Source: Escherichia coli (GTDB lineage Bacteria; Pseudomonadota; Gammaproteobacteria; Enterobacterales; Enterobacteriaceae). Taken from it: a stretch of DNA of 64,000 bases. Location: NCBI RefSeq assembly GCF_022846255.1, contig NZ_AP025682.1. One strand, 5' to 3'. Both the position numbers and the translations under genes were made by a program. This document shows, piece by piece, positions 1 to 64,000 of this stretch. How positions within the stretch are numbered: position 1 is the stretch's first letter; every line of letters begins with the position of its first letter. The notes under the pieces were generated by a model, which worked only from the letters and a program-made list of their open reading frames with translations, ran no database searches and was not told the DNA's origin.

Positions 1-41
1 ACGAAATCTACAAAAAATGGTTCGGTACTGAACCGAAATAA
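1..41 (+). CDS. glnH: glutamine ABC transporter periplasmic binding protein, 3' end (partial)
   Basis: Frame from nt 3 translates ...EIYKKWFGTEPK then TAA at 39-41; followed by glnP and glnQ in the expected operon order. Confidence 0.8.
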   Translation, partial: EIYKKWFGTEPK

Positions 42-74
42 TAACGCTGCGCCTGTAAAGCGCACTGGCAGTTC

Positions 75-95
75 CCTCTCCCCGCCGGGGAGAGG
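75..95 (+). repeat. GC-rich stem-loop in glnH-glnP intergenic region (cctctcccc-gcc-ggggagagg)
   Basis: Perfect 9-bp inverted repeat read directly; position fits an intra-operon mRNA stabiliser/REP-like hairpin. Confidence 0.5.
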
Positions 96-179
96 ATTAG
101 GGTGAAGGGCGCAAACCCGCTCCGGGGCCATTAATTACCCTGAATTTGATTATTTACACCACGGTAACAGGAACAACAT

Positions 180-839
180 ATGCAGTTTGACTGGAGTGCC
201 ATCTGGCCTGCCATTCCGCTTCTGATTGAAGGTGCCAAAATGACCCTGTGGATTTCGGTCCTCGGTCTGGCTGGCGGTCTGGTGATCGGATTGTTGGCAG
301 GTTTTGCACGCACCTTCGGTGGTTGGATAGCCAACCACGTCGCGCTGGTCTTTATTGAAGTGATCCGCGGCACACCTATCGTCGTCCAGGTGATGTTTAT
401 CTATTTCGCCCTGCCGATGGCGTTTAACGATTTACGCATCGACCCGTTTACTGCGGCGGTGGTCACCATCATGATCAACTCCGGCGCGTACATTGCGGAA
501 ATCACGCGTGGTGCGGTGCTGTCTATTCACAAAGGTTTTCGTGAAGCAGGACTGGCGCTCGGTCTTTCACGTTGGGAAACCATTCGCTACGTCATTTTAC
601 CGCTGGCACTGCGTCGTATGCTGCCGCCGCTGGGTAACCAGTGGATCATCAGCATTAAAGACACTTCGCTGTTTATTGTTATCGGCGTGGCTGAGCTGAC
701 CCGTCAGGGGCAAGAAATTATTGCCGGTAACTTCCGCGCCCTGGAGATCTGGAGCGCCGTGGCGGTGTTCTATCTGATTATTACCCTGGTGCTGAGCTTT
801 ATTCTGCGTCGTCTGGAAAGAAGGATGAAAATCCTGTGA
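180..839 (+). CDS. glnP: glutamine ABC transporter permease
   Basis: 219-aa ORF, polar amino acid ABC permease motifs, hydrophobic; length and neighbours match glnP. Confidence 0.95.
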
Positions 840-1558
840 TTGAATTTAAAAACGTCTCCAAGCATTTTGGTCCAACCCAGGTGCTGCACAATATCGATTT
901 GAACATTGCTCAGGGCGAAGTCGTGGTGATTATCGGGCCGTCCGGTTCCGGTAAATCGACCCTGCTGCGCTGCATCAACAAACTGGAAGAAATCACCTCC
1001 GGCGATCTGATTGTCGATGGCCTGAAGGTTAACGATCCGAAAGTTGATGAGCGCCTGATTCGCCAGGAAGCGGGTATGGTGTTCCAGCAGTTTTACCTCT
1101 TCCCGCATCTGACGGCGCTGGAAAACGTCATGTTTGGCCCGCTACGCGTGCGTGGCGCGAATAAAGAAGAGGCGGAAAAACTGGCGCGTGAGCTGCTGGC
1201 GAAAGTCGGTCTGGCAGAGCGTGCACATCACTACCCTTCCGAACTTTCTGGTGGTCAACAGCAGCGTGTGGCGATTGCCCGCGCGCTGGCGGTGAAGCCG
1301 AAAATGATGCTGTTTGATGAACCGACTTCCGCTCTTGACCCGGAACTGCGCCATGAAGTGCTGAAGGTTATGCAGGATCTGGCTGAAGAAGGGATGACGA
1401 TGGTGATCGTGACCCACGAAATCGGTTTTGCCGAGAAAGTAGCTTCGCGCCTGATCTTTATCGACAAAGGCCGGATTGCAGAAGATGGCGATCCGCAGGT
1501 GTTGATCAAGAACCCGCCGAGCCAGCGCTTGCAGGAATTTTTGCAGCACGTCTCTTAA
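836..1558 (+). CDS. glnQ: glutamine ABC transporter ATP-binding protein
   Basis: 240-aa ORF with Walker [13 protein letters not shown] signature LSGGQQQR, Walker [12 protein letters not shown]; 4-nt overlap with glnP. Confidence 0.96.
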
Positions 1559-1565
1559 CTTCTCT

Positions 1566-1591
1566 GCCTCCCTTTCCCCCGAAAGGGAGGC
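1566..1591 (+). terminator. stem-loop downstream of glnQ (gcctccctttcccccgaaagggaggc)
   Basis: Perfect hairpin 8 nt after the glnQ stop; no strong U-tract, so intrinsic termination is inferred. Confidence 0.5.
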
Positions 1592-1674
1592 ACACCAGAT
1601 TCCTCTCATTTAAAATCGCCCAGCCTCCAGCATCTATACTTATCTTTTTGCTCTGTTTTCTCACTGGAGGAGTC

Positions 1675-3900
1675 ATGCGGTGGATCCTGTTCATCCTCTT
1701 CTGCCTGTTGGGCGCACCTGCCCACGCGGTATCCATACCCGGCGTTACAACCACAACGACAACGGACTCAACGACTGAACCGGCCCCGGAACCGGATATC
1801 GAACAAAAAAAAGCGGCCTATGGCGCACTGGCGGATGTGCTGGATAATGACACCTCGCGTAAAGAGTTGATCGACCAGTTGCGCACCGTCGCCGCGACGC
1901 CCCCTGCGGAACCCGTACCGAAGATCGTGCCGCCGACGCTGGTTGAAGAGCAAACCGTGCTGCAAAAGGTCACCGAAGTCAGCCGCCATTATGGTGAAGC
2001 CCTTTCCGCCCGCTTCGGGCAACTTTATCGCAATATCACCGGCTCCCCGCATAAGCCGTTTAATCCACAAACCTTCAGCAATGCGCTGACCCACTTTTCA
2101 ATGTTAGCGGTATTAGTGTTTGGTTTTTACTGGCTGATTCGTCTGTGCGCACTGCCGCTGTATCGCAAAATGGGCCAGTGGGCGCGGCAAAAAAATCGTG
2201 AGCGCAGTAACTGGTTGCAGCTTCCGGCGATGATCATCGGGGCGTTTATTATCGACCTGCTGTTACTGGCACTGACATTATTTGTCGGCCAGGTATTAAG
2301 CGACAACCTGAATGCGGGCAGTCGCACCATCGCTTTCCAACAAAGTTTGTTTCTCAACGCCTTTGCCCTGATTGAATTTTTCAAAGCCGTACTACGCCTG
2401 ATTTTTTGCCCAAACGTGGCTGAACTGCGCCCGTTCACGATTCATGACGAGACCGCCCGTTACTGGAGTCGTCGCCTGAGCTGGTTAAGCAGCCTGATTG
2501 GCTATGGTCTGATTGTGGCTGTGCCGATTATCTCTAATCAGGTGAATGTACAGATAGGTGCGCTGGCAAACGTCATCATTATGCTGTGCATGACCGTCTG
2601 GGCGTTGTACCTGATTTTTCGTAATAAAAAAGAGATCACCCAGCATTTGCTCAACTTTGCGGAGCATTCGCTGGCCTTTTTCAGCCTGTTTATCCGCGCC
2701 TTTGCGCTGGTGTGGCACTGGCTGGCAAGCGCCTATTTTATCGTGCTGTTTTTCTTTTCGTTGTTCGATCCGGGCAACAGCCTGAAATTTATGATGGGTG
2801 CAACGGTGCGCAGCCTGGCGATTATTGGTATCGCAGCATTTGTTTCCGGTATGTTTTCCCGCTGGCTGGCAAAAACCATCACCCTCTCGCCACATACTCA
2901 GCGTAACTATCCAGAACTGCAAAAACGGCTGAATGGCTGGCTTTCGGCGGCGCTGAAAACGGCGCGTATTCTGACCGTCTGCGTGGCGGTAATGTTGCTG
3001 TTGAGCGCATGGGGATTGTTCGATTTCTGGAACTGGCTGCAAAACGGCGCGGGGCAGAAAACCGTAGATATCCTGATCCGTATCGCACTCATTCTTTTCT
3101 TCTCGGCGGTTGGCTGGACGGTGCTCGCCAGTTTGATCGAAAACCGGCTGGCTTCGGATATTCATGGCCGCCCGCTACCCAGCGCCCGTACGCGAACCCT
3201 GCTGACGCTGTTCCGTAACGCGCTGGCGGTGATTATCAGTACCATCACCATCATGATTGTGTTGTCGGAAATCGGCGTCAATATCGCGCCATTGCTGGCA
3301 GGTGCCGGGGCATTAGGTCTGGCTATCTCGTTTGGTTCGCAAACGCTGGTGAAAGATATCATTACCGGAGTATTTATTCAGTTTGAAAACGGCATGAACA
3401 CTGGAGATTTGGTGACTATCGGGCCGTTGACCGGCACTGTGGAACGGATGTCGATTCGCTCCGTGGGCGTGCGCCAGGATACCGGGGCGTATCACATCAT
3501 TCCGTGGTCTTCGATAACCACCTTTGCTAACTTCGTCCGCGGTATTGGTTCGGTAGTGGCAAATTATGATGTTGATCGCCATGAAGATGCTGATAAAGCC
3601 AATCAGGCACTGAAAGATGCGGTAGCGGAATTAATGGAAAACGAAGAAATTCGCGGGCTGGTTATTGGTGAACCGAACTTTGCCGGGATTGTCGGCTTAA
3701 GCAATACCGCGTTTACACTGCGTGTTTCGTTCACCACGCTGCCACTCAAACAGTGGACGGTCCGCTTTGCCCTCGACAGCCAGGTGAAAAAACATTTCGA
3801 CCTGGCGGGTGTTCGCGCGCCGGTGCAGACTTATCAGGTGCTGCCAGCTCCGGGCGCGGCCCCGGCTGAACCGTTGCCGCCGGGGGAGCCAACGCTTTAA
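1675..3900 (+). CDS. ybiO: MscS-family mechanosensitive channel YbiO
   Basis: ORF track 1648-3900; start at MRWILFILF gives 741 aa as I recall for YbiO; signal peptide, multi-TM region and MscS-like C-terminal domain. Confidence 0.9.
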
Positions 3901-4823
3901 CGCTGGCGATTGACAAAACGGCGGCGCTGCTCGTCGTTCATAAAGGTCCAGGCTATAAAGCGGCTCTGCTTTTGCCCCTGGGCCATCTCTTTTTTTACCA
4001 CCTTCACCGCACCTACGTCCGTCAGAGCACGATACAACGGCGGTAAGTTTTCACCACGAGATACCAGCGAGGTAAACCACATCACCTGCTTCGCGAAGCC
4101 TTTGCTCTCTTCAATCATCTTTTTGATAAAAGCGACCTCACCGCCTTCACACCACAACTCCTGTTGCTGACCACCAAAGTTCAGTGCATCGTCTTTGTTC
4201 AGCCCCAGGTTACGGCGTTTACGTTCACTACCTGCCCGTGCCGCAGCGGCGGAATCGTGGAATGGCGGGTTACACAAGGTCGCATCGTATTGCTCGTTTT
4301 TATGGATGATGCCGTTAAAAATCGCCCCACTCTCTTTTTGCCGACGCAGACGAATAGCGCGGTTAAGCCCCGGATTAGCACTGATGATCGCCTGCGCACT
4401 GCTTAACGCCTGGCTGCTGGTTTCACTACCGGTAAAACGCCAGCCATATTCATGTACGCCAATCAGCGGATAAATACAGTTCGCACCAACGCCGATATCC
4501 AGAATGCTGGCATTAGCTGGAATTGTTCCGCTTGCTTCAGCCAGTAAATCGGCAAGGTGATGAATATAATCCGCCCGGCCCGGTACTGGCGGGCAGAGAA
4601 AACCGTCCGGGATATCCCAGTTCGCTACGGCGTAAAAATGGGCCAGCAACGCCTTATTGAGCGCCTTCACCGCCAGCGGATTGGCAAAGTCTACGCTTTG
4701 CTCCCCGGTGGGTGTAAGCGTGAGGAATTGCCTGAGTTCAGGATTGACCTGACAAAGCGTGGCGAGATCGTAGCGGCTGTGATGACGGTTGCGCGGATGC
4801 AACCCCGGTTTCTGGGCGGACAT
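3897..4823 (-). CDS. rlmF: 23S rRNA m6A1618 methyltransferase RlmF
   Basis: ORF track 3897-4913; internal start [14 protein letters not shown] gives 308 aa; SAM-methyltransferase motifs ([15 protein letters not shown]). Confidence 0.92.
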
Positions 4824-5098
4824 AGCATTCTCCTTTAAGCAGCGGCGTAAGATACTCGCATAACGCGACAGGGTAAATATCTGGCTGCGTTTATCATTTC
4901 TAAAAACCTTCACATGGATATGGTTTATGGCAATTCACCATAAAAATCATCATCATGCATGTCATTGATTTGTCTTATTTTGTAAAAATATATCGTTCAA
5001 AAAATAAGCGCATCTCTGTCAATTTTTTGCGTCATTTTCATCGCGCAGGCGACCTACACTTATCTGGCACTACCCGTTGTATTTATGAGGATGTCATT

Positions 5099-5359
5099 AT
5101 GAAAAAGTGCCTCACACTACTGATTGCCACCGTCCTGAGCGGAATCTCTCTCACGGCTTATGCCGCGCAACCGATGAGTAACCTGGACAGAGGTCAACTA
5201 CGGCCCGCCGGTACCGTTTCGGCAACTGGCGCATCAAACCTAAGCGATCTGGAGGATAAACTGGCAGAAAAAGCGCGCGAACAAGGCGCGAAAGGTTATG
5301 TCATTAATTCCGCAGGCGGAAATGACCAGATGTTCGGTACTGCAATCATCTACAAATAA
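5099..5359 (+). CDS. mcbA: DUF1471 (YdgH/BhsA/McbA family) periplasmic protein McbA
   Basis: 86-aa ORF from ATG at 5099, signal peptide then the family C-terminal ...GTAIIYK. Confidence 0.9.
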   Translation: MKKCLTLLIATVLSGISLTAYAAQPMSNLDRGQLRPAGTVSATGASNLSDLEDKLAEKAREQGAKGYVINSAGGNDQMFGTAIIYK

Positions 5360-5374
5360 CCCCACCAACGTAAC

Positions 5375-5399
5375 TGCATTCGTCTCTGGATGCAGTTTT
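5375..5399 (+). terminator. intrinsic terminator after mcbA
   Basis: Hairpin ctgcattcgtctctggatgcag followed by TTTT. Confidence 0.6.
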
Positions 5400-5494
5400 C
5401 GTCCGATTTGTAAGCAAAAAACATCAAATATGAACGCAATGTAAATAAATGTATTTCTTTTTCGCGCAATGGGTGATAGAAAATCGCGCCAAGT

Positions 5495-5521
5495 GATAAT
5501 GCTTATCAAAATTATTATCAC
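5495..5521 (+). promoter_or_regulatory. Fur box in fiu promoter
   Basis: gataatgcttatcaaaattattatcac closely matches the Fur consensus gataatgataatcattatc; about 100 nt upstream of fiu. Confidence 0.75.
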
Positions 5522-5623
5522 TTGCACGTACGCTATCACGGGATTAACAGTGGCATCGCATCCGCAGAGATGCTTTCTCGTGACAGTGAAAATTTCACCA
5601 TATAAGAAAAAGTCACCTGCAAA

Positions 5624-7906
5624 ATGGAAAACAATCGCAATTTCCCTGCCAGACAATTTCATTCGCTCACGTTCTTTGCCGGTCTTTGTATTGGTATTAC
5701 GCCTGTGGCACAGGCACTCGCTGCCGAAGGGCAAGCTAACGCGGATGACACGCTGGTTGTCGAAGCATCAACGCCTTCGCTTTATGCGCCACAACAATCT
5801 GCCGATCCGAAATTCTCGCGTCCGGTAGCGGATACTACCCGCACGATGACGGTGATTTCTGAACAAGTGATTAAAGATCAGGGTGCAACCAACCTTACCG
5901 ACGCACTCAAAAACGTCCCCGGCGTGGGTGCGTTTTTTGCGGGTGAGAACGGTAACTCCACCACTGGCGACGCCATTTATATGCGCGGTGCCGATACCTC
6001 TAACAGTATTTATATCGATGGCATTCGCGATATCGGCAGCGTCTCGCGCGACACCTTCAATACCGAGCAGGTCGAAGTAATTAAAGGGCCGTCCGGCACC
6101 GACTACGGGCGCAGCGCACCGACAGGCTCGATCAATATGATCAGCAAACAGCCGCGCAATGATTCCGGCATTGACGCCTCCGCCAGTATTGGCAGCGCCT
6201 GGTTCCGCCGCGGCACGCTGGACGTCAATCAGGTCATTGGTGATACCACTGCGGTGCGCCTGAATGTAATGGGCGAAAAAACGCACGATGCCGGACGCGA
6301 CAAAGTCAAAAATGAGCGTTACGGCGTCGCCCCTTCTGTCGCTTTTGGCCTTGGTACAGCGAATCGTTTGTATCTTAATTATCTGCATGTCACCCAGCAC
6401 AACACGCCAGACGGCGGCATTCCGACCATCGGTTTACCGGGTTATTCTGCCCCATCTGCGGGAACAGCAGCCCTGAATCATTCCGGAAAAGTTGATACTC
6501 ATAACTTTTACGGCACAGATTCCGATTACGACGATTCGACCACCGACACCGCTACCATGCGTTTTGAGCACGACATCAACGATAACACCACCATTCGCAA
6601 CACTACGCGTTGGTCGCGCGTAAAGCAGGATTACCTGATGACGGCGATTATGGGTGGAGCGTCGAATATTACCCAGCCCACCAGCGATGTGAATAGCTGG
6701 ACGTGGTCACGCACGGCGAATACCAAAGATGTGAGTAACAAAATTCTCACCAACCAGACCAACCTGACCTCGACGTTCTATACCGGCGCTATCGGTCATG
6801 ATCTCAGTACCGGCGTGGAATTTACCCGCGAAACACAGACTAACTATGGCGTTAATCCGGTGACGTTACCGGCGGTAAATATTTATCATCCTGACAGCAG
6901 CATTCATCCCGGCGGCCTGACGCGCAACGGCGCAAACGCCAATGGTCAGACGGATACCTTCGCAATTTATGCCTTCGATACGCTGCAAATCACCCGTGAT
7001 TTTGAGCTGAACGGCGGGATCCGTCTGGATAATTATCATACTGAATATGACAGTGCTACCGCCTGCGGCGGCAGCGGGCGCGGTGCCATCACCTGCCCTG
7101 CTGGCGTGGCAAAAGGTTCTCCGGTCACCACCGTCGACACCGCCAAGTCGGGCAATCTGGTGAACTGGAAAGCCGGGGCGCTGTATCACCTGACGGAAAA
7201 CGGCAATGTCTATATTAACTATGCCGTTTCCCAGCAGCCGCCGGGCGGCAACAACTTCGCCCTTGCGCAGTCTGGCAGCGGTAACAGTGCCAACCGCACC
7301 GATTTTAAACCACAAAAAGCCAACACCAGCGAGATTGGCACCAAATGGCAGGTTCTGGATAAACGCCTGCTACTTACCGCCGCGCTGTTCCGTACTGATA
7401 TTGAAAATGAAGTTGAGCAAAATGATGACGGGACTTATTCGCAATATGGTAAGAAACGTGTCGAAGGCTACGAGATATCCGTGGCCGGGAATATCACCCC
7501 CGCATGGCAGATGATTGGCGGCTATACCCAGCAAAAAGCAACTATCAAAAACGGCAAAGATGTTGCCCAGGATGGTTCCTCATCGCTGCCGTATACCCCG
7601 GAACACGCCTTCACCTTATGGAGCCAGTATCAGGCAACCGATGATATTTCTGTTGGTGCGGGCGCACGGTATATCGGCAGTATGCATAAAGTTTCAGACG
7701 GCGCGGTGGGGACGCCAGCATTTACCGAAGGTTATTGGGTCGCCGACGCCAAACTGGGGTATCGGGTTAATCGCAATCTCGACTTCCAGCTAAACGTCTA
7801 CAACCTGTTTGATACCGATTACGTCGCCTCAATCAATAAGAGCGGCTACCGTTATCACCCGGGCGAGCCAAGAACCTTCTTGCTCACAGCTAATATGCAT
7901 TTCTGA
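5624..7906 (+). CDS. fiu: TonB-dependent catecholate siderophore receptor Fiu
   Basis: 760-aa ORF, signal peptide, TonB box, plug and beta-barrel, C-terminal aromatic residue; Fur box upstream. Confidence 0.96.
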   Translation: MENNRNFPARQFHSLTFFAGLCIGITPVAQALAAEGQANADDTLVVEASTPSLYAPQQSADPKFSRPVADTTRTMTVISEQVIKDQGATNLTDALKNVPGVGAFFAGENGNSTTGDAIYMRGADTSNSIYIDGIRDIGSVSRDTFNTEQVEVIKGPSGTDYGRSAPTGSINMISKQPRNDSGIDASASIGSAWFRRGTLDVNQVIGDTTAVRLNVMGEKTHDAGRDKVKNERYGVAPSVAFGLGTANRLYLNYLHVTQHNTPDGGIPTIGLPGYSAPSAGTAALNHSGKVDTHNFYGTDSDYDDSTTDTATMRFEHDINDNTTIRNTTRWSRVKQDYLMTAIMGGASNITQPTSDVNSWTWSRTANTKDVSNKILTNQTNLTSTFYTGAIGHDLSTGVEFTRETQTNYGVNPVTLPAVNIYHPDSSIHPGGLTRNGANANGQTDTFAIYAFDTLQITRDFELNGGIRLDNYHTEYDSATACGGSGRGAITCPAGVAKGSPVTTVDTAKSGNLVNWKAGALYHLTENGNVYINYAVSQQPPGGNNFALAQSGSGNSANRTDFKPQKANTSEIGTKWQVLDKRLLLTAALFRTDIENEVEQNDDGTYSQYGKKRVEGYEISVAGNITPAWQMIGGYTQQKATIKNGKDVAQDGSSSLPYTPEHAFTLWSQYQATDDISVGAGARYIGSMHKVSDGAVGTPAFTEGYWVADAKLGYRVNRNLDFQLNVYNLFDTDYVASINKSGYRYHPGEPRTFLLTANMHF

Positions 7907-7956
7907 TTCAGATGTGGGGCGCAAGGCTCACTAATGTTGATGGCGAGAGCAGGACT

Positions 7957-8054
7957 GCCTGATGCGCTGCGCTTATCAGGCCTACAAGGTTGTGCAATAC
8001 ACTGAATTCACATCATTTGGTAGGCCGGATAAGGCGTTCACGCCGCATCCGGCA
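7957..8054. repeat. REP elements (BIME-like pair) between fiu and ybiX
   Basis: gcctgatgcgctgcgcttatcaggcctaca and gtaggccggataaggcgttcacgccgcatccggca match the REP consensus. Confidence 0.85.
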
Positions 8055-8087
8055 CCTGAGCACCATTGCCTGCTGTTAAAAATCGGT

Positions 8088-8110
8088 GTGGGGCGCAGGC
8101 CCCACTTTTT
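8088..8110 (+). terminator. terminator-like hairpin plus T-run immediately upstream of the ybiX RBS
   Basis: gtggggcgcaggccccac followed by TTTTT, 12 nt before the ybiX ATG; the Shine-Dalgarno ggag lies just after the T-run. Confidence 0.5.
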
Positions 8111-8121
8111 GGAGAACTTGT

Positions 8122-8799
8122 ATGATGTACCACATTCCCGGCGTGTTATCGCCACAGGACGTCGCCCGTTTTCGCGAACAACTGGAACAAGCCGAATGGG
8201 TGGATGGGCGCGTCACCACCGGCGCACAAGGTGCGCAAGTTAAGAACAATCAACAAGTAGACACCCGCAGCGCCCTGTACGCCGCCCTGCAAAATGAGGT
8301 GCTGAACGCGGTTAACCAACATGCTTTGTTCTTTGCCGCGGCCTTGCCGCGTACCCTTTCCACGCCGCTGTTTAATCGCTATCAGAACAATGAAACCTAT
8401 GGTTTTCATGTGGATGGCGCAGTACGCAGCCATCCACAAAACGGCTGGATGCGCACTGACCTTTCTGCCACGCTGTTTTTAAGCGATCCAGAAAGCTACG
8501 ACGGCGGCGAACTGGTCGTTAATGACACCTTCGGGCAACATCGGGTAAAACTCCCGGCAGGCGATCTGGTGTTGTATCCCTCCAGCAGCCTGCATTGCGT
8601 GACACCCGTAACCCGCGGCGTGCGAGTGGCATCATTTATGTGGATCCAGTCGATGATCCGCGATGATAAAAAGCGCGCCATGCTGTTTGAACTGGACAAC
8701 AATATTCAGTCGCTGAAAAGCCACTACGGCGAAAGTGAAGAGATCCTGTCGCTGCTCAATCTTTATCATAATCTGCTGCGGGAATGGTCGGAGATCTGA
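8122..8799 (+). CDS. ybiX: PKHD-type Fe(II)/2-oxoglutarate-dependent hydroxylase YbiX
   Basis: ORF track 8086-8799; start at MMYHIPGVL gives 225 aa; HxD...H iron-binding motif context; downstream of fiu as in the known fiu-ybiX unit. Confidence 0.92.
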
Positions 8800-8872
8800 C
8801 GCTTGAACTGCCCGAGTTCGTCCCTATATTAGCTACACTTAACTGTACAAGCATTGATATGGGGAGGACGAT

Positions 8873-9139
8873 ATGGCATCCGGTTGGGCTAATGATGACG
8901 CCGTCAACGAACAGATCAACAGTACAATTGAAGATGCGATTGCCCGCGCTCGGGGTGAAATTCCGCGTGGCGAAAGCCTGTATGAATGTGAAGAGTGCGG
9001 AGCCCTCATCCCGCAGGCCCGTCGGGAAGCCATTCCTGGCGTGCGCTTATGCATTCATTGTCAGCAGGAGAAAGATTTACAAAAACCAGATTATACAGGA
9101 TATAATCGCAGAGGTTCGAAAGACAGCCAGTTACGTTAA
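8873..9139 (+). CDS. ybiI: DksA/TraR-family C4-type zinc-finger protein YbiI
   Basis: 88-aa ORF with CxxC-N17-CxxC (CEECG...CIHCQ). Confidence 0.9.
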   Translation: MASGWANDDAVNEQINSTIEDAIARARGEIPRGESLYECEECGALIPQARREAIPGVRLCIHCQQEKDLQKPDYTGYNRRGSKDSQLR

Positions 9140-9403
9140 CTACAACTGGCGGGATGTATAGCGAATATAATTTGGATTTTGCGTGGCATTCCGTGCCTTT
9201 AACGCTACCGTGACTGCCACGCGGTATAAAACAAGTTCATAAGTACAACAAATAAATGGTTTATCAGTATGTTAGATATCAATCAATTTATTTGAACAAG
9301 GCGGTCAATTCTCTTCGATTTTATCTCTCGAAAAAAAACGTGATACTCATCACATCGACGAAACAACGTCACTTATACAAAAATCACCTGCGAGAGATTA
9401 ATT

Positions 9404-9664
9404 ATGAAAACTATCAATACTGTTGTTGCTGCTATGGCTCTTTCAACTCTGTCATTTGGCGTGTTCGCGGCGGAACCGGTAACGGCATCCCAGGCACAGA
9501 ACATGAATAAAATCGGCGTGGTTTCTGCCGATGGCGCATCCACCCTCGATGCCCTGGAAGCGAAACTGGCTGAGAAAGCCGCGGCGGCCGGTGCCAGTGG
9601 ATACAGCATTACTTCCGCCACCAACAACAATAAATTAAGCGGTACTGCGGTAATTTATAAGTAA
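9404..9664 (+). CDS. ybiJ: DUF1471 (YdgH/BhsA/McbA family) periplasmic protein YbiJ
   Basis: 86-aa ORF, signal peptide, C-terminal ...GTAVIYK; paralog of mcbA. Confidence 0.92.
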   Translation: MKTINTVVAAMALSTLSFGVFAAEPVTASQAQNMNKIGVVSADGASTLDALEAKLAEKAAAAGASGYSITSATNNNKLSGTAVIYK

Positions 9665-9667
9665 TTC

Positions 9668-9744
9668 GTAGGACGGATAAGGCGTTTACGCCGCATCCGG
9701 CAACAGATGCCTGATGCGACGCTACCGCGTCTTATCAGACCTAC
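9668..9744. repeat. REP elements downstream of ybiJ
   Basis: gtaggacggataaggcgtttacgccgcatccggca and gcctgatgcgacgctaccgcgtcttatcagacctac. Confidence 0.85.
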
Positions 9745-9864
9745 AAAATCCGAACCGTTGGCTGGATCAGGCGTTTACGCTACGTTCAGCACAAGTATTT
9801 CCCTGTCTGTTTGCCGACAGACGCATATGCTCTAACCCTCATTGATCCTATGTTACCCTTGTTT

Positions 9865-9892
9865 GCCCGTCCGCCACTGGACGGGCTTTTTT

Positions 9893-9894
<2 letters not shown>
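9865..9894 (+). terminator. intrinsic terminator between convergent ybiJ and ybiC
   Basis: gcccgtccgccactggacgggc followed by TTTTTTTT. Confidence 0.7.
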
Positions 9895-12081
<2,187 letters not shown>

Positions 12082-12108
12082 TTACGACTCCTTACCTGAC
12101 TCACATCA

Positions 12109-14259
12109 TTAACGCCGCCGACGGCGTGGGGATTTCGTTTTTTCTTTCTTTTTAACTATACCTTCAGGGACTTCCGGTTGCTCTATCGGAAATACCGGTA
12201 ATGCATCCAGTAGTCGCTTGCCATAATTTTTTGTCAGCAAGCGTTTGTCGTAGATAACCACTTCCCCCCAGCAACCGTGGCTTCGAATCAGTCGCCCAAC
12301 CTGCTGAATCAGGTTAAACGAAGCGCTCGGCAGGCTTTGCACCTCAAACGGATAGCGGTTGAGGCTTTTCAGCCATTCACCTTCGGTGATCACCACCGGG
12401 CTGTCGATGGGCGGAAAAGCGATCTTGTGGATATGCACCTGGCTGAGCAGATCGCCTTTCAGATCAAGACCTTCGGCAAAGGACTGTAAGCCCACCAGCA
12501 CGCTACGCTCACCGTTGGCAACGCGTTTGCGGTGCAGTTCAACTAAGCGATAACGTGGCTGATCGCCCTGCACCAGCAACATCAGGCGTAAATCCGTCAC
12601 ATAGTCGAGAAAGCGCTGCATCGCACGCCCGCTGGCAAACAGCACCAACATACCGAGATGTTTTTTGCTCTCCACCTGTTCACGGAAAAAGGCCGCCATT
12701 TCGGCAATGTGCTGCTCTTCGTTGTCGATGGAAGGCTCAACGCGCATCCGGGGAATAACAATTTTGCCCTGTTCACAGTGGTTAAAAGGGGAATCCAGTG
12801 CCACAAAACGGTCGCCCGCTTTCTCTTTCAGCCCACTCATCTCCTGCAAACGCGAAAAACTGTTCAGCGAACGCAAGGTTGCGGAGGTAACAATAATGTG
12901 CGGAATACTGCGCCACAGCAGCCTTTCCAGCTGATCGCTAACACGTATTCCCACGCAGTGAAACCAAAGGTGTAGCTGCCCTTCGCGCTCTTCCCGCGTC
13001 GCCCATTTGGTCACCGGCGCACCGGAAGATTGCGCCAGAGACGCCAGCCGCCAGAGTTTGCTTTGCGCCTCGAACATCCCCAATGCGCGGTTCATCTGCA
13101 AAATCAACCGATGCAGACGTACAATGTCATGGCTGCCGGTTTTCTCACTTAAATCGTTAAGAAATAACTCCGCCAGGCCACGCAGCATCTCGGTGAGTTT
13201 TGCCAGCCGCTGGCAGATCTCCAGCACTTCATCTGGCAGTTCGCCCATCGCAAAACGGTGCTCTGCCTCCTGCCCGGCAGGCATGTAGAGATTGAGAATG
13301 TTGTTTAACGAGGCGATAAGCTCATACAACTCTTCACAATGCGCATTCAAACGTTCAGGGATCGCCAGCGGCGGGATGGTCTTCGGGCGAAACTGCTCCA
13401 TGCAGGTAGCGACCAGTTTCGTGAACAAGTCCAGCTGTAGCCGATACCACGGCGCGGTGATTTCGGCGCTCATCTCCAGCGCATCCCGCGCCACATCCGG
13501 CAGGTGATGACCTTCGTCCAGCACCAGCAGTAAATTTTTCGGGTCAGGCAATACCGCTTCGCTTTCCATCGCCGCCATCACCAGCGCATGGTTTGCCACC
13601 ACCACTTCCGCTTCCTGAATTTCCCGACGAGCGACAAAAAACGGGCATTCGCGATAGTAATAACAGTTGCGGTTGAGGCAGCTGGCCTTGTCGGTACTCA
13701 AACGACGCCAGAGATCGTCATCAATGGCGATATCAGTATGATCGCGCAGACCATCCCATTTATAAGTGTCGAGATCGCCCTTCAGCTTCGCACAACGTTT
13801 TTGCTCTTCCTGATTGTTCGGCGTCAGTTCATCGTCAAGAAACGCCAGCAGATCCTGTTGCGTGGGCTCAGTGCTGGCGAGCGCTGTCAGATTACGCGGG
13901 CAAACGTAGCGCCCACGCCCAAAAGCGGCAGTGAATTTAAGATCGGGAATGATCTTTTTCAGCAGCGGTAAATCTTTGCTGTAGATCTGATCCTGCAATG
14001 CCACGTTGGCGGTACTTACCACCAGCGTTTTTTGCTCTTCGCGGGCAATGGCGATGCCGGGGATCAAATAGGAGAGCGTTTTCCCAACGCCGGTAGGGGC
14101 TTCAATCGCCAGATGCCGCCCTTCTTCTCCGGCCAGCGTTTTGGCGACGTCCGCAATCATCTGCCGCTGCGGCGCACGGGGAATAAAGTCGGGGATCTGT
14201 TCCTGAAGCGCCTTATACCAGGCGGCAATTTGCGCTTTAAGCGCGGCGGTTAATGCCAT
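12109..14259 (-). CDS. dinG: ATP-dependent DNA helicase DinG (XPD/Rad3-like Fe-S helicase)
   Basis: 716-aa ORF, Walker A APTGVGKT, DEGH box, conserved Cys cluster; LexA operator just upstream. Confidence 0.96.
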   Translation of the reverse strand: MALTAALKAQIAAWYKALQEQIPDFIPRAPQRQMIADVAKTLAGEEGRHLAIEAPTGVGKTLSYLIPGIAIAREEQKTLVVSTANVALQDQIYSKDLPLLKKIIPDLKFTAAFGRGRYVCPRNLTALASTEPTQQDLLAFLDDELTPNNQEEQKRCAKLKGDLDTYKWDGLRDHTDIAIDDDLWRRLSTDKASCLNRNCYYYRECPFFVARREIQEAEVVVANHALVMAAMESEAVLPDPKNLLLVLDEGHHLPDVARDALEMSAEITAPWYRLQLDLFTKLVATCMEQFRPKTIPPLAIPERLNAHCEELYELIASLNNILNLYMPAGQEAEHRFAMGELPDEVLEICQRLAKLTEMLRGLAELFLNDLSEKTGSHDIVRLHRLILQMNRALGMFEAQSKLWRLASLAQSSGAPVTKWATREEREGQLHLWFHCVGIRVSDQLERLLWRSIPHIIVTSATLRSLNSFSRLQEMSGLKEKAGDRFVALDSPFNHCEQGKIVIPRMRVEPSIDNEEQHIAEMAAFFREQVESKKHLGMLVLFASGRAMQRFLDYVTDLRLMLLVQGDQPRYRLVELHRKRVANGERSVLVGLQSFAEGLDLKGDLLSQVHIHKIAFPPIDSPVVITEGEWLKSLNRYPFEVQSLPSASFNLIQQVGRLIRSHGCWGEVVIYDKRLLTKNYGKRLLDALPVFPIEQPEVPEGIVKKKEKTKSPRRRRR

Positions 14260-14273
14260 GAGAAAACCTGAAA

Positions 14274-14293
14274 TACTGTATAAACAGCCAATA
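14274..14293 (-). promoter_or_regulatory. LexA (SOS) operator of dinG, asymmetric box
   Basis: Plus strand tactgtataaacagccaata; reverse complement tattggctgtttatacagta is the known asymmetric dinG SOS box, 14 nt upstream of the ATG. Confidence 0.85.
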
Positions 14294-14365
14294 TTGTGGC
14301 ATTTTTCGGTTTTCAGGGGTAATGGTTTTTCTGTTTCGGGAAAGCGGCTCGCAATAACCAGCAGG

Positions 14366-14563
14366 ATGATGCGTAAAGCGCTTCGCGCTAAATTCGAACA
14401 ACATGCAGAACTGCGTACACTCTTGCGGGCAACCGCGTCCGCAAAACTGGTTGAGCATACGCAAAATGATGCTTACTGGGGAGATGGCGGTAATGGTCAG
14501 GGCAAGAATCGCCTGGGGTACCTTTTAATGGCGTTGCGCGGACAATTGGCTGCGGAGAAGTAA
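14366..14563 (+). pseudogene. ybiA: ybiA (NADAR-family N-glycosidase) 3' remnant; 5' two-thirds absent
   Basis: ORF 14258-14563: last about 65 aa (MRKALRAKFEQHAELR...GKNRLGYLLMALRGQLAAEK) resemble the YbiA/NADAR C-terminus; the rest of the frame reads through the dinG LexA box and start codon; full-length YbiA is 160 aa as I recall. Confidence 0.6.
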
Positions 14564-14646
14564 CGCATCGGGTGGCTTGTGGGCGTTAAAACAGAGAAAT
14601 CTTTTTGCCGCGCTCGCAAATGGCTGACAAGTGCTTGTTGTGAAAT

Positions 14647-14745
14647 GCCGGATGCGGCGCGAGCGCCTTATCCGGCCTACAAAAACATGCACATTCAATA
14701 TATTGCAGAGTTCACGTAGGCCTGATAAGCGTAGCGCATCAGGCA
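14647..14745. repeat. REP elements between ybiA remnant and rhlE
   Basis: gccggatgcggcgcgagcgccttatccggcctac and gtaggcctgataagcgtagcgcatcaggca. Confidence 0.85.
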
Positions 14746-14768
14746 GTTTTGTGTTTGTCATCAGTCTC

Positions 14769-14789
14769 ATGCCGGGCATAGCCCGGCAT
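14769..14789. terminator. palindromic hairpin just downstream of rhlE (atgccgggc-ata-gcccggcat)
   Basis: Perfect 9-bp inverted repeat 7 nt past the alternative-frame rhlE stop; no clear U-tract. Confidence 0.4.
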
Positions 14790-14795
14790 AAAAGA

Positions 14796-16149
14796 TTACT
14801 GCGCAGCGGCAGGTTTACGCGGACGGCGGCGACGTTGTTGTTCGCCTGCCGGTTTGGCATCGACGAGACGGTTTTTCTGCGGGCTTCGCGTTACCAGACT
14901 TCGCACCACTTTCCGTACGGCGTGGTTGCTGTTGACCGCGACCACCGCCCTGTCCACGACCGCCGCCACGTTGCTGGCGACCGTTCTGGATCGGTTCGGC
15001 TTTGATTGACGGGTCCGGCTCATACCCCGGAATCGCAATGCGCGGGATCTCTTTTTTCAGCAGTTTTTCGATATCACGCAGCAGTTTGTGTTCATCAACA
15101 CACACCAGCGACAATGCTTCGCCAGTTGCCGCCGCACGGCCAGTACGCCCGATACGGTGAACATAATCTTCCGGTACGTTTGGTAACTCATAGTTGACGA
15201 CGTGCGGCAACTCTTCGATATCCAGACCGCGCGCAGCGATGTCAGTTGCCACCAGTACACGAATATCGCCCGATTTAAAATCGGCCAGCGCACGAGTACG
15301 CGCACCTTGCGATTTATTACCGTGGATCGCCGCACTACGGATGCCGTCTTTATTAAGCTGTTCAGCCAGATGGTTAGCGCCATGTTTGGTACGGGTAAAC
15401 ACCAGCACCTGCTGCCAGTTCCCTTTCCCAATCATATGCGACAGCAATTCGCGTTTGCGTTTCTTATCGACAAAGTGAACGTGCTGGGTCACCTGATCAG
15501 ACGCAGTATTGCGGCGTGCCACTTCGATTTCCAGCGGGTTGTGCAACAGTTTTTCCGCCAGGGCTTTAATATCGTCAGAGAAGGTCGCGGAGAACAACAG
15601 GTTCTGGCGCTTCGCTGGCAGTTTTGTTAACACGCGACGGATATCGTGGATAAAGCCCATGTCGAGCATGCGGTCAGCTTCATCAAGGACGAGGATTTCA
15701 ACCTGATCCAGCTTCACTGCATTTTGATGTTCCAGGTCCAGCAGACGTCCCGGCGTTGCCACCAGCACATCAACGCCGCCGCGCAACTTCATCATTTGTG
15801 GGTTAATGCTGACACCGCCAAACACCACCAGCGAACGAATGTTCAGATATTTGCTGTAATCACGGACGTTTTCGCCAATCTGCGCCGCCAGTTCACGGGT
15901 CGGGGTAAGAATGAGCGCGCGTACCGGACGACGCCCTTTGGCGTGCGGCTGGCGAGTGATCAGGTGTTGCAACAACGGCAGCGTAAAGCCCGCTGTTTTG
16001 CCGGTACCGGTCTGGGCGCTGGCCATCAGGTCGCGGCCTTCCAGCACCGCAGGGATCGCCTGCTGCTGAATAGGGGTGGGTTCACGGTAACCCTGCTCGG
16101 CAACGGCGCGCAGGATATCAGGGCTTAAACCCAAAGAATCGAAAGACAT
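14796..16149 (-). CDS. rhlE: ATP-dependent RNA helicase RhlE (DEAD-box), C-terminal tail frameshifted
   Basis: ORF 14815-16149 (444 aa) has Q motif, [23 protein letters not shown]; the RhlE-like basic terminus ...[20 protein letters not shown] is in a different frame (ORF 14796-15038). Confidence 0.85.
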
Positions 16150-16342
16150 AACTACTCCGAACCGCCCCGACCGTTACCGGTGTAGTTTTCAGGGAGATAC
16201 TGAAAAGGAAAATGACAAAAACCACAATGTCATGAGGGAGCGGAGTGTAGCAGTTTTTGTGACGCAGCGCATAAATTATCCCTGTGACTGGCGTAGCTAA
16301 AATTCTTAGCCATACTGGACAACTCCCCTATGGAGTCATAAT

Positions 16343-16364
16343 CTTAATCAATCATTTGATTAAG
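16343..16364 (+). promoter_or_regulatory. candidate CecR (YbiH) operator: perfect inverted repeat cttaatcaa-tcat-ttgattaag
   Basis: 9-bp perfect inverted repeat with 4-bp spacer immediately upstream of and overlapping the cecR start; typical TetR-family autoregulatory operator. Confidence 0.55.
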
Positions 16365-16377
16365 AATGGACTGTGCG

Positions 16378-19768
<3,391 letters not shown>

Positions 19769-19776
<8 letters not shown>

Positions 19777-20902
19777 TCCGATCCTGTCCTGGCGTCGCGT
19801 GCGGGCGCTGTGCGTCAAAGAGACGCGGCAGATCGTTCGCGATCCGAGTAGCTGGCTGATTGCGGTGGTGATCCCGCTGCTACTGCTGTTTATTTTTGGT
19901 TACGGCATTAACCTCGACTCCAGCAAGCTGCGGGTCGGGATTTTACTGGAACAGCGTAGCGAAGCGGCGCTGGATTTCACCCACACCATGACCGGTTCGC
20001 CCTACATCGACGCCACCATCAGCGATAACCGTCAGGAATTGATCGCCAAAATGCAGGCGGGGAAAATTCGCGGTCTGGTGGTTATTCCCGTGGATTTCGC
20101 CGAACAGATGGAGCGCGCCAACGCCACCGCACCGATTCAGGTGATCACCGACGGCAGTGAGCCGAATACCGCTAACTTTGTGCAGGGGTATGTCGAAGGG
20201 ATCTGGCAGATCTGGCAAATGCAGCGAGCGGAGGATAACGGGCAGACTTTTGAACCGCTTATTGATGTACAAACCCGCTACTGGTTTAACCCGGCGGCGA
20301 TTAGCCAGCACTTTATTATCCCCGGTGCGGTGACCATTATCATGACGGTCATCGGCGCGATTCTCACCTCGCTGGTGGTGGCGCGAGAATGGGAACGCGG
20401 CACCATGGAGGCTCTGCTCTCTACGGAGATTACCCGCACGGAGCTGCTGCTGTGTAAGCTGATCCCTTATTACTTTCTCGGGATGCTGGCGATGTTGCTA
20501 TGTATGCTGGTGTCGGTGTTTATTCTCGGCGTGCCGTATCGCGGGTCGCTGCTGATTCTGTTTTTTATCTCCAGCCTATTTTTACTCAGTACCCTGGGGA
20601 TGGGGCTGCTGATTTCCACGATTACCCGCAACCAGTTCAACGCCGCTCAGGTGGCCCTGAACGCGGCTTTTCTGCCGTCGATTATGCTTTCCGGCTTTAT
20701 ATTTCAGATAGACAGTATGCCCGCGGTGATCCGCGCGGTGACGTACATTATTCCCGCACGTTATTTCGTCAGCACCCTGCAAAGCCTGTTCCTCGCCGGG
20801 AATATTCCAGTGGTGCTGATAGTGAACGTGCTGTTTTTGATCGCTTCGGCGGTGATGTTTATCGGCCTGACGTGGCTGAAAACCAAACGTCGGCTGGATT
20901 AG
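19769..20902 (+). CDS. ybhS: ABC-2 type transporter permease YbhS
   Basis: ORF track 19763-20902; 377 aa from MSNPILSW; ABC-2 permease topology. Confidence 0.92.
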
Positions 20903-20912
20903 GGAGAAGAGC

Positions 20913-22019
20913 ATGTTTCATCGCTTATGGACGTTAATCCGCAAAGAGTTGCAGTCGCTGCTGCGCGAACCGCAAACCCGCGCAATTCTGATTTTACCCG
21001 TGCTGATTCAGGTGATCCTGTTCCCGTTCGCCGCCACGCTGGAAGTGACCAACGCCACCATCGCCATCTACGATGAAGATAACGGCGAGCACTCGGTAGA
21101 ACTTACTCAACGTTTTGCCCGCGCCAGCGCCTTTACCCATGTGCTGCTGCTGAAAAGCCCGCAGGAGATCCGCCCGACCATCGACACACAAAAGGCGTTA
21201 CTACTGGTGCGTTTCCCGGCTGACTTCTCGCGCAAACTGGATACCTTCCAGACCGCGCCGTTGCAGTTGATCCTCGACGGGCGTAACTCCAACAGTGCGC
21301 AAATTGCCGCCAACTACCTGCAACAGATCGTCAAAAATTATCAGCAGGAGCTGCTGGAAGGAAAACCGAAACCCAACAACAGCGAGCTGGTGGTACGCAA
21401 CTGGTATAACCCGAATCTCGACTACAAATGGTTTGTGGTGCCGTCGCTGATCGCCATGATCACCACTATCGGCGTAATGATCGTCACTTCACTTTCCGTC
21501 GCCCGCGAACGTGAACAAGGTACGCTCGATCAGTTGCTGGTTTCGCCCCTCACCACCTGGCAGATATTCATCGGCAAAGCCGTACCGGCATTAATTGTCG
21601 CCACCTTCCAGGCCACCATTGTGCTGGCGATTGGTATCTGGGCGTATCAAATCCCCTTCGCCGGATCGCTGGCGCTGTTCTACTTCACGATGGTGATTTA
21701 CGGTTTATCGCTGGTGGGATTCGGTCTGTTGATTTCATCACTCTGTTCAACACAACAGCAGGCGTTTATCGGCGTGTTTGTCTTTATGATGCCCGCCATT
21801 CTCCTTTCCGGTTACGTTTCGCCGGTGGAAAACATGCCAGTGTGGCTGCAAAATCTGACGTGGATTAACCCTATTCGCCACTTTACGGACATTACCAAGC
21901 AGATTTATTTGAAGGATGCGAGTCTGGATATTGTGTGGAATAGTTTGTGGCCGCTACTGGTGATAACGGCCACGACAGGGTCAGCGGCGTACGCGATGTT
22001 TAGACGTAAGGTGATGTAA
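20913..22019 (+). CDS. ybhR: ABC-2 type transporter permease YbhR
   Basis: 368-aa ORF, paralogous to YbhS. Confidence 0.92.
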
Positions 22020-22391
22020 CTTCTTATCTTTCGCCAGCAAAGACACTACCGCAGGGCCGGCAAGGATTGCCAGCCCTGCAATTGCCAGCACAAAGTTGTT
22101 TTCCAGTACGCGGGACAACAGCCACAGAACAATCAGCGCTGCGCCAAAATACCAGGTCGTGGTCAGCTCTTCCAGCACGTCTGCCACCTCACGCCAGCGT
22201 TGCTCGGGGTGGCGCTGAAACACCAGCATCATCACTACCGTGACACAATACAGTGCGCATAATCCTACGCCGACGTGAACCAGAGTTTTACTCATCCAGC
22301 CCACCACCAGCAGCGCCACTACCAGTAAATGCAACATAATCTGCCAGCAACTTAGGCCAGTTGCGACACGAACACGTTGTTGCCACTTCAT
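21981..22391 (-). CDS. ybhQ: inner membrane protein YbhQ
   Basis: 136-aa hydrophobic ORF convergent with and overlapping the ybhR 3' end. Confidence 0.85.
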
Positions 22392-22439
22392 GGCTTCTCT
22401 CCTGAAGAATTTATCTCTACTTATTCAGAGTACCGAACT

Positions 22440-22457
22440 TTACGGAAAATTCCGTAA
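22440..22457. promoter_or_regulatory. perfect inverted repeat ttacggaa-aa-ttccgtaa in the divergent ybhQ/ybhP promoter region
   Basis: 8-bp perfect arms with 2-bp spacer; 49 nt upstream of ybhQ and 67 nt upstream of ybhP; binding factor unknown. Confidence 0.4.
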
Positions 22458-22523
22458 GACCGCACCTTTTTGTGACGCCGACTACACTATTTCAATGAGA
22501 TAAGAGGCAAAGACAGGAAAATT

Positions 22524-23285
22524 ATGCCCGATCAAACACAACAATTTTCGTTCAAGGTGCTCACCATCAATATTCACAAAGGCTTTACCGCGTTTAACCG
22601 ACGCTTCATTTTGCCGGAACTTCGCGACGCCGTGCGTACCGTCAGCGCCGATATTGTTTGCCTGCAGGAAGTGATGGGCGCGCACGAAGTTCATCCGCTG
22701 CATGTGGAAAACTGGCCCGATACCTCGCACTACGAGTTTCTCGCCGACACCATGTGGAGCGATTTCGCCTACGGTCGCAATGCCGTATACCCGGAAGGAC
22801 ATCACGGTAACGCCGTTCTTTCACGTTATCCCATTGAACATTATGAGAATCGTGATGTTTCGGTCGATGGTGCGGAAAAGCGCGGCGTGCTCTACTGCCG
22901 CATTGTGCCGCCGATGACCGGGAAAGCGATTCATGTGATGTGCGTACATCTGGGCCTGCGTGAGGCGCACCGTCAGGCGCAGCTTGCGATGCTCGCCGAA
23001 TGGGTGAATGAGCTACCGGACGGCGAACCGGTATTGGTAGCGGGTGATTTCAACGACTGGCGGCAAAAAGCTAATCATCCGTTAAAAGTGCAGGCCGGGC
23101 TGGATGAGATTTTTACCCGCGCCCACGGACGCCCGGCGCGCACGTTTCCGGTGCAATTTCCTCTACTACGTCTGGACAGGATCTACGTCAAAAATGCCAG
23201 CGCCAGCGCGCCAACCGCGTTGCCGCTGCGGACATGGCGACACCTTTCTGATCATGCCCCTTTAAGTGCGGAGATTCATTTATGA
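22524..23285 (+). CDS. ybhP: endonuclease/exonuclease/phosphatase (EEP) family protein YbhP
   Basis: 253-aa ORF with EEP-like motifs; first gene of ybhP-clsB-ybhN. Confidence 0.9.
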
Positions 23286-24523
23286 AATGTAGCTGGCGCG
23301 AAGGCAATAAGATCCAGTTGCTGGAAAACGGCGAGCAATATTATCCCGCGGTGTTTAAGGCGATTGGCGAGGCGCAAGAACGCATCATTCTTGAAACGTT
23401 TATCTGGTTTGAGGATGACGTCGGCAAACAGCTGCATGCGGCGCTATTGGCAGCAGCGCAACGCGGGGTAAAAGCGGAAGTCTTGCTGGATGGCTACGGT
23501 TCGCCGGATCTCAGCGATGAGTTTGTCAATGAACTGACGGCAGCTGGCGTGGTGTTCCGCTACTACGATCCCCGCCCTCGCCTTTTTGGTATGCGCACCA
23601 ATGTGTTTCGCCGGATGCATCGCAAAATTGTGGTGATCGACGCGCGTATCGCCTTTATTGGCGGGCTGAATTACTCCGTCGAGCATATGTCCAGCTACGG
23701 CCCGGAGGCCAAACAGGATTACGCGGTACGCCTCGAAGGGCCGATTGTCGAAGATATTCTCCAGTTTGAGCTGGAAAACCTGCCAGGACAAAGCGCGGCG
23801 CGACGCTGGTGGCGACGTCATCATAAAGCGGAAGAGAACCGCCAGCCGGGAGAAGCGCAGGTATTGCTGGTCTGGCGCGATAACGAAGAACATCGCGATG
23901 ATATCGAACGTCACTATCTGAAAATGCTCACTCAGGCGCGGCGGGAAGTGATTATCGCCAACGCCTACTTCTTCCCCGGCTATCGTTTTTTACACGCCTT
24001 GCGTAAAGCGGCACGGCGCGGGGTGCGGATCAAACTGATCATTCAGGGCGAACCGGATATGCCGATTGTCAGAGTCGGCGCGCGTTTGCTGTATAACTAT
24101 CTGGTTAAAGGTGGCGTTCAGGTGTTTGAGTACCGCCGCCGCCCGCTCCACGGCAAAGTGGCATTGATGGACGATCACTGGGCGACAGTAGGGTCCAGTA
24201 ATCTCGATCCGCTCAGTTTGTCACTGAATCTCGAAGCAAATGTCATCATCCACGATCGTAATTTTAACCAGACGCTGCGCGATAATCTGAACGGCATTAT
24301 CGCCGCAGATTGTCAGCAGGTCGATGAGACCATGCTGCCGAAACGCACCTGGTGGAACCTGACCAAAAGCGTGCTGGCGTTCCACTTTTTACGCCACTTC
24401 CCGGCGCTGGTGGGCTGGCTTCCGGCGCACACGCCACGTCTGGCGCAGGTTGATCCCCCCGCACAACCGACAATGGAAACGCAGGATCGGGTAGAAACTG
24501 AAAACACGGGGGTAAAACCCTGA
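23282..24523 (+). CDS. clsB: cardiolipin synthase B (phospholipase D family)
   Basis: 413-aa ORF with two HxK(x)4D motifs (HRKIVVID..., HGKVALMDD...); 4-nt overlap with ybhP. Confidence 0.95.
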
Positions 24524-25479
24524 TGAGTAAATCACACCCGCGCTGGCGCTTAGCAAAGAAGATCCTCACCTGGCTGTTTTTTATCGCGGTGATTGTGTTG
24601 CTGGTGGTCTACGCCAAAAAAGTGGACTGGGAAGAGGTCTGGAAGGTCATCCGCGACTACAATCGCGTTGCGCTGCTTAGTGCGGTCGGGCTGGTGGTCG
24701 TCAGTTATCTGATTTACGGTTGCTACGACCTGCTCGCCCGTTTCTACTGCGGTCACAAACTGGCGAAGCGCCAGGTGATGCTGGTGTCGTTTATCTGCTA
24801 CGCCTTCAACCTGACACTCAGTACCTGGGTCGGCGGCATTGGTATGCGCTATCGTTTGTACTCCCGACTGGGGTTACCGGGCAGCACTATTACGCGGATT
24901 TTTTCGCTCAGTATTACCACCAACTGGCTAGGCTATATTTTGCTAGCGGGGGTTATCTTTACCGCAGGCGTGGTGGAGTTGCCGGATCACTGGTATGTCG
25001 ATCAAACTACGCTGCGTATTCTCGGTATTGGCTTACTGATGATTATCGCGGTTTATTTGTGGTTTTGCGCTTTCGCGAAGCACCGCCATATGACCATCAA
25101 AGGGCAAAAGCTGGTGCTGCCTTCGTGGAAATTCGCCCTCGCCCAGATGCTGATTTCCAGCGTTAACTGGATGGTAATGGGAGCGATTATCTGGCTGTTA
25201 CTTGGTCAAAGCGTGAACTATTTCTTTGTACTGGGCGTGTTGCTGGTTAGTAGTATTGCTGGCGTCATCGTGCATATTCCGGCGGGAATTGGTGTGCTGG
25301 AAGCGGTGTTTATCGCGCTACTGGCTGGGGAGCATACCTCCAAAGGCACAATTATCGCCGCCCTGCTCGCTTACCGTGTGCTGTATTACTTTATCCCACT
25401 GCTGCTGGCGCTGATCTGTTACCTGTTGCTGGAAAGCCAGGCGAAGAAGCTACGGGCGAAAAATAAAGCGGCGATGTGA
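24523..25479 (+). CDS. ybhN: inner membrane protein YbhN (UPF0104 / LPG-synthase-TM-like)
   Basis: 318-aa polytopic membrane ORF; start overlaps the clsB stop. Confidence 0.9.
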   Translation: MSKSHPRWRLAKKILTWLFFIAVIVLLVVYAKKVDWEEVWKVIRDYNRVALLSAVGLVVVSYLIYGCYDLLARFYCGHKLAKRQVMLVSFICYAFNLTLSTWVGGIGMRYRLYSRLGLPGSTITRIFSLSITTNWLGYILLAGVIFTAGVVELPDHWYVDQTTLRILGIGLLMIIAVYLWFCAFAKHRHMTIKGQKLVLPSWKFALAQMLISSVNWMVMGAIIWLLLGQSVNYFFVLGVLLVSSIAGVIVHIPAGIGVLEAVFIALLAGEHTSKGTIIAALLAYRVLYYFIPLLLALICYLLLESQAKKLRAKNKAAM

Positions 25480-25514
25480 AGTATAGTTAAGTTCTTTAGT
25501 ATGTGCATTTACGG

Positions 25515-26228
25515 CTAATGAAAAAACCGCGTATGCCTTTGCCAGACAAGCGTTATAGCTATAGTGGCAAGAATCCCAAAGAAGCCGATAAAATAGTAAT
25601 AGAGTGTTAATGCACCTATAAAAGCACAACGAACTGAACTCCATAATTCTTCACTATGGCTTTTTCCTGTCAGTTCAAGGAGCTTATTTCGTCCATGCGA
25701 GATAATGCCTGACCATAAGACAATCATTAAACAACTTATTACCCAAATGGGTCGTTCACTCATTAATGTGGCATTCACGATGATTACCAGGGCCAACCCT
25801 GTCAACGTCATCATAATGATAAAACGGTGAGAACCAGGATCAAATTTAAACAATAGACCTGCCAGCATACTGATTAAAAACATCGATCCCGCAGTGCTGA
25901 ACACGACGATAATGGCAGATACAGGCGCTAAACTCGCAACGACAATCGCCACCAAAGAGATTAAAAACAAATATATTACGCCCGCGATGGCGGTATTTAT
26001 CTTGTTGATATCTTTACTTAAGCCATACATAGAAAGTAATAATAATCCTATAGCAACATACATTTGCGGTGAATCATATTTTGTTGCCGTAATTTCGAGA
26101 TACTTAGCGCCCCAGGCCAGCCCTGCGGTTGCCACCAAACCCAAAGCGGTAATGAGCCATATGCCGTTTAATATCCTGGCTTCGTGCTGAAAATCTACTT
26201 TATTGCTATTTTGCGAGTATGATTCCAT
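25515..26228 (-). CDS. ybhM: BAX inhibitor-1 (TMBIM) family membrane protein YbhM
   Basis: ORF track 25515-26255; 237 aa from MESYSQNSNK; seven predicted TM segments; visibly AT-rich. Confidence 0.88.
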   Translation of the reverse strand: MESYSQNSNKVDFQHEARILNGIWLITALGLVATAGLAWGAKYLEITATKYDSPQMYVAIGLLLLSMYGLSKDINKINTAIAGVIYLFLISLVAIVVASLAPVSAIIVVFSTAGSMFLISMLAGLLFKFDPGSHRFIIMMTLTGLALVIIVNATLMSERPIWVISCLMIVLWSGIISHGRNKLLELTGKSHSEELWSSVRCAFIGALTLYYYFIGFFGILATIAITLVWQRHTRFFH

Positions 26229-26432
26229 TCTTTTAGTTGTCCTTAGAAAAAACATTAATATTCACCATCAATAAATTTAAAACTACGCATACAAAATACT
26301 TTTGCATTTATGGATACAGAAAACGCTTCCACTCGTCCATAAGGCATATTTTATACCTGGTACTTGTTAAGTGTCGTTTTTAATAAGAAAAAAATCCCGA
26401 CACATGGCCGGGATATTGATGGTGAAAAAGAA

Positions 26433-27137
26433 TTAACGGCGGTTGCCGAAGATCCGCAGCAACATCAGGAACAGGTTGATGAAGTCCAGATACAAGGTTA
26501 ACGCGCCAAGAATGGAATATTTGCGCAGGTTCGACGTGTCGCGAGTATCAATCTGCTCACCCATATTTTTCAGTTTCTGGGTGTCATACGCCGTCAATCC
26601 GACAAAGACAATCACGCCGATGTAGGTGACTGCCCACATCAATGCTTCGCTTTTCAGCCAGAAGTTAACCAGCGATGCCAGCACAATGCCGATTAACGCC
26701 ATAAACAGCATATTGCCAAAGCCGCTTAGATCGCGCTTCGTGGTGTAACCGTACAGGCTCATTGCGCCGAACATCCCGGCAGTAACGACGAAAGTACTGG
26801 CGATAGAAGCAGCCGTATAGACAATGAAAATACTGGAAAGCGTAAGACCCGTCAGCGCCGAATAAAGCATAAAGAGCATCGTCGTTACACCTGCGCTCAG
26901 CTTTTGAATCATCGCTGATAACACAATAACCAATGCTAATTGCGCGATGATCAGACCGATTAAAAAGACACGGTTAGTAAACAACAGCTCCATCACGGCC
27001 GCGGAATTAGCCGCATACCAGGCAACAAATGCTGTCAGCAACAAGCCAACGGTCATCCAGCCATAGACTTGCGCCATATAAGTTTGCAAGCCAGCCCGGG
27101 GTTGTACGATTGAATCAGAACGTGGGAATCTGTCCAT
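26433..27137 (-). CDS. ybhL: BAX inhibitor-1 (TMBIM/YccA) family membrane protein YbhL
   Basis: 234-aa ORF; BI-1/YccA family hydrophobic profile. Confidence 0.92.
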   Translation of the reverse strand: MDRFPRSDSIVQPRAGLQTYMAQVYGWMTVGLLLTAFVAWYAANSAAVMELLFTNRVFLIGLIIAQLALVIVLSAMIQKLSAGVTTMLFMLYSALTGLTLSSIFIVYTAASIASTFVVTAGMFGAMSLYGYTTKRDLSGFGNMLFMALIGIVLASLVNFWLKSEALMWAVTYIGVIVFVGLTAYDTQKLKNMGEQIDTRDTSNLRKYSILGALTLYLDFINLFLMLLRIFGNRR

Positions 27138-27236
27138 GACTTTCTCCTGAAGATATAAGGAATATCTTAAGGATACTGCAAAATGATGAGGCTGTGCATC
27201 GACGCAGCGTAAACGTATGTACTGAGCGGTGAAATT

Positions 27237-27263
27237 GCCGGACGCAGCGGTGCCTTATCCGGC
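27237..27263. repeat. REP element between ybhL and moaE
   Basis: gccggacgcagcggtgccttatccggc. Confidence 0.7.
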
Positions 27264-27273
27264 TAACAATAAA

Positions 27274-27726
27274 CTACCAGCGTTTTGCCGCCTGCTGATC
27301 GCTCTCCCGAGCTTCGACCCAGCGGTCGCCTTCCGGCGTGGCTTCGCGCTTCCAGAACGGTGCGCGGGTTTTGAGATAATCCATAATAAACTGCCCGGCT
27401 TCAAACGCACTGCTGCGATGCGCACTGGTAACACCGACAAAAACAATTTCATCGCCCGGCCATAATTCACCAATGCGGTGAATTACCGTGACGCGCCCCA
27501 GCGGCCAGCGGTTACGCGCTTCATCAACGATTTCTGCCAGTGCTTTTTCTGTCATTCCCGGATAGTGTTCGAGGGTTAATGCTTTGACGCTGTCGCCCAG
27601 GTTATGGTTGCGCACCTTACCGGTAAAGGTGACTACCGCACCGTCTTCGTCACGCTCAGCCAGCCACGGGTACTCTTCTCCTACGCTGAACGGCTGCGGG
27701 CCGACAACAATTTTGGTTTCTGCCAT
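27274..27726 (-). CDS. moaE: molybdopterin synthase catalytic subunit
   Basis: 150-aa ORF, last gene of moaABCDE. Confidence 0.96.
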   Translation of the reverse strand: MAETKIVVGPQPFSVGEEYPWLAERDEDGAVVTFTGKVRNHNLGDSVKALTLEHYPGMTEKALAEIVDEARNRWPLGRVTVIHRIGELWPGDEIVFVGVTSAHRSSAFEAGQFIMDYLKTRAPFWKREATPEGDRWVEARESDQQAAKRW

Positions 27727-27727
27727 C

Positions 27728-27973
27728 TTAACCTCCGGTTACCGGCGGGAAGAAAGCCACTTCGTCGCCGTCAGTCAGCGAATGGTCAAAACTCACCAGC
27801 GTCTGGTTGACAGCTGCCAGCAATTTGCCATCTTCCAGCGCCAGCGCCCAGCGATCGCTCTGCGCAGCCAGATGCTGGCGTAACGCTTCAACGGTTGGGA
27901 AATCTGCAGCCACTTCGGTTGCATCTGTTCCCACCAACTCGCGCACCTGGGCGAAAAAAAGAACGTTAATCAT
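27728..27973 (-). CDS. moaD: molybdopterin synthase sulfur carrier subunit
   Basis: 81 aa from [17 protein letters not shown]-terminal GG; ORF track gives a longer upstream-extended frame. Confidence 0.95.
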
Positions 27974-28451
27974 CCGCTTCCACCTTAAAGTCACCCGACT
28001 TGCCGCCGCTCTTCGCCAGCAAACGTACCGGACCAATCACCATATCTTTTTGCACCGCTTTGCACATGTCATAAATGGTCAGCGCCGCCACGGAGGCCGC
28101 GGTTAACGCTTCCATTTCGACACCGGTTTTCCCGGTCAGGCGGCATAAGGTTTCTATACGTACCCGATTGTGCTCCGGCTCGGCCTGTAAATTGACTTCA
28201 ACTTTGCTGAGCATCAGCGGGTGACACAGCGGGATCAGATCCCAGGTGCGTTTTGCCGCCTGAATACCGGCGATACGCGCAGTGGCAAATACGTCGCCTT
28301 TGTGGTGGCGACCATCAATAATCATCGCCAGCGTCTCGCTGCGCATGGTGACAAAGGCTTCGGCGCGCGCTTCACGCACGGTTTCCGCTTTGGCGGAGAC
28401 ATCCACCATGTGCGCTTCGCCAGCGGCGTTGATATGGGTCAGTTGCGACAT
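27966..28451 (-). CDS. moaC: cyclic pyranopterin monophosphate synthase accessory protein
   Basis: 161-aa [22 protein letters not shown]... Confidence 0.96.
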
Positions 28452-28453
28452 AC

Positions 28454-28966
28454 TTATTTCTTCAAATGTGGATGGAAATTACACGGACGCGTACGGGCAT
28501 CCAGCTGCGGCGCAATGATATTTTCCCATGCGGTACGGCACGCTTTGGTCGAACCCGGCATGGCGAAAATCAGCGTTTTGTTAGCGACGCCCGCTACCGC
28601 ACGAGATTGCAACGTGGAAGTGCCAATCTCTTCGAACGACAACATCCGGAACACTTCACCAAAACCTTCAACTTCACGGTCGAACAACGGCAGCAGCGCT
28701 TCGGGAGCCTGATCTCCTTCCGTCAGGCCAGTACCACCCGTAATCAACACCACTTGTACATCGTCGCTGGCGATCCACGCAGATACCTGAGCGCGAATAG
28801 CGTAGCGGTTTTCTTTCACAATGGCTTTATCGACAACGTGATGGCCCGCTTCTTGCGCCGAGTCGCGCAGATAGTGACCGGAGGTATCGTCTTCTTCACC
28901 GCGACGATTAGAAACCGTAAGAATAGCAATACGGGTCGGGATAAATTCAGTGCTTACCTGACTCAT
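28454..28966 (-). CDS. moaB: molybdenum cofactor biosynthesis protein B
   Basis: 170-aa ORF, MoaB/MogA fold. Confidence 0.96.
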
Positions 28967-28987
28967 CTGATCTCTCCTTTTGACGTT

Positions 28988-29977
28988 TTAGCCACCAATG
29001 TACGATAAGTTTTGCGTAATACCGGTGTTATTTTGATGCAGGAAATGGGTCTGTTTTTTCTCCCGCAGCGCCGCTGAAATACGCGCTTCCAGCGCCTGTT
29101 GCTGGGTATCGTCTTCCAGCAGATCGCGCAGGTTAACGCCGCCTTCACCAAACAGGCAGAGATGGAGTTTACCAATGGAGGAAACGCGCAGGCGGTTGCA
29201 AGTGGCGCAGAAGTCTTTTTCATACGGCATGATAAGGCCAATCTCTCCGGCGTAATCCGGATGACAAAAGACTTGCGCGGGACCGTCGCTGCGTTGACGT
29301 AATTGGTGGATCCAGCCGCGACGCAGTAGCTCGTCACGCAGAACCTGACCAGAGATGTGATGCTTACGGAAGAGCTCGCTGCCCTCGCCCGTTTCCATCA
29401 ATTCGATGAAACGCAGCTGGATAGGGCGATGCTGGATCCAGTTCAGAAAGGTGTCGAGCTGATGATGATTAACATCACGCATCAGCACGGTATTGACTTT
29501 GACCTTCTCAAAACCGGCCTCAAATGCAGCATCGATTCCTGCCATGACCTGGTTGAATTTATCCTGCCCGGTAATGGCATGAAACTGGCGAGCGTCAAGG
29601 CTATCAACGCTGACGTTGATGCCAGTAAGTCCAGCATCGCGCCAGTTCGCCACATCGCGTTCCAGACGGTAACCATTGGTGGTGACCGCAATCTGGCGGA
29701 TAGCGTCGTTTTCCCGCACAGCGGCGATGATATCGGTAAAGTCGCGGCGTAAAGATGGCTCACCGCCCGTCAGACGGACTTTTTCGGTGCCAAGACTGGC
29801 GAAGGCGCGCGTAACCCGGCGAATTTCATCGACGGTAAGAAAGCCTTTATTGGTGACGCCGCTCGGTTTGTAGCCATCCGGCAGGCAGTAGGTGCAACGA
29901 AAGTTACACACATCGGTAATCGACAGGCGCAAGTAGTAAAACTTACGCGCAAATGCATCAGTCAGTTGTGAAGCCAT
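28988..29977 (-). CDS. moaA: GTP 3',8-cyclase (radical SAM)
   Basis: ORF track 28988-30058; 329 aa from [31 protein letters not shown] (CxxxCxxC radical SAM motif). Confidence 0.96.
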
Positions 29978-29979
29978 GT

Positions 29980-30125
29980 ACACCTTTCCAGATACGGGAG
30001 GCGAAGTCATTTCTTCCTTCGCCCTGGTGGCAATCTTTACAAGCATTGTCACGGCCAAAGCACCGTATCAGTTGACCCAGGTGCAGAGGCTAGAGTGTTT
30101 AGTGGTTAAGCCGATACTAGCGTGT
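29980..30125 (-). promoter_or_regulatory. moaA 5' leader; expected location of the Moco riboswitch RNA motif
   Basis: Long GC-structured leader directly upstream of moaA; assigned from known biology of the E. coli moaA leader, boundaries approximate and not folded. Confidence 0.5.
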
Positions 30126-30153
30126 AAATGAGATTTTTACCATCCACACTTTC

Positions 30154-30177
30154 GCTATGTAATCATGTATATAGCGT
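30154..30177. promoter_or_regulatory. ModE-like palindromic site in moaA promoter (cgctatgtaatcatgtatatagcg)
   Basis: Inverted repeat CGCTAT...ATAGCG with TAT-rich core resembling the modA operator; moaA is a known ModE target. Confidence 0.45.
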
Positions 30178-30313
30178 CATGATCGTGCTATTTCGCTACA
30201 GAATAAGGGAAAATGGCGGTTTTACTTTGATATACATCATCAGGGATGCATAGCGTGCATCGTCCTTTAGAGGTAGAAGAAAATAGTTTGTATCCTCAAT
30301 ATTGGCAGGTTAA

Positions 30314-31282
<969 letters not shown>

Positions 31283-31319
31283 CACGAAGCCGGAAGAATA
31301 TTCCGGCTTCGTCATCTTG

Positions 31320-33341
31320 TCACGACGCGGCAATAAACAGCTCACGCAACTGATGCAACTGGTCACGAATTTGCGCCGCTTCTTCGAACTCCAGATTCTG
31401 CGCGTGTTGCATCATCAACCCTTCCAGTTCATGGATCTTCTGCTGTAACGCTTTAGGCGACATATCCATCGGCACATTATCCGGTTCAACAATCGGGCGC
31501 GATTTTCCTCTGCCCTTCGCTTTGGTTTTGGCAATGTTCTGCCCCAGCGCCAGGATATCGACCACTTTCTTGTTCAAGCCTTGCGGCGTAATGCCGTGTT
31601 CTTCGTTGTACTTCTGCTGTTTCTCGCGGCGACGTTCGGTTTCGCCAATCGCTTTCGCCATTGATGGGGTGATCTTATCGCCGTAGAGAATCGCTTTACC
31701 GTTAACGTTACGTGCCGCACGACCAATGGTCTGGATCAACGAACGTTCGGAACGCAGGAAGCCTTCTTTGTCAGCGTCGAGGATCGCCACCAGCGAAACT
31801 TCCGGCATATCCAGACCTTCGCGCAGTAAGTTGATCCCTACCAATACGTCGAACTCACCCAGACGCAAGTCGCGGATAATCTCCATACGTTCGACGGTGT
31901 CGATATCTGAGTGAAGATAACGCACGCGCTCACCGTGTTCTTCGAGATATTCAGTGAGATCTTCCGCCATCCGCTTGGTCAGAGTTGTAACCAGTACGCG
32001 TTCGTTAATTGCCGCTCGCTGACGAATCTCCGAAAGAAGATCATCCACCTGTGTTGCCACTGGCCGCACTTCGATAATCGGGTCGAGTAAGCCTGTTGGA
32101 CGCACCACCTGATCCACCACATCGCCACCGGATTTTTCCAGCTCGTAATTACCCGGCGTCGCCGAAACATAGATGGTTTGCGGCGCTAATGCTTCGAACT
32201 CTTCAAATTTCAGCGGACGGTTATCCAGCGCTGATGGCAGGCGGAAGCCGTACTCCACCAGTGTCTCTTTACGCGCCCGGTCACCGCGATACATGCCGCC
32301 AATTTGTGGAATGGTGACGTGAGATTCATCGACCACCAGCAGCCCATCAGCAGGCAGGTAATCAAACAGCGTCGGCGGTGGCTCACCCGGTCCACGACCG
32401 GAGAGGAAGCGCGAGTAGTTCTCAATCCCCGAACAGTAGCCTAGCTCGTTCATCATCTCCAGATCAAACTGGGTACGCTGGGTCAGCCGCTGCTCTTCCA
32501 GCAGTTTGTTGTTTTCCAATAGCACTTTACGTCTGGCGGCCAGCTCTTCTTTGATCTCCTCCATCGCCTGGACGATGCGCTCGCGTGGCGTGACGTAGTG
32601 CGTTTTCGGGTAGATGGTAAAACGTGGAATAGTGGAAACAATCTGCCCGGTCAGCGGGTCAAATAACGACAATCGTTCCACTTCCTCGTCAAACAGCTCC
32701 ACGCGAAGTGCAATGTCATCCGATTCTGCCGGGAAGATATCAATCACCTCGCCACGAACACGGAAAGTACCACGCTGGAAGGCTTGATCATTACGAGCAT
32801 ATTGCAGCTCCGCCAGTCGGCGCAGGATCGCGCGCTGATCGATAATCATACCGACCGTGAGATGGAGCATCATCTTGAGATATAAATCAGGATCGCCCAG
32901 ACCATAAATCGCGGAAACAGACGCCACCACAACCACATCACGCCGCTCCAGCATCGCTTTGGTGGCGGACAAACGCATCTGTTCGATATGTTCGTTTACC
33001 GAGGCATCTTTCTCAATGAAGGTGTCGGAACTCGGTACATAGGCCTCCGGCTGATAGTAGTCGTAGTAGGAGACGAAATATTCCACCGCGTTTTCCGGGA
33101 AGAATTCTTTCATTTCGCCATACAGCTGGGCCGCCAGCGTTTTGTTGGGCGCAAGTACCATGGTTGGGCGCTGAAGGTCAGCAATGACATTGGCAATGGT
33201 GAAGGTTTTCCCGGAGCCAGTCACGCCAAGTAACGTCTGGTGCGCCAGGCCATCTTCCAGCCCCTCTTCGAGACGTCGAATCGCCTCCGGCTGATCGCCA
33301 GAAGGTTTAAAAGCGGAATTCAGTTTGAACGGTTTACTCAT
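31320..33341 (-). CDS. uvrB: excinuclease ABC subunit B
   Basis: 673-aa ORF, Walker A GVTGSGKT, helicase motifs, C-terminal UVR domain. Confidence 0.97.
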
Positions 33342-33415
33342 GAGTCGCTACCTGAAGGAGTTGGGCGGGCAGGTATGTAATTTTACTCGTCGTACTTAAT
33401 TATGCCAACAAATTA

Positions 33416-33435
33416 TACTGGATAAAAAAACAGTT
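33416..33435 (-). promoter_or_regulatory. LexA (SOS) operator of uvrB
   Basis: Plus strand tactggataaaaaaacagtt; reverse complement aactgtttttttatccagta is the known uvrB SOS box (CTG-N10-CAG). Confidence 0.85.
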
Positions 33436-33737
33436 CATCACCATAATATTTCTGTTACAGCGTAAACTCCGCTGTCAATCATGAGCAAAATTTACTCTGC
33501 GGCGAGATAAAACTCCGGCCTTACCGGGTTATCCCCAAAGCAACGGCTTTTTTAACATTTGTCAAGATGATTGATGACAGTTTTATGGCAAGAGATGCCT
33601 GTTCAGTGACTGCCATTGCAATTATCTAACCTGTTAAAAAATAAAAGATATTTCTTTGAGCCGTCTTTAACGCCAATTCGCGTGCAAGCCGCGTATTCTC
33701 TCGCTTGCCTCGTGTTTTCTAACTCTAATACACATGG

Positions 33738-33760
33738 TTATCCACAGGAATAGTGGATAA
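33738..33760. promoter_or_regulatory. pair of inverted DnaA boxes (ttatccaca / agtggataa) in uvrB distal promoter region
   Basis: Consensus TTATCCACA read directly plus a near-consensus inverted copy 5 nt away; fits the DnaA-regulated distal uvrB promoter. Confidence 0.6.
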
Positions 33761-33919
33761 CTGTCTGCAGCCCCTATCCCCCGCCGCCTGGGCAATTCCC
33801 ACATTCACCGCATGATGCGGAGGTAAAATTTTTTTCGTGATTTTTTTAGAATTTAATTGGTTAAATTGCAGTCAATCGGAGACGCGATCTCGCTCACAAT
33901 TTAACCAAGCACAGGATGA

Positions 33920-34597
33920 CTACATTAAGGCAAGATTGATGTACTTTCCGGTTGCCGCATTTTCTGGATTTTCTGCAAGCCAGGGAATTTCGCCCAGCAG
34001 CGGCGCGGGAATCATGCGGGTGAGCGTGGTCATATATTCAGCGTGACGTTTTCCCGGAGGCGTGACATCGTTCGCCACCCACCCCGCCAGAGTCAGTCCG
34101 GCGTGTAGTATTGCCTGCGCAGTCAACATCGCGTGATTAATACAGCCGAGTTTCACGCCCACAACCAGTATCACTGGCAGTTGTTCCTGTGTTACCCAAT
34201 CCGCAAAAGTGAAAGTGTCAGAAAGCGGCGTAAACCAGCCGCCAGCACCTTCCACTAACACCCAGTCAGCCTGTTGTTCAAGCGCGCGTAATCCGGCGCT
34301 CATTACCGATGATTCTATCGGCCTGCCCTCTTGCGCGCTGATGATGTGCGGCGAGGTGGGTTCTGCGAAGGTGTAAGGATTTACCGTTGCGTAATCCAGC
34401 TGCAGGCTACTGTTGCGCTGTAACGCCAGCGCGTCACTATTACGTAAGCCTTTCAGGGTCTTTTCGCTGCCAGAGGCGACCGGTTTGTAACCTGCCGTCC
34501 GGTAGCCTGCTGCCTTTGCGGCTTGTAAAAGCGCGCAGCTGGCGACAGTTTTCCCCACTTCGGTATCCGTTCCGGTGACAAAATAACATTTACTCAC
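33920..34597 (-). CDS. bioD: dethiobiotin synthetase
   Basis: 225 aa from GTG start (M)[16 protein letters not shown] (P-loop); overlaps bioC stop. Confidence 0.95.
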
Positions 34598-35345
34598 GAG
34601 CAATCACTCCCAAAAAAAGATGATACGTCAGAGGATATCGCCCCTGTTGTTGCGGCCAGGCCAGTTGCAATCGCTGCAACTGCGAACGCGTTAATATTCG
34701 CGGGTCACGCCCTTCATGAAGATGCGTGGCACCGATGCCTTTCAGCGAACGCATAGCACTGAGCGCATCATCAAACCACAGCGTGATGGGCTGAATATGA
34801 TGTTGATAATGCACGGCGTTTAGCGACTGTTCGATTTCATCTGGCGGTAAAAAGCGATTAGCATGCGGACGCTCGTCCACCGCCTGCCACGCCTGATGCA
34901 GTTCGGGTAACGATCCCTGCACCAGCGTGGTAAACGCGACCACGCCTCCGGGGCGCACCACCCGATACAGCTCGCGGAGTGCCGTGGATAAATTACCGCA
35001 CCACTGCACCGCGAGATTGCTCCATGCAAGATCGAACGTCGCAGTCGCTAACGGCAGGGATTCGATATCTCCCGCCAGATAATGGTCTGCGGCATCCTTC
35101 TGGCGTGCCTGAACAAGCATTGGCGGAGAGAGATCTAACGCAGTCACCTGCGCGTGACGCTCTCGCCAGCGGCGGCTCATCCAGCCTGGTCCACAACCCG
35201 CATCCAGTACGTGGGTGTATTTACGCTGTGGGAGCATTGCCAGTAAGGCGTCAGCACTCTGGCGCTGTAGATCGGCGTGTTGCTCATAGTGTGCGGCTGC
35301 CCGTCCAAATGCCGCAGCAATGGCTTGTTTATTAACCGTTGCCAT
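34590..35345 (-). CDS. bioC: malonyl-ACP O-methyltransferase
   Basis: ORF track 34590-35384; 251 aa from [17 protein letters not shown]; SAM-binding DAGCGPG. Confidence 0.95.
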
Positions 35346-36486
35346 GCAGCACCTCCAGCAGACGGTCGATATCCTGCATTTCATGCGCTGCGGTTAGCGT
35401 TAAGCGCAGTCGCGCAGTACCAGCGGGTACGGTTGGTGGGCGAATTGCCGTGACCCAACAGCCTTGCTGGCGCAGTTTTTCTGCCAGTTGTAACGCACGG
35501 CTGTTATCACCGACGATCAATGGCTGGATGGCGCTGCATGAGTCAGCAAGCGTAAACGGCAAATCCTGCACTCCGGCACGAAAACGAGTAATGAGTGCCG
35601 CCAGTTTTTCGCGCCGTGCATCCCCCTCATCACTGCGAATGACCGCCAGCGACGCACGTAATGCCTGCGCCTGAGCGGGCGGCATACTGGTGCTGTAGAT
35701 AAGATGGCGAGCGAATTGCAGCAGATAATCCGCCACGGTATCGGAGCAAAGCACCGCTGCCCCGCTGACGCCAAATCCTTTGCCAAACGTCACCACCAGC
35801 AATTCTGGTTTTACCTTTTGCAGCCAGCAGCTGCCACGCCCCTGTTCCCCGATAACGCCCGTGCCGTGGGCGTCATCGACCAACAACCAGCCATCGTGCT
35901 GTTGCGTTACTTGCTGGATTTCCTCCAGTGGCGCACTATCGCCGTCCATGCTGAACACACCTTCTGTCACTACCAGTTGCTGCCCCGGACAGGGGGAAGC
36001 AAGCAGTCGCGCCAGATGAGTGACATCGTTATGAGCAAAACGGCGAAGCGGCGACGGGCTTAAACTTGCAGCCTCCAGCAATGAGGCATGGCTAAGCCGG
36101 TCGGCAACAATACGGTCCTCTTTCGCCATCATCGCGGCAATGACTGCCTGATTAGCCGCAAAACCAGAGATAAACAGCAGCGCCCGCGAATAGCCCAGCC
36201 ACTCGGCCAGTTCTTCTTCCAGCGCCTGATGCGCCACGCTATAACCGCTGACGTGACCGGAGCCGCCGCTACCGACGCCAAATTGATCCGCGCCCTGCTG
36301 CCAGGCACGGATAATTTGCGGGTGATGACTTAAACCGAGGTAATCATTACTGGAAAAGTTCAGATACTGGCGATCATCTGCCACCAGCCAGCATCCGGCC
36401 CCTTGCGCCACCGGATAACGGCGACGCAGGGCATCAGCAGCACGCCGCGCATCGAGCGCCGAATTGATTTTCTCCTGCCAGCTCAT
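35332..36486 (-). CDS. bioF: 8-amino-7-oxononanoate synthase
   Basis: 384-aa ORF, PLP-dependent aminotransferase class II. Confidence 0.96.
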
Positions 36487-37523
36487 AGTGCTGCCGCGTT
36501 GTAATATTCGTCGGTGTCCGGGGTCATTAGTGCCTGCTCCAGACGCTGCTGTTGTTCGTTATCGCCCGCCAGAACGGCGGTTTGTTGCGGATTCAGCCCC
36601 AGTTTGCGGAACAGTTGCAGATCTTTATCTTCTTCCGGATTCGGCGTGGTCAGCAGTTTGCAACCGTAGAAAATCGAGTTTGCGCCAGCCATAAAGCACA
36701 TCGCCTGAGTCTGTTCGTTCATCTGCTCGCGTCCGGCAGAAAGGCGTACGTAAGAGGTCGGCATCATGATCCGCGCTACGGCAATGGTACGGATAAAATC
36801 AAAGGCATCGACATCGTCGTTATCCGCCAGCGGCGTGCCTTTCACCTTCACCAGCATGTTGATTGGCACGCTTTCCGGCGGCGTCGGCAAGTTTGCCAGT
36901 TGCAGCAATAATCCGGCGCGATCTTTCACCGTTTCGCCTAAGCCCACAATGCCACCTGAACAGACTTTAATCCCAGCTTCTCGCACTTTTTCCAGCGTAT
37001 CGAGACGTTCCTGATAGGTGCGGGTGGTGATGATATTGCCGTAAAACTCCGGCGAGGTGTCGAGGTTGTGGTTATAGTAATCCAGCCCGGCATTCGCCAG
37101 GCGCTGCGCCTGAGATTCACTCAACGTGCCCAGCGTCATACACGCCTCCAGCCCCATCGCTTTTACCCCCTGCACCATTTGTTCCAGGTACGGCATATCG
37201 CGTTCGTGGGGATTCTTCCACGCCGCGCCCATACAGAAACGCGTCGATCCCGCCGCTTTCGCTTTGCGCGCCGACTCCAGCACCTGTTCAACTTCCATCA
37301 ACCGCTCGGCTTCCAGCCCGGTTTTGTAGCGCGAGCTTTGCGGGCAATATTTGCAATCTTCCGGACAAGCTCCGGTCTTAATCGACAGCAAAGTGCTGAC
37401 CTGCACCTGACGAGGATCGAAATGCTGACGATGCACCTGCTGCGCTTCAAACAGCAGATCCAGCAACGGTTTTTCAAATAATTCTGTGACTTGCGACAAT
37501 GTCCAGCGTGGGCGGTGAGCCAT
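36483..37523 (-). CDS. bioB: biotin synthase (radical SAM)
   Basis: 346-aa ORF with CPEDCKYC radical SAM cysteine motif. Confidence 0.97.
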
Positions 37524-37563
37524 GGGGCTTCTCCAAAACGTGTTTTTTGTTGTTAATTCGGTG

Positions 37564-37603
37564 TAGACTCGTAAACCTAAATCTTTTCAATTTGGTTTAC
37601 AAG
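37564..37603. promoter_or_regulatory. bio operator (BirA binding site) in the divergent bioB/bioA control region
   Basis: Imperfect palindrome ctcgtaaacc-taaatcttttcaattt-ggtttacaag matches the known bioO except one arm position. Confidence 0.85.
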
Positions 37604-37609
37604 TCGATT

Positions 37610-38899
37610 ATGACAACGGACGATCTTACCTTTGACCAACGCCATATCTGGCACCCATACACATCCATGACCTCCCCGCTGCCGGTTTATCCGGTGGCAA
37701 GCGCCGAAGGTTGCGAGCTAATTTTGTCTGACGGCAGACGCCTGGTTGACGGTATGTCGTCCTGGTGGGCGGCGATCCACGGTTACAATCACCCGCAGCT
37801 TAATGCGGCGATGAAGTCGCAAATTGATGCTATGTCGCATGTGATGTTTGGCGGTATCACCCATGCGCCCGCCATTGAGCTGTGCCGCAAATTGGTGGCA
37901 ATGACGCCGCAACCGCTGGAGTGCGTTTTTCTCGCGGACTCCGGCTCCGTAGCGGTAGAAGTGGCGATGAAAATGGCGTTGCAGTACTGGCAGGCCAAAG
38001 GCGAAGCGCGCCAGCGTTTTCTAACCTTCCGCAATGGTTATCATGGCGATACCTTTGGCGCGATGTCGGTGTGCGATCCGGACAACTCAATGCACAGCCT
38101 GTGGAAAGGCTATCTGCCAGAAAACCTGTTTGCTCCCGCCCCGCAAAGCCGCATGGATGGCGAATGGGATGAGCGTGATATGGTGGGCTTTGCCCGCCTG
38201 ATGGCAGCGCATCGTCATGAAATCGCGGCGGTGATCATTGAACCGATTGTCCAGGGCGCAGGCGGGATGCGCATGTACCATCCGGAATGGTTAAAACGAA
38301 TCCGCAAAATGTGCGATCGCGAAGGTATCTTGCTGATTGCCGACGAGATCGCTACCGGATTTGGTCGTACCGGCAAACTGTTTGCCTGTGAACATGCAGA
38401 AATCGCGCCGGATATTTTGTGTCTCGGTAAAGCCTTAACCGGCGGCACAATGACCCTTTCCGCCACGCTCACCACGCGCGAGGTTGCGGAAACCATCAGT
38501 AACGGCGAAGCCGGCTGCTTTATGCATGGGCCAACTTTTATGGGCAATCCGCTGGCCTGCGCAGCAGCAAACGCCAGCCTGGCGATTCTTGAATCTGGCG
38601 ACTGGCAGCATCAGGTGGCGGCTATTGAAGCGCAGCTACGCGAGCAACTTGCCCCCGCCTGTGACGCCGAAATGGTTGCCGATGTGCGCGTACTGGGGGC
38701 AATCGGCGTGGTCGAAACCACTCGTCCGGTGAATATGGCAGCGCTGCAAAAATTCTTTGTCGAACAGGGTGTCTGGATCCGGCCTTTTGGCAAACTGATT
38801 TACCTGATGCCGCCCTATATTATTCTCCCGCAACAGTTGCAGCGTCTGACCGCAGCGGTTAACCGTGCAGTGCAGGATGAAACATTTTTTTGCCAATAA
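37610..38899 (+). CDS. bioA: adenosylmethionine-8-amino-7-oxononanoate aminotransferase
   Basis: ORF track 37499-38899; 429 aa from ATG at 37610 ([20 protein letters not shown]). Confidence 0.96.
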
Positions 38900-38957
38900 C
38901 GGGAAGTCAGCGTGAGGGTTTCTGGCTACACTTTCTGCAAACTAGAAAGGAGGGTTC

Positions 38958-39434
38958 ATGAAACTCATCAGTAACGATCTGCGCGATGGCGATAAGCTGC
39001 CGCATCGTCATGTCTTTAACGGCATGGGTTACGATGGCGATAATATTTCACCGCATCTGGCGTGGGATGATGTTCCTGCGGGAACGAAAAGTTTTGTTGT
39101 CACCTGCTACGACCCGGATGCGCCAACCGGCTCCGGCTGGTGGCACTGGGTAGTTGTTAATTTACCCGCTGATACCCGCGTATTACCGCAAGGGTTTGGC
39201 TCTGGTATGGTAGCAATGCCAGACGGCGTTTTGCAGACGCGTACCGACTTTGGTAAAACCGGGTACGATGGTGCAGCGCCGCCGAAAGGCGAAACCCATC
39301 GCTACATTTTTACCGTTCACGCGCTGGATGTAGAACGTATTGATGTCGATGAAGGTGCCAGCGGCGCGATGGTCGGGTTTAACGTTCATTTCCACTCTCT
39401 GGCAAGCGCCTCGATTACTGCGATGTTTAGTTAA
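38958..39434 (+). CDS. ybhB: PEBP/RKIP-family (kinase inhibitor-like) protein YbhB
   Basis: 158-aa ORF with PEBP motifs (YDPDAPT..., GxHRY). Confidence 0.92.
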   Translation: MKLISNDLRDGDKLPHRHVFNGMGYDGDNISPHLAWDDVPAGTKSFVVTCYDPDAPTGSGWWHWVVVNLPADTRVLPQGFGSGMVAMPDGVLQTRTDFGKTGYDGAAPPKGETHRYIFTVHALDVERIDVDEGASGAMVGFNVHFHSLASASITAMFS

Positions 39435-39585
39435 TCACTCTGCCAGATGGCGCAATGCCATCTGGTATCACTTAAAGGTATTAAAAACAACTTTTTGTCT
39501 TTTTACCTTCCCGTTTCGCTAAAGTTAGTATAAAAAAGCAGGCTTCAACGGATTCATTTTTCTATTTCATAGCCCGGAGCAACCT

Positions 39586-40869
39586 GTGAACACATTTTCA
39601 GTTTCCCGTCTGGCGCTGGCATTGGCTTTTGGCGTGACGCTGACCGCCTGTAGCTCAACACCGCCCGATCAACGTCCTTCTGATCAAACCGCGCCTGGTA
39701 CCTCTTCTCGCCCGATTCTGTCGGCAAAAGAAGCGCAGAATTTCGATGCTCAACACTATTTTGCATCCCTGACACCAGGTGCGGCAGCGTGGAATCCTTC
39801 CCCGATTACCCTGCCTGCGCAACCTGACTTTGTTGTCGGCCCGGCGGGTACTCAAGGTGTAACGCATACCACGATTCAGGCGGCGGTAGATGCGGCAATT
39901 ATCAAGCGTACCAACAAGCGCCAGTATATTGCCGTGATGCCTGGTGAGTATCAGGGAACGGTATATGTCCCTGCCGCTCCGGGTGGAATTACTCTGTACG
40001 GTACAGGTGAAAAACCGATTGATGTGAAGATTGGGCTTTCCCTTGATGGGGGCATGAGCCCTGCCGACTGGCGTCACGACGTCAACCCGCGCGGCAAATA
40101 TATGCCAGGTAAACCAGCGTGGTATATGTACGATAGCTGCCAGAGCAAACGCAGCGACAGTATCGGCGTTCTCTGCTCTGCGGTCTTCTGGTCACAAAAC
40201 AATGGACTGCAACTGCAAAACCTGACCATCGAAAACACGCTGGGCGATAGCGTAGATGCGGGTAACCATCCGGCGGTGGCACTGCGTACTGATGGTGACC
40301 AGGTACAGATTAACAACGTTAACATTCTCGGTCGTCAGAACACCTTCTTTGTCACCAACAGCGGTGTGCAGAACCGTCTGGAAACGAATCGTCAGCCGCG
40401 TACGCTGGTGACCAACAGCTACATTGAAGGGGATGTGGATATCGTTTCTGGTCGCGGCGCAGTGGTGTTCGATAACACCGAATTCCGCGTGGTGAACTCC
40501 CGTACCCAGCAAGAAGCGTATGTGTTTGCACCGGCTACGCTGTCCAACATTTACTACGGTTTCCTCGCCGTAAACAGCCGTTTCAATGCTTCCGGTGATG
40601 GCGTGGCGCAACTGGGCCGCTCGCTGGATGTTGATGCCAATACCAACGGTCAGGTAGTGATCCGTGATAGCGCCATCAACGAAGGTTTTAACACGGCCAA
40701 ACCGTGGGCCGATGCGGTGATCTCAAATCGTCCGTTTGCGGGTAACACCGGCAGCGTTGATGATAAAGACGAAATACAGCGCAATCTGAATGACACTAAC
40801 TACAACCGCATGTGGGAATACAATAACCGCGGCGTGGGTAGCAAAGTGGTTGCAGAGGCGAAGAAGTAG
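39586..40869 (+). CDS. ybhC: pectinesterase-fold outer-membrane lipoprotein YbhC
   Basis: 427-aa ORF, lipoprotein signal peptide (LTACSS), pectin methylesterase-like motifs. Confidence 0.92.
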   Translation: MNTFSVSRLALALAFGVTLTACSSTPPDQRPSDQTAPGTSSRPILSAKEAQNFDAQHYFASLTPGAAAWNPSPITLPAQPDFVVGPAGTQGVTHTTIQAAVDAAIIKRTNKRQYIAVMPGEYQGTVYVPAAPGGITLYGTGEKPIDVKIGLSLDGGMSPADWRHDVNPRGKYMPGKPAWYMYDSCQSKRSDSIGVLCSAVFWSQNNGLQLQNLTIENTLGDSVDAGNHPAVALRTDGDQVQINNVNILGRQNTFFVTNSGVQNRLETNRQPRTLVTNSYIEGDVDIVSGRGAVVFDNTEFRVVNSRTQQEAYVFAPATLSNIYYGFLAVNSRFNASGDGVAQLGRSLDVDANTNGQVVIRDSAINEGFNTAKPWADAVISNRPFAGNTGSVDDKDEIQRNLNDTNYNRMWEYNNRGVGSKVVAEAKK

Positions 40870-40884
40870 GAGCTGTTAACTATG

Positions 40885-40995
<111 letters not shown>

Positions 40996-41009
40996 TCACA
41001 TGGCGCTTT

Positions 41010-43271
41010 TTACATCTGACGGTTTTTATTGAAGTTAATCAAACTACCCGCCTTGATAATCTCGCGCTCTTCGGCCGTCAGGCTTTCCATATAGAGCGTG
41101 ATTTCCGTTACCGGCGCATCTTCATGGATCACATAACCTTTAAACGTCGTTCCAGGATTATCCAGCGCCGTTTTAATGCCAGGGATGTAAATGTAATCCC
41201 CCACTTCAAACGTTGGTGCTTCCGCCATTTGCAGCGGTAACATCCCCCAGTTGATGACGTTAGAACGGTAGCGTTTAGTCGCGTATTCCTCGGCAATATT
41301 CGCCAGACCGCCAATCACACGCTGGCAGCTCGCCGCCTGCTCACGCGCAGAACCATCGCCTGGTTTCACCGCATAGACCATGCTGCCAATTTCAGTTTGC
41401 AGCGGATCAATATGCTCCTGACCAGCAATCTGCTTAATGCGCGCAAACACCTCTGTCAGCTCGCTGACATTCCCCGCCAGACGCTGATTTTCCAGCTCAG
41501 CAGTCGCTTTACTTCTGCCAACATAACCGGGATCGCGGCGTGACAGGGTAAACTCCGCCAGACCAATCGGATTTGAACGATAAGAAGAGGTTTCACCGGA
41601 AGGAATCAGTTCGTCGGTGGTGGTGACTTCGTCGAGGATCTTCGAGCACACTTTGAGGACGATATTGTCAGTCAGCGCACCCAATTCCGGCCAGTCTTTG
41701 ATGTTCGGTCCGTAGATCAGCGGTTGCTGGGTCGCCCCTTTCACAAAGCCTTGATAGACGCGATTTTTATACGGCGTTACATCGAAGGCGTACTCCGGCA
41801 CGTTGTCCCAGCAATCGAGTTCGCTGGCAGAGGTTAAATAGCCACCGTTTGCCGCAGTCGCAGCGATAGAACGAGCGTCCATCAACGCCACCGCTGACAT
41901 CTGCCCATTAGCTGGCTTAGAGCCTTCGCGGTTCGGGAAGTTACGCGTGGTGTGGCGAATACTCAAACCGTTGTTGATTGGCGTATCGCCCGCGCCAAAG
42001 CATGGGCCGCAGAACGCGGTTCTGATGATTGCGCCTGCGCCAATCAAATCTGCTACCACACCTTTTTTGGCGAGATCCATAAACACCGGCTGTGATGACG
42101 GGTAAACCGCCAACGAGAAGGTATCGTTGCCGCAGGATTGACCGCGCAGCGCATTCGCCGCCGCGATGACGTTTTCGTAGTTACCGCCAGAACAGCCCGC
42201 GATAATCCCCTGCTGCACTTTCAGGCGACCATTTTCCACTTTATCCAGCAGCGAGAGTTTGGCTTTACCGTGCGCCACGCGTTCGGACTCAATTTCAATC
42301 TCACGCAGAATGTCGGTCAGATTCTGGTTCAGCGTGTCGATTTCATACACGTTGCTCGGGTGGAATGGCAGCGCAATCATTGGTTTGATGGCGCTTAAAT
42401 CAACACTGATGCAGCCATCGTAGTACGCCATTGGTTGAGGGTTAAGTTGGCAGTAATCCTGGCCGCGACCGTGCAGCGCCAGCCAGTTATGGACTTCTTC
42501 ATCGGTTTGCCAGACAGAACTTAAACAGGTCGTTTCAGTGGTCATCACGTCAACGCTGTTGCGGAAATCGGTAGAGAGCGCTGCAACACCGGGACCTACG
42601 AACTCCATCACTTTGTTTTTGACGTAACCGTTTTTGAACACGGCACCGATGATAGCCAGCGCCACATCCTGCGGCCCCACATACGGCGCAGGTTTTCCGG
42701 TCAGATGCACCGCAACCACGCCCGGATAGTCGATATCCCAGGTGTCATTAAGCAGTTGTTTTACCAGCTCGCCGCCGCCCTCACCGACTGCCATTGTCCC
42801 TAATGCGCCGTAACGGGTGTGGCTGTCTGATCCGAGGATCATTTTGCCGCCGCCAGCCATCATTTCACGCATATATTGATGGATGACCGCAATATGCGGT
42901 GGCACAAAAATACCGCCATAACGCTGGGCCGCCGATAAACCAAAAATATGGTCATCACCGTTAATGGTGCCGCCGACGGCGCAGAGTGAGTTATGGCAGT
43001 TGGTCAGCACATACGGCAGCGGGAAACGTTCCATACCGGACGCTTTAGCGGTCTGTACAATACCAACAAAGGTAATATCGTGAGAGGCTAATGAATCAAA
43101 CTTAATTTTAAGTTTATCCATATTACCAGACGTATTATGAGAAGAGAGAATAGACCAGGCAATAGTGCCTTTTTTTGCTTCTTCTTTTTTTATTTCGCCG
43201 GTGAAATGTTCTTCGGCAATTATTTCGTTATTGCTGGCGAGAAACACGCCTTTTTCAGATAACTTGATCAT
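41010..43271 (-). CDS. ybhJ: aconitase-family [4Fe-4S] hydratase YbhJ
   Basis: ORF track 41010-43295; 753 aa from MIKLSEKG; aconitase motifs (SDSHT, AGCSGG, CGPCFG cysteine ligands), C-terminal swivel-like domain. Confidence 0.9.
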
Positions 43272-43338
43272 CAAATGCTCCAGATATCTGCGCACCGTGA
43301 AGTGCGCAGAAAGATAATAAATGGATATACTCTAAATA

Positions 43339-43448
43339 ATTCGAGTTGCAGGAAGGCGACAAGCGAGTGAATCCCCAGGAGCTTACATAAGTAAGTGACT
43401 GGGGTGAGCGAACGCAGACGCAGCACATGCAACTTGAAGTATGACGAG
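43339..43448. repeat. ERIC / IRU element between ybhJ and ybhI
   Basis: Contains both ERIC halves: gtgaatccccaggagcttacat and aagtaagtgactggggtgagcg, then ...cagcacatgcaacttgaagtatgacgag. Confidence 0.9.
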
Positions 43449-43453
43449 TATAT

Positions 43454-44887
43454 TTACAGCATGTTCCAGCCGATCAGCATATTCCACCACCACACGCCGA
43501 GGGTGATATGCACCAGGAAGGTTAATATCGTCAGTACCGCACCGACCAACCACCAGGATTTAATATCGTTGTAACCCACGCCAAAGATGACCGGACCTGC
43601 CGCGCCGCCATAGTGAGTAACCATGCCGCCATAGGAGTTAGAGAACAACAGTGCCAGCGCGGTTAACATTAACGGTGCGCCGGAGACGTTCGCCAGCATG
43701 GCAAACACAGGTAACATAGCAACGATATAGGCACTACCAGAAGCGAAGAAATAACGCACGATGATGCTGAGGAAAATAATAACGAAGAAAGCAACGTTCC
43801 CGTGACCATCAAATGCCAGGTTATTTTTAAAGACTTCAGCTAACCATTCGAAGAATTTAACTTTCGATAATAAGGAGCTTAAGCCGATAATACCGCCGTA
43901 CCAGATTAAGGTATTCCAGCCGCCTTTATTTTTAACCACGTCTTCCCAGGTAACGATACCCAGCAGCAGCATAGTTGCCATAACAACGATTGCCACGGTG
44001 GATTCATCAACCCCCAGAGACTTACTGAAAATCCAGCCCAGCAGCGCCAGCACAAAGACACCGAGCAGCATTTTTTCGCGGATTTTCATCGGTCCCAGTT
44101 CGGCAAGGCCCGCTTTAGCGATGGTTTTGTTATCCACCTTCTTAATTTCTGGTGGATACATGGTGTAAATCACCAGCGGGGTGACCAGCAGCATAATGAT
44201 GCCCGGCAATCCGGCGGCTAGCGCCCATCCACCCCAGCTAATTTGCAGGTGCAGAATGTCGTTGATCATTTTCAGCGCCAGAATGTTCCCCGCCATTGCG
44301 GTAAAGAACATATAGCTGGTGGTTTTAGTGACCATGTAAATGGACATCATCAGGTAATGTCCAACACGACGCGGACTTTTTTCCGGTTCTGATCCCAAAG
44401 CCACTGCCACGCTGTTGATGATCGGTAACACGATGCCGCCCGCACGCGCGGTGTTAGACGGTGTTGCCGGAGCCAGTACCAGATCGAGAAATACCGTAAC
44501 GTAACCCAGACCCAGGGTAGTGCTACCAATTTTACCAATCAGCAGATAGGCAATACGTTTACCTAAGCCTGTGGTTACAAACGCGGCGCTTAAAGTAAAC
44601 GCAGAAAACACCAGCCAGGTGGTACCGGAAGAGTAACCGCTTAATACGGCGGTGGTTTTAAATTCCCCACCTGATAAGTTACCCACCACGACCATCGATG
44701 CGGCGACGGCAATTAACAGTACGACAGGTTCCGGGAAAGGCTTGATAACCAGCCCCACAATGGCCGCCAGGTAAATACCAAAAAGCACCCACGCCAGTTC
44801 GCTTAATCCTGCCGGAGCTGGCATAAAGCCAATAATACATGGGATCGCTAATATCAGAATTAGCTTCCATAACGATTTTTTATTCAT
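43454..44887 (-). CDS. ybhI: DASS-family anion (di/tricarboxylate-type) transporter YbhI
   Basis: 477-aa polytopic membrane ORF of DASS/SLC13-like architecture. Confidence 0.9.
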   Translation of the reverse strand: MNKKSLWKLILILAIPCIIGFMPAPAGLSELAWVLFGIYLAAIVGLVIKPFPEPVVLLIAVAASMVVVGNLSGGEFKTTAVLSGYSSGTTWLVFSAFTLSAAFVTTGLGKRIAYLLIGKIGSTTLGLGYVTVFLDLVLAPATPSNTARAGGIVLPIINSVAVALGSEPEKSPRRVGHYLMMSIYMVTKTTSYMFFTAMAGNILALKMINDILHLQISWGGWALAAGLPGIIMLLVTPLVIYTMYPPEIKKVDNKTIAKAGLAELGPMKIREKMLLGVFVLALLGWIFSKSLGVDESTVAIVVMATMLLLGIVTWEDVVKNKGGWNTLIWYGGIIGLSSLLSKVKFFEWLAEVFKNNLAFDGHGNVAFFVIIFLSIIVRYFFASGSAYIVAMLPVFAMLANVSGAPLMLTALALLFSNSYGGMVTHYGGAAGPVIFGVGYNDIKSWWLVGAVLTILTFLVHITLGVWWWNMLIGWNML

Positions 44888-44962
44888 TTAATATCCTGTT
44901 CTTTCTGTATGACTCATACAGAATTCCTTTATTGATTGTCATTATCACGACAACAAAATTTT

Positions 44963-46015
44963 TCAGGGAAGATAAACTTCACCGGAAAATATTTTTCTTG
45001 TCGTCCGAATAACAGATGCGCGTAACGTCGTGGCATCCTGACCTTCATTACTTAAATGAACGTCGAGCGCACCACTGGGGTGTTCAATATTGATATTGCC
45101 GTATCCTACAGAAGGGACGATTTGTCGGGTGACGGTACCTTCCAATGCACAACTACTGGAAATAGCAATAGCACCGGTTATCGCCAAAGCGCGATGGCAA
45201 GAATGCGGCATAAAATAACGCACATTAATTGCCCCGCCTTTCTGCGCTGGAGAAATAAGTACAGGTTTAGGGATAACCATATTACTGACATCGCCTAAGC
45301 CCATTGCTTTACCCGCTTGTAGACGGATAGATTCAATGCGGGCTAATAATGCTTTGTCGGCATCCAGCTCTGCCGGTAATTCATAGCCTGTTTTTCCCAG
45401 ATATTCAGCAGGAATAATGACAACTGGCATCGCCATATCGATACAGGTCACCGGGACATCGTCAAAATAATCAATCTGATTATCCGTCGGGAAGACTTTT
45501 CCGGTTTTCGTTCCGGCGGCATTCAGGAAAGTGAGCGCAACCGGTGCGGCAGTACCCGGTACGCCGTCAATTCTGGCGCTACCCTCGTACTCGACAACAC
45601 CATTTGGCGTTTGCACATCAGCTTCGATAAACGTACCCGTATTGACGTTGCGGATACGTACGCGGGTAACTGGCGAAGTCGCTGCAATCAAACCATTTTC
45701 AATGGCGAATGCCCCAACGCCAGACAGCATATTGCCGCAGTTAGGCGTGGTATCGACACGTTGCTCATGGACGATAACTTGAGCAAACAGATAATCGACA
45801 TCTGCACGCGGATCGCTGGAGCGGCTAATAATGGCGACTTTACTGGTCAGCGGATTACCGCCGCCAATACCGTCAATTTCCAGATCGTTACCGGAACCCA
45901 TAATTGCCATCAATATTTTATCGCGCTGCGTTTGATCTTCGGGTAGATGTTCCGCTAACAGGAACGCGCCCCTCGAGGTTCCACCTCGCATCATCACGCA
46001 GGGTATTTTTTTCAT
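44963..46015 (-). CDS. ybhH: PrpF-family isomerase YbhH
   Basis: 350-aa ORF; PrpF/AcnD-accessory family features. Confidence 0.88.
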   Translation of the reverse strand: MKKIPCVMMRGGTSRGAFLLAEHLPEDQTQRDKILMAIMGSGNDLEIDGIGGGNPLTSKVAIISRSSDPRADVDYLFAQVIVHEQRVDTTPNCGNMLSGVGAFAIENGLIAATSPVTRVRIRNVNTGTFIEADVQTPNGVVEYEGSARIDGVPGTAAPVALTFLNAAGTKTGKVFPTDNQIDYFDDVPVTCIDMAMPVVIIPAEYLGKTGYELPAELDADKALLARIESIRLQAGKAMGLGDVSNMVIPKPVLISPAQKGGAINVRYFMPHSCHRALAITGAIAISSSCALEGTVTRQIVPSVGYGNINIEHPSGALDVHLSNEGQDATTLRASVIRTTRKIFSGEVYLP

Positions 46016-46198
46016 AATAATGCCCTCAATTTAAAAACATAACTTATTGCGATATGGTTACATTAAGGGCAAAGCATCTCTAATGACTTTAGCTCAACGA
46101 TTAATAACATTTTTTCATTAATTTAAGTTGGCTAAATGCAGTTAAAATTTTTAACTGCCAGTCACCCAAAATCGTCGCTTCCATTTTCCGGAGTAATA

Positions 46199-47152
46199 AT
46201 GAAGCATGAATTATCAAGTATGAAGGCATTTGTCATACTGGCAGAGTCCAGTTCATTTAACAATGCCGCTAAATTACTCAATATTACGCAACCTGCATTA
46301 ACGCGAAGAATAAAAAAGATGGAGGAAGATTTACATATTCAACTATTTGAGCGTACAACTCGCAAGGTTACGTTAACAAAAGCAGGAAAAAGGTTGCTCC
46401 CGGAGGCGCGGGAATTAATAAAGAAATTCGATGAAACGCTTTTTAATATTCGTGATATGAATGCTTATCATCGTGGTATGGTGACGTTAGCGTGTATTCC
46501 GACCGCAGTATTTTATTTTTTACCGCTGGCAATCGGTAAATTTAATGAGCTGTATCCCAATATTAAAGTGCGGATTCTGGAACAAGGCACGAATAATTGC
46601 ATGGAATCGGTGCTGTGTAACGAATCAGACTTTGGCATAAACATGAACAACGTCACAAATTCATCCATTGATTTTACCCCACTGGTCAACGAGCCGTTCG
46701 TGCTGGCCTGTCGGCGTGACCATCCATTGGCCAAAAAGCAGCTTGTAGAATGGCAGGAGTTAGTGGGTTACAAAATGATTGGCGTACGCTCCTCCAGCGG
46801 CAACCGACTGTTGATAGAACAACAGCTAGCCGACAAGCCCTGGAAGCTGGACTGGTTTTACGAAGTGCGTCATCTTTCGACGTCATTAGGGCTGGTGGAG
46901 GCGGGACTGGGGATTTCGGCGCTTCCTGGTCTGGCAATGCCCCATGCGCCCTATTCTTCGATTATTGGTATCCCGCTGGTGGAACCGGTTATACGTCGGA
47001 CATTGGGGATTATTCGCCGCAAAGATGCCGTGCTTTCTCCGGCAGCTGAACGCTTTTTTGCCTTGCTGATTAATTTGTGGACTGACGATAAAGACAATTT
47101 GTGGACCAATATCGTCGAACGCCAGAGACATGCGTTACAGGAGATAGGTTAA
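46199..47152 (+). CDS. ybhD: LysR-type transcriptional regulator YbhD
   Basis: ORF track 46136-47152; 317 aa from MKHELSSMKAF; N-terminal LysR HTH; divergent from ybhH. Confidence 0.9.
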   Translation: MKHELSSMKAFVILAESSSFNNAAKLLNITQPALTRRIKKMEEDLHIQLFERTTRKVTLTKAGKRLLPEARELIKKFDETLFNIRDMNAYHRGMVTLACIPTAVFYFLPLAIGKFNELYPNIKVRILEQGTNNCMESVLCNESDFGINMNNVTNSSIDFTPLVNEPFVLACRRDHPLAKKQLVEWQELVGYKMIGVRSSSGNRLLIEQQLADKPWKLDWFYEVRHLSTSLGLVEAGLGISALPGLAMPHAPYSSIIGIPLVEPVIRRTLGIIRRKDAVLSPAAERFFALLINLWTDDKDNLWTNIVERQRHALQEIG

Positions 47153-47192
47153 TACACCGGCGCAGAAGAGACTGCGCCAGGTAAATCAGCGG

Positions 47193-48224
<1,032 letters not shown>

Positions 48225-48342
48225 CTAAAATTAGTCGCTTTTGGCGGTGAATGCTGAATTAAAACGCAGAATTTTGTCCGATAGTGGTATCGGTGTACCA
48301 TTCGCGCAGACGAAAATTCTTAACCTTAATCTGGAATACGCC

Positions 48343-49161
48343 ATGACCACACGCGTGATTGCTCTCGACTTAGACGGCACCTTATTGACCCCGAAAAAGA
48401 CCCTGCTTCCTTCATCGATAGAAGCCCTGGCCCGTGCTCGCGAAGCAGGCTACCGATTAATCATCGTCACAGGTCGCCATCACGTCGCTATTCATCCTTT
48501 TTATCAGGCGCTGGCGCTGGATACACCTGCTATTTGCTGTAACGGCACCTATTTGTATGATTATCATGCAAAAACCGTACTAGAAGCGGACCCAATGCCT
48601 GTTAACAAAGCCCTGCAACTCATTGAGATGCTGAATGAACACCACATTCACGGTCTGATGTATGTGGATGATGCGATGGTTTATGAGCACCCGACCGGAC
48701 ATGTCATTCGCACGTCTAACTGGGCGCAAACCCTGCCGCCGGAACAGCGTCCGACTTTCACACAAGTCGCTTCTCTGGCTGAAACGGCGCAACAAGTTAA
48801 CGCCGTATGGAAGTTCGCCCTGACGCACGATGACCTGCCGCAATTGCAGCATTTTGGTAAGCATGTCGAACATGAACTGGGACTGGAGTGTGAATGGTCC
48901 TGGCACGATCAGGTTGATATTGCACGCGGCGGCAACAGCAAAGGTAAACGTTTGACGAAATGGGTTGAGGCGCAAGGCTGGTCGATGGAAAACGTCGTGG
49001 CCTTCGGCGATAACTTCAATGATATTAGTATGCTGGAAGCCGCTGGTACAGGCGTGGCGATGGGCAACGCCGATGACGCAGTAAAAGCACGCGCCAACAT
49101 TGTGATTGGTGATAACACCACCGACAGCATTGCCCAGTTCATTTATAGCCACCTGATTTAA
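48343..49161 (+). CDS. ybhA: HAD-family (Cof-like) pyridoxal phosphate phosphatase YbhA
   Basis: ORF track 48241-49161; 272 aa from MTTRVIALDLDGTLL (HAD motif I). Confidence 0.93.
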   Translation: MTTRVIALDLDGTLLTPKKTLLPSSIEALARAREAGYRLIIVTGRHHVAIHPFYQALALDTPAICCNGTYLYDYHAKTVLEADPMPVNKALQLIEMLNEHHIHGLMYVDDAMVYEHPTGHVIRTSNWAQTLPPEQRPTFTQVASLAETAQQVNAVWKFALTHDDLPQLQHFGKHVEHELGLECEWSWHDQVDIARGGNSKGKRLTKWVEAQGWSMENVVAFGDNFNDISMLEAAGTGVAMGNADDAVKARANIVIGDNTTDSIAQFIYSHLI

Positions 49162-50220
49162 TCAGGCGGTTATCGACACACTTTTAATTTGCGCATACAG
49201 CCACAGGCCAGGTTTGATCGCCAGTTCATCCCTGGCCCACGGGCTGATACGCGCCCACAGCGTTTTACCGCCGACTTCCAGCTCCACTTCCACCTGGCCG
49301 TTGTCGTCATAACTATTAACAACTTTTGCCCGCAATACGTTACGAATGCTGGTTTGCTGTGGCGGTTGTAAAACCAGCGAGACATCGGAAGCCTGAATGC
49401 GGATGCGTAGCGCAGCTTGCAGCGGTTCGTCCAGCTTATTGACCCACAAATGCTGATCGCCCAGCGCCAGCGCGGTCATCGCGTAATGCGGATGATGCTC
49501 AAGTACTGTCACTTTCAGAATGCTACTTTGTTGCTCTTTCGGTAGCCACGGATTCATCACGCTACTACCCCAGACTTCTTCCAGCGCGCCAAAGGCTTTC
49601 ACCTGACCGTTTTCCAGTACCATCACTCTGTCTGCCAGATGGAGGATCTCATCCAGCGAATGGCTGACATACAACATCGGAATGTTGATTTCCCGCGTCA
49701 GACGTTGCAGATAAGGCAACAGTTCGCGTTTACGCGGAATATCCAGTGACGCCAGCGGTTCATCCAGCAACAGCAATTCCGGTGCTGTCAGCAAAGCCCG
49801 ACCAATCGCCACGCGCTGTTTTTCGCCTCCGGACAGGCTGCCTGGTAAACGATCAAGCAACGGTTCAATGCCTAAAAGCGCCACCAGCTTATCGAACTGA
49901 TTGACCATGCTTTTCGCCATGCCGTAGCGCAAATTGCCACGCACTTTGTAATGCGGGAACAGCCGCGCATCCTGAAACACATAGCCTACGCGACGCTTTT
50001 CTGGCGTCAGGCAGATACCTTTATCGGCGTCATTTAGTACCCGACCATTGAGGACAATCTGCCCTTTTTGCGGACGTGTCAGCCCACTGATGGCGTTAAT
50101 CAGCGAGGTTTTTCCGGCACCAGAGACACCAAAAATAGCGGTGATGCCATTGGCGGGCAGCGTTTCATTAATCGTCAGGCAATGATTGCCCAACGTCTGG
50201 GAAAAATTCAGTTCCAGCAT
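49162..50220 (-). CDS. modC: molybdate ABC transporter ATP-binding protein
   Basis: 352-aa ORF, Walker [10 protein letters not shown], signature LSGGEKQR, C-terminal TOBE domain. Confidence 0.96.
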
Positions 50221-50222
50221 GA

Positions 50223-50912
50223 TTAGCGCCCCGCCCGCTCACGGCTGATTCTGGCCAGCCATTCTGAAATCAACAGGGAGATCATCGCCAGCGCAATAGA
50301 AATAATACACAGTCTCGCCGCGCCACTTTCCCCGCCAGGGGTCTGGATCAGGGTATACATGGCAGAAGGAATGGTTCGCGTTTCACCAGGAATGTTAGAA
50401 ACAAAGGTGATGGTTGCGCCAAATTCACCGAGCGAACGAGCGAATGCCAGTACCGTACCAACAATAATTCCCGGCAACGTCAGCGGTAAGGTAATAGTGA
50501 AGAAGACACGCCAGCGCCCGGCACCCAACGTTCTTGCGGCCTGCTCCAGTTTGATATCAACACCTTCCAGCGCCAGACGAATCGCCCGCACCATCAGCGG
50601 AAAAGACATGACAGCGGCAGCGAGAACCGCACCACGCCAGCTAAACGCGAAAGAAAGACCAAACCAGTCATACAGACGTTCACCGATAAATCCGCGCCGT
50701 CCCATCGAAACTAATAATAGGTAACCGACGACCACGGGCGGTAACACCAGCGGTAGATGCAGTACGCTGTCGAGCAGAGCTTTGCCCGGAAACGTGCAAC
50801 GTACCAGTAACCAGGCAAAAAAGATCCCAAACGGCAGGCTAAACAGCACAGCCAGGGAAGAAACTTTCAGGCTTAATAAAACTGCCTGCCATTCTGGATC
50901 GGTCAGTATCAT
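50223..50912 (-). CDS. modB: molybdate ABC transporter permease
   Basis: 229-aa ORF, ABC permease EAA-type loop. Confidence 0.96.
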
Positions 50913-51685
50913 TACTTGGTTGTAAATCCGTAACGTTTAAAGATTTCCGCAGCCTGCGGCCCCTTCAGATAATCATAAAATGCTTTCACTGTCGCATTGT
51001 TATGCCCTTCCACAACAGCAACCGGATATTCCACTTTTTTATGTGAATCTTCCGGGAAGGTGGCAACCACTTTTACCCCTTTGCTGGCAACTGCGTCAGA
51101 ACCGTAAACAATACCCAGCGGCGCTTCATTGCGTTCGACCAACGCCAGCGCGCCACGAACATCTTCCGCCGGAGCCAGTTTCGGGGAGAGCGTATCCCAT
51201 GCGCCCAGTTTTTGCAGTGCTTCTTTCGCATAAATGCCAGCAGGGACATGTTCCGGATCACCAACCGCGAGGCGACCGCCATTCAGCAGCGAAGTCCAGT
51301 TGGTTTTGCTGTCGATGGTGAAATCTTTCTGCTCGCTGGCTTTCGGTGCTACAACGACCAGGCTATTGCCGAGCAGTGTCTGGCGCGAAGCCGTATCGAT
51401 CGCTTTTTTATCAACCGCATAATCCATCCATTTCTGATCGGCAGAAATAAATAGATCCGCAGGCGCACCCGCTTCAATCTGACGGGCCAAAGTAGATGAC
51501 GAAGCGAAAGAAGAAACCACATCCACGCCTTTCTCTTTTTTATACTGCGTAGCAATGTCCTGCATTGCGTTAGTCAGTGATGCGGCGGCGAACACCGTGA
51601 TTTTCCCTTCATCTGCCAGTGCATTGCCAGCAACAGCGAAAGAGAGTGCCGCCCCGGTAAACAAGTTCAACCATTTACGAGCCAT
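50912..51685 (-). CDS. modA: molybdate ABC transporter periplasmic binding protein
   Basis: 257-aa ORF with signal peptide; first gene of modABC. Confidence 0.96.
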   Translation of the reverse strand: MARKWLNLFTGAALSFAVAGNALADEGKITVFAAASLTNAMQDIATQYKKEKGVDVVSSFASSSTLARQIEAGAPADLFISADQKWMDYAVDKKAIDTASRQTLLGNSLVVVAPKASEQKDFTIDSKTNWTSLLNGGRLAVGDPEHVPAGIYAKEALQKLGAWDTLSPKLAPAEDVRGALALVERNEAPLGIVYGSDAVASKGVKVVATFPEDSHKKVEYPVAVVEGHNNATVKAFYDYLKGPQAAEIFKRYGFTTK

Positions 51686-51704
51686 TGGTAACCCCTTAAT
51701 GTAA

Positions 51705-51728
51705 CGTTATGTAGGCGTCAATATAACG
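51705..51728. promoter_or_regulatory. ModE operator at the modA promoter
   Basis: cgttatgtaggcgtcaatataacg (inverted CGTTAT / ATAACG arms) about 20 nt upstream of the modA start. Confidence 0.8.
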
Positions 51729-51851
51729 GCAAGTTCGGAATTTTCCCAGCAGTTATTGCTAACCTTTGTGAGGTAGATGAGAAAAAATATCGGCAGAAAA
51801 AGCAGGAAGTTGAGAAAAAGAAAATGCCCGACTAAGCGGGCATTCAGGGAA

Positions 51852-52019
<168 letters not shown>

Positions 52020-52129
52020 TCATGAGACTATTCTAACCGCTAAGCAAAGAAAAGCACTCCCCTTTTGTGCGGTCAGCTTTGCGTGGCGTTCGTTTTCCGT
52101 CACAATAAGACTTTTTCCAGGATATTGTT

Positions 52130-52918
52130 ATGCAGGCCGAAATCCTTCTCACCCTTAAGCTCCAACAAAAATTATTCGCCGACCCGCGCCGCATTTCGCT
52201 ACTAAAACACATTGCGCTTTCCGGTTCCATTAGCCAGGGAGCGAAAGATGCCGGTATCAGCTATAAAAGCGCCTGGGATGCCATTAACGAGATGAATCAG
52301 TTAAGTGAGCATATTCTGGTTGAGCGCGCAACAGGCGGTAAAGGTGGAGGCGGCGCAGTACTGACCCGCTATGGTCAGCGACTGATTCAGCTCTATGACT
52401 TACTGGCGCAAATCCAGCAAAAAGCCTTTGATGTGTTAAGTGACGATGACGCCCTGCCGCTGAACAGCCTGCTGGCCGCGATCTCACGTTTTTCACTGCA
52501 AACCAGCGCCCGTAACCAATGGTTTGGCACCATCACCGCCCGCGATCATGATGACGTTCAACAGCATGTTGATGTCTTACTGGCTGACGGAAAAACACGC
52601 CTGAAAGTCGCAATTACCGCACAAAGCGGCGCGCGTCTGGGGCTGGATGAAGGCAAAGAAGTGTTGATATTGCTAAAAGCGCCGTGGGTAGGCATTACTC
52701 AGGACGAAGCGGTCGCACAAAACGCCGACAACCAATTACCGGGTATTATTAGCCATATTGAGCGCGGCGCAGAGCAGTGCGAAGTATTAATGGCGCTACC
52801 CGACGGGCAAACACTGTGCGCCACAGTGCCGGTAAATGAAGCGACTTCTCTTCAGCAAGGACAGAATGTCACGGCCTACTTTAATGCCGACAGCGTGATT
52901 ATCGCCACGCTGTGCTAA
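52130..52918 (+). CDS. modE: molybdate-responsive transcriptional regulator ModE
   Basis: 262-aa ORF, N-terminal HTH and tandem C-terminal Mop domains. Confidence 0.96.
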   Translation: MQAEILLTLKLQQKLFADPRRISLLKHIALSGSISQGAKDAGISYKSAWDAINEMNQLSEHILVERATGGKGGGGAVLTRYGQRLIQLYDLLAQIQQKAFDVLSDDDALPLNSLLAAISRFSLQTSARNQWFGTITARDHDDVQQHVDVLLADGKTRLKVAITAQSGARLGLDEGKEVLILLKAPWVGITQDEAVAQNADNQLPGIISHIERGAEQCEVLMALPDGQTLCATVPVNEATSLQQGQNVTAYFNADSVIIATLC

Positions 52919-52985
52919 GCGTGTTGACAATTTGTTATGAAACACGTATCCCTGTCAGTAATCGCTGCACAAAATGGGATATAAA

Positions 52986-54458
52986 ATGTCATCGTTGCAA
53001 ATTTTGCAAGGCACGTTTCGTCTTAGCGACACAAAAACGCTGCAATTGCCTCAGCTAACGTTAAACGCGGGTGATAGTTGGGCGTTTGTCGGTTCGAATG
53101 GAAGCGGGAAATCGGCGCTGGCCCGCGCGCAGGCGGGGGAACTTCCGCTTTTGAAAGGTGAACGGCAAAGCCAGTTTTCCCACATCACTCGTCTCTCCTT
53201 CGAGCAATTGCAAAAGCTCGTCAGCGACGAATGGCAGCGGAATAACACCGATATGCTCGGCCCTGGCGAAGATGACACCGGGCGTACCACGGCTGAAATC
53301 ATTCAGGATGAAGTAAAGGATGCACCGCGTTGCATGCAACTGGCGCAGCAGTTCGGTATTACCGCCCTCCTCGACCGACGCTTTAAATACCTTTCCACTG
53401 GCGAGACGCGAAAAACCCTGCTGTGTCAGGCGCTGATGTCGGAGCCTGACTTGTTGATTCTTGATGAGCCGTTCGATGGCCTGGATGTTGCCTCACGTCA
53501 GCAGCTGGCTGAGCTACTCGCCTCGTTACATCAGTCCGGTATTACTCTGGTACTGGTGCTCAATCGCTTCGATGAGATCCCGGAATTTGTCCAGTTTGCT
53601 GGCGTGCTGGCGGATTGTACGTTAGCGGAAACGGGCGCTAAAGAGGAACTGCTCCAGCAAGCACTCGTCGCGCAACTGGCACATAGCGAACAGCTTGAAG
53701 GTGTGCAACTGCCGGAGCCGGATGAACCTTCAGCACGTCACGCCTTACCCGCCAACGAACCGCGCATTGTGCTGAACAACGGCGTGGTTTCTTATAACGA
53801 TCGCCCCATTCTTAATAACCTTAGCTGGCAGGTGAATCCAGGCGAACACTGGCAAATTGTCGGGCCAAATGGCGCGGGAAAATCGACGTTATTAAGCCTG
53901 ATTACTGGCGATCATCCGCAAGGTTACAGCAACGATTTGACGCTTTTCGGACGACGTCGCGGCAGCGGCGAAACCATCTGGGATATCAAAAAGCATATCG
54001 GTTACGTCAGCAGTAGTTTGCATCTGGATTACCGGATCAGCACTACCGTGCGTAATGTGATCCTTTCTGGCTATTTTGATTCAATTGGCATTTATCAGGC
54101 CGTTTCGGATCGCCAGCAAAAACTGGTGCAGCAGTGGCTGGATATTCTCGGCATTGATAAACGCACGGCTGACGCTCCGTTCCATAGTCTTTCCTGGGGA
54201 CAGCAGCGTCTGGCGCTGATCGTCCGCGCGCTGGTGAAACATCCGACGTTGCTTATTCTTGATGAACCACTACAGGGGCTTGATCCGCTCAATCGCCAGC
54301 TTATCCGCCGGTTTGTTGATGTGCTGATTAGCGAAGGTGAAACGCAATTGTTGTTTGTTTCGCACCATGCTGAAGATGCGCCTGCCTGTATTACCCATCG
54401 TCTTGAGTTCGTGCCGGACGGTGACTTTTATCGCTATGCGCTGACAAAAATAAACTGA
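52986..54458 (+). CDS. modF: ABC-type ATPase ModF (two fused ATPase domains)
   Basis: ORF track 52974-54458; 490 aa from MSSLQILQG; two Walker A motifs (GSNGSGKS, GPNGAGKST). Confidence 0.93.
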   Translation: MSSLQILQGTFRLSDTKTLQLPQLTLNAGDSWAFVGSNGSGKSALARAQAGELPLLKGERQSQFSHITRLSFEQLQKLVSDEWQRNNTDMLGPGEDDTGRTTAEIIQDEVKDAPRCMQLAQQFGITALLDRRFKYLSTGETRKTLLCQALMSEPDLLILDEPFDGLDVASRQQLAELLASLHQSGITLVLVLNRFDEIPEFVQFAGVLADCTLAETGAKEELLQQALVAQLAHSEQLEGVQLPEPDEPSARHALPANEPRIVLNNGVVSYNDRPILNNLSWQVNPGEHWQIVGPNGAGKSTLLSLITGDHPQGYSNDLTLFGRRRGSGETIWDIKKHIGYVSSSLHLDYRISTTVRNVILSGYFDSIGIYQAVSDRQQKLVQQWLDILGIDKRTADAPFHSLSWGQQRLALIVRALVKHPTLLILDEPLQGLDPLNRQLIRRFVDVLISEGETQLLFVSHHAEDAPACITHRLEFVPDGDFYRYALTKIN

Positions 54459-54478
54459 GTCGGTAATGCTGACTGTAC

Positions 54479-54512
54479 CGGAGGCGGCCTAAGCGCCCTC
54501 TCCGGCCTACAG
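54479..54512. repeat. REP element downstream of modF
   Basis: ccggaggcggcctaagcgccctctccggcctaca. Confidence 0.8.
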
Positions 54513-54624
54513 TTCGACGCATCCAGGCATGAAACGCGTCTTTTTTTCAGATAAAAAGCGCAATCATTCATAAAGCCGCTGTTTTATAATCACTTAATCG
54601 CGCATAAAAAACGGCTAAATTCCT

Positions 54625-54700
54625 GTGTAAACGATTCCACTAATTTATTCCATGTCACACTTTTCGCATCTTTGTTATGCTATGGTTATTTCATACCATA
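54625..54700 (+). promoter_or_regulatory. gal control region: GalR/GalS operator OE, CRP site, galP1/P2 -10 region
   Basis: OE gtgtaaacgattccac at 54625-54640; CRP site aatttattccatgtcacac; tatgctatggttatttcatacc matches the textbook gal promoter. Confidence 0.9.
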
Positions 54701-54718
54701 AGCCTAATGGAGCGAATT

Positions 54719-55735
54719 ATGAGAGTTCTGGTTACCGGTGGTAGCGGTTACATTGGAAGTCATACCTGTGTGCAATTACTGCAAAACGGTCATGATGTCA
54801 TCATTCTTGATAACCTCTGTAACAGTAAGCGCAGCGTACTGCCTGTTATCGAGCGTTTAGGCGGCAAACATCCAACGTTTGTTGAAGGCGATATCCGTAA
54901 CGAAGCGTTGATGACCGAGATCCTGCACGATCACGCTATCGACACTGTGATCCACTTCGCCGGGCTGAAAGCCGTTGGCGAATCGGTACAAAAACCGCTT
55001 GAATATTACGACAACAATGTCAACGGTACCCTGCGCCTGATTAGCGCCATGCGCGCCGCGAACGTCAAAAACTTTATTTTTAGCTCCTCCGCCACCGTCT
55101 ATGGCGATCAGCCCAAAATTCCATACGTTGAAAGCTTCCCGACCGGCACACCGCAAAGCCCTTACGGCAAAAGCAAACTGATGGTGGAACAGATCCTCAC
55201 CGATCTGCAAAAAGCCCAGCCGGACTGGAGCATTGCCCTGCTGCGCTACTTCAACCCGGTTGGCGCGCATCCGTCGGGCGATATGGGCGAAGATCCGCAA
55301 GGCATTCCGAATAACCTGATGCCATACATCGCCCAGGTTGCTGTAGGCCGTCGCGACTCGCTGGCGATTTTTGGTAACGATTATCCGACCGAAGACGGTA
55401 CTGGCGTACGCGATTACATCCACGTAATGGATCTGGCGGACGGTCACGTCGTGGCGATGGAAAAACTGGCGAACAAGCCAGGCGTACACATCTATAACCT
55501 CGGCGCTGGCGTAGGCAGCAGCGTGCTGGACGTGGTTAATGCCTTCAGCAAAGCCTGCGGCAAACCGGTTAATTATCATTTTGCACCGCGTCGCGAGGGC
55601 GACCTTCCGGCCTACTGGGCGGACGCCAGCAAAGCCGACCGTGAACTGAACTGGCGCGTAACGCGCACACTCGATGAAATGGCGCAGGACACCTGGCACT
55701 GGCAGTCACGCCATCCACAGGGATATCCCGATTAA
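54719..55735 (+). CDS. galE: UDP-glucose 4-epimerase
   Basis: ORF track 54677-55735; 338 aa from MRVLVTGGSGYIGSH (Rossmann). Confidence 0.97.
   Translation: MRVLVTGGSGYIGSHTCVQLLQNGHDVIILDNLCNSKRSVLPVIERLGGKHPTFVEGDIRNEALMTEILHDHAIDTVIHFAGLKAVGESVQKPLEYYDNNVNGTLRLISAMRAANVKNFIFSSSATVYGDQPKIPYVESFPTGTPQSPYGKSKLMVEQILTDLQKAQPDWSIALLRYFNPVGAHPSGDMGEDPQGIPNNLMPYIAQVAVGRRDSLAIFGNDYPTEDGTGVRDYIHVMDLADGHVVAMEKLANKPGVHIYNLGAGVGSSVLDVVNAFSKACGKPVNYHFAPRREGDLPAYWADASKADRELNWRVTRTLDEMAQDTWHWQSRHPQGYPD
54738..54753 (+). promoter_or_regulatory. gal internal operator OI (inside the galE 5' end)
   Basis: gtggtagcggttacat matches the known OI. Confidence 0.9.
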
Positions 55736-55744
55736 GGAACGACC

Positions 55745-56791
55745 ATGACGCAATTTAATCCCGTTGATCATCCACATCGCCGCTACAACCCGCTCACCGG
55801 GCAATGGATTCTGGTTTCACCGCACCGCGCTAAGCGCCCCTGGCAGGGGGCGCAGGAAACGCCAGCCAAACAGGTGTTACCTGCGCACGATCCAGATTGC
55901 TTCCTCTGCGCAGGTAATGTACGGGTGACAGGCGATAAAAACCCCGATTACACCGGGACTTACGTTTTCACTAATGACTTTGCGGCCTTGATGTCTGACA
56001 CGCCAGATGCGCCAGAAAGCAACGATCCGCTAATGCGTTGCCAGAGCGCGCGCGGTACCAGCCGGGTGATCTGCTTTTCACCGGATCACAGTAAAACGTT
56101 GCCAGAACTGAGCGTTGCGGCATTGACGGAAATCGTCAAAACCTGGCAGGAGCAAACCGCAGAGCTGGGAAAAACGTACCCGTGGGTACAGGTCTTTGAA
56201 AACAAAGGCGCGGCGATGGGCTGCTCTAACCCGCATCCGCACGGACAGATTTGGGCAAATAGCTTCCTGCCTAACGAAGCTGAGCGCGAAGACCGCCTGC
56301 AAAAAGAATATTTCGCCGGGCAGAAATCACCAATGCTGGTGGATTATGTTCAGCGCGAGCTGGCAGACGGTAGCCGTACCGTTGTCGAAACCGAACACTG
56401 GTTAGCCGTTGTACCTTACTGGGCTGCCTGGCCGTTCGAAACGCTACTGCTGCCCAAAGCCCACGTTTTGCGGATCACCGATTTGACCGACGCCCAGCGC
56501 AGCGATTTGGCACTGGCGTTGAAAAAGCTGACCAGTCGTTATGACAACCTCTTCCAGTGCTCCTTCCCCTACTCTATGGGCTGGCACGGCGCGCCATTTA
56601 ATGGCGAAGAGAATCAACACTGGCAGCTGCACGCGCACTTTTATCCGCCTCTGTTGCGCTCCGCCACCGTACGTAAATTTATGGTTGGTTATGAAATGCT
56701 GGCAGAAACCCAGCGAGACCTGACCGCAGAACAGGCAGCAGAGCGTTTGCGCGCAGTCAGCGATATCCATTTTCGCGAATCCGGAGTGTAA
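55745..56791 (+). CDS. galT: galactose-1-phosphate uridylyltransferase
   Basis: 348-aa ORF with HPH active-site motif ([10 protein letters not shown]). Confidence 0.97.
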
Positions 56792-56794
56792 GAA

Positions 56795-57943
56795 ATGAGT
56801 CTGAAAGAAAAAACACAATCTCTGTTTGCCAACGCATTTGGCTACCCTGCCACTCACACCATTCAGGCGCCTGGCCGCGTGAATTTGATTGGTGAACACA
56901 CCGACTACAACGACGGTTTCGTTCTGCCCTGCGCGATTGATTATCAAACCGTGATCAGTTGTGCACCACGCGATGACCGTAAAGTTCGCGTGATGGCAGC
57001 CGATTATGAAAATCAGCTCGACGAGTTTTCCCTTGATACGCCCATTATCGCGCATGAAAACTATCAATGGGCGAACTACGTTCGTGGCGTGGTGAAACAT
57101 CTGCAACTGCGTAACAACAACTTCGGCGGTGTGGACATGGTGATCAGCGGCAATGTGCCGCAGGGTGCCGGGTTAAGTTCTTCCGCTTCACTGGAAGTCG
57201 CGGTCGGAACCGTATTGCAGCAGCTTTATCATCTGCCGCTGGACGGCGCACAAATCGCGCTTAATGGTCAGGAAGCAGAAAACCAGTTTGTAGGCTGTAA
57301 CTGTGGAATCATGGATCAACTGATTTCCGCGCTCGGCAAGAAAGATCATGCCTTGCTGATCGATTGCCGCTCACTGGGGACCAAAGCTGTTTCCATGCCG
57401 AAAGGCGTGGCTGTCGTCATCATCAACAGTAACTTCAAACGTACCCTGGTTGGCAGCGAATACAACACCCGTCGTGAACAGTGCGAAACCGGTGCGCGTT
57501 TCTTCCAGCAGCCAGCTCTGCGCGATGTCACCATTGAAGAGTTCAACGCTGTTGCGCATGAACTGGACCCAATCGTGGCGAAACGCGTGCGTCATATCCT
57601 GACTGAAAACGCCCGCACCGTTGAAGCTGCCAGCGCACTGGAGCAAGGCGACCTGAAACGTATGGGCGAGTTGATGGCGGAGTCTCATGCCTCTATGCGC
57701 GATGATTTCGAAATCACCGTGCCGCAAATTGACACTCTGGTAGAAATCGTCAAAGCTGTGATTGGCGACAAAGGTGGCGTACGCATGACCGGCGGCGGAT
57801 TTGGTGGCTGTATCGTCGCGTTGATCCCGGAAGAGCTGGTGCCTGCCGTACAGCAAGCTGTCGCTGAACAATATGAAGCAAAAACAGGTATTAAAGAGAC
57901 TTTTTACGTTTGTAAACCATCACAAGGAGCAGGACAGTGCTGA
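56795..57943 (+). CDS. galK: galactokinase
   Basis: 382-aa ORF, GHMP kinase motifs ([25 protein letters not shown]). Confidence 0.97.
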
Positions 57944-58977
57944 ACGAAACTCCCGCACTGGCACCCGATGGTCAGCCGTACCGACTGTTAACTTTGCGTA
58001 ACAACGCAGGGATGGTAGTCACGCTGATGGACTGGGGTGCGACTTTACTTTCCGCCCGTATTCCGCTTTCCGATGGCAGCGTCCGCGAGGCGCTGCTCGG
58101 CTGTGCCAGCCCGGAATGCTATCAGGATCAGGCCGCATTTCTGGGGGCCTCTATTGGTCGTTATGCCAACCGTATCGCCAATAGCCGTTATACCTTTGAC
58201 GGTGAAACCGTGACGCTTTCGCCAAGTCAGGGCGTTAACCAGCTGCACGGCGGCCCGGAAGGGTTCGACAAACGTCGCTGGCAGATTGTGAACCAGAACG
58301 ATCGTCAGGTGCTGTTTGCCCTGAGTTCAGATGATGGCGATCAGGGCTTCCCGGGTAATCTCGGCGCGACGGTACAATATCGTCTGACCGACGATAACCG
58401 TATCTCTATTACTTATCGCGCCACAGTTGATAAACCTTGCCCGGTGAATATGACTAATCACGTCTATTTCAATCTTGACGGCGAGCAGTCTGACGTGCGC
58501 AATCACAAGTTGCAGATTCTGGCGGACGAATATCTTCCGGTTGATGAAGGCGGCATTCCGCACGACGGCCTGAAATCTGTCGCCGGAACGTCTTTTGATT
58601 TCCGCAGCGCCAAAATCATCGCCAGTGAGTTTCTTGCCGACGACGATCAGCGCAAAGTGAAAGGTTACGATCACGCGTTCTTGTTACAGGCCAAAGGCGA
58701 TGGCAAGAAAGTGGCGGCACATGTCTGGTCAGCAGATGAAAAATTGCAGCTGAAGGTCTACACCACCGCTCCGGCTCTGCAATTCTACTCCGGCAACTAC
58801 CTCGGCGGCACATCGTCGCGGGGAACCGAACCTTACGCCGACTGGCAAGGGCTGGCTCTGGAAAGCGAATTTCTGCCGGACAGCCCGAACCACCCTGAAT
58901 GGCCGCAACCGGACTGTTTCCTGCGTCCTGGCGAAGAGTATTCCAGCCTGACGGAATATCAGTTTATTGCTCAGTAA
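57937..58977 (+). CDS. galM: aldose 1-epimerase (mutarotase)
   Basis: 346-aa ORF overlapping galK end. Confidence 0.96.
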
Positions 58978-59135
58978 TGTTAAGCCCTCGTCATGAGGGC
59001 TTTATCTTCATATTGTTCAAATCACCAGCAAACACCGACATATTTGCAACTCAATATTCACAACAACCTTACACTGCGACACTATTTTCGCTATGGTTAT
59101 GCGTAAGCATTGCTGTTGCTTCGTCACGGCAATAT

Positions 59136-59154
59136 AATGAGAATTATTATCATT
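59136..59154 (+). promoter_or_regulatory. Fur-like box upstream of gpmA
   Basis: aatgagaattattatcatt resembles the Fur consensus; gpmA is, as I recall, Fur-repressed. Confidence 0.5.
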
Positions 59155-59179
59155 AAAAGATGATTTGAGGAGTAAGTAT

Positions 59180-59932
59180 ATGGCTGTAACTAAGCTGGTT
59201 CTGGTTCGTCATGGCGAAAGTCAGTGGAACAAAGAAAACCGTTTCACCGGTTGGTACGACGTGGATCTGTCTGAGAAAGGCGTAAGCGAAGCAAAAGCAG
59301 CAGGTAAGCTGCTGAAAGAGGAAGGTTACAGCTTTGACTTTGCTTACACTTCTGTGCTGAAACGCGCTATCCATACCCTGTGGAATGTGCTGGACGAACT
59401 GGATCAGGCATGGCTGCCCGTTGAGAAATCCTGGAAACTGAACGAACGTCACTACGGTGCGTTGCAGGGTCTGAACAAAGCGGAAACTGCTGAAAAGTAT
59501 GGCGACGAGCAGGTGAAACAGTGGCGTCGTGGTTTTGCAGTGACTCCGCCGGAACTGACTAAAGATGATGAGCGTTATCCGGGTCACGATCCGCGTTACG
59601 CGAAACTGAGCGAAAAAGAACTGCCGCTGACGGAAAGCCTGGCGCTGACCATTGACCGCGTGATCCCTTACTGGAATGAAACCATTCTGCCGCGTATGAA
59701 GAGCGGTGAGCGCGTGATCATCGCTGCACACGGTAACTCTTTACGTGCGCTGGTGAAATATCTTGATAATATGAGTGAAGAAGAGATTCTTGAGCTGAAT
59801 ATCCCGACTGGCGTGCCGCTGGTGTATGAGTTCGACGAGAATTTCAAACCGCTGAAACGTTATTATCTGGGTAATGCTGACGAGATCGCGGCGAAAGCAG
59901 CGGCGGTTGCTAACCAGGGTAAAGCGAAGTAA
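59180..59932 (+). CDS. gpmA: 2,3-bisphosphoglycerate-dependent phosphoglycerate mutase
   Basis: ORF track 59165-59932; 250 aa from [17 protein letters not shown] (catalytic RHGE). Confidence 0.97.
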
Positions 59933-59957
59933 ACGTCATTCGTTTAAAAATGAGAAA

Positions 59958-59984
59958 GCCGACTGCAAGTGAGTCGGCTTTTTT
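59958..59984 (+). terminator. intrinsic terminator after gpmA
   Basis: gccgactgcaagtgagtcggc followed by TTTTTT. Confidence 0.75.
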
Positions 59985-60013
59985 GTTTGTCGTTGCTAAC
60001 AATGGAGCACATT

Positions 60014-60088
60014 GCCTGATGCGACGCTGCGCGTTTTATCAGGCCTCCGGTGATTAATCGGATACGCCACTCTGACGGCGCATCCGAC
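60014..60088. repeat. REP elements between gpmA and aroG
   Basis: gcctgatgcgacgctgcgcgttttatcaggcctcc and cggatacgccactctgacggcgcatccgac. Confidence 0.8.
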
Positions 60089-60097
60089 AATTAAACT

Positions 60098-61150
60098 TTA
60101 CCCGCGACGCGCTTTTACTGCATTCGCCAGTTGACGTAACAGAGCATCGGTATCATCCCAGCCAATGCAGGCATCGGTGATGCTCTTGCCATAGGCCAGC
60201 GGTTCCCCACTCTCGAGGCTCTGATTGCCTTCCACCAGATGGCTTTCCACCATCACGCCAATAATGGCCTTTTCGCCACCGGCAATCTGCTGGCAAACGT
60301 CAGTACAAACATCCATCTGCTTTTTGAATTGTTTTGACGAGTTAGCATGGCTGAAATCGATCATCACCTGTGCTGGCAGGCCTGCTTTGTTCAGCCCTTC
60401 TTTTACTTCAGCAACGTGCTTCGCGCTGTAGTTAGGCTCTTTACCGCCGCGCAGAATGATATGGCAATCGCCGTTACCGCTGGTATTCACAATCGCCGAA
60501 TGCCCCCATTTCGTTACGGACAGGAAGCAGTGCGGCGCACCGGCGGCATTAATGGCATCGATAGCCACTTTAATCGTACCGTCGGTGCCATTTTTGAAAC
60601 CTACCGGACAAGAAAGACCAGACGCCAGTTCGCGGTGCACCTGCGATTCGGTGGTACGTGCACCAATTGCGCCCCAGCTCATCAGGTCAGCGAGATATTG
60701 TGGGGTGATCATATCGAGAAACTCACCCGCCGCTGGCAGACCGCTGTCGTTAATATCAAGCAGCAATTTACGGGCAATACGCAGACCGTCGTTGATCTGG
60801 AAGCTGTTATCCATATGCGGATCGTTAATCAGCCCTTTCCAGCCCACCGTGGTACGCGGCTTTTCAAAATAGACGCGCATTACGATTTCCAGCTCATCTT
60901 TCAGCTCTTCACGCAGCGCCAGCAAGCGAGTGGCATACTCTTTAGCCGCGACAGGATCATGAATTGAGCATGGGCCAATCACCACCAACAGGCGATCATC
61001 ATTACCTTTCAGGATCTTATGGATCGCTTTTCGGGCATGGGCGACCGTATTCGCGGCATTTTCAGTAGCGGGGAATTTTTCCAGCAATGCGACAGGAGGA
61101 AGTAACTCTTTGATTTCTTTGATGCGTAAATCGTCGTTCTGATAATTCAT
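60098..61150 (-). CDS. aroG: DAHP synthase, Phe-sensitive
   Basis: 350-aa ORF MNYQNDDLRIKEIKELLPPVALLEKFPATE... Confidence 0.97.
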   Translation of the reverse strand: MNYQNDDLRIKEIKELLPPVALLEKFPATENAANTVAHARKAIHKILKGNDDRLLVVIGPCSIHDPVAAKEYATRLLALREELKDELEIVMRVYFEKPRTTVGWKGLINDPHMDNSFQINDGLRIARKLLLDINDSGLPAAGEFLDMITPQYLADLMSWGAIGARTTESQVHRELASGLSCPVGFKNGTDGTIKVAIDAINAAGAPHCFLSVTKWGHSAIVNTSGNGDCHIILRGGKEPNYSAKHVAEVKEGLNKAGLPAQVMIDFSHANSSKQFKKQMDVCTDVCQQIAGGEKAIIGVMVESHLVEGNQSLESGEPLAYGKSITDACIGWDDTDALLRQLANAVKARRG

Positions 61151-61220
61151 GTCTGTTCCAGTGTTGCCATACTTATCTTAGTGAATGCAATACTTCCAAT
61201 CTATATCTTCCGTCAGAATG

Positions 61221-61238
61221 TGTAAACGGGGTTTTACA
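61221..61238. promoter_or_regulatory. TyrR box in the aroG promoter
   Basis: tgtaaa-cggggt-tttaca is a perfect TGTAAA-N6-TTTACA box about 70 nt upstream of aroG. Confidence 0.8.
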
Positions 61239-61465
61239 CTATGAACGGATTAATCCTGGAATTAGCAAGAAAAACGCCAGATTGTCGCGAAAAACGAGAT
61301 CTCTCCTACAATTTCTAACTGTAACTCCTTTGTTTGTTAATTATTTCAAGATTCTCTGCTGCGTTTCATAAGCTGGCTGAAATCTTAAACCAATGCCTGA
61401 TATTCACCTGCAAATGCACTGTTGGAAGAGGTTATCCGACATAACGACCATAACAGGAGCATCCT

Positions 61466-61846
61466 ATGAAAATGACAAAACTGGCCACGCTATTTCTGAC
61501 TGCCACTCTAAGCCTTGCCAGCGGTGCCGCACTGGCTGCCGATAGCGGAGCGCAAAGCAATAACGGCCAGGCAAACGCCGCAGCTGATGCGGGCCAGGTA
61601 GCCCCTGATGCCCGTGAAAATGTCGCGCCAAATAACGTCGACAATAACGGAGTAAATACCGGTTCTGGAGGCACAATGCTGCATCCGGATGGTTCTTCAA
61701 TGAACAATGATGGCATGACCAAAGATGAAGAGCACAAGAACACCATGTGTAAAGATGGTCGCTGTCCGGATATCAATAAAAAGGTACAAACTGGTGATGG
61801 CATCAATAATGATGTCGATACCAAAACCGACGGTACCACGCAGTAA
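61466..61846 (+). CDS. ybgS: secreted low-complexity (N/D/G-rich) protein YbgS
   Basis: 126-aa ORF with signal peptide and Asn/Asp/Gly-rich mature region. Confidence 0.88.
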
Positions 61847-61867
61847 CCCTGCAAAATAGCCAATAAT

Positions 61868-61891
61868 GGGAGAGCGGAGTCTCTCCCTTTT
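61868..61891 (+). terminator. intrinsic terminator after ybgS
   Basis: gggagagcggagtctctccc followed by TTTT. Confidence 0.7.
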
Positions 61892-61959
61892 AATTTTTCC
61901 CTTCTACAAGCAGTATGATGTCATAAAGTTAAGTGAGAATAATTAAGGGATGACTCGTC

Positions 61960-62901
61960 ATGGCGCACTCACACTCACACGCTTCCTCACACCTGCCAGA
62001 AGATAATAATGCTCGTCGCTTGTTGTATGCTTTCGGCGTGACTGCCGGGTTTATGCTGGTAGAAGTCATTGGTGGTTTTCTTTCCGGTTCTCTGGCATTG
62101 CTGGCCGATGCGGGTCATATGTTGACCGATACTGCCGCCCTGCTTTTCGCCCTACTCGCCGTGCAATTTTCACGTCGACCTCCCACCATTCGCCACACTT
62201 TCGGTTGGCTAAGATTGACCACGCTCGCAGCATTTGTGAATGCTATCGCCCTGGTGGTGATTACCATTTTGATTGTCTGGGAGGCGATAGAACGCTTCCG
62301 CACACCGCGTCCGGTCGAGGGCGGCATGATGATGGCAATTGCCGTGGCTGGGCTGTTGGCAAATATACTTTCTTTCTGGTTACTTCATCACGGTAGCGAA
62401 GAGAAAAACCTCAACGTGCGAGCAGCGGCACTGCATGTGCTCGGGGACCTGCTGGGTTCGGTTGGGGCTATTATTGCCGCGTTGATTATTATCTGGACCG
62501 GCTGGACACCTGCTGACCCCATTCTCTCAATACTGGTGTCGCTTCTGGTTCTGCGTAGCGCGTGGCGACTGTTGAAAGATAGCGTGAATGAATTACTTGA
62601 AGGTGCACCGGTATCGCTGGATATCGCCGAACTGAAGCGTCGTATGTGCCGGGAAATCCCGGAAGTCCGCAATGTGCACCATGTACATGTATGGATGGTA
62701 GGCGAGAAGCCGGTGATGACGCTGCATGTGCAGGTGATCCCGCCACACGATCACGATGCCTTGTTAGATCAGATCCAACACTACCTGATGGATCACTATC
62801 AGATTGAGCACGCCACTATTCAGATGGAATATCAACCTTGTCATGGGCCAGACTGCCACCTGAATGAAGGGGTGTCTGGCCATTCACATCATCACCATTA
62901 A
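61960..62901 (+). CDS. zitB: zinc efflux transporter ZitB (cation diffusion facilitator)
   Basis: 313-aa ORF, His-rich N- and C-termini, six TM segments. Confidence 0.95.
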
Positions 62902-63617
62902 TGGGACAGCGCGCGTGAACCTCTTTCGCGTGCGCTGTTGATCCACATCCGGCTGCCGTTGAGGGCAATAAAGGTCAGGATGATGTACTCCAGAGACATG
63001 GCGTAAACGCCCTGAAGTGCAAAAATAACGACGCTAATCACGTTAATAATCACCCACAACAGCCAGTTTTCCACATACTTACGCGTCATCAGAATCATTG
63101 CCACGATAGATAACACCATCATGCATGAATCCCAGAACGGGAAAGCGTCCGGCTGTAGTTCAGGCATCGCAACCTGTAATCCTAATGCTTGCATGATCAT
63201 GACTGCCACGCGGGTCAAAAATGCAAACACCGGATTGATAAATACCGTCATCAGACCAATCGAAACAACGCAAACCGCCAACCAGCTTAGCGCCTTCGGC
63301 AATGGCAACCAGCGAATTTTCAACTCCGCCTCGTTCTGACTGGTTTGTCGCGACCACGCATACCAGCCGTAAATATTCGCGGCAAAGAAAAACACCTGTA
63401 ATAGCAGGCTGGCATACAGCTGAATCTGAAAGAAAATAATGCCAAACAAAGTGACGTTGATCAGGCCAAAGAAGTAGTTACTGATCTTCTCCAGACTGGC
63501 AAGGCCAATACACAGCAACCCGGCGATCGTGCCTACCGCTTCGATCCATGAGAGATCATAACCGCCTGCCCCTATTGGTATATGTACCAGGATATTCTGC
63601 ACACTAAAAAAATCCAT
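62898..63617 (-). CDS. pnuC: nicotinamide riboside transporter PnuC
   Basis: 239-aa polytopic membrane ORF; 4-nt overlap with zitB; downstream of nadA as in the nadA-pnuC operon. Confidence 0.95.
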
Positions 63618-63654
63618 CGTTCCCCCAAAGCGTAATGTGACGCCTTATTATCAA

Positions 63655-64000
63655 TTATCCACGTAGTGTAGCCGCAAAATCCAGCATACGATTGAGCGGC
63701 ACCAGCGCCCTCTCTAGCAGCCTTTCATCAACATAAACCTCGTGATTGCTTCCTTCCAGTTCTAATGCCTCTGCGATGGCCTGAAGGCCATTCATGGCCA
63801 TCCACGGGCAATGCGCGCAGCTGCGACAGGTTGCGCCCTCACCCGCAGTTGGTGCTTCCAGTAACTCTTTATCTGGCACCGCCTGCTGCATTTTGTAGAA
63901 AATGCCCCGATCGGTTGCCACGATAAGCCGCTGATGTGGCAATGTTTTCGCAGCAGCGATCAGTTGACTGGTGGAACCGACCGCATCCGCCATCTCTACA
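63655..64000 (-). CDS. nadA: quinolinate synthase NadA, 3' part (5' end beyond window)
   Basis: Minus-strand frame open to the window edge; C-terminal sequence with Fe-S cysteine context ([15 protein letters not shown]). Confidence 0.85.

Follow-up and report, generated by a model that had tools for sequence, protein, structure and literature searches.

The AT-rich islet between ybhL and ybhN

The window, a 64-kb (64,000-nucleotide) stretch of E. coli DNA, carries ybhM beside its paralog ybhL, on the same strand, and facing ybhN (Table 1). The gene is an uncharacterised E. coli "y-gene", and is usually filed simply as a third protein of the BI-1/YccA family. An upstream ATG at 26255 gives the longest ybhM open reading frame. 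The interval that separates the two flanking genes, 25480-26432, runs from the first base past the ybhN stop to the last base before the ybhL stop, and has a GC content of 38.5% compared with 52.2% for the window as a whole.

Table 1. Genes and sequence features at the ybhL-ybhN junction (positions in the window).
Feature	Position	Strand	Basis
ybhM CDS, 237 aa	25515..26228	-	ORF list; RefSeq annotation of a strain 100% identical over 25300-27300; Pfam Bax1-I
ybhL, canonical BI-1 paralog, 234 aa, reference for comparison	26433..27137	-	
ybhN, LPG_synthase_TM family, conserved left flank of the islet, GC3 66.8%	24523..25479	+	
AT-rich islet, 906 bp, 38.4% GC, missing from the empty-site arrangement	25486..26391	.	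empty-site junction
Intrinsic terminator of ybhL, hairpin ATCCCGGCCATGTGTCGGGAT plus T run, right-hand islet edge	26388..26414	-	terminator scan
Predicted sigma-70-like ybhM promoter, ACGACA-16 nt-TATAAA	26348..26377	-	consensus scan and sequence
35-bp spacer between the convergent ybhN and ybhM stops, without a hairpin	25480..25514	.	sequence

An earlier note on this DNA had claimed, by eye, that ybhM is more AT-rich than its flanking genes while ybhL is of normal composition, and had proposed sliding-window GC and codon-adaptation calculations as a check. Both calculations place ybhM outside the range of its neighbourhood. The GC content of the ybhM open reading frame (40.2%) is equalled or undercut in only 0.95% of 741-bp windows (mean 52.2%, SD 3.65%), and only one other spot in the window, at ~45.6-46.9 kb, reaches a comparable level. 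The annotated coding sequence has a GC content of 40.8% (GC1 41.2%, GC2 39.1%, GC3 42.0%) and a local codon-adaptation index of 0.486, compared with an average GC of 53.9% and GC3 of 59% for 35 neighbouring genes; the corresponding z-scores are -5.8 for GC, -3.3 for GC1, -0.9 for GC2, -3.4 for GC3 and -4.65 for the codon-adaptation index. The description of ybhL as normal held at synonymous sites, where its GC3 is 61.3%, but not overall, its total GC being 48.9%.

The GC2 of ybhL is identical to that of ybhM, while the two genes differ by 19 points in GC3. Given that GC2 is equal and that GC3 is normal in ybhL, the GC gap between them resides in synonymous and first-position usage rather than in the amino acid content of a membrane protein, and amino acid composition as the cause of the low GC of ybhM is thereby ruled out. 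Codon choice is equally unusual: the rare codons AGA, AGG, ATA, CTA, CGA and GGA make up 7.6% of ybhM as against 1.2-2.2% of six neighbours, ATA accounts for 9 of its 28 isoleucine codons and is absent from ybhL, ybhN and clsB, and leucine is encoded by TTA 13 times and by CTG 4 times.

Low GC and odd codon usage belong to the whole islet, not to ybhM alone. In a ybhM-less genome labelled E. coli (L002), the position equivalent to 26392 joins that of 25485, and the segment absent there lies between the ybhL terminator and the ybhN stop codon; the 900 bp on either side have GC contents of 52.3% and 48.4%. A hairpin homologous to the ybhL terminator stands between ybhL and ybhN in empty-site genomes, and in another allele type (L093) IS200C is inserted at this terminator. 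A terminator scan found nothing terminator-like in the spacer between ybhM and ybhN.

The claim that ybhL and ybhM have separate promoters agrees with this arrangement, the ybhL terminator being followed by the predicted ybhM promoter. For K-12, Shimada et al. 2014 (PMC3946193) record the same hexamers, which span 26377-26350 in the window, among constitutive RpoD promoters, and the genomic SELEX study has an HNS entry for the ybhL-ybhM spacer (PMC3946193). Scanning the window for the high-affinity H-NS motif revealed no enrichment (68 matches, 59 expected); one site with 1 mismatch lies at 26268-26277.

In the window, the surroundings of the islet show no IS, integrase, tRNA gene, flanking repeat or target-site duplication. 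A search for cassette-boundary repeats gave one 21-nt two-copy match (25504-25524 and 26303-26323, 81%), which we take as chance because other arrays of related genes, described below, are without it. A tblastn comparison of all family members and their partner proteins with the window turned up neither Sip4-like genes nor, between ybhL and ybhM, remnants of further cassettes.

Constraint on ybhM and divergence of its product

It had also been proposed that ybhM evolves under different constraints from its neighbours, and the substitution rates bear this out. Across strain pairs ybhM has a dN of 0.035-0.08 and an omega of 0.14-0.8, compared with a dN of at most 0.009 and an omega mostly of 0-0.04 for clsB, ybhN, ybhL and moaE in the same pairs. 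In comparisons with the L096 lineage the dS of ybhM (0.20-0.21) matches that of the flanks (0.12-0.27), while its dN is 0.078 against 0-0.008 and its omega 0.37-0.40 against 0-0.04. Overall the gene evolves ~20 times faster than those surrounding it, with omega below 1 at p = 3.6e-4, and the 237-codon reading frame is retained across E. coli, the L096 lineage and E. albertii. We conclude that ybhM is a real but weakly constrained gene.

Given that the dS of ybhM equals that of its flanks, the gene appears to have been inherited vertically within Escherichia, and any acquisition would be ancient, preceding the Escherichia radiation. Within E. coli, the window allele differs from K-12-type alleles by a dS of 0.23-0.25, about twice that of the flanks, which simple vertical descent leaves unexplained.

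Despite its retention, ybhM is dispensable in many strains. It was found in 5399 of 5426 E. coli genomes (99.5%) and is absent from 27, with at least 80% query coverage in 4796, but in about 11-12% of complete E. coli genomes it is truncated, disrupted or deleted. In a common allele, found beside IS200C in L093, an internal deletion that keeps the frame shortens the product to 129 aa, and one cluster of 129-aa proteins has 452 members. IS1-mediated deletion of the gene also occurs, and ybhM::IS5 has been described in HB101/RR1 (PMC5379014).

These observations bear on the simplest alternative, that there is no meaningful feature here and that the low GC comes from hydrophobic amino acid content, or from a dead or spurious reading frame in an AT-rich spacer. 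Membrane proteins do depress GC1 and GC2, as the overall GC of ybhL attests, and truncated variants of ybhM are many. Nevertheless, ybhM and ybhL remain far apart in GC3 at the same GC2, the odds of 237 codons staying open by chance at the GC of ybhM are ~2e-7, omega is significantly below 1, the reading frame is conserved, and the Pfam match extends over the full length. A spurious reading frame is ruled out by omega, conservation and the Pfam match, and we regard the alternative as a whole, refuted by GC3, omega and conservation, as scarcely credible.

YbhM and YbhL had both been assigned to the BI-1 family, and profile comparisons confirm the assignment. Both match Pfam Bax1-I (PF01027), YbhM with 63.2 bits and YbhL with 212 against a gathering cutoff of 34.1, and the YbhM match spans residues 28-232, corresponding to positions 3-206 of the 207 in the profile. 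Aligned by hhalign, the YbhM-like profile and the YbhL/canonical profile are related with 99.6% probability (E = 1e-24, 215 columns). With an identity of 21-25%, YbhM is, as judged from these alignments, a true but distant homologue of YbhL. A search of NCBIfam with YbhM returned no family, and a sequence comparison of the YbhM-like profile with PDB chains gave no match at E <= 1. An AF2 model (pLDDT 85, pTM 0.81) has seven long helices placed as in the YbhL model, so that YbhM is predicted to be an inner-membrane protein with seven helices, the number that the earlier note had supposed. In full-length homology, length (~235 aa) and number of predicted helices YbhM thus resembles both canonical BI-1 proteins compared, YbhL and B. 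subtilis YetJ (PDB 4PGR), and it shares with YbhL an inner-membrane product as well as an adjoining gene; it differs from YbhL in the pace of its evolution, its AT-richness and its dispensability in many strains.

A further difference from both proteins lies in the di-aspartyl motif, D171/D195 of YetJ, which constitutes the BI-1 pH sensor and pore (PMC9379554). These aspartates align with D185 and D218 of YbhL, and in three independent alignments YbhM has G in the D185 column and Y in the D218 column; the motifs AYDTQKL and LYLDFINLF of YbhL read SHGRNKL and LYYYFIGFF in YbhM. Given that both acidic pH-sensor/pore residues are gone, the alignments make it unlikely that YbhM functions as a canonical pH-gated Ca2+/H+ leak channel.

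A useful comparison is YccA, an inner-membrane BI-1 paralog that is both a substrate and a modulator of the FtsH/HflKC protease (PMC9379554, PMC7876416). YccA and most YbhM-like proteins carry Glu in place of the TM6 aspartate and Ser in place of the TM7 aspartate, and since YccA is without the Asp-Asp pair, a non-channel regulatory role for the BI-1 fold has precedent. The resemblance is nonetheless limited: YccA is 16% identical to YbhM, and E. coli YbhM lacks even the Glu. A tblastn search of the window with YccA matched ybhL and did not match ybhM. That YccA is functional although it too is without the second aspartate weighs against reading function from the loss of the motif in YbhM. PADLOC and PHROGs gave no matches for YbhM-like or partner proteins, save one non-significant PHROG match for DUF3969. 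In the literature searched we found no functional study of ybhM, no paper pairing ybhL with yccA and none mentioning DUF3969.

YbhM-like arrays and the origin of ybhM

When 1.84 billion representative proteins were searched with HMMER, about ten full-length relatives of YbhM were found at E < 1e-10 beyond its own cluster, 25-35% identical to it. All those named belong to Escherichia, Salmonella, Kluyvera, Superficieibacter or Pseudocitrobacter, and the search returned no relative or donor outside the Enterobacteriaceae. Among the 8000 candidates listed, which do not take in E. fergusonii, E. marmotae or E. ruysiae, a search with the YbhM-like alignment profile added only Phytobacter and "mid"-type members. 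In the phylogeny that had been called for, a neighbour-joining tree, the YbhM-like proteins form a separate clade with 99% bootstrap; the position of YccA in this tree is not evidence, since YccA was chosen as the outgroup. The YbhM-like proteins are a small, very divergent and fast-evolving subfamily, found in Enterobacteriaceae only.

Their genes nearly always follow the 3' end of ybhL, where 1-3 such paralogs are grouped with small AT-rich ORFs, so that up to four BI-1 genes, ybhL counted, stand in one array. Most Enterobacteriaceae have no such insert. The ybhL-ybhN gap is 50-160 bp in ~45 of the 55 retrieved loci showing ybhN, with other inserts in 9, and the junction is empty in Citrobacter, Enterobacter, Trabulsiella, Lelliottia, Buttiauxella, Pantoea, Erwinia and others, where ybhL converges directly on ybhN with one shared hairpin. 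Arrays were seen in related loci (L096, L099 and L082); the window holds the single ybhM only. Within E. coli there are three structural haplotypes with non-homologous junction sequence, and the arrangement ybhL-mid-ybhM is present in 750 of 5426 genomes. Tightly packed loci with the order ybhL, mid, ybhM, P0079-type gene, DUF3969 and 73-aa ORF (L096-L098) encode proteins labelled E. coli or Escherichia sp., at a dS of ~0.2 from E. coli, and E. albertii retains a ybhM remnant with a P0079-type gene and DUF3969. On a Kluyvera-like contig (L099), three YbhM-like genes lie amid eight small ORFs, and GC drops from 53% to 28%. One locus, that of P0265, was left out of the comparison, its assembly being frameshift-ridden.

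In Escherichia, Salmonella, Kluyvera, Pseudocitrobacter and L099 the YbhM-like genes have a GC3 below that of the host's ybhL. The Phytobacter copy, which is basal in the clade, has a host-like GC3 (76%, with 73% for ybhL), and because of it AT-richness is not universal in the subfamily and could arise in place by drift rather than by import. A plasmid search revealed no true plasmid copy, the matches being mislabelled chromosomes, chromosome fragments or ybhL-like genes at 26% identity, and a phage search matched no YbhM-like copy.

The suggestion that ybhM was acquired horizontally stands in the sense that, compared with most Enterobacteriaceae, the whole islet is inserted DNA. The acquisition is nevertheless ancient, the protein search gave no outside donor, and the origin may have been a tandem duplication of ybhL with later exchange through the conserved flanks. 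The islet recalls the AT-rich islets that H-NS binds in enterobacterial chromosomes, which are targets of xenogeneic silencing, in its sharp GC edges, its odd and rare codons, the lack of an equivalent at the orthologous site of related genera, its own promoter and its HNS spacer entry (PMC3946193). It differs from them in being tiny (0.9 kb, one gene) and devoid of mobility genes and repeats, and also in being ancient and nearly fixed in E. coli, with a paralog of the adjacent core gene as its cargo.

Could the gene have decayed where it arose? It was reasonable to consider that ybhM is an ancient tandem duplicate of ybhL, never transferred, which lost its function and under relaxed selection was carried by AT-biased mutation to a GC3 near mutational equilibrium, other lineages having lost the gene. 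The placement of YbhM-like genes directly downstream of ybhL and co-oriented with it (in Escherichia, Salmonella, Kluyvera, Pseudocitrobacter, Phytobacter and L099), the restriction of the family to Enterobacteriaceae, the host-like GC of the basal Phytobacter copy, the omega of ~0.4 with dS equal to the flanks within Escherichia, and the lack of mobility signatures at the islet are all consistent with this proposal. Decay in place does not, on the other hand, account readily for the unrelated AT-rich ORFs that share the arrays (DUF3969 with a GC3 of 22%, a 553-aa sulfatase with a GC3 of 30%, and Sip4-like genes), for the second copy of a Salmonella three-gene module in a different island after guaA, for the YbhM-like gene of Superficieibacter (protein P0083) in the presence of an empty ybhL-ybhN site, for the unrelated cargo at the junction in other genera, or for the three non-homologous E. 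coli haplotypes. We consider it unlikely.

The account we prefer, to which we assign a probability of about 0.65, is that ybhM is a weakly constrained gene, that the AT-rich accessory islet carrying it is old and represents what remains of a larger and variable array of BI-1 paralogs, that the gene was inherited vertically in Escherichia, and that its product is probably not a canonical channel. Before Escherichia diverged into its lineages, an array of very divergent BI-1-fold paralogs and small AT-rich ORFs would already have followed the 3' end of ybhL. Tandem duplication of ybhL is the most plausible starting point of the subfamily, which later may have diversified into cassettes that lineages acquired, lost and exchanged when their conserved flanks recombined. 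The islet would be what is left of the shrunken array, with ybhM descending vertically thereafter in Escherichia under purifying selection that we estimate to be weaker by a factor of 10-20 than that acting on the genes beside it. If ybhM is poorly expressed, as the literature alone indicates, weak selection may have kept the AT-richness and codon usage of the islet. On this account ybhM is AT-rich because it lies within an old 0.9-kb accessory insert that evolves ~20 times faster than its surroundings, and a dispensable, condition-specific role in protecting the membrane or in regulation would be the more likely one for its product. Counted against the account were the lack of a mobility signature, of a plasmid or phage copy and of a donor, the GC of the Phytobacter copy and the doubled dS relative to K-12-type alleles.

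The Salmonella module and a possible protective role

The Salmonella gene called "ybhM" is not an orthologue of E. coli ybhM. This YbhM-like gene heads a three-gene module in which two genes for Sip4-like membrane proteins follow. Sip4 itself, an inner-membrane protein with four TM segments, confers immunity to Ssp4, a pore-forming T6SS effector (PMC12669606). Six of six partner proteins tested, 21-39% mutually identical, match only NCBIfam NF053812 "immunity protein Sip4" (best E = 8.5e-9), with scores of 24-32 bits that fall far under the curated cutoff of 240; other matches, to MafI (E = 0.006) and Tgi2PP (E = 0.25), are weak and non-significant. The module copy after guaA is 36-46% identical, and at this second locus one representative (L086) has a DDE transposase and a homologue of the TsiV immunity protein nearby. 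In a k-mer search with Salmonella partner C, the named homologues were in Salmonella only. No toxin gene adjoins any of the arrays or stands in any neighbourhood examined, and nothing in the searched literature links BI-1 proteins to immunity or to T6SS immunity.

The Salmonella module suggests a protective role for YbhM-like genes. In its strongest form, the idea is that YbhM-like proteins are literal bacterial "Bax inhibitors", BI-1-fold immunity or protective factors that shield the inner membrane from the alpha-helical pore-forming or depolarising toxins of competitors (T6SS Ssp4-type, colicin-like, CDI ionophores), and that their genes are pooled with Sip4-like and further small immunity genes in an orphan-immunity island, hypervariable and following the 3' end of ybhL. 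In E. coli, ybhM would be the one cassette of this island still left. An arms race and horizontal flux would in that case explain the AT-richness, the arrays and the fast protein evolution. The joining of the YbhM-like gene to two distant Sip4 homologues, consistent in all six members, the maintenance of the module as a unit at two loci with the TsiV homologue near one, the mixing of divergent paralogs with small ORFs, and the elevated omega of ybhM are what such a role would lead one to expect. Related loci also resemble orphan immunity arrays and Serratia Ssp4/Sip4 in their tandem, divergent small membrane and cytosolic proteins, their AT-richness and their fast evolution. Against this, the Sip4 scores are low and the MafI and Tgi2PP matches non-significant; the window, with its lone ybhM, has neither a Sip4-like gene nor an effector gene nearby, and the BI-1 fold does not figure among the known immunity families; omega never exceeds 1; the damaged or missing gene in ~11-12% of E. 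coli genomes includes one widespread deletion allele; and neither the literature nor PADLOC and PHROGs support the connection. We therefore hold the immunity reading to be a long shot, both for E. coli ybhM and for the subfamily.

The gene ybhM was already known, and what is modestly new is its evolutionary setting. It is no routine paralog, but a member of a fast-evolving, Enterobacteriaceae-only branch without the channel-defining residues of BI-1, set in a variable array at the recombination-prone ybhL-ybhN junction. Through the Salmonella module the branch is tied to homologues of a membrane protein that confers immunity to a T6SS pore-former, and this provides a first testable idea of function. 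Were that idea true, it would offer a parallel to eukaryotic BI-1 acting against Bax pores; were it false, the locus would be a clean natural case of a duplicated membrane protein decaying in composition and sequence beside a frozen neighbour.

Composition and layout of the ybhM islet

The segment 25300-27300 is 100% identical to E. coli O150:H6 FEX669 and has a match in 5424 of 5426 complete E. coli genomes. In the RefSeq annotation of FEX669 the order is ybhP-clsB-ybhN on the plus strand, then ybhM, ybhL and moaEDCBA on the minus strand, and from the coordinates of ybhN, ybhM and ybhL it follows that the interval 25480-26432 is exactly ybhM plus its two spacers. Read along the minus strand, the ybhL stop codon is followed by a strong intrinsic terminator, a predicted sigma-70-like promoter, an AT-rich leader of 120 nt, ybhM itself, and a spacer that runs to the convergent ybhN stop codon; no hairpin is present in this last gap of 35 bp. 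The separate promoters that the earlier note had assigned to ybhL and ybhM are borne out by this layout, and the same hexamers make up the constitutive RpoD promoter that Shimada et al. 2014 assign to ybhM (PMC3946193), a study in which the ybhL-ybhM spacer also has an HNS entry.

Features of the ybhL-ybhN junction, of comparison loci and of the rest of the window
Feature	Locus	Position	Strand	Remark
ybhN	window	24523-25479	+	ORF list
ybhM	window	25515-26228	-	237 aa; longest ORF up to 26255
ybhL	window	26433-27137	-	ORF list
ybhL intrinsic terminator	window	26414-26394	-	hairpin + T run; follows ybhL stop
ybhM promoter (predicted)	window	26377-26350	-	sigma-70-like; ACGACA-16-TATAAA
Pluralibacter junction cargo	L031	5703-9105		catalase + lipocalin-like gene
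Siccibacter junction cargo	L039	5706-6469		two small ORFs
Dryocola junction cargo	L025	5709-6956		257-aa ORF
E. albertii junction cargo	L003	6063-7724		EptA-like sulfatase
Salmonella three-gene module	L083	6001-7908
Salmonella three-gene module	L085	6001-7900
Second AT-rich patch	window	45900-46700		33-40% GC
ybhH	window	44963-46015	-
LysR-type regulator ORF	window	46136-47152	+
InsQ/TnpB gene	window	about 39010-40140		RNA-guided endonuclease family; between bioA and ybhB (RefSeq, near-identical strain)
NADAR-domain pseudogene	window			between dinG and rhlE (RefSeq annotation, near-identical strain)
Moco riboswitch	window	29965-30109	-	5' of moaA; 103 bits (Rfam)
naRNA4 nucleoid-associated RNA element	window	9671-9741	+	after ybiJ; 72.7 bits (Rfam)

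That ybhM is more AT-rich than its flanking genes, as had been noted by eye, was upheld by sliding-window GC and codon-adaptation calculations. The interval 25480-26432 has a GC content of 38.5%, against 52.2% for the window, and just 0.95% of all 741-bp stretches reach the AT-richness of the ybhM ORF. Relative to 35 annotated neighbours, ybhM is low in overall GC (40.8%, z -5.8), GC1 (z -3.3), GC3 (42.0%, z -3.4) and codon-adaptation index (0.486, z -4.65; local, leave-one-out), with GC2 inside the neighbour range (z -0.9). Because ybhL encodes a homologous membrane protein it serves as a natural control: its GC2 (39.1%) equals that of ybhM, and its supposedly normal composition holds for GC3 (61.3%) but not for overall GC (48.9%). 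There are nine ATA codons in ybhM and none in ybhL, ybhN or clsB, TTA is used 13 times and CTG four, and rare codons make up 7.6% of the gene, versus 1.2-2.2% in neighbours. YbhM-like genes and their companions also have lower GC3 than the host ybhL in Escherichia, Salmonella, Kluyvera, Pseudocitrobacter and a Kluyvera-like contig (L099); the Phytobacter gene does not. The AT-richness is best accounted for as a property of the whole islet.

Comparable AT-richness recurs at a single further place in the 64 kb, a patch spanning the intergenic region from which ybhH and a LysR-type regulator ORF diverge, along with the 5' part of the regulator.

The ybhL-ybhN junction and its arrays

A scan with YbhL, taking one genome per species, returned at least 80 loci, 55 of them with ybhN within reach. 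At about 45 of these 55 the site is empty, ybhL and ybhN being convergent, 50-160 bp apart and served by a single common hairpin, an arrangement that spans Citrobacter, Enterobacter, Trabulsiella, Lelliottia, Buttiauxella, Pantoea, Erwinia and others. An empty site is also found in L002, an E. coli-labelled locus in which window position 26392 is joined to 25485; the islet is therefore 25486-26391, 906 bp with 38.4% GC, bordered by DNA of 52.3% and 48.4% GC. The junction flanks in L002 (5638-5830) are just 82-88% identical to the window, with 100% identity for both the YbhL and the MoaE protein, a pattern suggesting that a short imported stretch took the islet's place there.

Since unrelated cargo occupies the junction in other genera, the site is a general hot spot. 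The window islet bears no IS, integrase, tRNA gene or flanking repeat, and no ybhM was found on true plasmids or phages. On the best account the islet is old accessory DNA inserted at this site; it could stem from a tandem duplicate of ybhL that was later exchanged via the flanks or, alternatively, have been imported from elsewhere.

The hairpin that terminates both ybhL and ybhN at empty sites is parted from ybhN by the islet in the window (25480-25514, 26388-26414), and thus transcription of the ybhP-clsB-ybhN operon may continue antisense through ybhM.

Context look-ups placed YbhM-like genes nearly always directly 3' of ybhL, in varying copy number. An additional YbhM-like gene ("mid") lies between ybhL and ybhM in 750 of 5426 E. 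coli genomes; its junction sequence is non-homologous to that of the window, and as a result the first 16 codons of ybhM differ. In L096-L098, loci whose proteins are labelled E. coli or Escherichia sp. and which stand at a dS of ~0.2 from E. coli, the order is ybhL, mid, ybhM, a third (P0079-like) YbhM-like type, DUF3969 and a 73-aa ORF, close-packed up to the ybhN stop codon. The E. albertii array holds the EptA-like sulfatase, a ybhM remnant, a P0079-type gene and DUF3969, and L099 has three YbhM-like genes amid eight small ORFs, with GC dropping from 53% to 28%. By parsimony, we infer that the ancestral Escherichia array was larger and that what E. coli usually carries is a reduced form of it.

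The YbhM-like subfamily and the Salmonella modules

Both minus-strand genes do encode BI-1 family proteins, as previously claimed: Pfam Bax1-I matches YbhM over its full length with 63 bits and YbhL with 212. The two are 21-25% identical, and profile-profile comparison of YbhM-like proteins with YbhL confirmed homology (215 columns, 99.6%, E = 1e-24). HMMER, run against 1.84 billion representative proteins, returned, beyond YbhM's own cluster, only ~10 full-length relatives with E < 1e-10 (25-35% identical), canonical BI-1 proteins appearing only at E ~1e-10 and weaker. All named relatives are from Enterobacteriaceae, namely Escherichia (three types), Salmonella (two), Kluyvera georgiana, Superficieibacter and Pseudocitrobacter; Phytobacter contributes a further type. 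In a neighbour-joining tree the YbhM-like proteins form one clade (99% bootstrap), apart from YbhL orthologues and other canonical proteins. Identity within this clade is 19-46%, versus 72-100% for YbhL across Enterobacterales.

AF2 models were confident for both YbhM (pLDDT 85, pTM 0.81) and YbhL (86.5, 0.82), each with seven main helices. YbhL retains both aspartates at the positions aligned to D171 and D195 of BsYetJ, the di-aspartyl pH sensor required for TMBIM channel function (PMC9379554). In BLASTP, MAFFT and hhalign alignments alike, the first aspartate is replaced in Escherichia YbhM by G (A in E. albertii) and the second by Y; most other YbhM-like proteins carry Glu at the first of these sites and Ser, Gly or Cys at the other. 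The paralog YccA, with Glu and Ser, resembles the latter group; as it too lacks the pair, loss of the pair alone does not equal loss of function.

The Salmonella gene annotated ybhM shares only ~27% identity with E. coli YbhM and is therefore not its orthologue. It is the first gene of a module of three membrane proteins (A ~235 aa, B ~202 aa, C ~186 aa) between ybhL and ybhN, and a second copy, 36-46% identical, resides in an island after guaA, where L086 additionally has a TsiV immunity homologue and a DDE transposase. Six B and C proteins were tested, and each matched only NCBIfam NF053812 "immunity protein Sip4", with a best E of 8.5e-9 and scores far under the curated cutoff. Sip4, a four-TM protein of the inner membrane, confers immunity to Ssp4, a pore-forming T6SS effector (PMC12669606). 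Given this linkage of a YbhM-like gene to distant Sip4 homologues, it is conceivable that the arrays are immunity islands and that YbhM has an immunity-like role. We consider this improbable, albeit of higher interest, as no toxin gene was seen, the window is without a Sip4-like gene, omega of ybhM never exceeds 1, and ybhM is lost in many E. coli genomes.

Tempo of evolution and loss of ybhM

Measured against the L096 lineage, E. coli ybhM has a dS of 0.20-0.21, and clsB, ybhN, ybhL and moaE have 0.12-0.27; the agreement with the flanks indicates vertical inheritance since that split. Over the same interval dN is 0.078 for ybhM versus 0-0.008 for the flanks, giving omega of 0.37-0.40 and 0-0.04, respectively. 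The earlier suggestion of horizontal acquisition or different constraints thus gains support, in its hedged form, from insertion relative to empty sites and from these ratios. Omega of ybhM is nevertheless significantly below 1 (p = 3.6e-4), and an open frame of 237 codons at its GC has a chance of ~2e-7; ybhM is a real gene on which some selection still acts.

Among E. coli ybhM alleles omega is 0.14-0.81. The window allele is 99.2% identical to that of Nissle 1917 and differs by ~7% of nucleotides from the majority K-12/O157 type. For ybhM, 4185 genomes fall in the 90-95% identity band, versus mostly 95-99% for ybhL and ybhN. Compared with K-12/O157-type loci (L089, L090, L091), dS of the window allele is 0.23-0.25, about twice that of flanking genes and on a par with the distance to the L096 lineage.

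Of 5426 genomes, 5399 have a detectable ybhM, but only 4796 retain at least 80% of its length. Most often the defect is an in-frame internal deletion after which 129 aa remain, a form for which one protein cluster has 452 members; another is an IS1F insertion. The islet has been struck repeatedly by IS elements in E. coli: at one locus (L093, 2501-3618) IS200C interrupts the terminator hairpin of ybhL next to a ybhM with an internal deletion, ybhM is deleted via IS1 at another (L094, 2573-3270), and HB101/RR1 carries ybhM::IS5 (PMC5379014). One study reported 4.6-5.1-fold induction of ybhM in EHEC on lettuce (PMC6891304).

The islet would be what remains of a larger array of rapidly evolving BI-1 paralogs, and ybhM in it is now probably inherited vertically under strongly relaxed selection. 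Our best inference is that YbhM would have ceased to work as a canonical BI-1 channel and be a dispensable membrane protein with a condition-specific role.

Follow-up and report, generated by a model that had tools for sequence, protein, structure and literature searches.

The analysed stretch of DNA, referred to as the window, comprises 64,000 nt of an Escherichia coli contig and contains a biotin locus arranged as in K-12, with bioB, bioF, bioC and bioD on the minus strand and bioA on the plus strand, in the same gene order as in the annotated records of MG1655, SK1144 and CFT073. The divergent bioB and bioA genes are separated by an intergenic region of 86 bp, and birA is absent from the 64-kb window. 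All five bio genes have intact reading frames:

33920-34597, minus strand: bioD, with a GTG start and Cys at residue 4
34590-35345, minus strand: bioC
35332-36486, minus strand: bioF
36483-37523, minus strand: bioB, biotin synthase
37610-38899, plus strand: bioA

The bioB-bioA intergenic region contains bioO, the BirA operator, whose parts are as follows:

37566-37605, no strand assigned: bioO, a 40-bp BirA operator and imperfect inverted repeat between the divergent bioB and bioA, with 39 of 40 bases as in K-12
37566-37577, no strand assigned: bioB-proximal 12-bp arm GACTCGTAAACC (K-12: GACTTGTAAACC), defined from the sequence and the MG1655 alignment
37594-37605, no strand assigned: bioA-proximal 12-bp arm GGTTTACAAGTC, unchanged in all 26 loci tabulated, among the matches listed
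37570, no strand assigned: polymorphic base at operator position 5, C in the window and T in K-12

The operator reads GACTCGTAAACC-TAAATCTTTTCAATTT-GGTTTACAAGTC, and a repeat finder returned 15-nt arms (37566-37580 and 37591-37605) with 87% complementarity. As these arms are symmetric, the 40-bp operator was placed at 37566-37605; the sequence-only reading had recognized the BirA operator correctly, but its interval of 37564-37603 sits 2 bp to the left of the symmetric one. The site has the GTAAACC and GGTTTAC cores 16 bp apart within an imperfect inverted repeat of about 40 bp, lies in the short stretch between the divergent bioA and bioBFCD, and is nearly identical to the experimentally defined K-12 operator (39 of 40 bases). 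K-12 bioO thus agrees with that of the window in location, length, spacing (GTAAACC-N16-GGTTTAC) and flanking genes, and in 85 of 86 intergenic bases, but differs at operator position 5 (37570). The site is therefore expected to be a normal bioO, presumably bound by BirA and responsive to biotin.

Alignment with MG1655 showed that position 37570, which is C in the window and T in MG1655, is the sole differing column among 106 aligned. The 86-bp intergenic region accordingly carries one difference from MG1655, and none from SK1144, CFT073 and FDAARGOS_536. The termini of the K-12 operator, GACTTGTAAACC and GGTTTACAAGTC, are perfect 12-bp inverted repeats, and with C at the fifth base of the bioB-proximal arm this terminal repeat is no longer perfect. 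The reading from the letters alone had noted that one operator arm deviates from K-12, and the direct alignment with MG1655 bioO bears this out as a single T-to-C transition; as the K-12 operator is not identical to that of the window, the observation of a deviating arm stands. A second difference noted there, Cys at BioD residue 4, was likewise confirmed, K-12 having Arg at this residue and SK1144 sharing the Cys.

Three hexamers around the variant base were assigned as putative promoter elements:

37597-37602, minus strand: TTGTAA, putative −35 of the bioBFCD promoter, assigned by eye
37574-37579, minus strand: TAGGTT, candidate −10 hexamer for bioBFCD, separated from TTGTAA by 17 bp, inferred by eye
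37564-37569, plus strand: TAGACT, a −10-like hexamer of a possible bioA promoter, from alignment and inference

TTGTAA and TAGGTT are presumably the −35 and −10 elements of the bioBFCD promoter described by Otsuka and Abelson in 1978. On the bioA strand, TAGACT lies directly 5′ of the variant base, and this −10-like hexamer reads TAGACT, TAGAAT or TATACT across 10 aligned sequences. A promoter and terminator consensus scan of 37450-37680 called neither bio promoter at its thresholds, and the promoter positions are therefore those judged by eye, from which base 37570 would lie some 1-4 nt upstream of where bioB transcription is predicted to begin.

Other apparent differences, such as the BioD Cys, had been taken as a hint that the window comes from a K-12 relative carrying scattered substitutions, a view that is contradicted by the rest of the locus. 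The bio region differs from MG1655 at 252 positions in 7447 bp, that is, 96.6% identity or 3.4% divergence, and most differences in the five bio genes are third-position changes (41 of the 43 in bioB, for instance), with all frames intact. BioB and BioA of the window match the CFT073 proteins at 100% identity, and CFT073, Nissle 1917, ABU 83972 and ATCC 25922 are among the closest matches found for the bioB-bioA segment (99.0-99.3%). Over positions 1-25000 the window shows 99.9% identity with the O150:H6 strain FEX669, and a 1-kb profile against this strain gave 0-1 differences per kb up to about 29 kb, so that the first 29 kb are nearly identical, followed by 0.1-3.3% divergence per kb; at 30000-45000, no complete E. 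coli genome exceeds 98.8% identity. The breakpoint near 29000 looks like a recombination mosaic or the mark of an unsampled lineage. The source of the window is a wild, B2-like E. coli.

Compared with bioO of CFT073 and B2-type strains, the intergenic region of the window is the same (0 of 86 differences), as are the BioB and BioA proteins, whereas the flanking DNA differs by about 1.4%. CFT073, FDAARGOS_536 and FEX669 carry between bioA and ybhB a 1.3-kb insertion of the InsQ/TnpB family, which the window lacks, its bioA-ybhB intergenic region (38899-38958) being short and of the K-12 type. The insertion, whose annotation was checked in these three strains (4110-5240 in records L123 and L124, 27547-28677 in record L130 of FEX669), encodes an InsQ/TnpB-family RNA-guided endonuclease, and Nissle 1917 and ATCC 25922, among the closest bioB-bioA matches listed, also show an insertion of about 1.3 kb at this place. 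In FEX669, the nearest relative, the annotation gives ybhD (L130, 19244-20197) as a pseudogene interrupted by an internal stop. Elsewhere in the window, an element of about 37 nt is repeated in inverted orientation at 9667-9703 and 40881-40986, and window segments have a median of 27-35 match places per E. coli genome, which is consistent with intergenic repeats of the REP/BIME type.

The frequency of the two alleles within E. coli was determined by searching the 81-mer at 37540-37620 in 5426 complete genomes, 5419 of which carry the region; at this length, the identity class of ≥99% means zero mismatches. The C 81-mer of the window matched exactly in 1925 of the 5419 genomes and the T 81-mer of MG1655 in 3231, and the remaining genomes, about 260, have an 81-mer with other changes. 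The C was verified base by base in CFT073, FDAARGOS_536, SK1144, MS1170, Z1323HEC0462 and Z142-7. Strains that carry C have more than one bioB-bioA haplotype: over the 2417 positions from bioB to bioA, there are 92 differences between Z1323HEC0462 and the window, 64 for Z142-7 and 90 for K-12. The occurrence of C on deeply diverged backgrounds indicates either an ancestral base or an old polymorphism that recombination has spread. Two other rare natural variants of bioO were also found, a C-to-A change in the O111:H11 strain 8D at the equivalent of 37568, in the outer bioB-proximal arm (GAATTGTAAACC) and two bases away from the polymorphic position, and a T-to-C change in strain KFu024 at the equivalent of 37584, in the central spacer.

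These counts leave no room for reading the C as an error of sequencing or assembly, or as a mutation newly arisen in this strain alone, a reading that would have only the single base and nothing further in its favour and is refuted by the same 81-mer in 1925 independent complete genomes, the strains verified by base and the same base in other genera.

For the distribution of the alleles beyond E. coli, one genome per species was scanned for GTAAACC-N16-GGTTTACA, which gave at least 120 loci, mostly chance matches in unrelated phyla. Only loci with the site between BioB and BioA homologues, as confirmed by tblastn, were kept and oriented with bioB to the left; they represent at least 20 Enterobacteriaceae species other than E. 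coli, which is a small sample. Because the scan pattern needed at least one arm reading TGTAAACC, operators with C in both arms would escape it. Among the matches listed, position 5 is C in 14 and T in 6 of 20 non-E. coli species. The 14 C carriers among these matches comprise several Citrobacter, including C. werkmanii and C. youngae, Kosakonia cowanii, Lelliottia nimipressuralis, Siccibacter colletis, Enterobacter sp. Ag1, a Pluralibacter MAG and others, and the six T carriers include Cedecea neteri, Silvania confinis, a Lelliottia species and MAGs of Klebsiella, Enterobacter and Citrobacter. The operators of Citrobacter, Kosakonia, Lelliottia, Siccibacter and Pluralibacter have the same asymmetric form as that of the window, the bioB-proximal arm having CGTAAACC and the bioA-proximal arm having TGTAAACC on the opposite strand, at the same 16-bp spacing, but they are a few bases apart from it in the spacer and outer flanks.

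Among the matches listed, the C is confined to the bioB-proximal arm, with the mirror base of the bioA-proximal arm constant in 26 of 26 loci, and the tabulated loci have only T or C at position 5, never A or G. The C allele, together with one spacer change, was also found in a genome named 'Escherichia coli strain E69' (CP089930.1, a 4.44-Mb chromosome). This genome has only 92.0% identity with the window over the 7.5-kb bio region and 96.7% for the BioA protein, and is thus probably another Escherichia species under the E. coli name.

Taken over both surveys, C probably predates T in Escherichia and its relatives, a judgement on the ancestral state that draws on few outgroups, since E. albertii, E. 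fergusonii and Salmonella lie outside the recovered cross-species sample. The T form of K-12, with its perfect symmetry, is just the alternative allele.

The sequence-only reading had further proposed that the change could weaken BirA repression in the manner of an operator-constitutive (Oc) allele. Laboratory Oc mutations of bioO have reportedly been described by Ketner and Campbell in 1975 and by Barker, Kuhn and Campbell in 1981. They resemble the C of the window in being single base changes inside the operator's region of symmetry, but are rare and selected for derepression, whereas the C is a common natural allele across genera. An Oc allele in this sense is a rare derived change that is not kept in natural populations, and the C allele fails this description, being present in 1925 of 5419 E. 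coli genomes on divergent haplotypes and, among the matches listed, more common than T in other Enterobacteriaceae (14 against 6). A derepressing lesion is not expected to persist so widely, and the operator-constitutive reading is therefore unsupported.

What is known of bioO gives a frame for the polymorphism. BirA charged with biotinyl-5′-AMP dimerises, and each of the winged-helix domains engages one of the terminal 12-bp arms; the bound dimer represses two overlapping divergent promoters, those of bioA and bioBFCD. In the window, a holoBirA dimer on the 40-bp operator would likewise block the overlapping bioA and bioBFCD promoters. In the bioA-proximal arm, the mirror base would fall on the second T of the putative bioBFCD −35, TTGTAA, where both BirA and RNA polymerase could constrain it, which may explain why only the bioB-proximal arm varies. 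The variant position in that arm follows the −10-like TAGACT and would be near the bioB start, where sequence requirements may be looser.

Based on this distribution, we consider it very likely that the site is the normal bioO of a B2-like E. coli, that the C is one of two long-standing natural alleles and that the operator is functional. The C operator would be expected to keep working, any quantitative effect being small at most, and both T and C appear compatible with the long-term upkeep of an intact, presumably regulated bio locus. This is the known bio operator with a common natural allele, and it indicates no new mechanism.

The main alternative, which we regard as unlikely, is that the C lowers BirA occupancy at the bioB-proximal half-site to a measurable extent and raises basal bio expression or the biotin set-point. 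This would be a mild, naturally maintained form of the operator-constitutive proposal and would apply to the carriers of C, B2 E. coli and many enterics. In its favour, the base lies within a 12-bp arm whose other bases do not vary across genera, and its mirror never varies (26 of 26 loci tabulated, among the matches listed), which argues that it is not a free position; the restriction to a T/C transition among these matches likewise suggests that the position is read. BirA binds the two bioO half-sites cooperatively (review PMC5640590), so that one weaker half-site would lower the overall affinity. Nevertheless, the allele is too common and too old for strong harm, and the invariance of the mirror base is explicable by the bioBFCD −35 hexamer instead of BirA.

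It is very doubtful, in turn, that the base acts mainly on a promoter, where T versus C could shift start-site choice or the bioA:bioBFCD ratio. The layout of the hexamers would fit such an effect, with TTGTAA, 17 bp and TAGGTT on the minus strand and, on the plus strand, TAGACT at 37564-37569, which takes one of its three forms in each of the 10 aligned sequences; however, the consensus scan called neither promoter, and bases in such a part of a promoter are usually of small effect.

The preferred reading, a tolerated natural polymorphism in a working operator, can also be set against what has been published. A literature search on the half-site, operator mutations and both allele strings, with the classic operator-mutation papers outside its scope, returned no binding or expression measurement of the C form, and the only E. 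coli paper it found with the string GGTTTACGAG concerns prophage invertase sites, not bioO. A BirA-bioO dipstick paper (NAR 2026) tested no operator variants. A PDB sequence search with a BirA query returned BirA entries only, with molecule names that mention no DNA complex.

A broader proposal, that the T/C toggle is a functional regulatory polymorphism in which the asymmetric C form, common to B2 E. coli and numerous enterics, lowers BirA occupancy at the bioB-proximal half-site or alters the overlapping promoters, appears rather improbable. If it were true, C lineages would have a biotin set-point or bioA:bioBFCD ratio unlike that of K-12-like strains, and the textbook picture of perfectly symmetric bioO termini would be a derived peculiarity of the K-12 lineage.

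Although the significance of the finding is small, it is relevant to those who use bioO and BirA as a model or biosensor, as the operator has a natural single-base variant that has apparently never been compared quantitatively. It also corrects a reference-strain bias: the symmetric termini of K-12 are one of two common natural forms of bioO, and the asymmetric form is, among the matches listed, the more common in other enteric species.

Follow-up and report, generated by a model that had tools for sequence, protein, structure and literature searches.

The bioA-ybhB-attB-ybhC interval of an Escherichia coli chromosome: a candidate sigma-S-type promoter for ybhB and a separate, pectinesterase-fold lipoprotein gene

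Introduction

The genes that follow bioA in Escherichia coli, their structures, their order and the puzzle of their function are already in the literature, and the phage lambda attachment site found among them is textbook knowledge. YbhB of E. coli K-12 (b0773; crystal structures 1FJJ and 1VI3) is a PEBP/RKIP-family protein and a paralogue of the periplasmic YbcL. Its "kinase inhibitor" name is an annotation carried over from mammalian RKIP; the literature searched contained no experiment on kinase-inhibitor activity of a bacterial YbhB. In PEBP structures, the DPDxP and GxHR/HRY motifs form an anion pocket. YbhC of K-12 (b0772; 3GRH), an outer-membrane lipoprotein, belongs to carbohydrate esterase family 8, with the fold of pectin methylesterases (PME; CE8, EC 3.1.1.11); PemB of Dickeya, itself a lipoprotein PME of the outer membrane, and the rice-weevil PME 4PMH have in common with it both the beta-helix fold and a lipoprotein N-terminus. 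The lambda site attB (attλ, BOB') lies between gal and bio, with ybhC on its gal side and ybhB on its bio side. Finally, promoters recognized by sigma-S, the RpoS product, carry an extended -10 element with the consensus KCTAYRCTTAA or CTATACT.

Here, we compare these systems with one locus in the window, by which we mean the whole 64,000-nt stretch of E. coli DNA that was analysed. We place a probability of about 0.7 on the reading that the interval comprises three separate units instead of one biotin-linked operon: ybhB on its own sigma-S-type promoter, attB, and a separate ybhC.

Gene content and arrangement

Over the bioA-ybhB-ybhC region, identity is 99.2% to E. coli chromosomes in which these three genes are annotated (Table 1). 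The open reading frames of ybhB and ybhC lie on the plus strand where a preliminary description had placed them, with the same spacing after bioA in the ORF list, and its identification of a PEBP-family YbhB and a pectinesterase-fold lipoprotein YbhC is upheld by Pfam, NCBIfam and PDB matches. For bioA, the ORF list has a longer frame, starting at 37499; transferred to the window, the annotated start falls at 37610. The segment just upstream we take to be bioO, the E. coli bio operator; in the alignment with K-12 and O157 its left half-site shows a T to C change at 37570. This operator and the bio promoters would be the source of any biotin-regulated read-through into ybhB. The two spacers measure 58 nt between bioA and ybhB (59 by simple subtraction of the bioA end, 38899, from the ybhB start, 38958) and 151 nt between ybhB and ybhC.

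Table 1. Features of the bioA-ybhC interval, in window coordinates.
Feature	Position	Strand	Remarks
Presumed bioO (BirA operator) and divergent bio promoters	37565..37606	.	From sequence and alignment with K-12 and O157
bioA CDS	37610..38899	+	Annotation of a 99.2%-identical genome; upstream neighbour of ybhB
bioA-ybhB spacer	38900..38957	+	58 nt; no terminator-like hairpin plus T-run
GCTACACTT, sigma-S-type -10 element, candidate ybhB promoter	38925..38933	+	Hexamer TACACT at 38927-38932; C at -13
ybhB Shine-Dalgarno AGGAGG	38948..38953	+	4 nt before ATG
ybhB	38958..39434	+	ATG, 158 aa; cytoplasmic PEBP-family protein
G+C-rich hairpin, 11 bp	39441..39467	+	6 nt past ybhB stop; clear U-tract absent
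Block CTTCCCGTTTCGCTAAAGTTAGTATAAAAAAGCAGGCTT, ~39 bp, contains attB	39507..39545	.	Kept 5' of ybhC in all genera that have this gene
Phage lambda attB 15-bp common core GCTTTTTTATACTAA	39525..39539	-	Single exact match; 0 expected by chance
ybhC Shine-Dalgarno GGAG	39576-39579	+	
ybhC	39586..40869	+	GTG, 427 aa; pectin-methylesterase (CE8) beta-helix-fold, predicted outer-membrane lipoprotein
YbhC signal peptide and lipobox L19-T20-A21-C22	39586..39651	+	Cys22; Ser at +2
YbhC Pro229	40270-40272	+	Replaces first (oxyanion-hole) Gln; seen in Escherichia
YbhC Asn252 codon	40339..40341	+	Position of PME general acid/base Asp; QDT to QNT
YbhC Asp285 (nucleophile)	40438-40440	+	Retained
YbhC Arg345	40618-40620	+	Retained
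REP/BIME palindromes	40878..40988	.	Between convergent genes ybhC and ybhJ

YbhB matches the PBP/PEBP family of Pfam (PF01161: E 3e-42, 144.6 bits, cut-off 24), the NCBIfam YbhB equivalog (NF007609: 343 bits, cut-off 226) and the YbhB/YbcL subfamily (TIGR00481: 195 bits, cut-off 58). At 98.7% identity to the crystal structures 1FJJ and 1VI3 (156/158 residues, the differences from K-12 being L84M and I125V), it has the PEBP fold; its length, its position after bioA and the lack of a signal peptide in its translation are also those of the K-12 protein. Both pocket motifs are present, DPDAP in CYDPDAPTG and HRY in GETHRYIF, and YbhB is predicted to be a cytoplasmic PEBP-fold ligand-binding protein.

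Transcription of ybhB

The preliminary description took ybhB to be co-transcribed with bioA. Read-through from bioA is indeed possible, because a scan of the 58-nt spacer found no terminator-like site between the two genes (fold z-score -1.6, not significant). Scans also found no sigma-70 consensus promoter or intrinsic terminator in either spacer, with matches in the coding regions at chance level, and neither spacer matched an Rfam family at E up to 1. In its strongest form, linkage to bioA would make ybhB the distal gene ("ORF1") of the BirA-regulated leftward bioA transcript, biotin-responsive and with a product tied to biotin synthesis. Besides the terminator-free spacer, the strong Shine-Dalgarno sequence of ybhB and the constancy of the gene pair favour such an operon: bioA and ybhB adjoin in 80/80 Enterobacteriaceae species loci, and also in Pantoea and two more distant relatives (68% and 59% identity). 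Moreover, the 1988 sequence of the bio operon is said to place an ORF after bioA in the leftward transcript; our literature search on bioA-"ORF1" co-transcription gave only strain genotypes or irrelevant papers. Against the operon stand the content of the spacer, which holds a conserved -10 box, and the insertion, in several genera, of DJ-1/PfpI or CurA genes between bioA and ybhB with the box ahead of them. In the two loci designated L089 and L090, an intact ybhB lies beside fragmented bio genes; no significance is read into this, since the breaks in the bio genes could be an artefact of long-read assembly.

The box, GCTACACTT, is a candidate sigma-S-type promoter element, judged by its sequence. 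Extended to GCTACACTTTC, it fits 9/11 positions of KCTAYRCTTAA, including C(-13) and C(-8), and in common with sigma-S promoters it shows no recognisable -35 element; it departs from them in lying just 26 nt past the stop codon of a same-strand upstream gene, bioA. Of 85 related loci, 84 have the box, set 23-37 nt ahead of the start codon amid diverged flanks; CTACACT is present at this distance before the ATG in 46 exact and 32 one-mismatch copies. Across 40 non-redundant sequences, T(-12), A(-11), C(-8) and T(-7) never vary and the flanking positions hold just 0.05-0.4 bit, a profile that is anchored on the -10 box and therefore partly forced by the search pattern. An unbiased k-mer count, which served as the control, returns TACACT as the commonest 6-mer (28/36 non-redundant spacers), with the Shine-Dalgarno sequence ranking below it. 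In loci where bioA and ybhB are separated by DJ-1/PfpI or CurA genes, the box precedes the first of these. The CTACACT box is absent from Pantoea. That a sigma-S-type box is conserved directly downstream of bioA across the 80 Enterobacteriaceae species examined is a small, specialist point. ybhB, ybhC and bioA go unmentioned in the sigma-S ChIP-seq and SMRT-Cappable-seq supplements that were searched.

Published expression tables separate the two genes. In Salmonella, RNA-seq gives ybhB 88 in the wild type and 19 in the rpoS mutant (ratio 0.21, padj 5e-6), as against 9 and 14 for bioA, which is not a significant change; in biotin-replete LB, ybhB mRNA counts exceed those of bioA about 10-fold. 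In E. coli K-12, the comparison of wild type with rpoS mutant is significant for ybhB under three stresses (stationary phase, osmotic stress and cold), in a table that gives significance without direction and in which many genes are significant in the stationary-phase test; bioA is unchanged in stationary phase and cold and has no value for osmotic stress. The genes with which ybhB is co-induced are osmC, yciEF, yjbJ and dsrB. In one dataset, bioA, bioB and bioC rise 11- to 33-fold, and ybhB is not listed among the changed genes. For recombineering strains that lack ybhB-bioAB, the only phenotype described is biotin auxotrophy, through the loss of bioAB. Set against these data, the biotin-operon model for ybhB appears unlikely.

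The -10 box, together with the dependence of ybhB but not bioA on RpoS, makes a stress (RpoS) promoter belonging to ybhB itself the most likely arrangement, and with a sigma-S-type promoter of its own ybhB would behave as a general-stress (RpoS) gene. Most ybhB transcription would then start within the 58-nt spacer, at the promoter marked by the box, and read-through from the BirA-repressed bioA promoter would be a minor input when biotin is replete. An independent ybhB promoter was what the preliminary description had named beforehand as speaking against the bioA linkage, and the box, kept in about 40 non-redundant lineages, and the RpoS tables largely amount to one; of the co-transcription claim, what survives is the possible read-through. 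The regulatory reading is corrected accordingly, from a passenger of the biotin operon to a general-stress gene, and this offers a guide to the function of YbhB. Two observations belong here. The RpoS dependence of ybhB could be indirect; and if the two genes are unrelated in regulation, their adjacency in at least 80 species stays unexplained.

Conservation of CTACACT could instead reflect an RNA-level signal on a bioA-ybhB transcript, e.g., a processing site, a determinant of the bioA 3' end or a structure acting on ybhB translation. In many lineages, pairing is possible between the T-rich run that follows the box and the purine-rich Shine-Dalgarno sequence, with a perfect 14-bp palindrome at this place in Kluyvera (z = -6.7), and no transcription start site was seen in the supplements searched. 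However, 34 non-redundant ybhB leaders fold no better than their dinucleotide shuffles (mean z = -0.26), with only Kluyvera and a few others standing out, and the region matches no Rfam family. Furthermore, the invariant positions are those of a -10 hexamer (T-12, A-11 and T-7), joined by C-13 and C-8, which are specific to sigma-S; the box keeps its place before whichever gene comes first in the post-bioA unit; and RpoS dependence of ybhB next to an unchanged bioA calls for a separate promoter. An RNA-level role for the box thus seems very improbable. A general hairpin that sequesters the Shine-Dalgarno sequence and silences read-through was also considered, and is rejected on the same folding result.

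At its other end, the ybhB unit is likely closed by the 11-bp hairpin, which would form the 3' end of the ybhB transcript; a strong hairpin is found 3' of ybhB in 83/83 distinct orthologous sequences.

The attachment site and the ybhC upstream region

By handling ybhB and ybhC as one item, the preliminary description passed over the lambda attB between them, the core of which is matched exactly within the 151-nt spacer. The core is identical to that of the lambda site and, like it, lies between ybhC on the gal side and ybhB on the bio side. The B arm is that of K-12, and the B' arm differs from it by one substitution beside the core, C to A at 39521 (CAAGTTAGT to AAAGTTAGT). The site in the window is unoccupied; in other genomes, it is filled by lambda/434/HK97-type prophages with int, xis and attP, and the core is duplicated. 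Among 5424 complete E. coli genomes, attB is intact in 3486 and split in ~1938 (about 36%), and in the split genomes the segment corresponding to window positions 39522-39539 (query positions 143-160) is present on both halves. In the one O157:H7 genome examined (O157 Z1766), attB holds a 38.6-kb lambdoid prophage, with int and xis adjoining ybhC and phage arms bordering either junction. Over the int-xis-attP region of this prophage, identity to phages 434 and HK97 is 98.5-99.6%; the att sites of these phages are annotated as "identical to lambda att site core". The ybhB-ybhC spacer contains the attachment site of lambda, 434 and HK97, at which the two genes are parted in about one-third of E. 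coli strains.

A longer conserved block, linked to ybhC, surrounds the attB core. In 25 loci, the core precedes the ybhC start by 42-49 nt (by 61 nt in one of them), and this spacing is kept even where ybhC is 0.3-4.6 kb away from ybhB. The block is probably a ybhC promoter or operator, as its conservation and position suggest, and ybhC would then be a separate unit, transcribed on its own. Compared by eye with sigma-70, sigma-E, NagC, PhoP and Rcs-type boxes, the block fitted none of these convincingly. The location of the core within a ybhC-linked block would account for attB being sufficiently conserved for phages to target it, and it hints at a possible effect of lysogeny on the expression of ybhC.

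In some genera, the post-bioA module may add a DJ-1/PfpI-type glyoxalase/deglycase and a CurA-type NADPH ene-reductase, neighbours that give rise to the idea that YbhB takes part in defence against carbonyls and electrophiles. A more ambitious scenario joins the two ends of the interval, with ybhB anchoring a post-bioA sigma-S module against carbonyls and electrophiles and the attB core central to the ybhC promoter or operator; as a whole, it is a long shot. If the part concerning attB were true, lysogeny by lambda-like phages, in about one-third of strains, would rewire expression of the YbhC lipoprotein.

The YbhC protein

YbhC scores 733 bits against the NCBIfam YbhC equivalog (NF007822; cut-off 436) and 52 bits against Pfam Pectinesterase (PF01095; cut-off 27) in a partial match covering residues 195-338, and it is 99.5% identical to 3GRH (397/399 aligned residues, with F336S and N393K in precursor numbering). 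It also aligns over the full length of the weevil PME 4PMH (E = 8e-60), and these matches place it in the beta-helix fold. The mature N-termini of YbhC and 4PMH are nearly identical (DQTAPGT.SRPIL). Against the PemB equivalog, YbhC scores 408 bits, below the cut-off of 700. Its lipobox reads MNTFSVSRLALALAFGVTLTAC-SS, and the pattern L[TS]AC-SS is kept in 28/28 orthologues. Lipoproteins with a residue other than Asp at +2 are sorted by Lol to the outer membrane, where YbhC is accordingly predicted to reside.

The active-site positions were located by aligning YbhC with 8TMS and with 4PMH, the weevil PME, which is active, and from the translations. PME residue roles are reportedly those given in work from 2007, and in Pme8A the catalytic residues are Asp139, Asp182 and Arg255. 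YbhC lacks the full PME catalytic set (two Gln, the QDT Asp, the DFIFG Asp and the LGRxW Arg). Asn replaces the general acid/base Asp, as the motif GRQNT in 28/28 YbhC orthologues, and two further changes relative to PemB and PME are seen in Escherichia: the Gln of QAVAL is Pro, and the substrate-binding Trp of LGRxW is Leu347, giving LGRSL. The lipobox and the altered motifs HPAVAL, RQNT, DIVSG and LGRSL are the same in K-12 YbhC.

Since the general acid/base Asp is lost, YbhC is not expected to be a pectin methylesterase, though its nucleophile Asp and Arg are kept; since the loss extends to every orthologue, it may lack esterase function altogether. The preliminary description had proposed a different ester substrate, an idea that is already in the literature and that is weakened by the invariant QDT to QNT change and by a report that esterase activity was not detected. 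An enzyme screen is cited as reporting palmitoyl-CoA thioesterase activity for YbhC (Kuznetsova, 2005); a later study reportedly detected no activity on pectin or palmitoyl-CoA (Eklof et al., 2009). A genuine envelope esterase or thioesterase acting on a non-pectin ester, in keeping with the RefSeq name "putative acyl-CoA thioester hydrolase", would account for the CE8 fold, the retention of Asp285 and Arg345, the conservation of the protein and its lipobox in several genera and the palmitoyl-CoA hydrolysis ascribed to it. It is harder to reconcile with the Asn found in place of the general acid/base Asp, with the Pro and Leu substitutions of Escherichia and with the later negative assays, and an outer-membrane lipoprotein, as the lipobox predicts, would not meet cytoplasmic acyl-CoA. 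We therefore regard a true esterase as possible but doubtful. YbhC would rather be a PemB-derived outer-membrane lipoprotein that retains the nucleophile Asp and the Arg and is devoid of the general acid/base Asp, and it is most likely an envelope binding protein, or a hydrolase whose activity is greatly reduced or has changed, not a cytoplasmic acyl-CoA thioesterase.

Past the ybhC stop codon, the REP/BIME palindromes belong to a repeated family: the part that corresponds to query positions 1986-2020 is matched at ~22 places per genome.

Gene identity and arrangement

In the ORF list, both genes lie exactly where the preliminary description placed them, and they are the well-known K-12 genes b0773 (ybhB) and b0772 (ybhC). 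A 5-kb segment containing both genes shares 99.2% identity with E. coli chromosomes in which the annotated order is bioB (opposite strand), bioA, ybhB, ybhC and ybhJ (opposite strand). Pfam PBP/PEBP (E = 3e-42) and a dedicated NCBIfam equivalog both identify YbhB, which has two substitutions relative to crystal structures 1FJJ and 1VI3; for YbhC the hits are Pfam Pectinesterase and a YbhC-specific NCBIfam equivalog (733 bits, cut-off 436), with two residue differences from structure 3GRH. The finding is ordinary and already known: gene identities, both structures, the fact that neither protein has an assigned function, and the location of lambda attB were all on record. The positions stand but the grouping of the two genes as one item does not, since attB separates them; this site, absent from the preliminary description, is what stands out most in the interval.

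Features of the window and of related loci (L-numbers, loci from related genomes)
Feature	Position	Strand	Remarks
naRNA4 (REP-derived nucleoid-associated RNA)	9671-9741	+	Rfam, 73 bits
Molybdenum-cofactor riboswitch	29965-30109	-	Rfam, 103 bits
bioA	37610-38899	+	annotation of 99.2%-identical E. coli chromosomes
Sigma-S-type -10 box, GCTACACTT	38925-38933	+	agrees at 9/11 consensus positions
ybhB ribosome-binding site, AGGAGG	38948-38953	+	strong Shine-Dalgarno
ybhB	38958-39434	+	ATG start, 158 aa; ORF list
Hairpin after ybhB stop codon	39441-39467	+	strong
Lambda attB 15-bp common core, GCTTTTTTATACTAA	39525-39539	-	inside duplicated 18 bp
ybhC	39586-40869	+	GTG start, 427 aa; ORF list
REP palindrome cluster (BIME)	40878-40988		between convergent ybhC and ybhJ
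Genes inserted between bioA and ybhB	L074:5305-5985, L069:5309-5989, L087:3265-4988	same strand	tightly packed, downstream of box

The REP cluster produces about 22 matches per genome in BLAST searches. Apart from the riboswitch and naRNA4, Rfam has no match in the 64-kb window.

A conserved box between bioA and ybhB

Co-transcription of ybhB with bioA, proposed from their proximity, has points in its favor. The 58-nt spacer lacks a terminator-like hairpin and T-run, and folding of the spacer does not reach significance. The bioB-bioA-ybhB arrangement is kept in 80/80 Enterobacteriaceae species whose loci were recovered with a YbhB query, and bioA-ybhB adjacency extends to Pantoea and to relatives with only 68% and 59% identity. 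In these last two loci (L089 and L090, percentages for YbhB), gene calling breaks the bio genes into many short pieces but leaves ybhB whole, and there are hut genes downstream; the fragmentation could reflect symbiont genome decay or long-read assembly error.

The same spacer holds a conserved element. In the aligned spacers, 46 exact and 32 one-mismatch copies (TTACACT, CTAAACT, CTATACT, GTACACT) of the heptamer CTACACT precede the ybhB start by 23-37 nt, with flanks on either side that are wholly different between genera. In a box-anchored alignment of 40 non-redundant sequences, a profile shaped in part by the search pattern itself, T(-12), A(-11), C(-8) and T(-7) never vary, C(-13) occurs in 28/40, G or A at -14 in 38/40 and T(-6) in 30/40; the remaining positions carry only 0.05-0.4 bit each. 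A complementary k-mer count, run without the anchor on 36 non-redundant spacers, ranks TACACT as the top hexamer (28/36), with the Shine-Dalgarno hexamer AAGGAG in 13. The sigma-S extended -10 consensus quoted in PMC5650638 is KCTAYRCTTAA, also written CTATACT; the window copy was compared with the longer form.

The position of the box is informative where genes intervene. Buttiauxella, Phytobacter and Cedecea have a 226-aa DJ-1/PfpI-family gene between bioA and ybhB; Erwinia rhapontici has a DJ-1/PfpI gene together with a CurA-type NADPH curcumin/enone reductase gene (571 bits, cut-off 440). In all four genera the box directly follows bioA, ahead of the first inserted gene, the behavior expected of a promoter that serves the entire unit after bioA. 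These neighbors also hint that YbhB may be linked to carbonyl or electrophile stress.

In Kluyvera (L060, L068, L082, L083), a perfect 14-bp palindrome, CTCCTTTGTTAATC/GATTAACAAAGGAG, lies between the box and the ybhB start and spans the Shine-Dalgarno sequence (fold z = -6.7). Related TTAATCAG..ATTAA sequences are present in Klebsiella, Pseudocitrobacter and L089; the palindrome may act, in those genera alone, as an operator or as a hairpin controlling translation.

Expression and boundaries of the ybhB unit

Published expression data set ybhB apart from bioA. In late-stationary LB cultures of Salmonella, ybhB mean counts fall from 88 in the wild type to 19 in an rpoS mutant (0.21-fold, adjusted p = 5e-6), whereas bioA, upstream and longer, has 9 and 14, not a significant difference (PMC4014581, Datasets S1, S2). 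In E. coli K-12, ybhB differs between wild type and rpoS mutant on entering stationary phase (adjusted p = 4.8e-4), at high osmolarity (7.3e-4) and in the cold (6e-12); bioA shows no difference in stationary phase or cold, its osmolarity value being absent (PMC10654073, Table S1). In an older array comparison, ybhB is listed as induced together with osmC, yciEF, yjbJ and dsrB, all sigma-S genes. In one dataset where bioA, bioB and bioC rise 11-, 13- and 33-fold, ybhB is not among the changed genes listed, which is weak negative evidence on a biotin response. RpoS dependence of ybhB was already in public tables. Together, spacer box and expression data go most of the way to an independent ybhB promoter; the proposed regulatory link to bioA was probably wrong in emphasis, and some bioA read-through into ybhB is possible.

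At the other end, a strong hairpin follows ybhB in the window and in 83/83 distinct orthologous sequences, so that ybhB is likely the last gene of its transcription unit. In Salmonella Typhimurium 14028, the hut operon lies between ybhC (adjoining pgl) and ybhB, and ybhC is mildly up (2.5-fold) in the rpoS mutant, opposite to ybhB (PMC4014581, Dataset S1); this is a further sign that the two genes are controlled separately.

Upstream of bioA, the stretch at ~37565-37606, which we take to be the BirA operator bioO, has CTCGTAAACC as its left half-site in place of CTTGTAAACC of K-12 and O157. The change, at 37570, weakens the inverted repeat with GGTTTACAAG and is shared with the closest genome, 2014C-3338; repression of the bio operon might be slightly relaxed in this lineage as a result.

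Lambda attB and the block upstream of ybhC

Among complete E. coli genomes, about 36% do not have ybhB and ybhC side by side. The break point is precise: the ybhB half extends to 39539 and the ybhC half starts at 39522, with 18 bp on both sides. The attB core within them occurs once in the window (0 expected by chance). In O157:H7 Z1766 (L004), a 38.6-kb lambdoid prophage occupies attB, with excisionase and integrase adjoining ybhC and phage arms at both junctions; across integrase and attP the prophage shares 98.5-99.6% identity with phages 434, HK97 and 2B8, in whose records the site is described as matching the lambda att core exactly. The ybhB-ybhC spacer holds the classic gal-bio attachment site, unoccupied in the window. 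At 39521, the B' core-type Int-binding arm carries a C-to-A change (CAAGTTAGT to AAAGTTAGT), a minority variant (of 5083 E. coli genomes, no more than 766 have the exact 61-nt form); in most other genera the sequence is CAACTTAGT, the same as on the phage side of the O157 attL junction.

At the bio-side end of the Z1766 prophage, adjoining ybhB (L004:3373-5697), type III effectors nleD and nleH1-1 lie just beyond attR. In strain UPEC957C (NZ_CM149646.1), ybhB and ybhC are separated not by a prophage but by a ~1.3-kb insertion that codes for an InsQ/TnpB-family RNA-guided endonuclease.

Most genera do not have ybhC after ybhB; Citrobacter, Salmonella, Klebsiella and most Enterobacter have none within 6 kb of ybhB. 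The block CTTCCCGTTTCGCTCAAC-TTAGTATAAAAA(A)GC, which holds the attB core, precedes ybhC in 25/25 loci with ybhC, 42-49 nt from the start codon (61 nt in one locus), even where ybhC lies 0.3-4.6 kb from ybhB (Kluyvera and others). The core is absent from loci without ybhC, and the remainder of the ybhC leader is not conserved. From this pattern we infer that the block is probably the ybhC promoter or operator, and that its conservation would be the reason lambda-type phages target it. Attempts to fit the block to motifs of known sigma factors or regulators gave no convincing match. A search outside RegulonDB and EcoCyc found no earlier description of this linkage or of a cross-genus sigma-S-type box right after bioA; both are modest refinements.

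YbhC and pectin methylesterases

The YbhC N-terminus, MNTFSVSRLALALAFGVTLTAC-SS, is a lipoprotein signal (Cys22, Ser at +2) conserved in 28/28 orthologues. Among active enzymes, PemB-type lipoprotein pectin methylesterases (PMEs) come closest. YbhC scores 408 bits against the PemB model, under its cut-off of 700, and matches rice-weevil PME (4PMH) at E = 8e-60. Catalytic motifs were compared by alignment with 4PMH and 8TMS. The nucleophile Asp285 (DFVFG in PME, DIVSG in YbhC) and Arg345 (LGRAW, LGRSL) are kept; the substrate-binding Trp of the latter motif is Leu, the oxyanion-hole Gln is Pro229 (QQAVAL, HPAVAL) and the general acid/base Asp is Asn252 (HQDT, RQNT). Asp to Asn holds throughout the YbhC clade (28/28), Gln to Pro in Escherichia only. 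A different ester substrate, as proposed for YbhC, is an existing hypothesis, the biochemistry having been summarised in a recent paper; judged by these residues, a non-catalytic or strongly altered function is at least as likely.

The 4PMH N-terminus, DQTAPGTASRPILTA, is nearly identical to mature YbhC DQTAPGTSSRPILSA (residues 33-45; 39682-39720), a similarity consistent with derivation of the weevil PME gene from an enterobacterial PemB/YbhC-type lipoprotein gene.

Follow-up and report, generated by a model that had tools for sequence, protein, structure and literature searches.

ybhD-ybhHIJ of Escherichia coli as a putative module for trans-aconitate import, isomerisation and hydration

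On balance, the ybhD-ybhHIJ genes of Escherichia coli appear, from comparison with their relatives, to form an inducible module for the import of trans-aconitate, probably by antiport, followed by its isomerisation and hydration. The window in which they lie is a stretch of 64,000 nucleotides from contig NZ_AP025682.1. Three of the genes are co-oriented on the minus strand: ybhJ (41010-43271), coding for a 753-aa [4Fe-4S] hydratase of the aconitase superfamily (NF008503 clade) and proposed cis-aconitate hydratase; ybhI (43454-44887), coding for a 477-aa DASS-family carrier of the exchanger (DASS-E) type and proposed trans-aconitate/dicarboxylate antiporter; and ybhH (44963-46015), coding for a 350-aa PrpF-family isomerase and proposed aconitate isomerase (trans to cis). 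The fourth, ybhD (46199-47152, plus strand), diverges from ybhH and encodes a 317-aa LysR-type regulator. This layout and the family assignments had been given in a sequence-only reading of the region; ORF sizes, strands and coordinates bear out the former, and the families are right. All four ORFs are intact in the window. The 761-aa ybhJ ORF starting at a GTG at 43295 is a mechanical maximum, the 753 aa being counted from ATG. The true start of ybhD is the ATG at 46199 behind GGAG, which yields 317 aa and matches K-12, and not the ORF-list start at 46136.

The four genes are co-conserved as a relocatable unit. The whole region is present in full in 5316 of the 5426 complete E. coli genomes, and the order ybhD<>ybhH-ybhI-ybhJ is also found in E. 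albertii, three Citrobacter species and Intestinirhabdus, and at other chromosomal sites in Edwardsiella hoshinae and Klebsiella. The K-12 RefSeq annotation still reads 'putative', and, as stated earlier, neither the substrate nor the role in E. coli has been established.

YbhH carries the catalytic pair Lys59/Cys93. It is near-identical to PDB 6OTV, 'putative isomerase YbhH' (2e-232), and PDB 3G7K was also matched in the structure search. A neighbour-joining tree with 100 bootstraps groups YbhH with proteins of Klebsiella, Dickeya, Pseudomonas and Rhizobium in 100/100 replicates, apart from a clade of LigU and protocatechuate (PCA)-cluster proteins that is likewise recovered in 100/100. The sister of the YbhH clade is the aconitate isomerase TbrA of B. 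thuringiensis in 79 of the 100 replicates and LigU in 19. At the 44 alignment columns separating Pseudomonas from LigU, YbhH agrees with Pseudomonas at 25 and with LigU at 5. The Pseudomonas members of the clade appear to be the aconitate isomerases assayed in PMC11495376. These enzymes (AI-7-1, AI-16-1, AI-32-1 and AI-41-1), which come from trans-aconitate-utilising isolates (Tables S2 and S4 of that paper), have trans-to-cis activities of 88-101% of that of TarA. The primers used to clone them code for QRIPCV(L) and (F/L/A)(R/Q)RLAG, corresponding to the termini MQRIPCVL...RRLAG/QRLAG of clade proteins that are 60-64% identical to YbhH, a match that spans 6-7 residues per terminus and is taken from primers, not full sequences. 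The PrpF-proper paralogues of the same strains show only 2-4% activity (PMC11495376), so the PrpF-proper and YbhH clades differ functionally. In AI-79, an enzyme of Providencia rettgeri, the C-terminus is YbhH-like (GDVYVP) and aconitate isomerase activity is under 1% (PMC11495376). Its primer begins at RGGTSK and the first beta-strand was therefore probably cut off; the result counts against the trans-aconitate reading, and enteric-type enzymes may truly be inactive.

The isomerase and YbhD travel together in Proteobacteria, while the transporter family beside them is swapped. In all five loci sampled outside E. coli, a YbhH-clade gene is accompanied by a divergent LysR gene and carboxylate transporters: DASS plus a second carrier in Klebsiella, which also has YbhJ; SDF, CitMHS-like and an OprD porin in Pseudomonas; MFS, next to citCDEF, in Dickeya; and ABC with a binding protein in Rhizobium. 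YbhD is 54-64% identical to the LysR proteins divergent from the isomerase genes of Pseudomonas, Dickeya and Klebsiella and 50% to that of Rhizobium, versus only about 22-25% for the LysR proteins of PCA-cluster or clostridial loci. Since in Pseudomonas, Rhizobium and Dickeya the isomerase gene is accompanied by transporters alone, the product of the isomerase would already be a central metabolite, with cis-aconitate as the best fit.

YbhJ scores 1540 bits on the NF008503 'hydratase' model in the profile search and, as judged from its sequence, represents the enterics in an aconitase-family clade that is mainly clostridial. Orthologues at 67-75% identity are abundant in gut Clostridia, and YbhJ retains 291 of the 296 positions invariant among Firmicute orthologues. 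Citrate synthase, IDH, citrate lyase or CitMHS lies within 6 kb in 33 of 73 Firmicute YbhJ loci. The protein keeps the three Cys ligands, the catalytic Ser and the Arg residues, including the equivalent of aconitase Arg580. Asp100 of the aconitase Asp-His dyad is replaced by Cys (Cys92 in YbhJ) in 80/80 family sequences, so that YbhJ may be something other than a standard aconitase. In two clostridial loci an orthologue of YbhJ lies next to a canonical PRK07229 aconitase, which argues against simple redundancy. Residual aconitase activity was reportedly unchanged on ybhJ inactivation in the work of Blank et al. 2002, conditions under which ybhJ may have been repressed. A ybhJ mutant is low in NADPH and sensitive to H2O2, as is an icd mutant (PMC4054840), a phenotype compatible with isocitrate supply.

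YbhI scores 553 bits on TIGR00785 and is 35% identical to CitT and likewise to TtdT. Its nearest solved structures are chloroplast DiT1/DiT2 and the exchanger LaINDY, with no cotransporter match in the structure search. The Arg that takes the place of Na1 is retained, and Arg/Tyr occupies the Na2 position, as in TtdT; by sequence, YbhI shows the features typical of DASS exchangers, as does that protein.

YbhD is recognised by LysR models in the profile search, and its proposed binding sites lie in the divergent ybhH-ybhD intergenic region (46016-46198). The AT-richness remarked on earlier at this end of the module is real (GC 0.34 at 46000-46399 versus about 0.52 in the surroundings). An alignment of eight species shows conservation of ATTAAT-N11-ATTAAT at 46100-46122 and of CTAATGACTTTAG at 46080-46092, both candidate YbhD sites. 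Published regulatory data, missing from the sequence-only reading, comprise derepression of ybhH in a ybhD mutant, a ChIP-exo site, Nac control of ybhHI and, as the only phenotype reported for the ybhD mutant, one that concerns L-malate (PMC9068703). Neither the Nac control nor the L-malate phenotype points specifically to trans-aconitate.

The repeats described earlier as flanking the module do so in part. REP/BIME-type palindromic units occupy 40878-40988, in the gap where ybhC and ybhJ converge, as seen in five overlapping inverted repeats and on reading the sequence; GCCGGATGCGGCGTAAACGCCTTATCCGGCCTAC in this spacer is the classical REP sequence. The ERIC (IRU) element (43325-43453, minus strand) lies inside the module, where it fills the 182-bp ybhI-ybhJ spacer and would form a long imperfect hairpin in the transcript. 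The ERIC1R and ERIC2 primer sequences match perfectly at 43367-43410 (chance expectation 0 matches), and the RNA fold of the spacer has -66.1 kcal/mol (z = -6.1). The corresponding Citrobacter spacer (66 bp) is without the element. From the same fold comes a GC-rich 10-bp hairpin with no U-tract (43288-43309, minus strand), directly upstream of the ybhJ ribosome-binding site, at which terminator calling gave no call. The ybhH-ybhI spacer holds a palindrome with a 9-bp stem, TTCTGTATGAcTCATACAGAA (44903-44923), with no T-run on the coding strand.

In the proposed pathway, YbhD at the two conserved intergenic motifs would keep ybhH off without ligand, repression being the published element, and the presumed effector is trans-aconitate or a close relative. 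YbhI would import trans-aconitate, probably against a C4/C5 dicarboxylate (for instance succinate or malate) in the manner of CitT and TtdT. YbhH would convert it to cis-aconitate through allylic isomerisation by the Lys/Cys pair, as orthology to the assayed Pseudomonas enzymes suggests. YbhJ, putatively of clostridial type and acquired by horizontal transfer, would hydrate cis-aconitate to citrate and/or isocitrate, a role suggested by the context of its closest orthologues, and the products could then enter citrate lyase or isocitrate dehydrogenase routes. The general idea of an inducible module is thereby upheld and narrowed.

A similar combination is known from the TarR/TarA/TarB system of Bacillus velezensis FZB42 (PMC11495376), whose single operon brings together a dedicated importer, an aconitate isomerase of the PrpF superfamily and a divergent LysR gene; the acid is imported and then isomerised to the TCA intermediate cis-aconitate. 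However, identity between TarA and enteric YbhH-type proteins is only about 39% (Table S6), import relies on an MFS protein rather than a DASS exchanger, TarR activates and has TTATAA sites whereas YbhD, judged by the published mutant, behaves like a repressor of ybhH, and there is no dedicated aconitase. Closer by descent are the Pseudomonas AI-x-1 loci (LysR-isomerase-SDF-CitMHS-OprD), with an isomerase in the YbhH clade, placed by its primer-encoded termini and of measured trans-to-cis activity, and a LysR protein orthologous to YbhD (54% identity). They differ in their transporter families, their outer-membrane porin and the lack of a YbhJ-type hydratase, so that a housekeeping aconitase must take over. 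E. coli itself has fermentation parallels, namely ttdR<>ttdA-ttdB-ttdT for L-tartrate and citT-citCDEFXG for citrate. Here, as in the ybh module, a LysR regulator (ttd) is found together with a Fe-S hydro-lyase that is oxygen-labile and with an antiporter of the DASS-E type, which swaps substrate for succinate, and TtdT has the Na2-surrogate variant of YbhI. In contrast, TtdAB is a class I fumarase-like hydro-lyase, and the ybh module has an extra isomerase step and a substrate that is proposed.

A possible though doubtful alternative keeps the same architecture and chemistry and changes the substrate to another unsaturated di- or tricarboxylate (a homoaconitate-, methylaconitate- or oxalomesaconate-like acid, or a C5 acid, e.g., itaconate or citraconate), with YbhJ as a specialised hydratase and not an aconitase. 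The Asp100-to-Cys change throughout the YbhJ family speaks for it. PrpF-family enzymes with other substrates do pair with aconitase-type hydratases, an example being Mii (PDB 3G7K) with DmdAB. Two loci, L031 and L072, in which a YbhJ-type gene adjoins a canonical aconitase, an RraA-like aldolase, a PrpF-like gene and a divergent IDH-like dehydrogenase, suggest a non-citrate tricarboxylate pathway, but E. coli YbhJ shares only 49% identity with the paralogue of this PrpF/RraA cluster and is far closer to the orthologues near citrate genes. The malate phenotype of the ybhD mutant (PMC9068703) also favours another substrate, whereas the retained Arg580 equivalent, the transporter-only context and the apparent aconitate isomerase activity of the Pseudomonas clade members stand against one. 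Among the substrate classes named earlier, aconitate, specifically trans-aconitate, is favoured over methylcitrate and itaconate.

It is unlikely that the genes serve metabolite repair, with YbhH and YbhJ recycling trans-aconitate, an inhibitor of AcnA/AcnB that arises spontaneously from cis-aconitate, to complement the Tam methyltransferase, and with YbhI exporting or exchanging the acid. Trans-aconitate is a known endogenous E. coli metabolite with a dedicated methyltransferase, and EcoCyc has it as a dead end, the sole isomerisation listed being spontaneous (PMC3781023). TbrA and TarA are interchangeable, flux direction being set by the transporter (PMC11495376), and the stress phenotype of the ybhJ mutant was seen under rich laboratory conditions (PMC4054840). 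However, the clade isomerase is always linked to uptake-type systems (ABC with binding protein, OprD porin, SDF carriers), and a substrate-type LysR that represses in laboratory media would be odd for housekeeping repair.

Under the current PGAP name, YbhH would act in gallate or protocatechuate 4,5-cleavage as a 4-oxalomesaconate tautomerase/isomerase (GalD/LigU) and YbhJ would replace the hydratase LigJ, which is very unlikely. YbhH does pass the NCBIfam model for this tautomerase, NF033377 (515 bits, cut-off 440). LigU performs the same 1,3-allylic shift with an aconitate analogue as substrate. As the closest characterised solved structure to YbhH (316 bits), this (4E)-oxalomesaconate delta-isomerase (PDB 6P3H/J/K) shares the fold, the Lys/Cys pair and the proton shift on a tricarboxylate. 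However, the homologues in true protocatechuate 4,5-cleavage clusters are 44-50% identical to YbhH in this sample and fall in their separate clade, and LigU/GalD always lies in ring-cleavage clusters with LigJ and LigK, both missing from the ybh module. None of the five loci outside E. coli has LigJ, LigK or LigAB, and no ring-cleavage dioxygenase, LigJ-type hydratase or CHA aldolase adjoins the YbhH-clade genes in the loci examined. The clostridial YbhJ relatives come largely from gut Clostridia, presumably anaerobes without oxygen-dependent ring cleavage.

Hardly credible is an AcnD/PrpF-type pair acting on 2-methylcitrate/2-methyl-aconitate in propionate catabolism, as in the 2-methylcitrate cycle of Shewanella and Ralstonia (canonical prpB-prpC-acnD-prpF in the latter): the mirroring of this pair asserted earlier holds at the superfamily level (aconitase-type dehydratase plus PrpF-family isomerase), but the profile search rules out YbhJ as an AcnD relative (63 bits, cut-off 1420) and YbhH as PrpF proper (187 bits, cut-off 440; 36% identity, different clade, and PrpF-proper enzymes are poor aconitate isomerases), AcnD is AcnA-like and about 860 aa long whereas YbhJ is nearest to mitochondrial-type and PRK07229 aconitases, no prpB or prpC adjoins in any locus examined, the proposed ybh order is isomerisation then hydration rather than dehydration then isomerisation, and E. 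coli already has PrpD for the 2-methylcitrate step.

Trans-aconitate is an abundant plant tricarboxylate. Growth of E. coli on it is, to our knowledge, not on record, which counts against the proposed role. As a precedent in its favour, the gut bacterium Acidaminococcus ferments trans-aconitate anaerobically via citrate (PMC3035267). If the trans-aconitate reading is true, the orphan genes ybhD-ybhHIJ would gain a testable function.

The ybhD-ybhHIJ locus comprises three co-oriented minus-strand open reading frames and one divergent plus-strand frame at 41010-47152 of the window, the layout already recognised in a sequence-only reading. Its DNA is 99.3% identical to E. coli ybhJ, ybhI, ybhH and ybhD and the proteins have the same lengths as in K-12 (YbhJ 753, YbhI 477, YbhH 350 and YbhD 317 residues), with ybhD starting at the ATG at 46199, which is preceded by GGAG, and a longer mechanical ORF start set aside. 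The neighbours are ybhC (39586-40869, plus strand) and pgl (47193-48188, minus strand). REP palindromes occupy the gap between ybhC and ybhJ, and the GC content is 0.34 in the ybhD-ybhH control region and 5′ ybhD, in line with the REP elements and the AT-rich ybhD-proximal part noted previously. The ERIC element, which had likewise been placed at a flank, is actually inside the 182-bp ybhI-ybhJ spacer, where both ERIC primers match perfectly at 43367-43410. The whole stretch is present in 5316 of 5426 complete E. coli genomes (98%). Some strains carry IS903B or IS1A within the module (NZ_CM142782.1 and NZ_CP195454.1, the latter annotated with ybhI split into two ‘anion permease’ pieces) and about 110 of the 5426 genomes lack a full-length copy, indicating that the module is dispensable in some lineages. 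The K-12 RefSeq names are ‘putative hydratase’, ‘putative tricarboxylate transporter’, ‘putative isomerase’ and ‘putative regulator’. A literature search for a biochemical assignment of any of the four genes returned only regulatory and phenotypic data (PMC9068703, PMC4054840), which bears out the earlier statement that substrate and role in E. coli are not established.

The most economical reading of ybhD-ybhHIJ, to which we give slightly better than an even chance, is that of a trans-aconitate module. YbhI would bring external trans-aconitate in and move an internal dicarboxylate out, YbhH would shift the double bond to give cis-aconitate, YbhJ would hydrate cis-aconitate to citrate or isocitrate and YbhD would act as the sensor of the acid. 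The main alternative keeps the same architecture and assigns it a different unsaturated acid as substrate, which we regard as improbable.

YbhH belongs to the PrpF family (PF04303, recorded on its orthologues), with Lys59 in TSKVAI and Cys93 in PNCGNM; the reference catalytic pairs are K73/C107 in PrpF and K66/C100 in LigU. It is near-identical to the unpublished PDB entry 6OTV (E = 2e-232), and the next nearest structures are LigU, 3-methylitaconate isomerase and PrpF. In a neighbor-joining tree (100 bootstraps) YbhH forms a clade with the Klebsiella, Dickeya, Pseudomonas and Rhizobium isomerases in 100/100 replicates. This YbhH clade is sister to TbrA in 79/100 replicates and to LigU in 19/100. 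Of 44 alignment columns in which Pseudomonas and LigU-clade proteins differ, YbhH has the Pseudomonas residue in 25 and the LigU residue in 5. A gallate/protocatechuate (4-oxalomesaconate) role is suggested by NCBIfam model NF033377 (4-oxalomesaconate tautomerase), which YbhH passes with 515.2 bits against a cut-off of 440. It is nevertheless unlikely, because no ring-cleavage dioxygenase, LigJ/GalB hydratase or LigK/GalC aldolase gene, the context of LigU and GalD, lies beside the YbhH-clade loci examined and the LigU homologues of protocatechuate clusters form a separate clade, also in 100/100 replicates. PGAP labels all YbhH-clade proteins (loci L081, L083, L085 and L087) ‘4-oxalomesaconate tautomerase’ via NF033377. 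The AcnD/PrpF pair that the sequence-only reading saw mirrored in YbhJ and YbhH is also unlikely, since YbhH scores 186.9 bits against PrpF proper (TIGR02334, 2-methylaconitate isomerase; cut-off 440.55), YbhJ scores 63.5 bits against AcnD (TIGR02333, Fe/S-dependent 2-methylisocitrate dehydratase; cut-off 1419.85), the phylogeny is contrary and no acnD or prpBC genes adjoin ybhH, as they do in the canonical arrangement of Ralstonia.

The link between YbhH and aconitate isomerisation comes from the study of the TarR/TarA/TarB system, in which 16 homologues of TarA, the aconitate isomerase of Bacillus velezensis FZB42, were assayed from trans-aconitate-utilising isolates (PMC11495376). Four of these from Pseudomonas isolates (AI-7-1, AI-16-1, AI-32-1 and AI-41-1) had 88-101% of the trans-to-cis activity of TarA, and the PrpF-proper paralogues of the same four strains had 2-4% (PMC11495376). 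Read from their cloning primers, the active enzymes begin with QRIPCV(L) and end in FRRLAG, LRRLAG or AQRLAG (PMC11495376). Among the top homologues of YbhH, Pseudomonas proteins with 60-64% identity to it have these same termini (MQRIPCVL...TFRRLAG, TARRLAG, SQRLAG), and the low-activity paralogues start with AHVPQV, like PrpF. The match suggests that the YbhH clade contains validated aconitate isomerases, and by clade membership YbhH would be a PrpF-type aconitate isomerase (EC 5.3.3.7), the assayed enzymes being matched through their primer-encoded termini only. AI-79 of Providencia rettgeri, with under 1% activity (PMC11495376), is a warning for this assignment. Its C-terminus GDVYVP resembles enteric YbhH, and its primer begins at RGGTSK, so that its first strand, the counterpart of YbhH MKKIPCVM, would be lost. 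The tblastn table of the same study gives E. fergusonii, Citrobacter and Klebsiella a ‘tarA homologue’ of about 39% identity with no further comment (PMC11495376), and no assay of E. coli YbhH for trans/cis-aconitate interconversion was found in the literature searched.

Comparison of neighbourhoods across Proteobacteria, which the sequence-only reading had proposed as a check, shows a constant LysR-isomerase pair, with transporter families swapped and YbhJ missing from the Pseudomonas, Dickeya and Rhizobium loci. Enterobacteria (76-96% identity to YbhH) conserve the order ybhD<>ybhH-ybhI-ybhJ, in Edwardsiella at another chromosomal site. The divergent LysR-isomerase pair is followed in Klebsiella (69%) by genes for a DASS carrier, a second carrier and YbhJ, beside ileS-lspA-ispH; a comparison at E <= 1e-5 showed no homology between this second carrier (420 residues) and the CitMHS-like carrier of Pseudomonas. 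The pair is followed by an SDF carrier, the CitMHS-like carrier and an OprD porin in Pseudomonas (63-64%), by an MFS carrier and then an FAA-hydrolase-family gene and citCDEF in Dickeya (63%), and by an ABC transporter on a Rhizobium plasmid (58%). More distant homologues reside in protocatechuate 4,5-cleavage clusters with CHA aldolase, LigJ-type amidohydrolase and LigAB (Azospirillum, Novosphingobium KA1 LigU and Agrobacterium; 44-50%), with an exporter (B. thuringiensis TbrA; 42%) or with prpB-prpC-acnD (Ralstonia PrpF; 36%). The regulator-isomerase pair thus stays the same, the carboxylate uptake systems accompanying it are exchangeable and no enzyme follows downstream, which implies that isomerisation already yields a central metabolite. 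The E. coli locus differs from a Tar-type assimilation system in its importer, an MFS protein of the TarB type there and a DASS protein here; other YbhH-clade loci use SDF, CitMHS-like, MFS or ABC carriers. In Dickeya dadantii (locus L085, 9158-15511) the isomerase and MFS carrier genes are directly upstream of the FAA-hydrolase-family gene and citC-citD-citE-citF, an arrangement suggestive of a route by which a plant pathogen could feed trans-aconitate to citrate lyase.

YbhI belongs to the DASS family, and its PDB hits are confined to the chloroplast dicarboxylate translocators DiT1 and DiT2 and the exchanger LaINDY. In DASS exchangers, unlike cotransporters, cationic side chains are fixed at the Na1 and Na2 sites (Arg159 and His392 of LaINDY) and are conserved (PMC7553777). 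YbhI retains the Arg of PSNTAR at the Arg159 position and has an Arg at the Na2 position, IIVRYFFASGSAY, in a pattern identical to that of TtdT, LLRYFFASATAY. At the positions of LaINDY His392 and His401 it carries Arg and Tyr, as does TtdT, and CitT carries two His residues. These features place YbhI, which is 35% identical to CitT and 35% to TtdT, in the DASS exchanger clade (DASS-E; LaINDY, CitT, TtdT and plant DiT), and antiport is the best inference for its mechanism. TtdT, with the same Arg/Tyr pair, is a proven L-tartrate/succinate antiporter, and its ttdR<>ttdABT locus is the closest architectural parallel to ybhD-ybhHIJ within E. coli.

YbhJ is the type protein of its own NCBIfam model, NF008503 (‘hydratase’), and falls far under the cut-offs of every named aconitase, isopropylmalate isomerase and AcnD model (343.7 bits for the PRK07229 aconitase model, cut-off 612). 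In pig mitochondrial aconitase numbering, the three Cys ligands, Ser642, His101/His147/His167, Asp165, Glu262 and Arg447/452/580/644 have the YbhJ equivalents C360, C421, C424, S641, H93, H131, H151, D149, E246, R443, R448, R565 and R643, which makes it a member of the aconitase superfamily. These cluster-ligand and catalytic positions are invariant in 80/80 family members, the Arg580 counterpart falling within SYRSNP. The site departs from the canonical one at two positions: Asp100, the partner of His101 in the Asp-His dyad, is Cys92 and Ser643 is Ala642. Both replacements are found in 80/80 NF008503 sequences and in a 49%-identical paralogue, with the register of the NCHN motif one residue apart between phmmer and MAFFT. 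The resulting Cys-His dyad is unusual and is a caveat on an aconitase reading. E. coli YbhJ keeps 291 of the 296 positions that are invariant in 73 clostridial proteins, the five changes being conservative; together with the conserved residues this points to a constrained, catalytically equipped protein and not a decayed paralogue. YbhJ has been described as a catalytically inactive aconitase paralogue, and a ybhJ mutant is H2O2-sensitive and low in NADPH, like an icd mutant (PMC4054840). Retention of all cluster ligands and catalytic residues argues against inactivity, and the phenotype would fit a working aconitase.

Among at least 591 YbhJ relatives, from a scan of one genome per species, Enterobacteria account for only six of the best 80. 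Most of the others come from gut Clostridia (Lachnospiraceae, Enterocloster, Hungatella and others) and share 67-74% amino acid identity, which is very high across phyla. A wider protein search adds YbhJ of Shigella, Enterobacter and several Klebsiella species, and enteric YbhJ including that of Klebsiella is monophyletic in 29/30 bootstrap replicates. The neighbours of clostridial ybhJ, clustered and then named by NCBIfam, recurrently include citrate synthase (18 loci), an isocitrate-dehydrogenase-type enzyme (17), citrate lyase CitDEF (about 9), a CitMHS citrate carrier (7) and CcpC/CidR-like LysR regulators (24). At least one citrate-metabolism gene (citrate synthase, isocitrate dehydrogenase, citrate lyase or CitMHS) lies within 6 kb of ybhJ in 33 of 73 Firmicute loci, and this family context speaks for citrate, aconitate or isocitrate as the probable substrate. 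EF-G, PBP, CPBP protease, ChrA and glycosyltransferase genes also recur and were set aside as metabolically uninformative. YbhI is absent beside the clostridial YbhJ genes and a PrpF-like gene occurs within 6 kb in only 2 of the 73 full-length clostridial loci analysed, so the three-gene combination is an enterobacterial assembly, most economically read as a proteobacterial regulator-isomerase core joined to a clostridial-type aconitase. An uncharacterised cluster of gut Clostridia (locus L072, 8567-15872; locus L031, 7250-12432) encodes an RraA-like aldolase/oxaloacetate decarboxylase, a canonical PRK07229 aconitase, the 49%-identical YbhJ paralogue, a PrpF-like isomerase and a divergent isocitrate-dehydrogenase-like enzyme, and next to it lie LysR genes and a YbhJ orthologue with 69% identity. 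The cluster resembles a pathway for the anaerobic catabolism of a tricarboxylate. The presence of a YbhJ-type gene next to a canonical aconitase gene in these two loci is a further caveat on the aconitase reading.

YbhD is 64, 60, 54 and 50% identical to the regulators of the Klebsiella, Dickeya, Pseudomonas and Rhizobium loci, respectively, and about 22-25% identical to those of protocatechuate clusters or clostridial ybhJ genes; the divergent LysR regulator travels together with the YbhH-clade isomerase. It has the attributes of a divergent LysR regulator: HTH_1 and LysR_substrate domains, orientation, a T-N11-A type palindrome and published regulation of its neighbour. An alignment of the ybhD-ybhH spacer from eight species yields two conserved candidate sites, the palindrome ATTAAT-N11-ATTAAT (46100-46122), conserved among enterics, and the block CTAATGACTTTAG (46080-46092). 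In a ybhD mutant ybhH is strongly up-regulated (derepressed); a ChIP-exo site and control by Nac are reported alongside an L-malate growth phenotype, and the substrate proposal is limited to ‘L-malate utilisation related’ (PMC9068703). A promoter scan gave 6 promoter-like sites versus 9.7 in shuffles, and no intrinsic terminator was predicted on the coding strand of the ybhI-ybhJ or ybhH-ybhI spacers. Co-transcription of ybhHIJ is likely. The 75-bp ybhH-ybhI spacer holds a near-perfect palindrome with a 9-bp stem (44903-44923, TTCTGTATGAcTCATACAGAA) and no coding-strand T-run. The RNA of the ybhI-ybhJ spacer (43272-43453) forms the ERIC hairpin and a separate 10-bp GC hairpin (43288-43309) abutting the ybhJ ribosome-binding site, with a fold (-66 kcal/mol, z = -6.1) far stabler than shuffles. 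The Citrobacter spacer is 66 bp long and without ERIC. Expression of ybhJ may be modulated separately from ybhHI in Escherichia.

Gut Acidaminococcus ferments trans-aconitate by a route that runs through citrate, oxaloacetate and pyruvate (PMC3035267). In EcoCyc trans-aconitate is a dead-end metabolite, its formation from cis-aconitate being entered as spontaneous (PMC3781023). A module with its own aconitase could, we infer, answer inhibition of the housekeeping aconitases by trans-aconitate or serve a route that is anaerobic in the gut. A bolder proposal, which we put forward tentatively and as rather doubtful, is that YbhJ is a third functional aconitase of E. coli and its gut relatives, clostridial in type with a Cys-His dyad, captured horizontally into a proteobacterial regulator-aconitate-isomerase cassette with a TtdT-like antiporter. 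The cassette would support anaerobic trans-aconitate fermentation with succinate or malate moving out and supply the EC 5.3.3.7 enzyme missing from E. coli, and in many gut Clostridia the NF008503 ‘hydratase’ family would act as the working aconitase.

The trans-aconitate reading introduces no new principle and gives four E. coli genes that have long been orphans a concrete function that is cheap to test. These core genes, ‘putative’ for decades, would leave the y-ome through a specific substrate hypothesis. If it is true, EcoCyc gains an enzyme for a reaction listed as spontaneous and E. coli gains an aconitase isoenzyme. In the YbhH clade the label ‘4-oxalomesaconate tautomerase’ seems to have been stretched too far, and ‘hydratase’ hides a probable major aconitase family of gut Clostridia. 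Grasses, cereals and sugar cane are rich in trans-aconitate, so that Enterobacteria and gut Firmicutes would share, in such a route, a niche trait tied to diet.

Follow-up and report, generated by a model that had tools for sequence, protein, structure and literature searches.

The spacer between ybhI and ybhJ in Escherichia coli holds a complete 127-bp ERIC (IRU) element, an old insertion that is now essentially fixed in the species and strongly conserved. Its assignment as a complete ERIC/IRU miniature inverted-repeat element is virtually certain, since length, core, terminal inverted repeats (TIRs), TA duplication, dispersed multicopy occurrence and hairpin all fit. The fuller account set out below, in which this complete and long-fixed element would also influence RNA stability and processing between the cistrons, is offered tentatively, at somewhat less than an even chance. 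Positions refer to the window, the whole 64,000-nt stretch of E. coli DNA that was analysed. ERIC elements have been known since 1990-91 and are a textbook repeat family, and the ybhI-ybhJ copy is also present in K-12. The modest value of the present analysis is that the annotation now describes the whole element, its exact ends and its TA duplication, that the insertion is dated to before the split of E. coli and E. albertii, and that the low variability of the entire spacer is demonstrated.

A full-length ERIC element directly downstream of ybhI

On the plus strand of the window the element reads TATACTCTAAATAATTCGAG..., with ybhI and ybhJ transcribed from the opposite strand, and it runs from TATACTC to GAGTATA (43326, 43452), beginning 1 nt past the ybhI stop codon (Table 1). 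Using the family consensus as query, blastn covered 127/127 nt of the window copy with 0 gaps and 89.8% identity. The central core is an exact 44/44 match to ERIC1R/ERIC2, a match obtained with 0/100 shuffled sequences, and consists of both standard ERIC-PCR primers placed back to back (primer sequences checked in PMC3696847). The repeat search delimited the TIR pair as 26-nt arms (43325-43350 and 43428-43453) that are 81% complementary, with the outer 8 bp perfect. Within the window, neither core matching nor consensus blastn detected a second ERIC copy.

These results uphold the initial annotation in placing an ERIC (IRU) in a 182-nt gap between ybhJ and ybhI; the gap corresponds to 43272-43453 and differs from K-12 by one base. 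The extent of the element needed revision. The range first assigned to it, 43339-43448, falls short of the element, which spans 43326-43452, by 13 nt on the left and 4 nt on the right, and the ends are fixed because alleles with an empty site place them at the duplicated TA. The copy had moreover been described as near-complete, with a short internal stretch apparently missing. It is indeed an ERIC copy, and it is a full-length one (127/127 nt): besides the ungapped blastn alignment, it is gap-free in a MAFFT alignment with 78 independent copies, and 52/52 distinct full-length copies are exactly 127 nt long, so that the notion of an internal deletion was wrong. Alignment to the ERIC consensus, which had been proposed as a check, is good over the full length.

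Rfam contains no ERIC family, and its nearest model is that of the Vibrio antisense RNA V_AS5 (RF02818). A sub-threshold Rfam match to isrH (17.5 bits) was dismissed, and small ORFs overlapping the element were treated as spurious.

Table 1. Features of the ybhH-ybhI-ybhJ locus, in window coordinates.
Feature	Coordinates	Strand	Basis and remarks
ybhH ORF	44963-46015	minus	named via matching annotated E. coli genomes and K-12 MG1655
ybhI ORF	43454-44887	minus	named via matching annotated E. coli genomes and K-12 MG1655
ybhI stop codon (TAA)	43454-43456	minus	one base from the ERIC; sequence, ORF list, annotation of matching genomes
Full-length ERIC/IRU element	43326-43452		127 bp including the TA at each end; gap-free consensus alignment
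Target-site duplication TA, right copy	43451-43452		empty-site alleles
Right terminal inverted repeat	43428-43452		5' arm on mRNA, 1 nt after the ybhI stop; repeat search
Central inverted-repeat core	43367-43410	plus	44 nt; reverse-complement ERIC1R followed by ERIC2
Left terminal inverted repeat	43326-43350		3' arm on the ybhI/ybhJ mRNA; repeat search
AAUUA, RAUUW (RNase E-like) motif	43337-43341	minus	motif scan; in the ERIC 3' arm, inside GAAUU (also fits RN|WUU)
Target-site duplication TA, left copy	43326-43327		empty-site alleles
AU-rich single-stranded linker (UCCAUUUAUUAUCUU)	43311-43325	minus	between the ERIC and the downstream hairpin; sequence and predicted folds
Small perfect hairpin (UCUGCGCAC-N6-GUGCGCAGA)	43287-43310	minus	repeat search; 9-bp arms, 100% complementary
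ybhJ ribosome-binding site (CUGGAG) and ATG	43269-43283	minus	sequence, K-12 annotation, alignment
ybhJ ORF	41010-43271	minus	named via matching annotated E. coli genomes and K-12 MG1655

Elsewhere in the window, a molybdenum cofactor riboswitch (RF01055) was recorded at 29965-30109 on the minus strand (103.4 bits, full-length model coverage), and naRNA4 (RF02564, a nucleoid-associated noncoding RNA) at 9671-9741 on the plus strand (72.7 bits, above the gathering score).

Family copies and subfamily

Independent ERIC copies were gathered from metagenome contigs by a core pattern scan, which returned 78 non-redundant copies in 78 distinct flank contexts, and the family consensus was derived from their MAFFT alignment. 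The core having been used to gather the copies, only the arms test similarity independently. A scan of viral contigs with a 32-nt core recovered just the same host locus and hence zero independent copies. All five of the IMG/VR contigs recovered, although filed as viral, contain the ybhI-ybhJ host locus (L002-L006); the lambda attachment site lies near, between gal and bio, and they are presumably prophage calls with host flank.

Megablast detects ERIC at a median of 5 places per E. coli genome, with a maximum of 11. The window copy belongs to an E. coli-type subfamily (GCGACAAGCGAGTG ... GAACGCAGACGCAGCAC) and differs from the cross-genus consensus at 13 positions, and E. coli-type copies at six other loci lie within 3/127 nt of it.

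The placement of the element one base after a stop codon was found again at two other loci in the orientation of the ybhI-ybhJ copy. Stop-adjacent copies in the metagenome contigs occur in both orientations, and where the flanking genes are co-directional the orientations number 14 vs 7, which is not significant and gives no bias towards that of the ybhI-ybhJ copy. Several unrelated same-orientation ERICs were seen to start 0-1 nt past the stop of a long ORF, in the form "stop + N + TATAC" (L105, L109/L158, L141, L157); in the opposite orientation, the element's own TAAATAA often provides the stop codon.

An old insertion at a TA, essentially fixed in E. coli

The distribution of the element was followed by a YbhI scan with one genome per species, which yielded 50 loci. 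An ERIC occupies the same place in K-12, E. coli E69, E. albertii (127/127 identical to the window) and E. whittamii (124/127). The comparison across strains that the initial annotation had called for found the ERIC with both junctions in 5332/5426 complete E. coli genomes. Two other Escherichia lineages have no ERIC between ybhI and ybhJ and retain both genes and the rest of the spacer (ERIC-less alleles at L008:4400-4480 and L009:4400-4480). No ERIC was found between ybhI and ybhJ in Citrobacter, Klebsiella and other genera, and the two genes are adjacent without it in Citrobacter and other genera.

The alleles without the element reveal the insertion site. In SCPM-O-B-8794 (L008) and in E. 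coli GF4-3 the empty site reads TGTAAATATCC, with a single TA, and the filled site reads TGTAAA-TA-[TACTC...GAGTA]-TA-TCC. Judged by this alignment of alleles, the element is inserted at a TA with duplication of the TA target site, since the empty alleles have their single TA exactly where the element has TA...TA. The 45-nt empty-site junction is present in 1/5426 complete genomes labelled E. coli, namely GF4-3 (NZ_CP053258.1 1428825-1428869), and no genome matched a precise-excision junction in E. coli background sequence. The ERIC-less Escherichia sp. MOD1-EC7003 reads TAATTATTTAAAAATATCC at this point, which is similar to the final 14 nt of the element's 3' arm (TTATTTAGAGTATA), and looks like the product of an imprecise deletion that left a 3'-arm remnant of about 13-14 nt.

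In a neighbour-joining tree built from ybhI and the 5' part of ybhJ, E. albertii was basal in 200/200 bootstraps, and both ERIC-less lineages nested inside the ERIC-bearing ones. The simplest history consistent with this tree would be one insertion in an early Escherichia ancestor, followed by two losses. On the same comparison, the insertion predates the split between E. coli and E. albertii and is now essentially fixed in E. coli.

The spacer is conserved within and outside the element

Between the window and E. albertii, 130/478 third-codon positions of ybhI differ, compared with 0/127 positions of the ERIC and 3/51 of the rest of the spacer. Across five ERIC-bearing lineages, third positions of ybhI and ybhJ vary at 371/977 sites (38%), the ERIC at 4/127 (Fisher p = 5e-19 vs third positions) and the unique remainder of the spacer at 3/54 (p = 1e-7 vs third positions), the variability of the entire 182-nt spacer being roughly one tenth that of neighbouring synonymous sites. 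Divergence picks up again directly in the flanks, where the final 150 nt of ybhI have 8/150 differences and the opening 150 nt of ybhJ have 15/150, which makes a recent transfer of the spacer alone unlikely. It is mildly notable that an old insertion should be so strongly conserved next to genes that have drifted.

Three of the four variable ERIC sites form a single cluster in E. whittamii (window 43379-43381; L023:4484-4515), where GCTCC has become GTGAC on the mRNA strand and the central inverted repeat has thereby become perfect. For this three-base change, a single template switch or conversion seems a better account than three separate mutations.

Conservation of this kind could also be had from a passenger: a dead mobile element that plays no part in ybhHIJ expression, kept near-invariant by gene conversion or by a mobility constraint acting on the family. 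The close likeness of the E. coli-type copies at six unrelated loci suggests as much, in that the invariance of the ERIC may be a family-wide property of this sort and not locus-specific selection. In favour of a passenger, too, the element is absent from two Escherichia lineages and from one genome labelled E. coli, all with ybhI, ybhJ and the rest of the spacer kept, and Citrobacter and other genera keep the two genes adjacent without it. Against it, the unique 54 nt of the spacer are equally conserved, and this equal conservation indicates a constraint on the spacer itself. Nor can gene conversion explain an old insertion with intact ends in 98% of E. coli genomes. With both sides weighed, we doubt that the element is a mere relic, while granting that reading an appreciable chance.

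Predicted RNA fold and motifs

The mRNA strand of the element was computed to fold into a long imperfect hairpin (-45 kcal/mol, z = -6.6), and the plus strand into a more stable one (-57.4 kcal/mol, z = -9.5). The family as a whole has 35 consensus pairs that are 97.6% paired across copies, with two-sided changes at 11 pairs, a pattern that fits a hairpin maintained by compensatory changes; the window copy has a U-A variant at pair 6-122. In 52/52 copies (drawn from L057-L176), the orientation corresponding to the window plus strand folds about 11 kcal/mol better than its complement, and the ybhI/ybhJ mRNA therefore has the weaker version of the hairpin.

The spacer mRNA contains a single RAUUW motif, the AAUUA in the 3' arm. 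This is a match at the level of sequence motif, and RAUUW, at 5 nt, is a weak predictor. A RAUUW lies in the same arm and orientation in 50/52 ERIC copies and in the other orientation in 2/52. The motif was thus observed to be almost confined to the weaker-folding strand of the family. When the first 10 nt after the stop codon were kept unpaired in the computation, the mean unpaired probability of the 3' arm rose modestly, from 0.27 to 0.46.

The strand asymmetry bears on whether the palindrome acts as RNA or as DNA. As DNA it might serve for protein binding, cruciform formation or recombination, and the observed covariation of its terminal inverted repeats is what a transposase that recognises them symmetrically would lead one to expect. 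A metagenome contig (L081:9535-9662) also joins two ERIC loci across the repeat, with the left flank of another locus (as in L076) on one side and the ybhI flank on the other; this junction is more likely an assembly chimera via the ERIC than a real recombination between copies. Against action on DNA, no DNA motif other than the TIRs has been reported for ERIC (PMC2229807), and the asymmetry in G-U pairing in 52/52 copies points to a signal at the RNA level. We therefore regard a DNA-level role as very improbable.

The greater stability of the plus strand raises a further possibility, that it is transcribed as an antisense small RNA against ybhI/ybhJ in the manner of Vibrio V_AS5, whose model aligns end to end (1-129) on that strand. 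The score of this alignment, 46.9 bits, falls well below the gathering score of 96 and would merely reflect the likeness of V_AS5 to an ERIC-type repeat, and the scan found no promoter-like site on the plus strand near the element. An antisense RNA appears to us the least credible of the explanations weighed here, with hardly any chance of being right.

Layout of the spacer

The ybhJ ATG lies at 43269-43271 on the minus strand, the K-12 gene being annotated at 803503-805764. Scans of the spacer detected no sigma-70-like promoter on the gene strand and no terminator-like site on either strand within 43272-43453. Without a promoter-like or terminator-like site in the spacer, read-through from ybhI is the simplest expectation.

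The element might instead act as a transcriptional insulator or partial terminator, its hairpin and the U-rich linker stopping or pausing the polymerase after ybhI, so that ybhJ would have its own transcription or a reduced one. In favour of this, UCCAUUUAUUAUCUUU follows a strong hairpin (-45 kcal/mol), and ybhHI has been treated as a gene cluster with ybhJ mentioned separately (PMC9068703). Yet the scan detected no terminator in the spacer, the stem has an AU-rich base, and the U residues of the tail do not form a clean run; moreover, the spacer offers no promoter-like site to drive ybhJ independently, and the ancestral ERIC-less spacer, at just 55 nt, suggests an operon. On balance, termination or insulation at the element seems quite unlikely. 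The YbhD paper and its supplements contain no data on the ybhI/ybhJ junction, and the tiling-array paper makes no mention of the locus.

Between the ERIC and ybhJ lie two features that do not belong to the element. The linker is kept in all Escherichia loci, ERIC-less ones included. The small hairpin, which ends 5 nt upstream of the GGAG in the ybhJ Shine-Dalgarno sequence, likewise occurs in ERIC-less alleles and varies only in its loop within Escherichia, and Citrobacter youngae, C. koseri and others have a hairpin of other sequence at the same position. Its presence in ERIC-less alleles, together with these different-sequence hairpins in Citrobacter, suggests a structurally conserved feature that predates the ERIC. 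Such a hairpin might shield a processed ybhJ message at its 5' end. A 16-nt inverted repeat over the ybhJ start was dropped from consideration, being absent from the predicted minimum-energy fold.

A possible role in ybhHIJ expression

The ybhHIJ genes form a probable, poorly characterised operon. The suggestion made in the initial annotation, that a structured RNA within the operon may uncouple ybhJ from ybhHI, is compatible with the anatomy described above, and we propose, at a confidence distinctly below even, that the ERIC would influence the stability and processing of the RNA between the cistrons. According to this model, the element would most likely be read through within a ybhH-ybhI-ybhJ transcript, in which it would form the long imperfect hairpin. 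A ribosome terminating at the ybhI stop codon would open the base of this hairpin, and RNase E could thereby gain access to the AU-rich 3' arm (GA|AUUAUUUAG) and to the AU-rich linker next to it. The message levels of ybhHI and ybhJ might then be set independently, and the ybhJ part would have the older small hairpin close to its 5' end. Whereas the identity, ends, age, fixation, conservation and fold of the element are results of the analysis, we infer that the genes are co-transcribed, that the RNA is cleaved and that expression is affected in any way.

A further step would be to regard the element as an exapted mobile element that functions as a translation-coupled RNA processing switch and sets the ratio of YbhH and YbhI to YbhJ, a reading that we advance as speculative and think on the whole improbable. 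Under it, natural controls would be at hand in the alleles that lack the ERIC (E. coli GF4-3 and SCPM-O-B-8794, and Escherichia sp. MOD1-EC7003). The locus is also a convenient test case for whether ERICs in E. coli regulate operon mRNA as has been reported in Yersinia.

Comparison with known systems

With the ERIC/IRU family the ybhI-ybhJ copy shares the 127-bp length, the ERIC1R/ERIC2 core, the TIRs and the TA duplication, as well as an intergenic site by the 3' end of a gene, dispersed multicopy occurrence and a long imperfect hairpin. There is no structural difference, and the copy is of the E. coli-type subfamily.

The closest functional precedent comes from Yersinia, where ERICs at gene 3' ends lower the levels of upstream transcripts, according to three reviews, and affect mRNA stability in a manner that depends on their orientation (De Gregorio et al. 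2005, as relayed in reviews). As far as the reviews describe the Yersinia elements, these and the ybhI-ybhJ copy share a position next to a stop codon, a 3' arm whose transcribed strand bears an RNase E-like motif, and a hairpin base that a terminating ribosome can reach. The place of the motif suggests that the ybhI-ybhJ copy may have the orientation described as destabilising. Several observations speak against the proposed mechanism: the ybhI-ybhJ mRNA has the weaker-folding strand of the palindrome, its complement being the better folder in 52/52 copies; copies between co-directional genes show no significant bias towards this orientation; the conservation of the ERIC may be a family-wide property; and the computed unmasking of the 3' arm is modest.

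Among repeats that act through RNA in other bacteria, the Correia/NEMIS elements of Neisseria are similarly small, TA-flanked, inverted-repeat and co-transcribed, with hairpins that are processed by a ribonuclease. They differ from ERIC in their unrelated sequence, in being cleaved by RNase III, not RNase E, and in that they can carry promoters and IHF sites. The Rfam model of V_AS5 has the same core as the ybhI-ybhJ ERIC and aligns to it over its full length, but its internal spacing differs by several indels and, at the score given above, the ybhI-ybhJ ERIC is not a member of that family. ERIC copies have been reported in V. cholerae, the Vibrio copies having eroded TIRs (PMC2267715), and an end-to-end but low-scoring match to V_AS5 fits the presence of such ERIC-like repeats in that species. 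The REP/BIME repeats of E. coli resemble ERIC as intergenic, co-transcribed palindromes, and can stabilise upstream mRNA; in contrast to the ybhI-ybhJ ERIC, with which they share no sequence, REP units are about 35-40 bp long, GC-rich and clustered.

Follow-up and report, generated by a model that had tools for sequence, protein, structure and literature searches.

The ybgS gene of Escherichia coli encodes an exported, RpoS-dependent protein that is predicted to be disordered and may be hydrophilin-like

Introduction

Hydrophilins are recognised by numerical cut-offs, a glycine content above 6% and an index above 1. What defines the class is the combination of high glycine content with high hydrophilicity (PMC5437024). 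The Met-rich MXKDX repeat peptides (MrpX/MsrX), which are small secreted proteins, scavenge hypochlorite in the periplasm by oxidation of Met and are recycled by MsrPQ (PMC8315932). YbgS is a 'y-ome' protein of E. coli and counts, among small periplasmic proteins, as one of the most strongly RpoS-dependent and most abundant. Two independent top-down mass spectrometry (MS) studies, of alleles near-identical to the one described here rather than of this very protein, found that a 24-residue signal peptide is removed from YbgS and allowed an intramolecular disulfide, Cys95-Cys100, to be inferred in cells (PMC8629258; PMC5594050).

Here we describe ybgS in a stretch of E. coli DNA of 64,000 nucleotides (the window). 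The analysis adds the anatomy of the gene, consisting of signal peptide, N-terminal block, linker, disulfide core and tail, with its own promoter and terminator, and it corrects two misleading leads, one linking the gene to zitB and zinc and the other contained in the name 'homeobox'.

Results

Identity of the open reading frame and export of its product

An ATG-to-TAA open reading frame (ORF) encoding 126 amino acids occupies exactly positions 61466..61846 on the plus strand, and it near-certainly represents ybgS, an already known gene of E. coli. The product matches Pfam family PF13985 over its full length (E=5.6e-62, 207.9 bits, against a gathering threshold of 27), residues 3-126 aligning with profile positions 1-124 of 124, which places it among the YbgS-like proteins. 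The RefSeq E. coli annotation of the locus is also ybgS, in the same genomic position, and of 5426 complete E. coli genomes 5425 carry the gene. The gene name given in an earlier note on this DNA, made from the sequence alone, is therefore correct. The window allele has Ser31 and Pro74, where most E. coli have Thr31 and Ser74, and its mature sequence and the O104:H4 sequence studied by MS differ at two residues. Searches of solved structures in the PDB found no relative of YbgS, and defence-system models gave no match to it. A 143-aa antisense ORF at 61432..61863 on the minus strand is an artefact, being open in just 12 of 73 orthologous loci.

The coding features are as follows.

61466..61846, plus strand: ybgS coding sequence, 126 codons and TAA (PF13985, RefSeq, dN/dS)
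61466..61537, plus strand: signal peptide, residues 1-24, cleaved before Ala25 (top-down MS, PMC8629258, PMC5594050)
61559..61657, plus strand: conserved N-terminal block, residues 32-64 (invariant residues in 72 orthologues)
61658..61714, plus strand: variable-length linker, residues 65-83, an indel hot spot (alignment insertions)
61715..61786, plus strand: conserved core, residues 84-107, a period-5 array followed by RCPDINKKV (invariance, MS-inferred disulfide)
61748-61750 and 61763-61765, plus strand: codons of Cys95 and Cys100, forming a C-x4-C loop with the MS-inferred disulfide
61820..61843, plus strand: C-terminal tail TKTDGTTQ, residues 119-126 (conserved in orthologues)

The N-terminus of YbgS consists of MKMTK, a hydrophobic core and the sequence ALA/AD, without an L-x-x-C lipobox. 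It is a typical signal sequence, and with its A-x-A site, the absence of a lipobox and the cleavage seen after residue 24 by top-down MS, YbgS has the properties of a Sec-exported substrate of signal peptidase I. The earlier claim that the protein is secreted by way of a signal peptide is thus borne out. The protein is also abundant, reaching the periplasm in quantity in stationary phase, and it appears among the prominent small protein ions from E. coli colonies (PMC8629258), so that the outcome which the earlier note held would count against its reading, an ORF neither expressed nor translated, does not apply. Periplasm-derived vesicles include YbgS in their cargo. The mature protein has exactly two cysteines, C95 and C100, as had been noticed before; they had been placed near the C-terminus, but are really 27-32 residues away from it, in the C-terminal third.

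Export also bears on a legacy annotation that would make YbgS a 'homeobox' or DNA-binding regulator, a reading whose probability we put at practically nil. UniRef entries still carry the name 'Homeobox protein', and one proteomics paper accepts it at face value (PMC12282026). YbgS is nevertheless exported with cleavage of its signal peptide, is acidic, aromatic-free and disordered in prediction, and matches no Pfam homeodomain or HTH model at an E of 1 or below. Export and the absence of a DNA-binding domain together refute the annotation.

Composition, periodicity and predicted disorder

Mature YbgS has 102 residues, of which Asn makes up 14.7%, Asp 12.7%, Gly 12.7%, Ala 9.8% and Thr 8.8%; Asn, Asp and Gly alone account for 40%. 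It contains no Phe, Trp or Tyr, a single Leu and two Ile, with a pI of 4.36, a GRAVY of -1.16 and a net charge of about -8. Compared with 61 long ORFs of the window, YbgS has the highest fraction of Asn, Asp and Gly (z=4.1) and the lowest entropy (3.81 versus 4.05+/-0.09 bits), which puts the bias well outside what chance would give. It is kept in 73 orthologues, which have 29-41% Asn, Asp and Gly, nearly no aromatic residues and always two Cys. By glycine content and GRAVY the mature chain falls within the hydrophilin definition, whereas the precursor (GRAVY -0.72) does not.

These values refine the earlier description of a chain dominated by N, D, G, A and Q. The richness in Asn, Asp and Gly, and in Ala, is real, but Gln contributes just 4.9% and the fifth commonest residue is Thr. 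To call the protein extremely low in complexity was an overstatement, as 17 of the 20 residue types are used and SEG-like low windows are limited to around residues 28-49 of the mature part. Short repeats were likewise overstated. The strings quoted as examples are present, at residues 32-44 and 56-69, but shared 3-mers number 3 against 2.4 in shuffles (P=0.43) and the same k-mer test found no shared 4-mers within the protein, so that internal amino-acid repeats are rejected as not above shuffles. The sole non-random periodicity in YbgS is one that had gone unremarked, a period-5 array at residues 84-98 (P about 2e-4 in shuffles, in a post hoc test).

This array invites comparison with the MXKDX peptides, of which YbgS might be a degenerate counterpart, although such a relationship appears very improbable. 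The mode of action would then be that of a sacrificial oxidant sink, which we consider to be just as improbable. Apart from the array itself, the comparison draws on the conservation of M84 and M94, on matches of 7 of 16 YbgS members to TIGR02953 at E<1, and on a divergent homologue (P0141) whose sequence MSKDE-MHKRA-MCKDG matches that model at E=2.8e-6 with 27.2 bits. All of these scores are, however, below the curated cut-off of 41 bits, that of the window protein being 12.8 bits, and shuffled controls that retain the N-terminus still reach 12-18 bits. In profile-profile alignment of the YbgS family with the MXKDX family by hhalign the signal peptides alone align. Met constitutes 3.9% of mature YbgS, whereas it is every fifth residue in genuine MXKDX proteins, and ybgS does not adjoin msrPQ. 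Membership of the MXKDX/MrpX family is rejected, since the hhalign match is restricted to signal peptides, and the pentapeptide resemblance holds at the level of the motif alone.

The suspicion that YbgS is intrinsically disordered, for which disorder prediction had been suggested as a check, was upheld by two kinds of prediction. AlphaFold2 models built from 16- and 49-sequence alignments had a mean pLDDT of 49.4 and 51.6 and a pTM of 0.16 and 0.13, respectively, with no residue at a pLDDT of 70 or above in either model, and YbgS falls on the disordered side of the charge-hydropathy boundary. Both point to a protein that is probably disordered throughout most of its length.

Transcription unit, expression and the question of zinc

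The regulatory features around the gene are as follows.

61247..61261, strand not assigned: palindromic element GGATTAATCCTGGAA (RGA-N4-TCCTGGAA), with TCCTGGAA at 61254-61261, between the divergent aroG and ybgS promoters
61306..61312, plus strand: C-TACAAT, a -10 element predicted to be of the sigma-S type, with a T-rich run after it (conserved CTA[CA]..T)
61415..61437, plus strand: conserved element TGCACTGTTGGAAGAGGTTATCC of the 5'UTR, some 49 nt upstream of the ATG
61455..61459, plus strand: Shine-Dalgarno sequence AGGAG, 6 nt before the ATG (ACAGGAG in 72/74 loci)
61868..61897, plus strand: Rho-independent terminator, hairpin GGGAGAGCGGAGTCTCTCCC (-10.7 kcal/mol) and TTTTAATTTT (consensus scan)

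The -10 motif CTA[CA]..T is found at fixed spacing in 68 of 74 loci, and the predicted transcription start at about 61319 would give a 5'UTR of about 147 nt. Centred about -62 to -67 from this start, the palindrome GGATTAATCCTGGAA is shared by 68/74 loci, and in every one of them it follows the aroG TyrR box by 33 bp and precedes the -10 element by 52 bp. As an RcsB box, TN(G/A)GAN4TC(T/C)NA, it was rejected, the strict box being present in none of the 74 loci; the core RGA-N4-TCC alone of that box is conserved at the ybgS upstream regions (68/74). Within the 5'UTR element, the exact sequence CACTGTTGGA is shared by 55 of the 74 loci. No Rfam family matches the 5'UTR or intergenic region, and covariation was looked for in the one small hairpin predicted, in the 5'UTR, and none was found; a structured RNA in this region was rejected on these grounds. 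Beyond the gene, a hairpin and T-run are situated about 20 nt past the ybgS stop codon in all 73 of the 73 orthologous loci examined, with a median of -14 kcal/mol, and gSELEX in vitro detected a separate peak of RNAP binding in the ybgS-zitB spacer (PMC5493296). With its own predicted sigma-S-type promoter and its own terminator, ybgS is near-certainly monocistronic.

Expression of ybgS depends strongly on RpoS, by 82-fold in EDL933, and in Salmonella 4003 ybgS reads in the wild type compare with 6 in the delta-rpoS strain. The gene is up-regulated under several stresses, and an inhibitor of LolCDE raises its expression 15-32-fold together with osmY, ivy, mliC, spy and other sigma-S, Rcs and Cpx genes. 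We found a single knock-out result, in which plasmid-carrying Salmonella gained slightly in competition; our literature search found no loss-of-function stress phenotype.

The earlier note suggested possible metal binding and pointed to the neighbouring zinc exporter gene zitB. The position is as described: zitB follows at 61960, downstream of ybgS and in the same orientation, and the order gpmA (plus), aroG (minus), ybgS (plus), zitB (plus), pnuC (minus) is found in the window and in 79 of 80 species loci, ybgS taking the orthologous position between aroG and zitB/pnuC in Enterobacterales. Because the whole gpmA-aroG-ybgS-zitB-pnuC block is syntenic, this adjacency is uninformative by itself, and two divergent lineages retain aroG-ybgS without zitB downstream. 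A periplasmic binder or buffer of metal (zinc) that works with the CDF exporter ZitB is in our judgement an improbable description of YbgS. It would agree with the placement of zitB directly 3' of ybgS, which extends to Rahnella, and with the acidity of the chain. A small metal site, H90-x4-C95-x4-C100-x-D102, could in principle be formed if the cysteines were reduced, and some YbgS homologues give weak, sub-threshold matches to CopL/ZraP models. Matches of the CopL/ZraP type arise with shuffled sequences too, however, the cysteines in cells are inferred by MS to be oxidised, and the mature protein has only two His, one of them conserved. The terminator in 73/73 loci and the separate RNAP peak in the spacer speak against co-transcription with zitB, and the predicted sigma-S-type promoter that ybgS has to itself counts against the metal model as well. 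Nor was a zinc-responsive element seen, the best match to a Zur box having 10-11 mismatches of 23, no better than, or worse than, shuffles, and our literature search found no report of zinc induction or of any other link between ybgS and zinc. These results leave metal binding by YbgS unsupported rather than excluded.

Conservation and motif blocks

YbgS is under strong purifying selection and is conserved throughout Enterobacterales. Within Escherichia the dN/dS of ybgS is 0.02-0.07, about 0.03, and many positions are invariant across >20 genera. Across 72 orthologues no change is seen at G34, N37, A40, A42, G43, Q44, A49, N52 or P55 of the N-terminal block, nor at K120, D122, G123 or T124 of the tail, all of these residues being outside the search patterns by which homologues were collected. 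The invariance of H90, K91, N92, C95, K96, D97, G98, C100 and P101 in the core is partly an effect of ascertainment by those patterns, but C95 and C100 are also conserved at 90% or more in a broad alignment built independently of them. Between these blocks the linker varies, with up to 18 alignment columns inserted after residue 66 and up to 35 after residue 77, and orthologues range in length from 114 to 164 aa.

This pattern has a rather unlikely alternative explanation, in which disordered YbgS would carry short linear motifs rather than act as a bulk protectant. The CKDG[RK]CPD loop and the invariant blocks would dock on a single periplasmic enzyme, sensor domain or exogenous hydrolase, and that partner would be inhibited or otherwise modulated during sigma-S or envelope stress, both of which we rate no higher. 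The low omega, the many invariant residues inside a supposedly low-complexity part, and a linker whose length varies between fixed motif blocks are all in keeping with it, as is the co-induction, when the envelope is damaged, of ivy and mliC, which encode inhibitors of lysozyme. Ivy inhibits lysozyme via a protruding six-residue disulfide loop, CKPHDC, which provides an analogy for the YbgS loop. On the other side, YbgS bears no structural or sequence relation to Ivy or MliC, Pfam returning PF13985 only, and owes some of the invariance of its core to the search patterns. Its very high abundance suits a stoichiometric or bulk role at least equally. That YbgS should be a disulfide-stapled short-linear-motif ligand that modulates a specific envelope enzyme or sensor in stationary phase or upon envelope damage seems to us distinctly unlikely; if true, it would add a class of its own to periplasmic regulators or inhibitors, one that is disordered and is neither bulk protectant nor metal buffer.

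Discussion

The function that we tentatively favour for YbgS is that of an abundant periplasmic general-stress protein of the RpoS response, hydrophilin-like or acting as a disordered chaperone, which is also induced by envelope damage. Sec exports the 126-aa precursor and signal peptidase I cuts it after Ala24, which releases a 102-aa acidic, aromatic-free chain, rich in Asn, Asp, Gly and Thr, that is predicted to be disordered and would be so save for the six-residue Cys95-Cys100 loop. On the proposal, highly hydrated and non-aggregating YbgS would build up in the periplasm of stationary-phase cells, or of cells under water or envelope stress, and the accumulated protein would shield periplasmic and envelope components. 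Three conserved motif blocks, NNGxANAxAxAGQxAPDA..N.AP, the disulfide-stapled HKNxMCKDG[RK]CPD and the C-terminal TKTDGTxQ, may direct it to one or more specific partners in the envelope. Against the proposal, position-specific conservation as strong as that seen here (omega about 0.03) is unusual for a purely bulk protectant and points to a specific partner instead, and the precursor with its signal peptide is not hydrophilic enough for a hydrophilin.

Comparison with described proteins sets limits to each of the resemblances discussed above. With ZraP, ZinT and the ZitB context YbgS shares periplasmic location and the position beside zitB, but in contrast to zinc-handling proteins it lacks both a His-rich motif and a Zur/ZntR-type operator, is transcribed as a unit of its own and has its cysteines oxidised. 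MXKDX (TIGR02953) proteins are, like YbgS, small and secreted, but carry 8-10 tandem units, whereas YbgS has two exact M-x-K-D-x units in register, with a K-N unit between them, and 2-3 units in all when a degenerate one is counted. Ivy offers an analogy only: both proteins are periplasmic, are co-induced by envelope damage and have a C-x4-C six-residue loop starting with CK, but Ivy is a folded domain, while YbgS is predicted to be disordered and is without sequence relation to it.

Asr (NCBIfam NF033636) resembles YbgS in being a stress-induced small periplasmic protein with a signal peptide and an Ala-rich low-complexity chain. The similarity between Asr and the YbgS family is weak and N-terminal (best member E=7.7e-5; 11-23 bits against a cut-off of 50) and does not extend beyond the signal peptide and an adjoining Ala-rich stretch; Asr is basic and repetitive in Lys, His and Ala, whereas YbgS is acidic and rich in Asn, Asp and Gly. 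The hydrophilins or LEA-like proteins YciG and YjbJ are, as YbgS is, small, Gly-rich, very hydrophilic, predicted to be disordered and strongly RpoS-dependent, and all three are seen together in top-down MS of colonies. YbgS differs from YciG and YjbJ in its periplasmic location, its disulfide loop, its conserved blocks and its lack of KGG repeats, has no sequence relation to them, and comes within the hydrophilin definition only as the mature chain. Compared with K-12 YbgS (UniProt P0AAV6) and the PF13985 family, finally, the window protein is a member with no difference of substance; ybgS and its protein are already known and ordinary, and represent no new kind of system.

The ybgS locus and its distribution

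The gene order in the window is gpmA(+) aroG(-) ybgS(+) zitB(+) pnuC(-) nadA(-), and the ybgS product is a full-length match to the Pfam family PF13985, 'YbgS-like' (E=5.6e-62, 207.9 bits against a cut-off of 27). The features of the locus are as follows.

61198-61226 (-), aroG promoter, -35 TTTACA and -10 TAGATT
61221-61238, aroG TyrR box TGTAAA-N6-TTTACA (TGTAAACGGGGTTTTACA), overlapping this -35; invariant in 74 of 74 loci
61247-61261, palindromic element GGATTAATCCTGGAA between the divergent aroG and ybgS promoters
61306-61312, predicted -10 element C-TACAAT, then a T-rich run; 68 of 74 loci
61415-61437, conserved 5'UTR element TGCACTGTTGGAAGAGGTTATCC, ~49 nt 5' of the ybgS ATG
6 nt 5' of the ybgS start (+), Shine-Dalgarno sequence AGGAG
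61466..61846 (+), ybgS coding sequence, 126 codons
61868-61897, terminator 3' of ybgS, a GC-rich hairpin with a T-run

An 809-bp query (window 61151-61959), comprising the aroG-zitB intergenic stretch and ybgS, was present in 5425 of 5426 complete E. coli genomes, where it is annotated as ybgS. Identity reaches 99.8% with strain PAR (from cockatoo faeces), whose ybgS gene is the same as that of the window, and is ~98% with most E. coli strains; only 11 of the 5425 are at least 99% identical. This ~98% identity, and a ybgS dS of 0.20 relative to the E. coli representative in GTDB, suggest that the window derives from an uncommon lineage of the species.

The family is narrow: at 50% identity, 1.84 billion representatives yielded only 64 clusters of it. 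It was found in 163 of ~100,000 species genomes, nearly all from Enterobacteriaceae genera, the exceptions being one Chryseobacterium-labelled record and one unclassified 'Proteobacteria' MAG. Rahnella, Nissabacter, Pantoea and Sodalis carry divergent members.

Expression, export and constraint

The gene, family, export, disulfide and regulation of YbgS are already described in the literature. Top-down MALDI-TOF-TOF has identified the mature protein at m/z 10469, lacking the 24-residue signal peptide, with an intramolecular disulfide inferred between mature C71 and C76 (precursor C95 and C100); the study counts YbgS among high-copy host proteins along with HdeA, HdeB and YahO (PMC8629258). A second, independent study by high-resolution top-down analysis agreed on the processing and reported a putative disulfide at 71-76 and a deamidation of +1 Da (PMC5594050), and YbgS has been found in vesicle cargo along with other periplasmic proteins. 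YbgS is thus a real, expressed protein, exported by Sec, cleaved, and abundant in stationary-phase colonies; the signal peptide proposed in the earlier note is borne out, and the possibility it raised of an unexpressed or untranslated ORF is set aside by detection of the mature protein.

The gene is under strong purifying selection, with dN/dS of 0.02-0.07 within Escherichia; between genera dN is 0.08-0.22 and dS is saturated. An antisense ORF of 143 aa (61432-61863, -) that spans all of ybgS is interrupted in all but 12 of 73 orthologous loci and was rejected as an artefact, a by-product of sense-strand codon composition.

Asn-Gly deamidates more readily than any other dipeptide, and Asn33-Gly34 (61562-61567) is nearly invariant in YbgS (N33 in 68 and G34 in all 72 of 72 orthologues); there are also five Asp-Gly dipeptides. 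Since the periplasm is not known to have isoaspartate repair, YbgS may age chemically there. Deamidated (+1 Da) YbgS has been seen by mass spectrometry in aged colonies.

Regulation

Published data show both RpoS dependence and induction by envelope damage. RpoS dependence is 82-fold in EDL933, and in Salmonella ybgS reads fall from 4003 to 6 in a delta-rpoS strain. A LolCDE inhibitor induces ybgS 15-32-fold alongside sigma-S, Rcs and Cpx genes, and ybgS forms a hub in the set of genes that multiple stresses up-regulate. In gSELEX data the RNAP holoenzyme gives binding peaks on both sides of ybgS, in the spacer towards aroG and, separately, in that towards zitB.

Across 74 loci the 315-bp divergent region between aroG and ybgS is conserved, with a rigid layout; part of this conservation is explained by the aroG TyrR box, itself known biology. 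The palindromic element keeps TCCTGGAA in 68 of the 74, at a fixed spacing 33 bp from the TyrR box and with the ybgS -10 a further 52 bp on. Its core matches RcsB half-sites (RGA-N4-TCY), and a strict RcsB box was found in none of the 74 loci. The C-TACAAT element has the form of a sigma-S extended -10, and would place the start of ybgS transcription near 61319, giving a 5'UTR of ~147 nt. Within this, exact CACTGTTGGA is retained in 55 of 74 loci; the 5'UTR element has no match in Rfam and a small predicted hairpin without covariation. With one GGA motif in this element and another, ~30 nt away, in the Shine-Dalgarno sequence, it may be a site of post-transcriptional control.

Composition, architecture and disorder of the protein

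The description of YbgS given in the earlier note proved largely right, with amendments to composition and repeats. The mature protein (102 aa) is 14.7% N, 12.7% D, 12.7% G, 9.8% A and 8.8% T, lacks Phe, Trp and Tyr, contains a single Leu and two Ile, and has a pI of 4.36 and a GRAVY of -1.16. It ranks first in N+D+G fraction among 61 long ORFs of the window (z=4.1), a bias far beyond chance, and lowest in entropy. The claimed dominance of N, D, G, A and Q holds except for Gln, which is unremarkable at 4.9%; Thr is the fifth commonest residue. The bias is kept across 73 orthologues (N+D+G 29-41%, almost no aromatics, median GRAVY -1.17), each with two cysteines. 'Extremely low-complexity' is too strong a term, since 17 residue types are used and a SEG-like threshold is undercut only at ~residues 28-49. 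Nor are the quoted strings repeats: shared 3-mers (3) and 4-mers (0) did not exceed those in composition-preserving shuffles. The one periodicity that stands out from chance has a period of 5, in an array at residues 84-98 that includes two exact M-x-K-D units (post hoc P ~2e-4 against shuffles).

Aligning 72 orthologues, which span more than 20 genera, divides the protein into five parts.

Residues 1-24, signal peptide
Residues 32-64, conserved N block; G34, N37, A40, A42, G43, Q44, A49, N52 and P55 invariant
Residues 65-83, linker and indel hot spot; orthologue total lengths 114-164 aa
Residues 84-107, core M.KDE.HKN.MCKDG[RK]CPD.NKKV, bearing the disulfide loop
C-terminus, conserved tail TKTDGTxQ

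The invariant positions of the N block mean that the 'low-complexity' stretch is position-specifically constrained. For the core, ascertainment accounts for part of the invariance, as the orthologues were collected with scan patterns taken from residues 84-107; C95, K96, G98 and C100 are conserved at 90% or more also in a broad alignment built independently of those patterns. In some genera the linker is lengthened past residues 66 and 77 by Thr/Gly/Ser/Asn tandem runs such as TGTSATGTTGTTGTSATGTTGT, so that the protein can reach 164 aa (loci L063, from Pseudenterobacter timonensis, L053, L032, L037 and L064), and the flanking motif blocks stay fixed.

Within E. coli the dominant form is 126 aa (1694 member sequences). 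Rare in-frame indel alleles (61559-61600, residues 32-45; proteins P0003, P0005, P0006, P0012 and P0023) duplicate GQANAAADA, or SGAALAAD at the end of the signal peptide, or delete NNVD or DGSSMNN, and probably arose by slippage between short direct DNA repeats.

Prediction supports well the disorder suggested in the earlier note. AlphaFold2 gave mean pLDDT values of 49.4 (16 sequences) and 51.6 (49 sequences), with pTM of 0.16 and 0.13 and no residue reaching 70, and mature YbgS falls on the disordered side of the charge-hydropathy boundary. A PDB search returned no relative. The legacy name 'homeobox protein', kept in UniRef entries and taken by one 2025 proteomics paper to mean DNA-binding (PMC12282026), was rejected for this exported, predicted disordered protein with no DNA-binding domain.

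Proposed function

In its mature form, though not as the precursor with its signal peptide (GRAVY -0.72), YbgS has the high glycine content and high hydrophilicity that characterise hydrophilins. Together with the predicted disorder and extreme hydrophilicity of the chain, this makes a periplasmic protectant the most plausible role: YbgS would be the periplasmic counterpart of the cytoplasmic sigma-S hydrophilins, accumulating on growth arrest or envelope stress and acting as a hydrated, non-aggregating shield or chaperone-like protectant. Three position-specifically conserved blocks, joined by a length-variable linker, argue that it may additionally recognise something specific. A protectant with docking motifs is accordingly our tentative preference. 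That YbgS is purely a specific ligand or inhibitor seems unlikely, and we find it harder still to credit a disordered periplasmic regulator acting through a disulfide-stapled linear motif. The probability left over by four readings of YbgS goes to something outside those considered.

Relationship to zitB and metals

The earlier note placed YbgS beside zitB as possibly metal-binding. The two genes are neighbours in 79 of 80 species loci, and also in Rahnella, but this alone says little because the entire five-gene block is syntenic, and two divergent lineages have aroG-ybgS with no zitB downstream. At locus L085 (4001-4288, P0183) pnuC lies directly 3' of ybgS and YbgS lacks both cysteines; at L087 (3001-3330, P0141) a two-component system (response regulator and hybrid histidine kinase) lies 3' and the cysteines are retained. 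The genes have separate promoters and an intervening terminator, found in all 73 orthologous loci ~20 nt past the stop codon, with a conserved stem (GGAGAGC/GCTCTCC) and variable loops. No Zur-box-like site was found at ybgS, YbgS has only two His, one of them conserved, its cysteines are inferred by mass spectrometry to be oxidised in cells, and a literature search found no connection with zinc. Weak matches of some homologues to CopL, ZraP, CpxP, Spy and Asr models were also obtained with shuffled sequences, and are carried by signal peptide and composition. Metal binding by YbgS, and a functional link to zitB, are thus unsupported, and we consider a metal-binding partner of zitB very improbable. 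ZitB (61960-62901) is itself His-rich at both termini, and any His-rich metal-ligand motifs of the neighbourhood sit in this transporter, outside YbgS.

Comparison with MXKDX proteins

The YbgS core resembles the M-x-K-D-x pentapeptide of TIGR02953 (MXKDX repeat) proteins. Methionine-rich periplasmic MXKDX peptides scavenge hypochlorite through sacrificial oxidation (PMC8315932), but there is scant likelihood that YbgS is such an oxidant sink. The divergent homologue P0141 (MSKDE-MHKRA-MCKDG) reached 27 bits (E=2.8e-6) against TIGR02953, but every score in the YbgS family fell below the 41-bit cut-off and shuffles with the N-terminus kept still reached 12-18 bits. Genuine MXKDX proteins are built of 8-10 units, every fifth residue being Met, whereas YbgS contains 3.9% Met, and hhalign of the two families aligned the signal peptides alone. 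Membership was rejected on these grounds, leaving a motif-level resemblance between the YbgS core and MXKDX.
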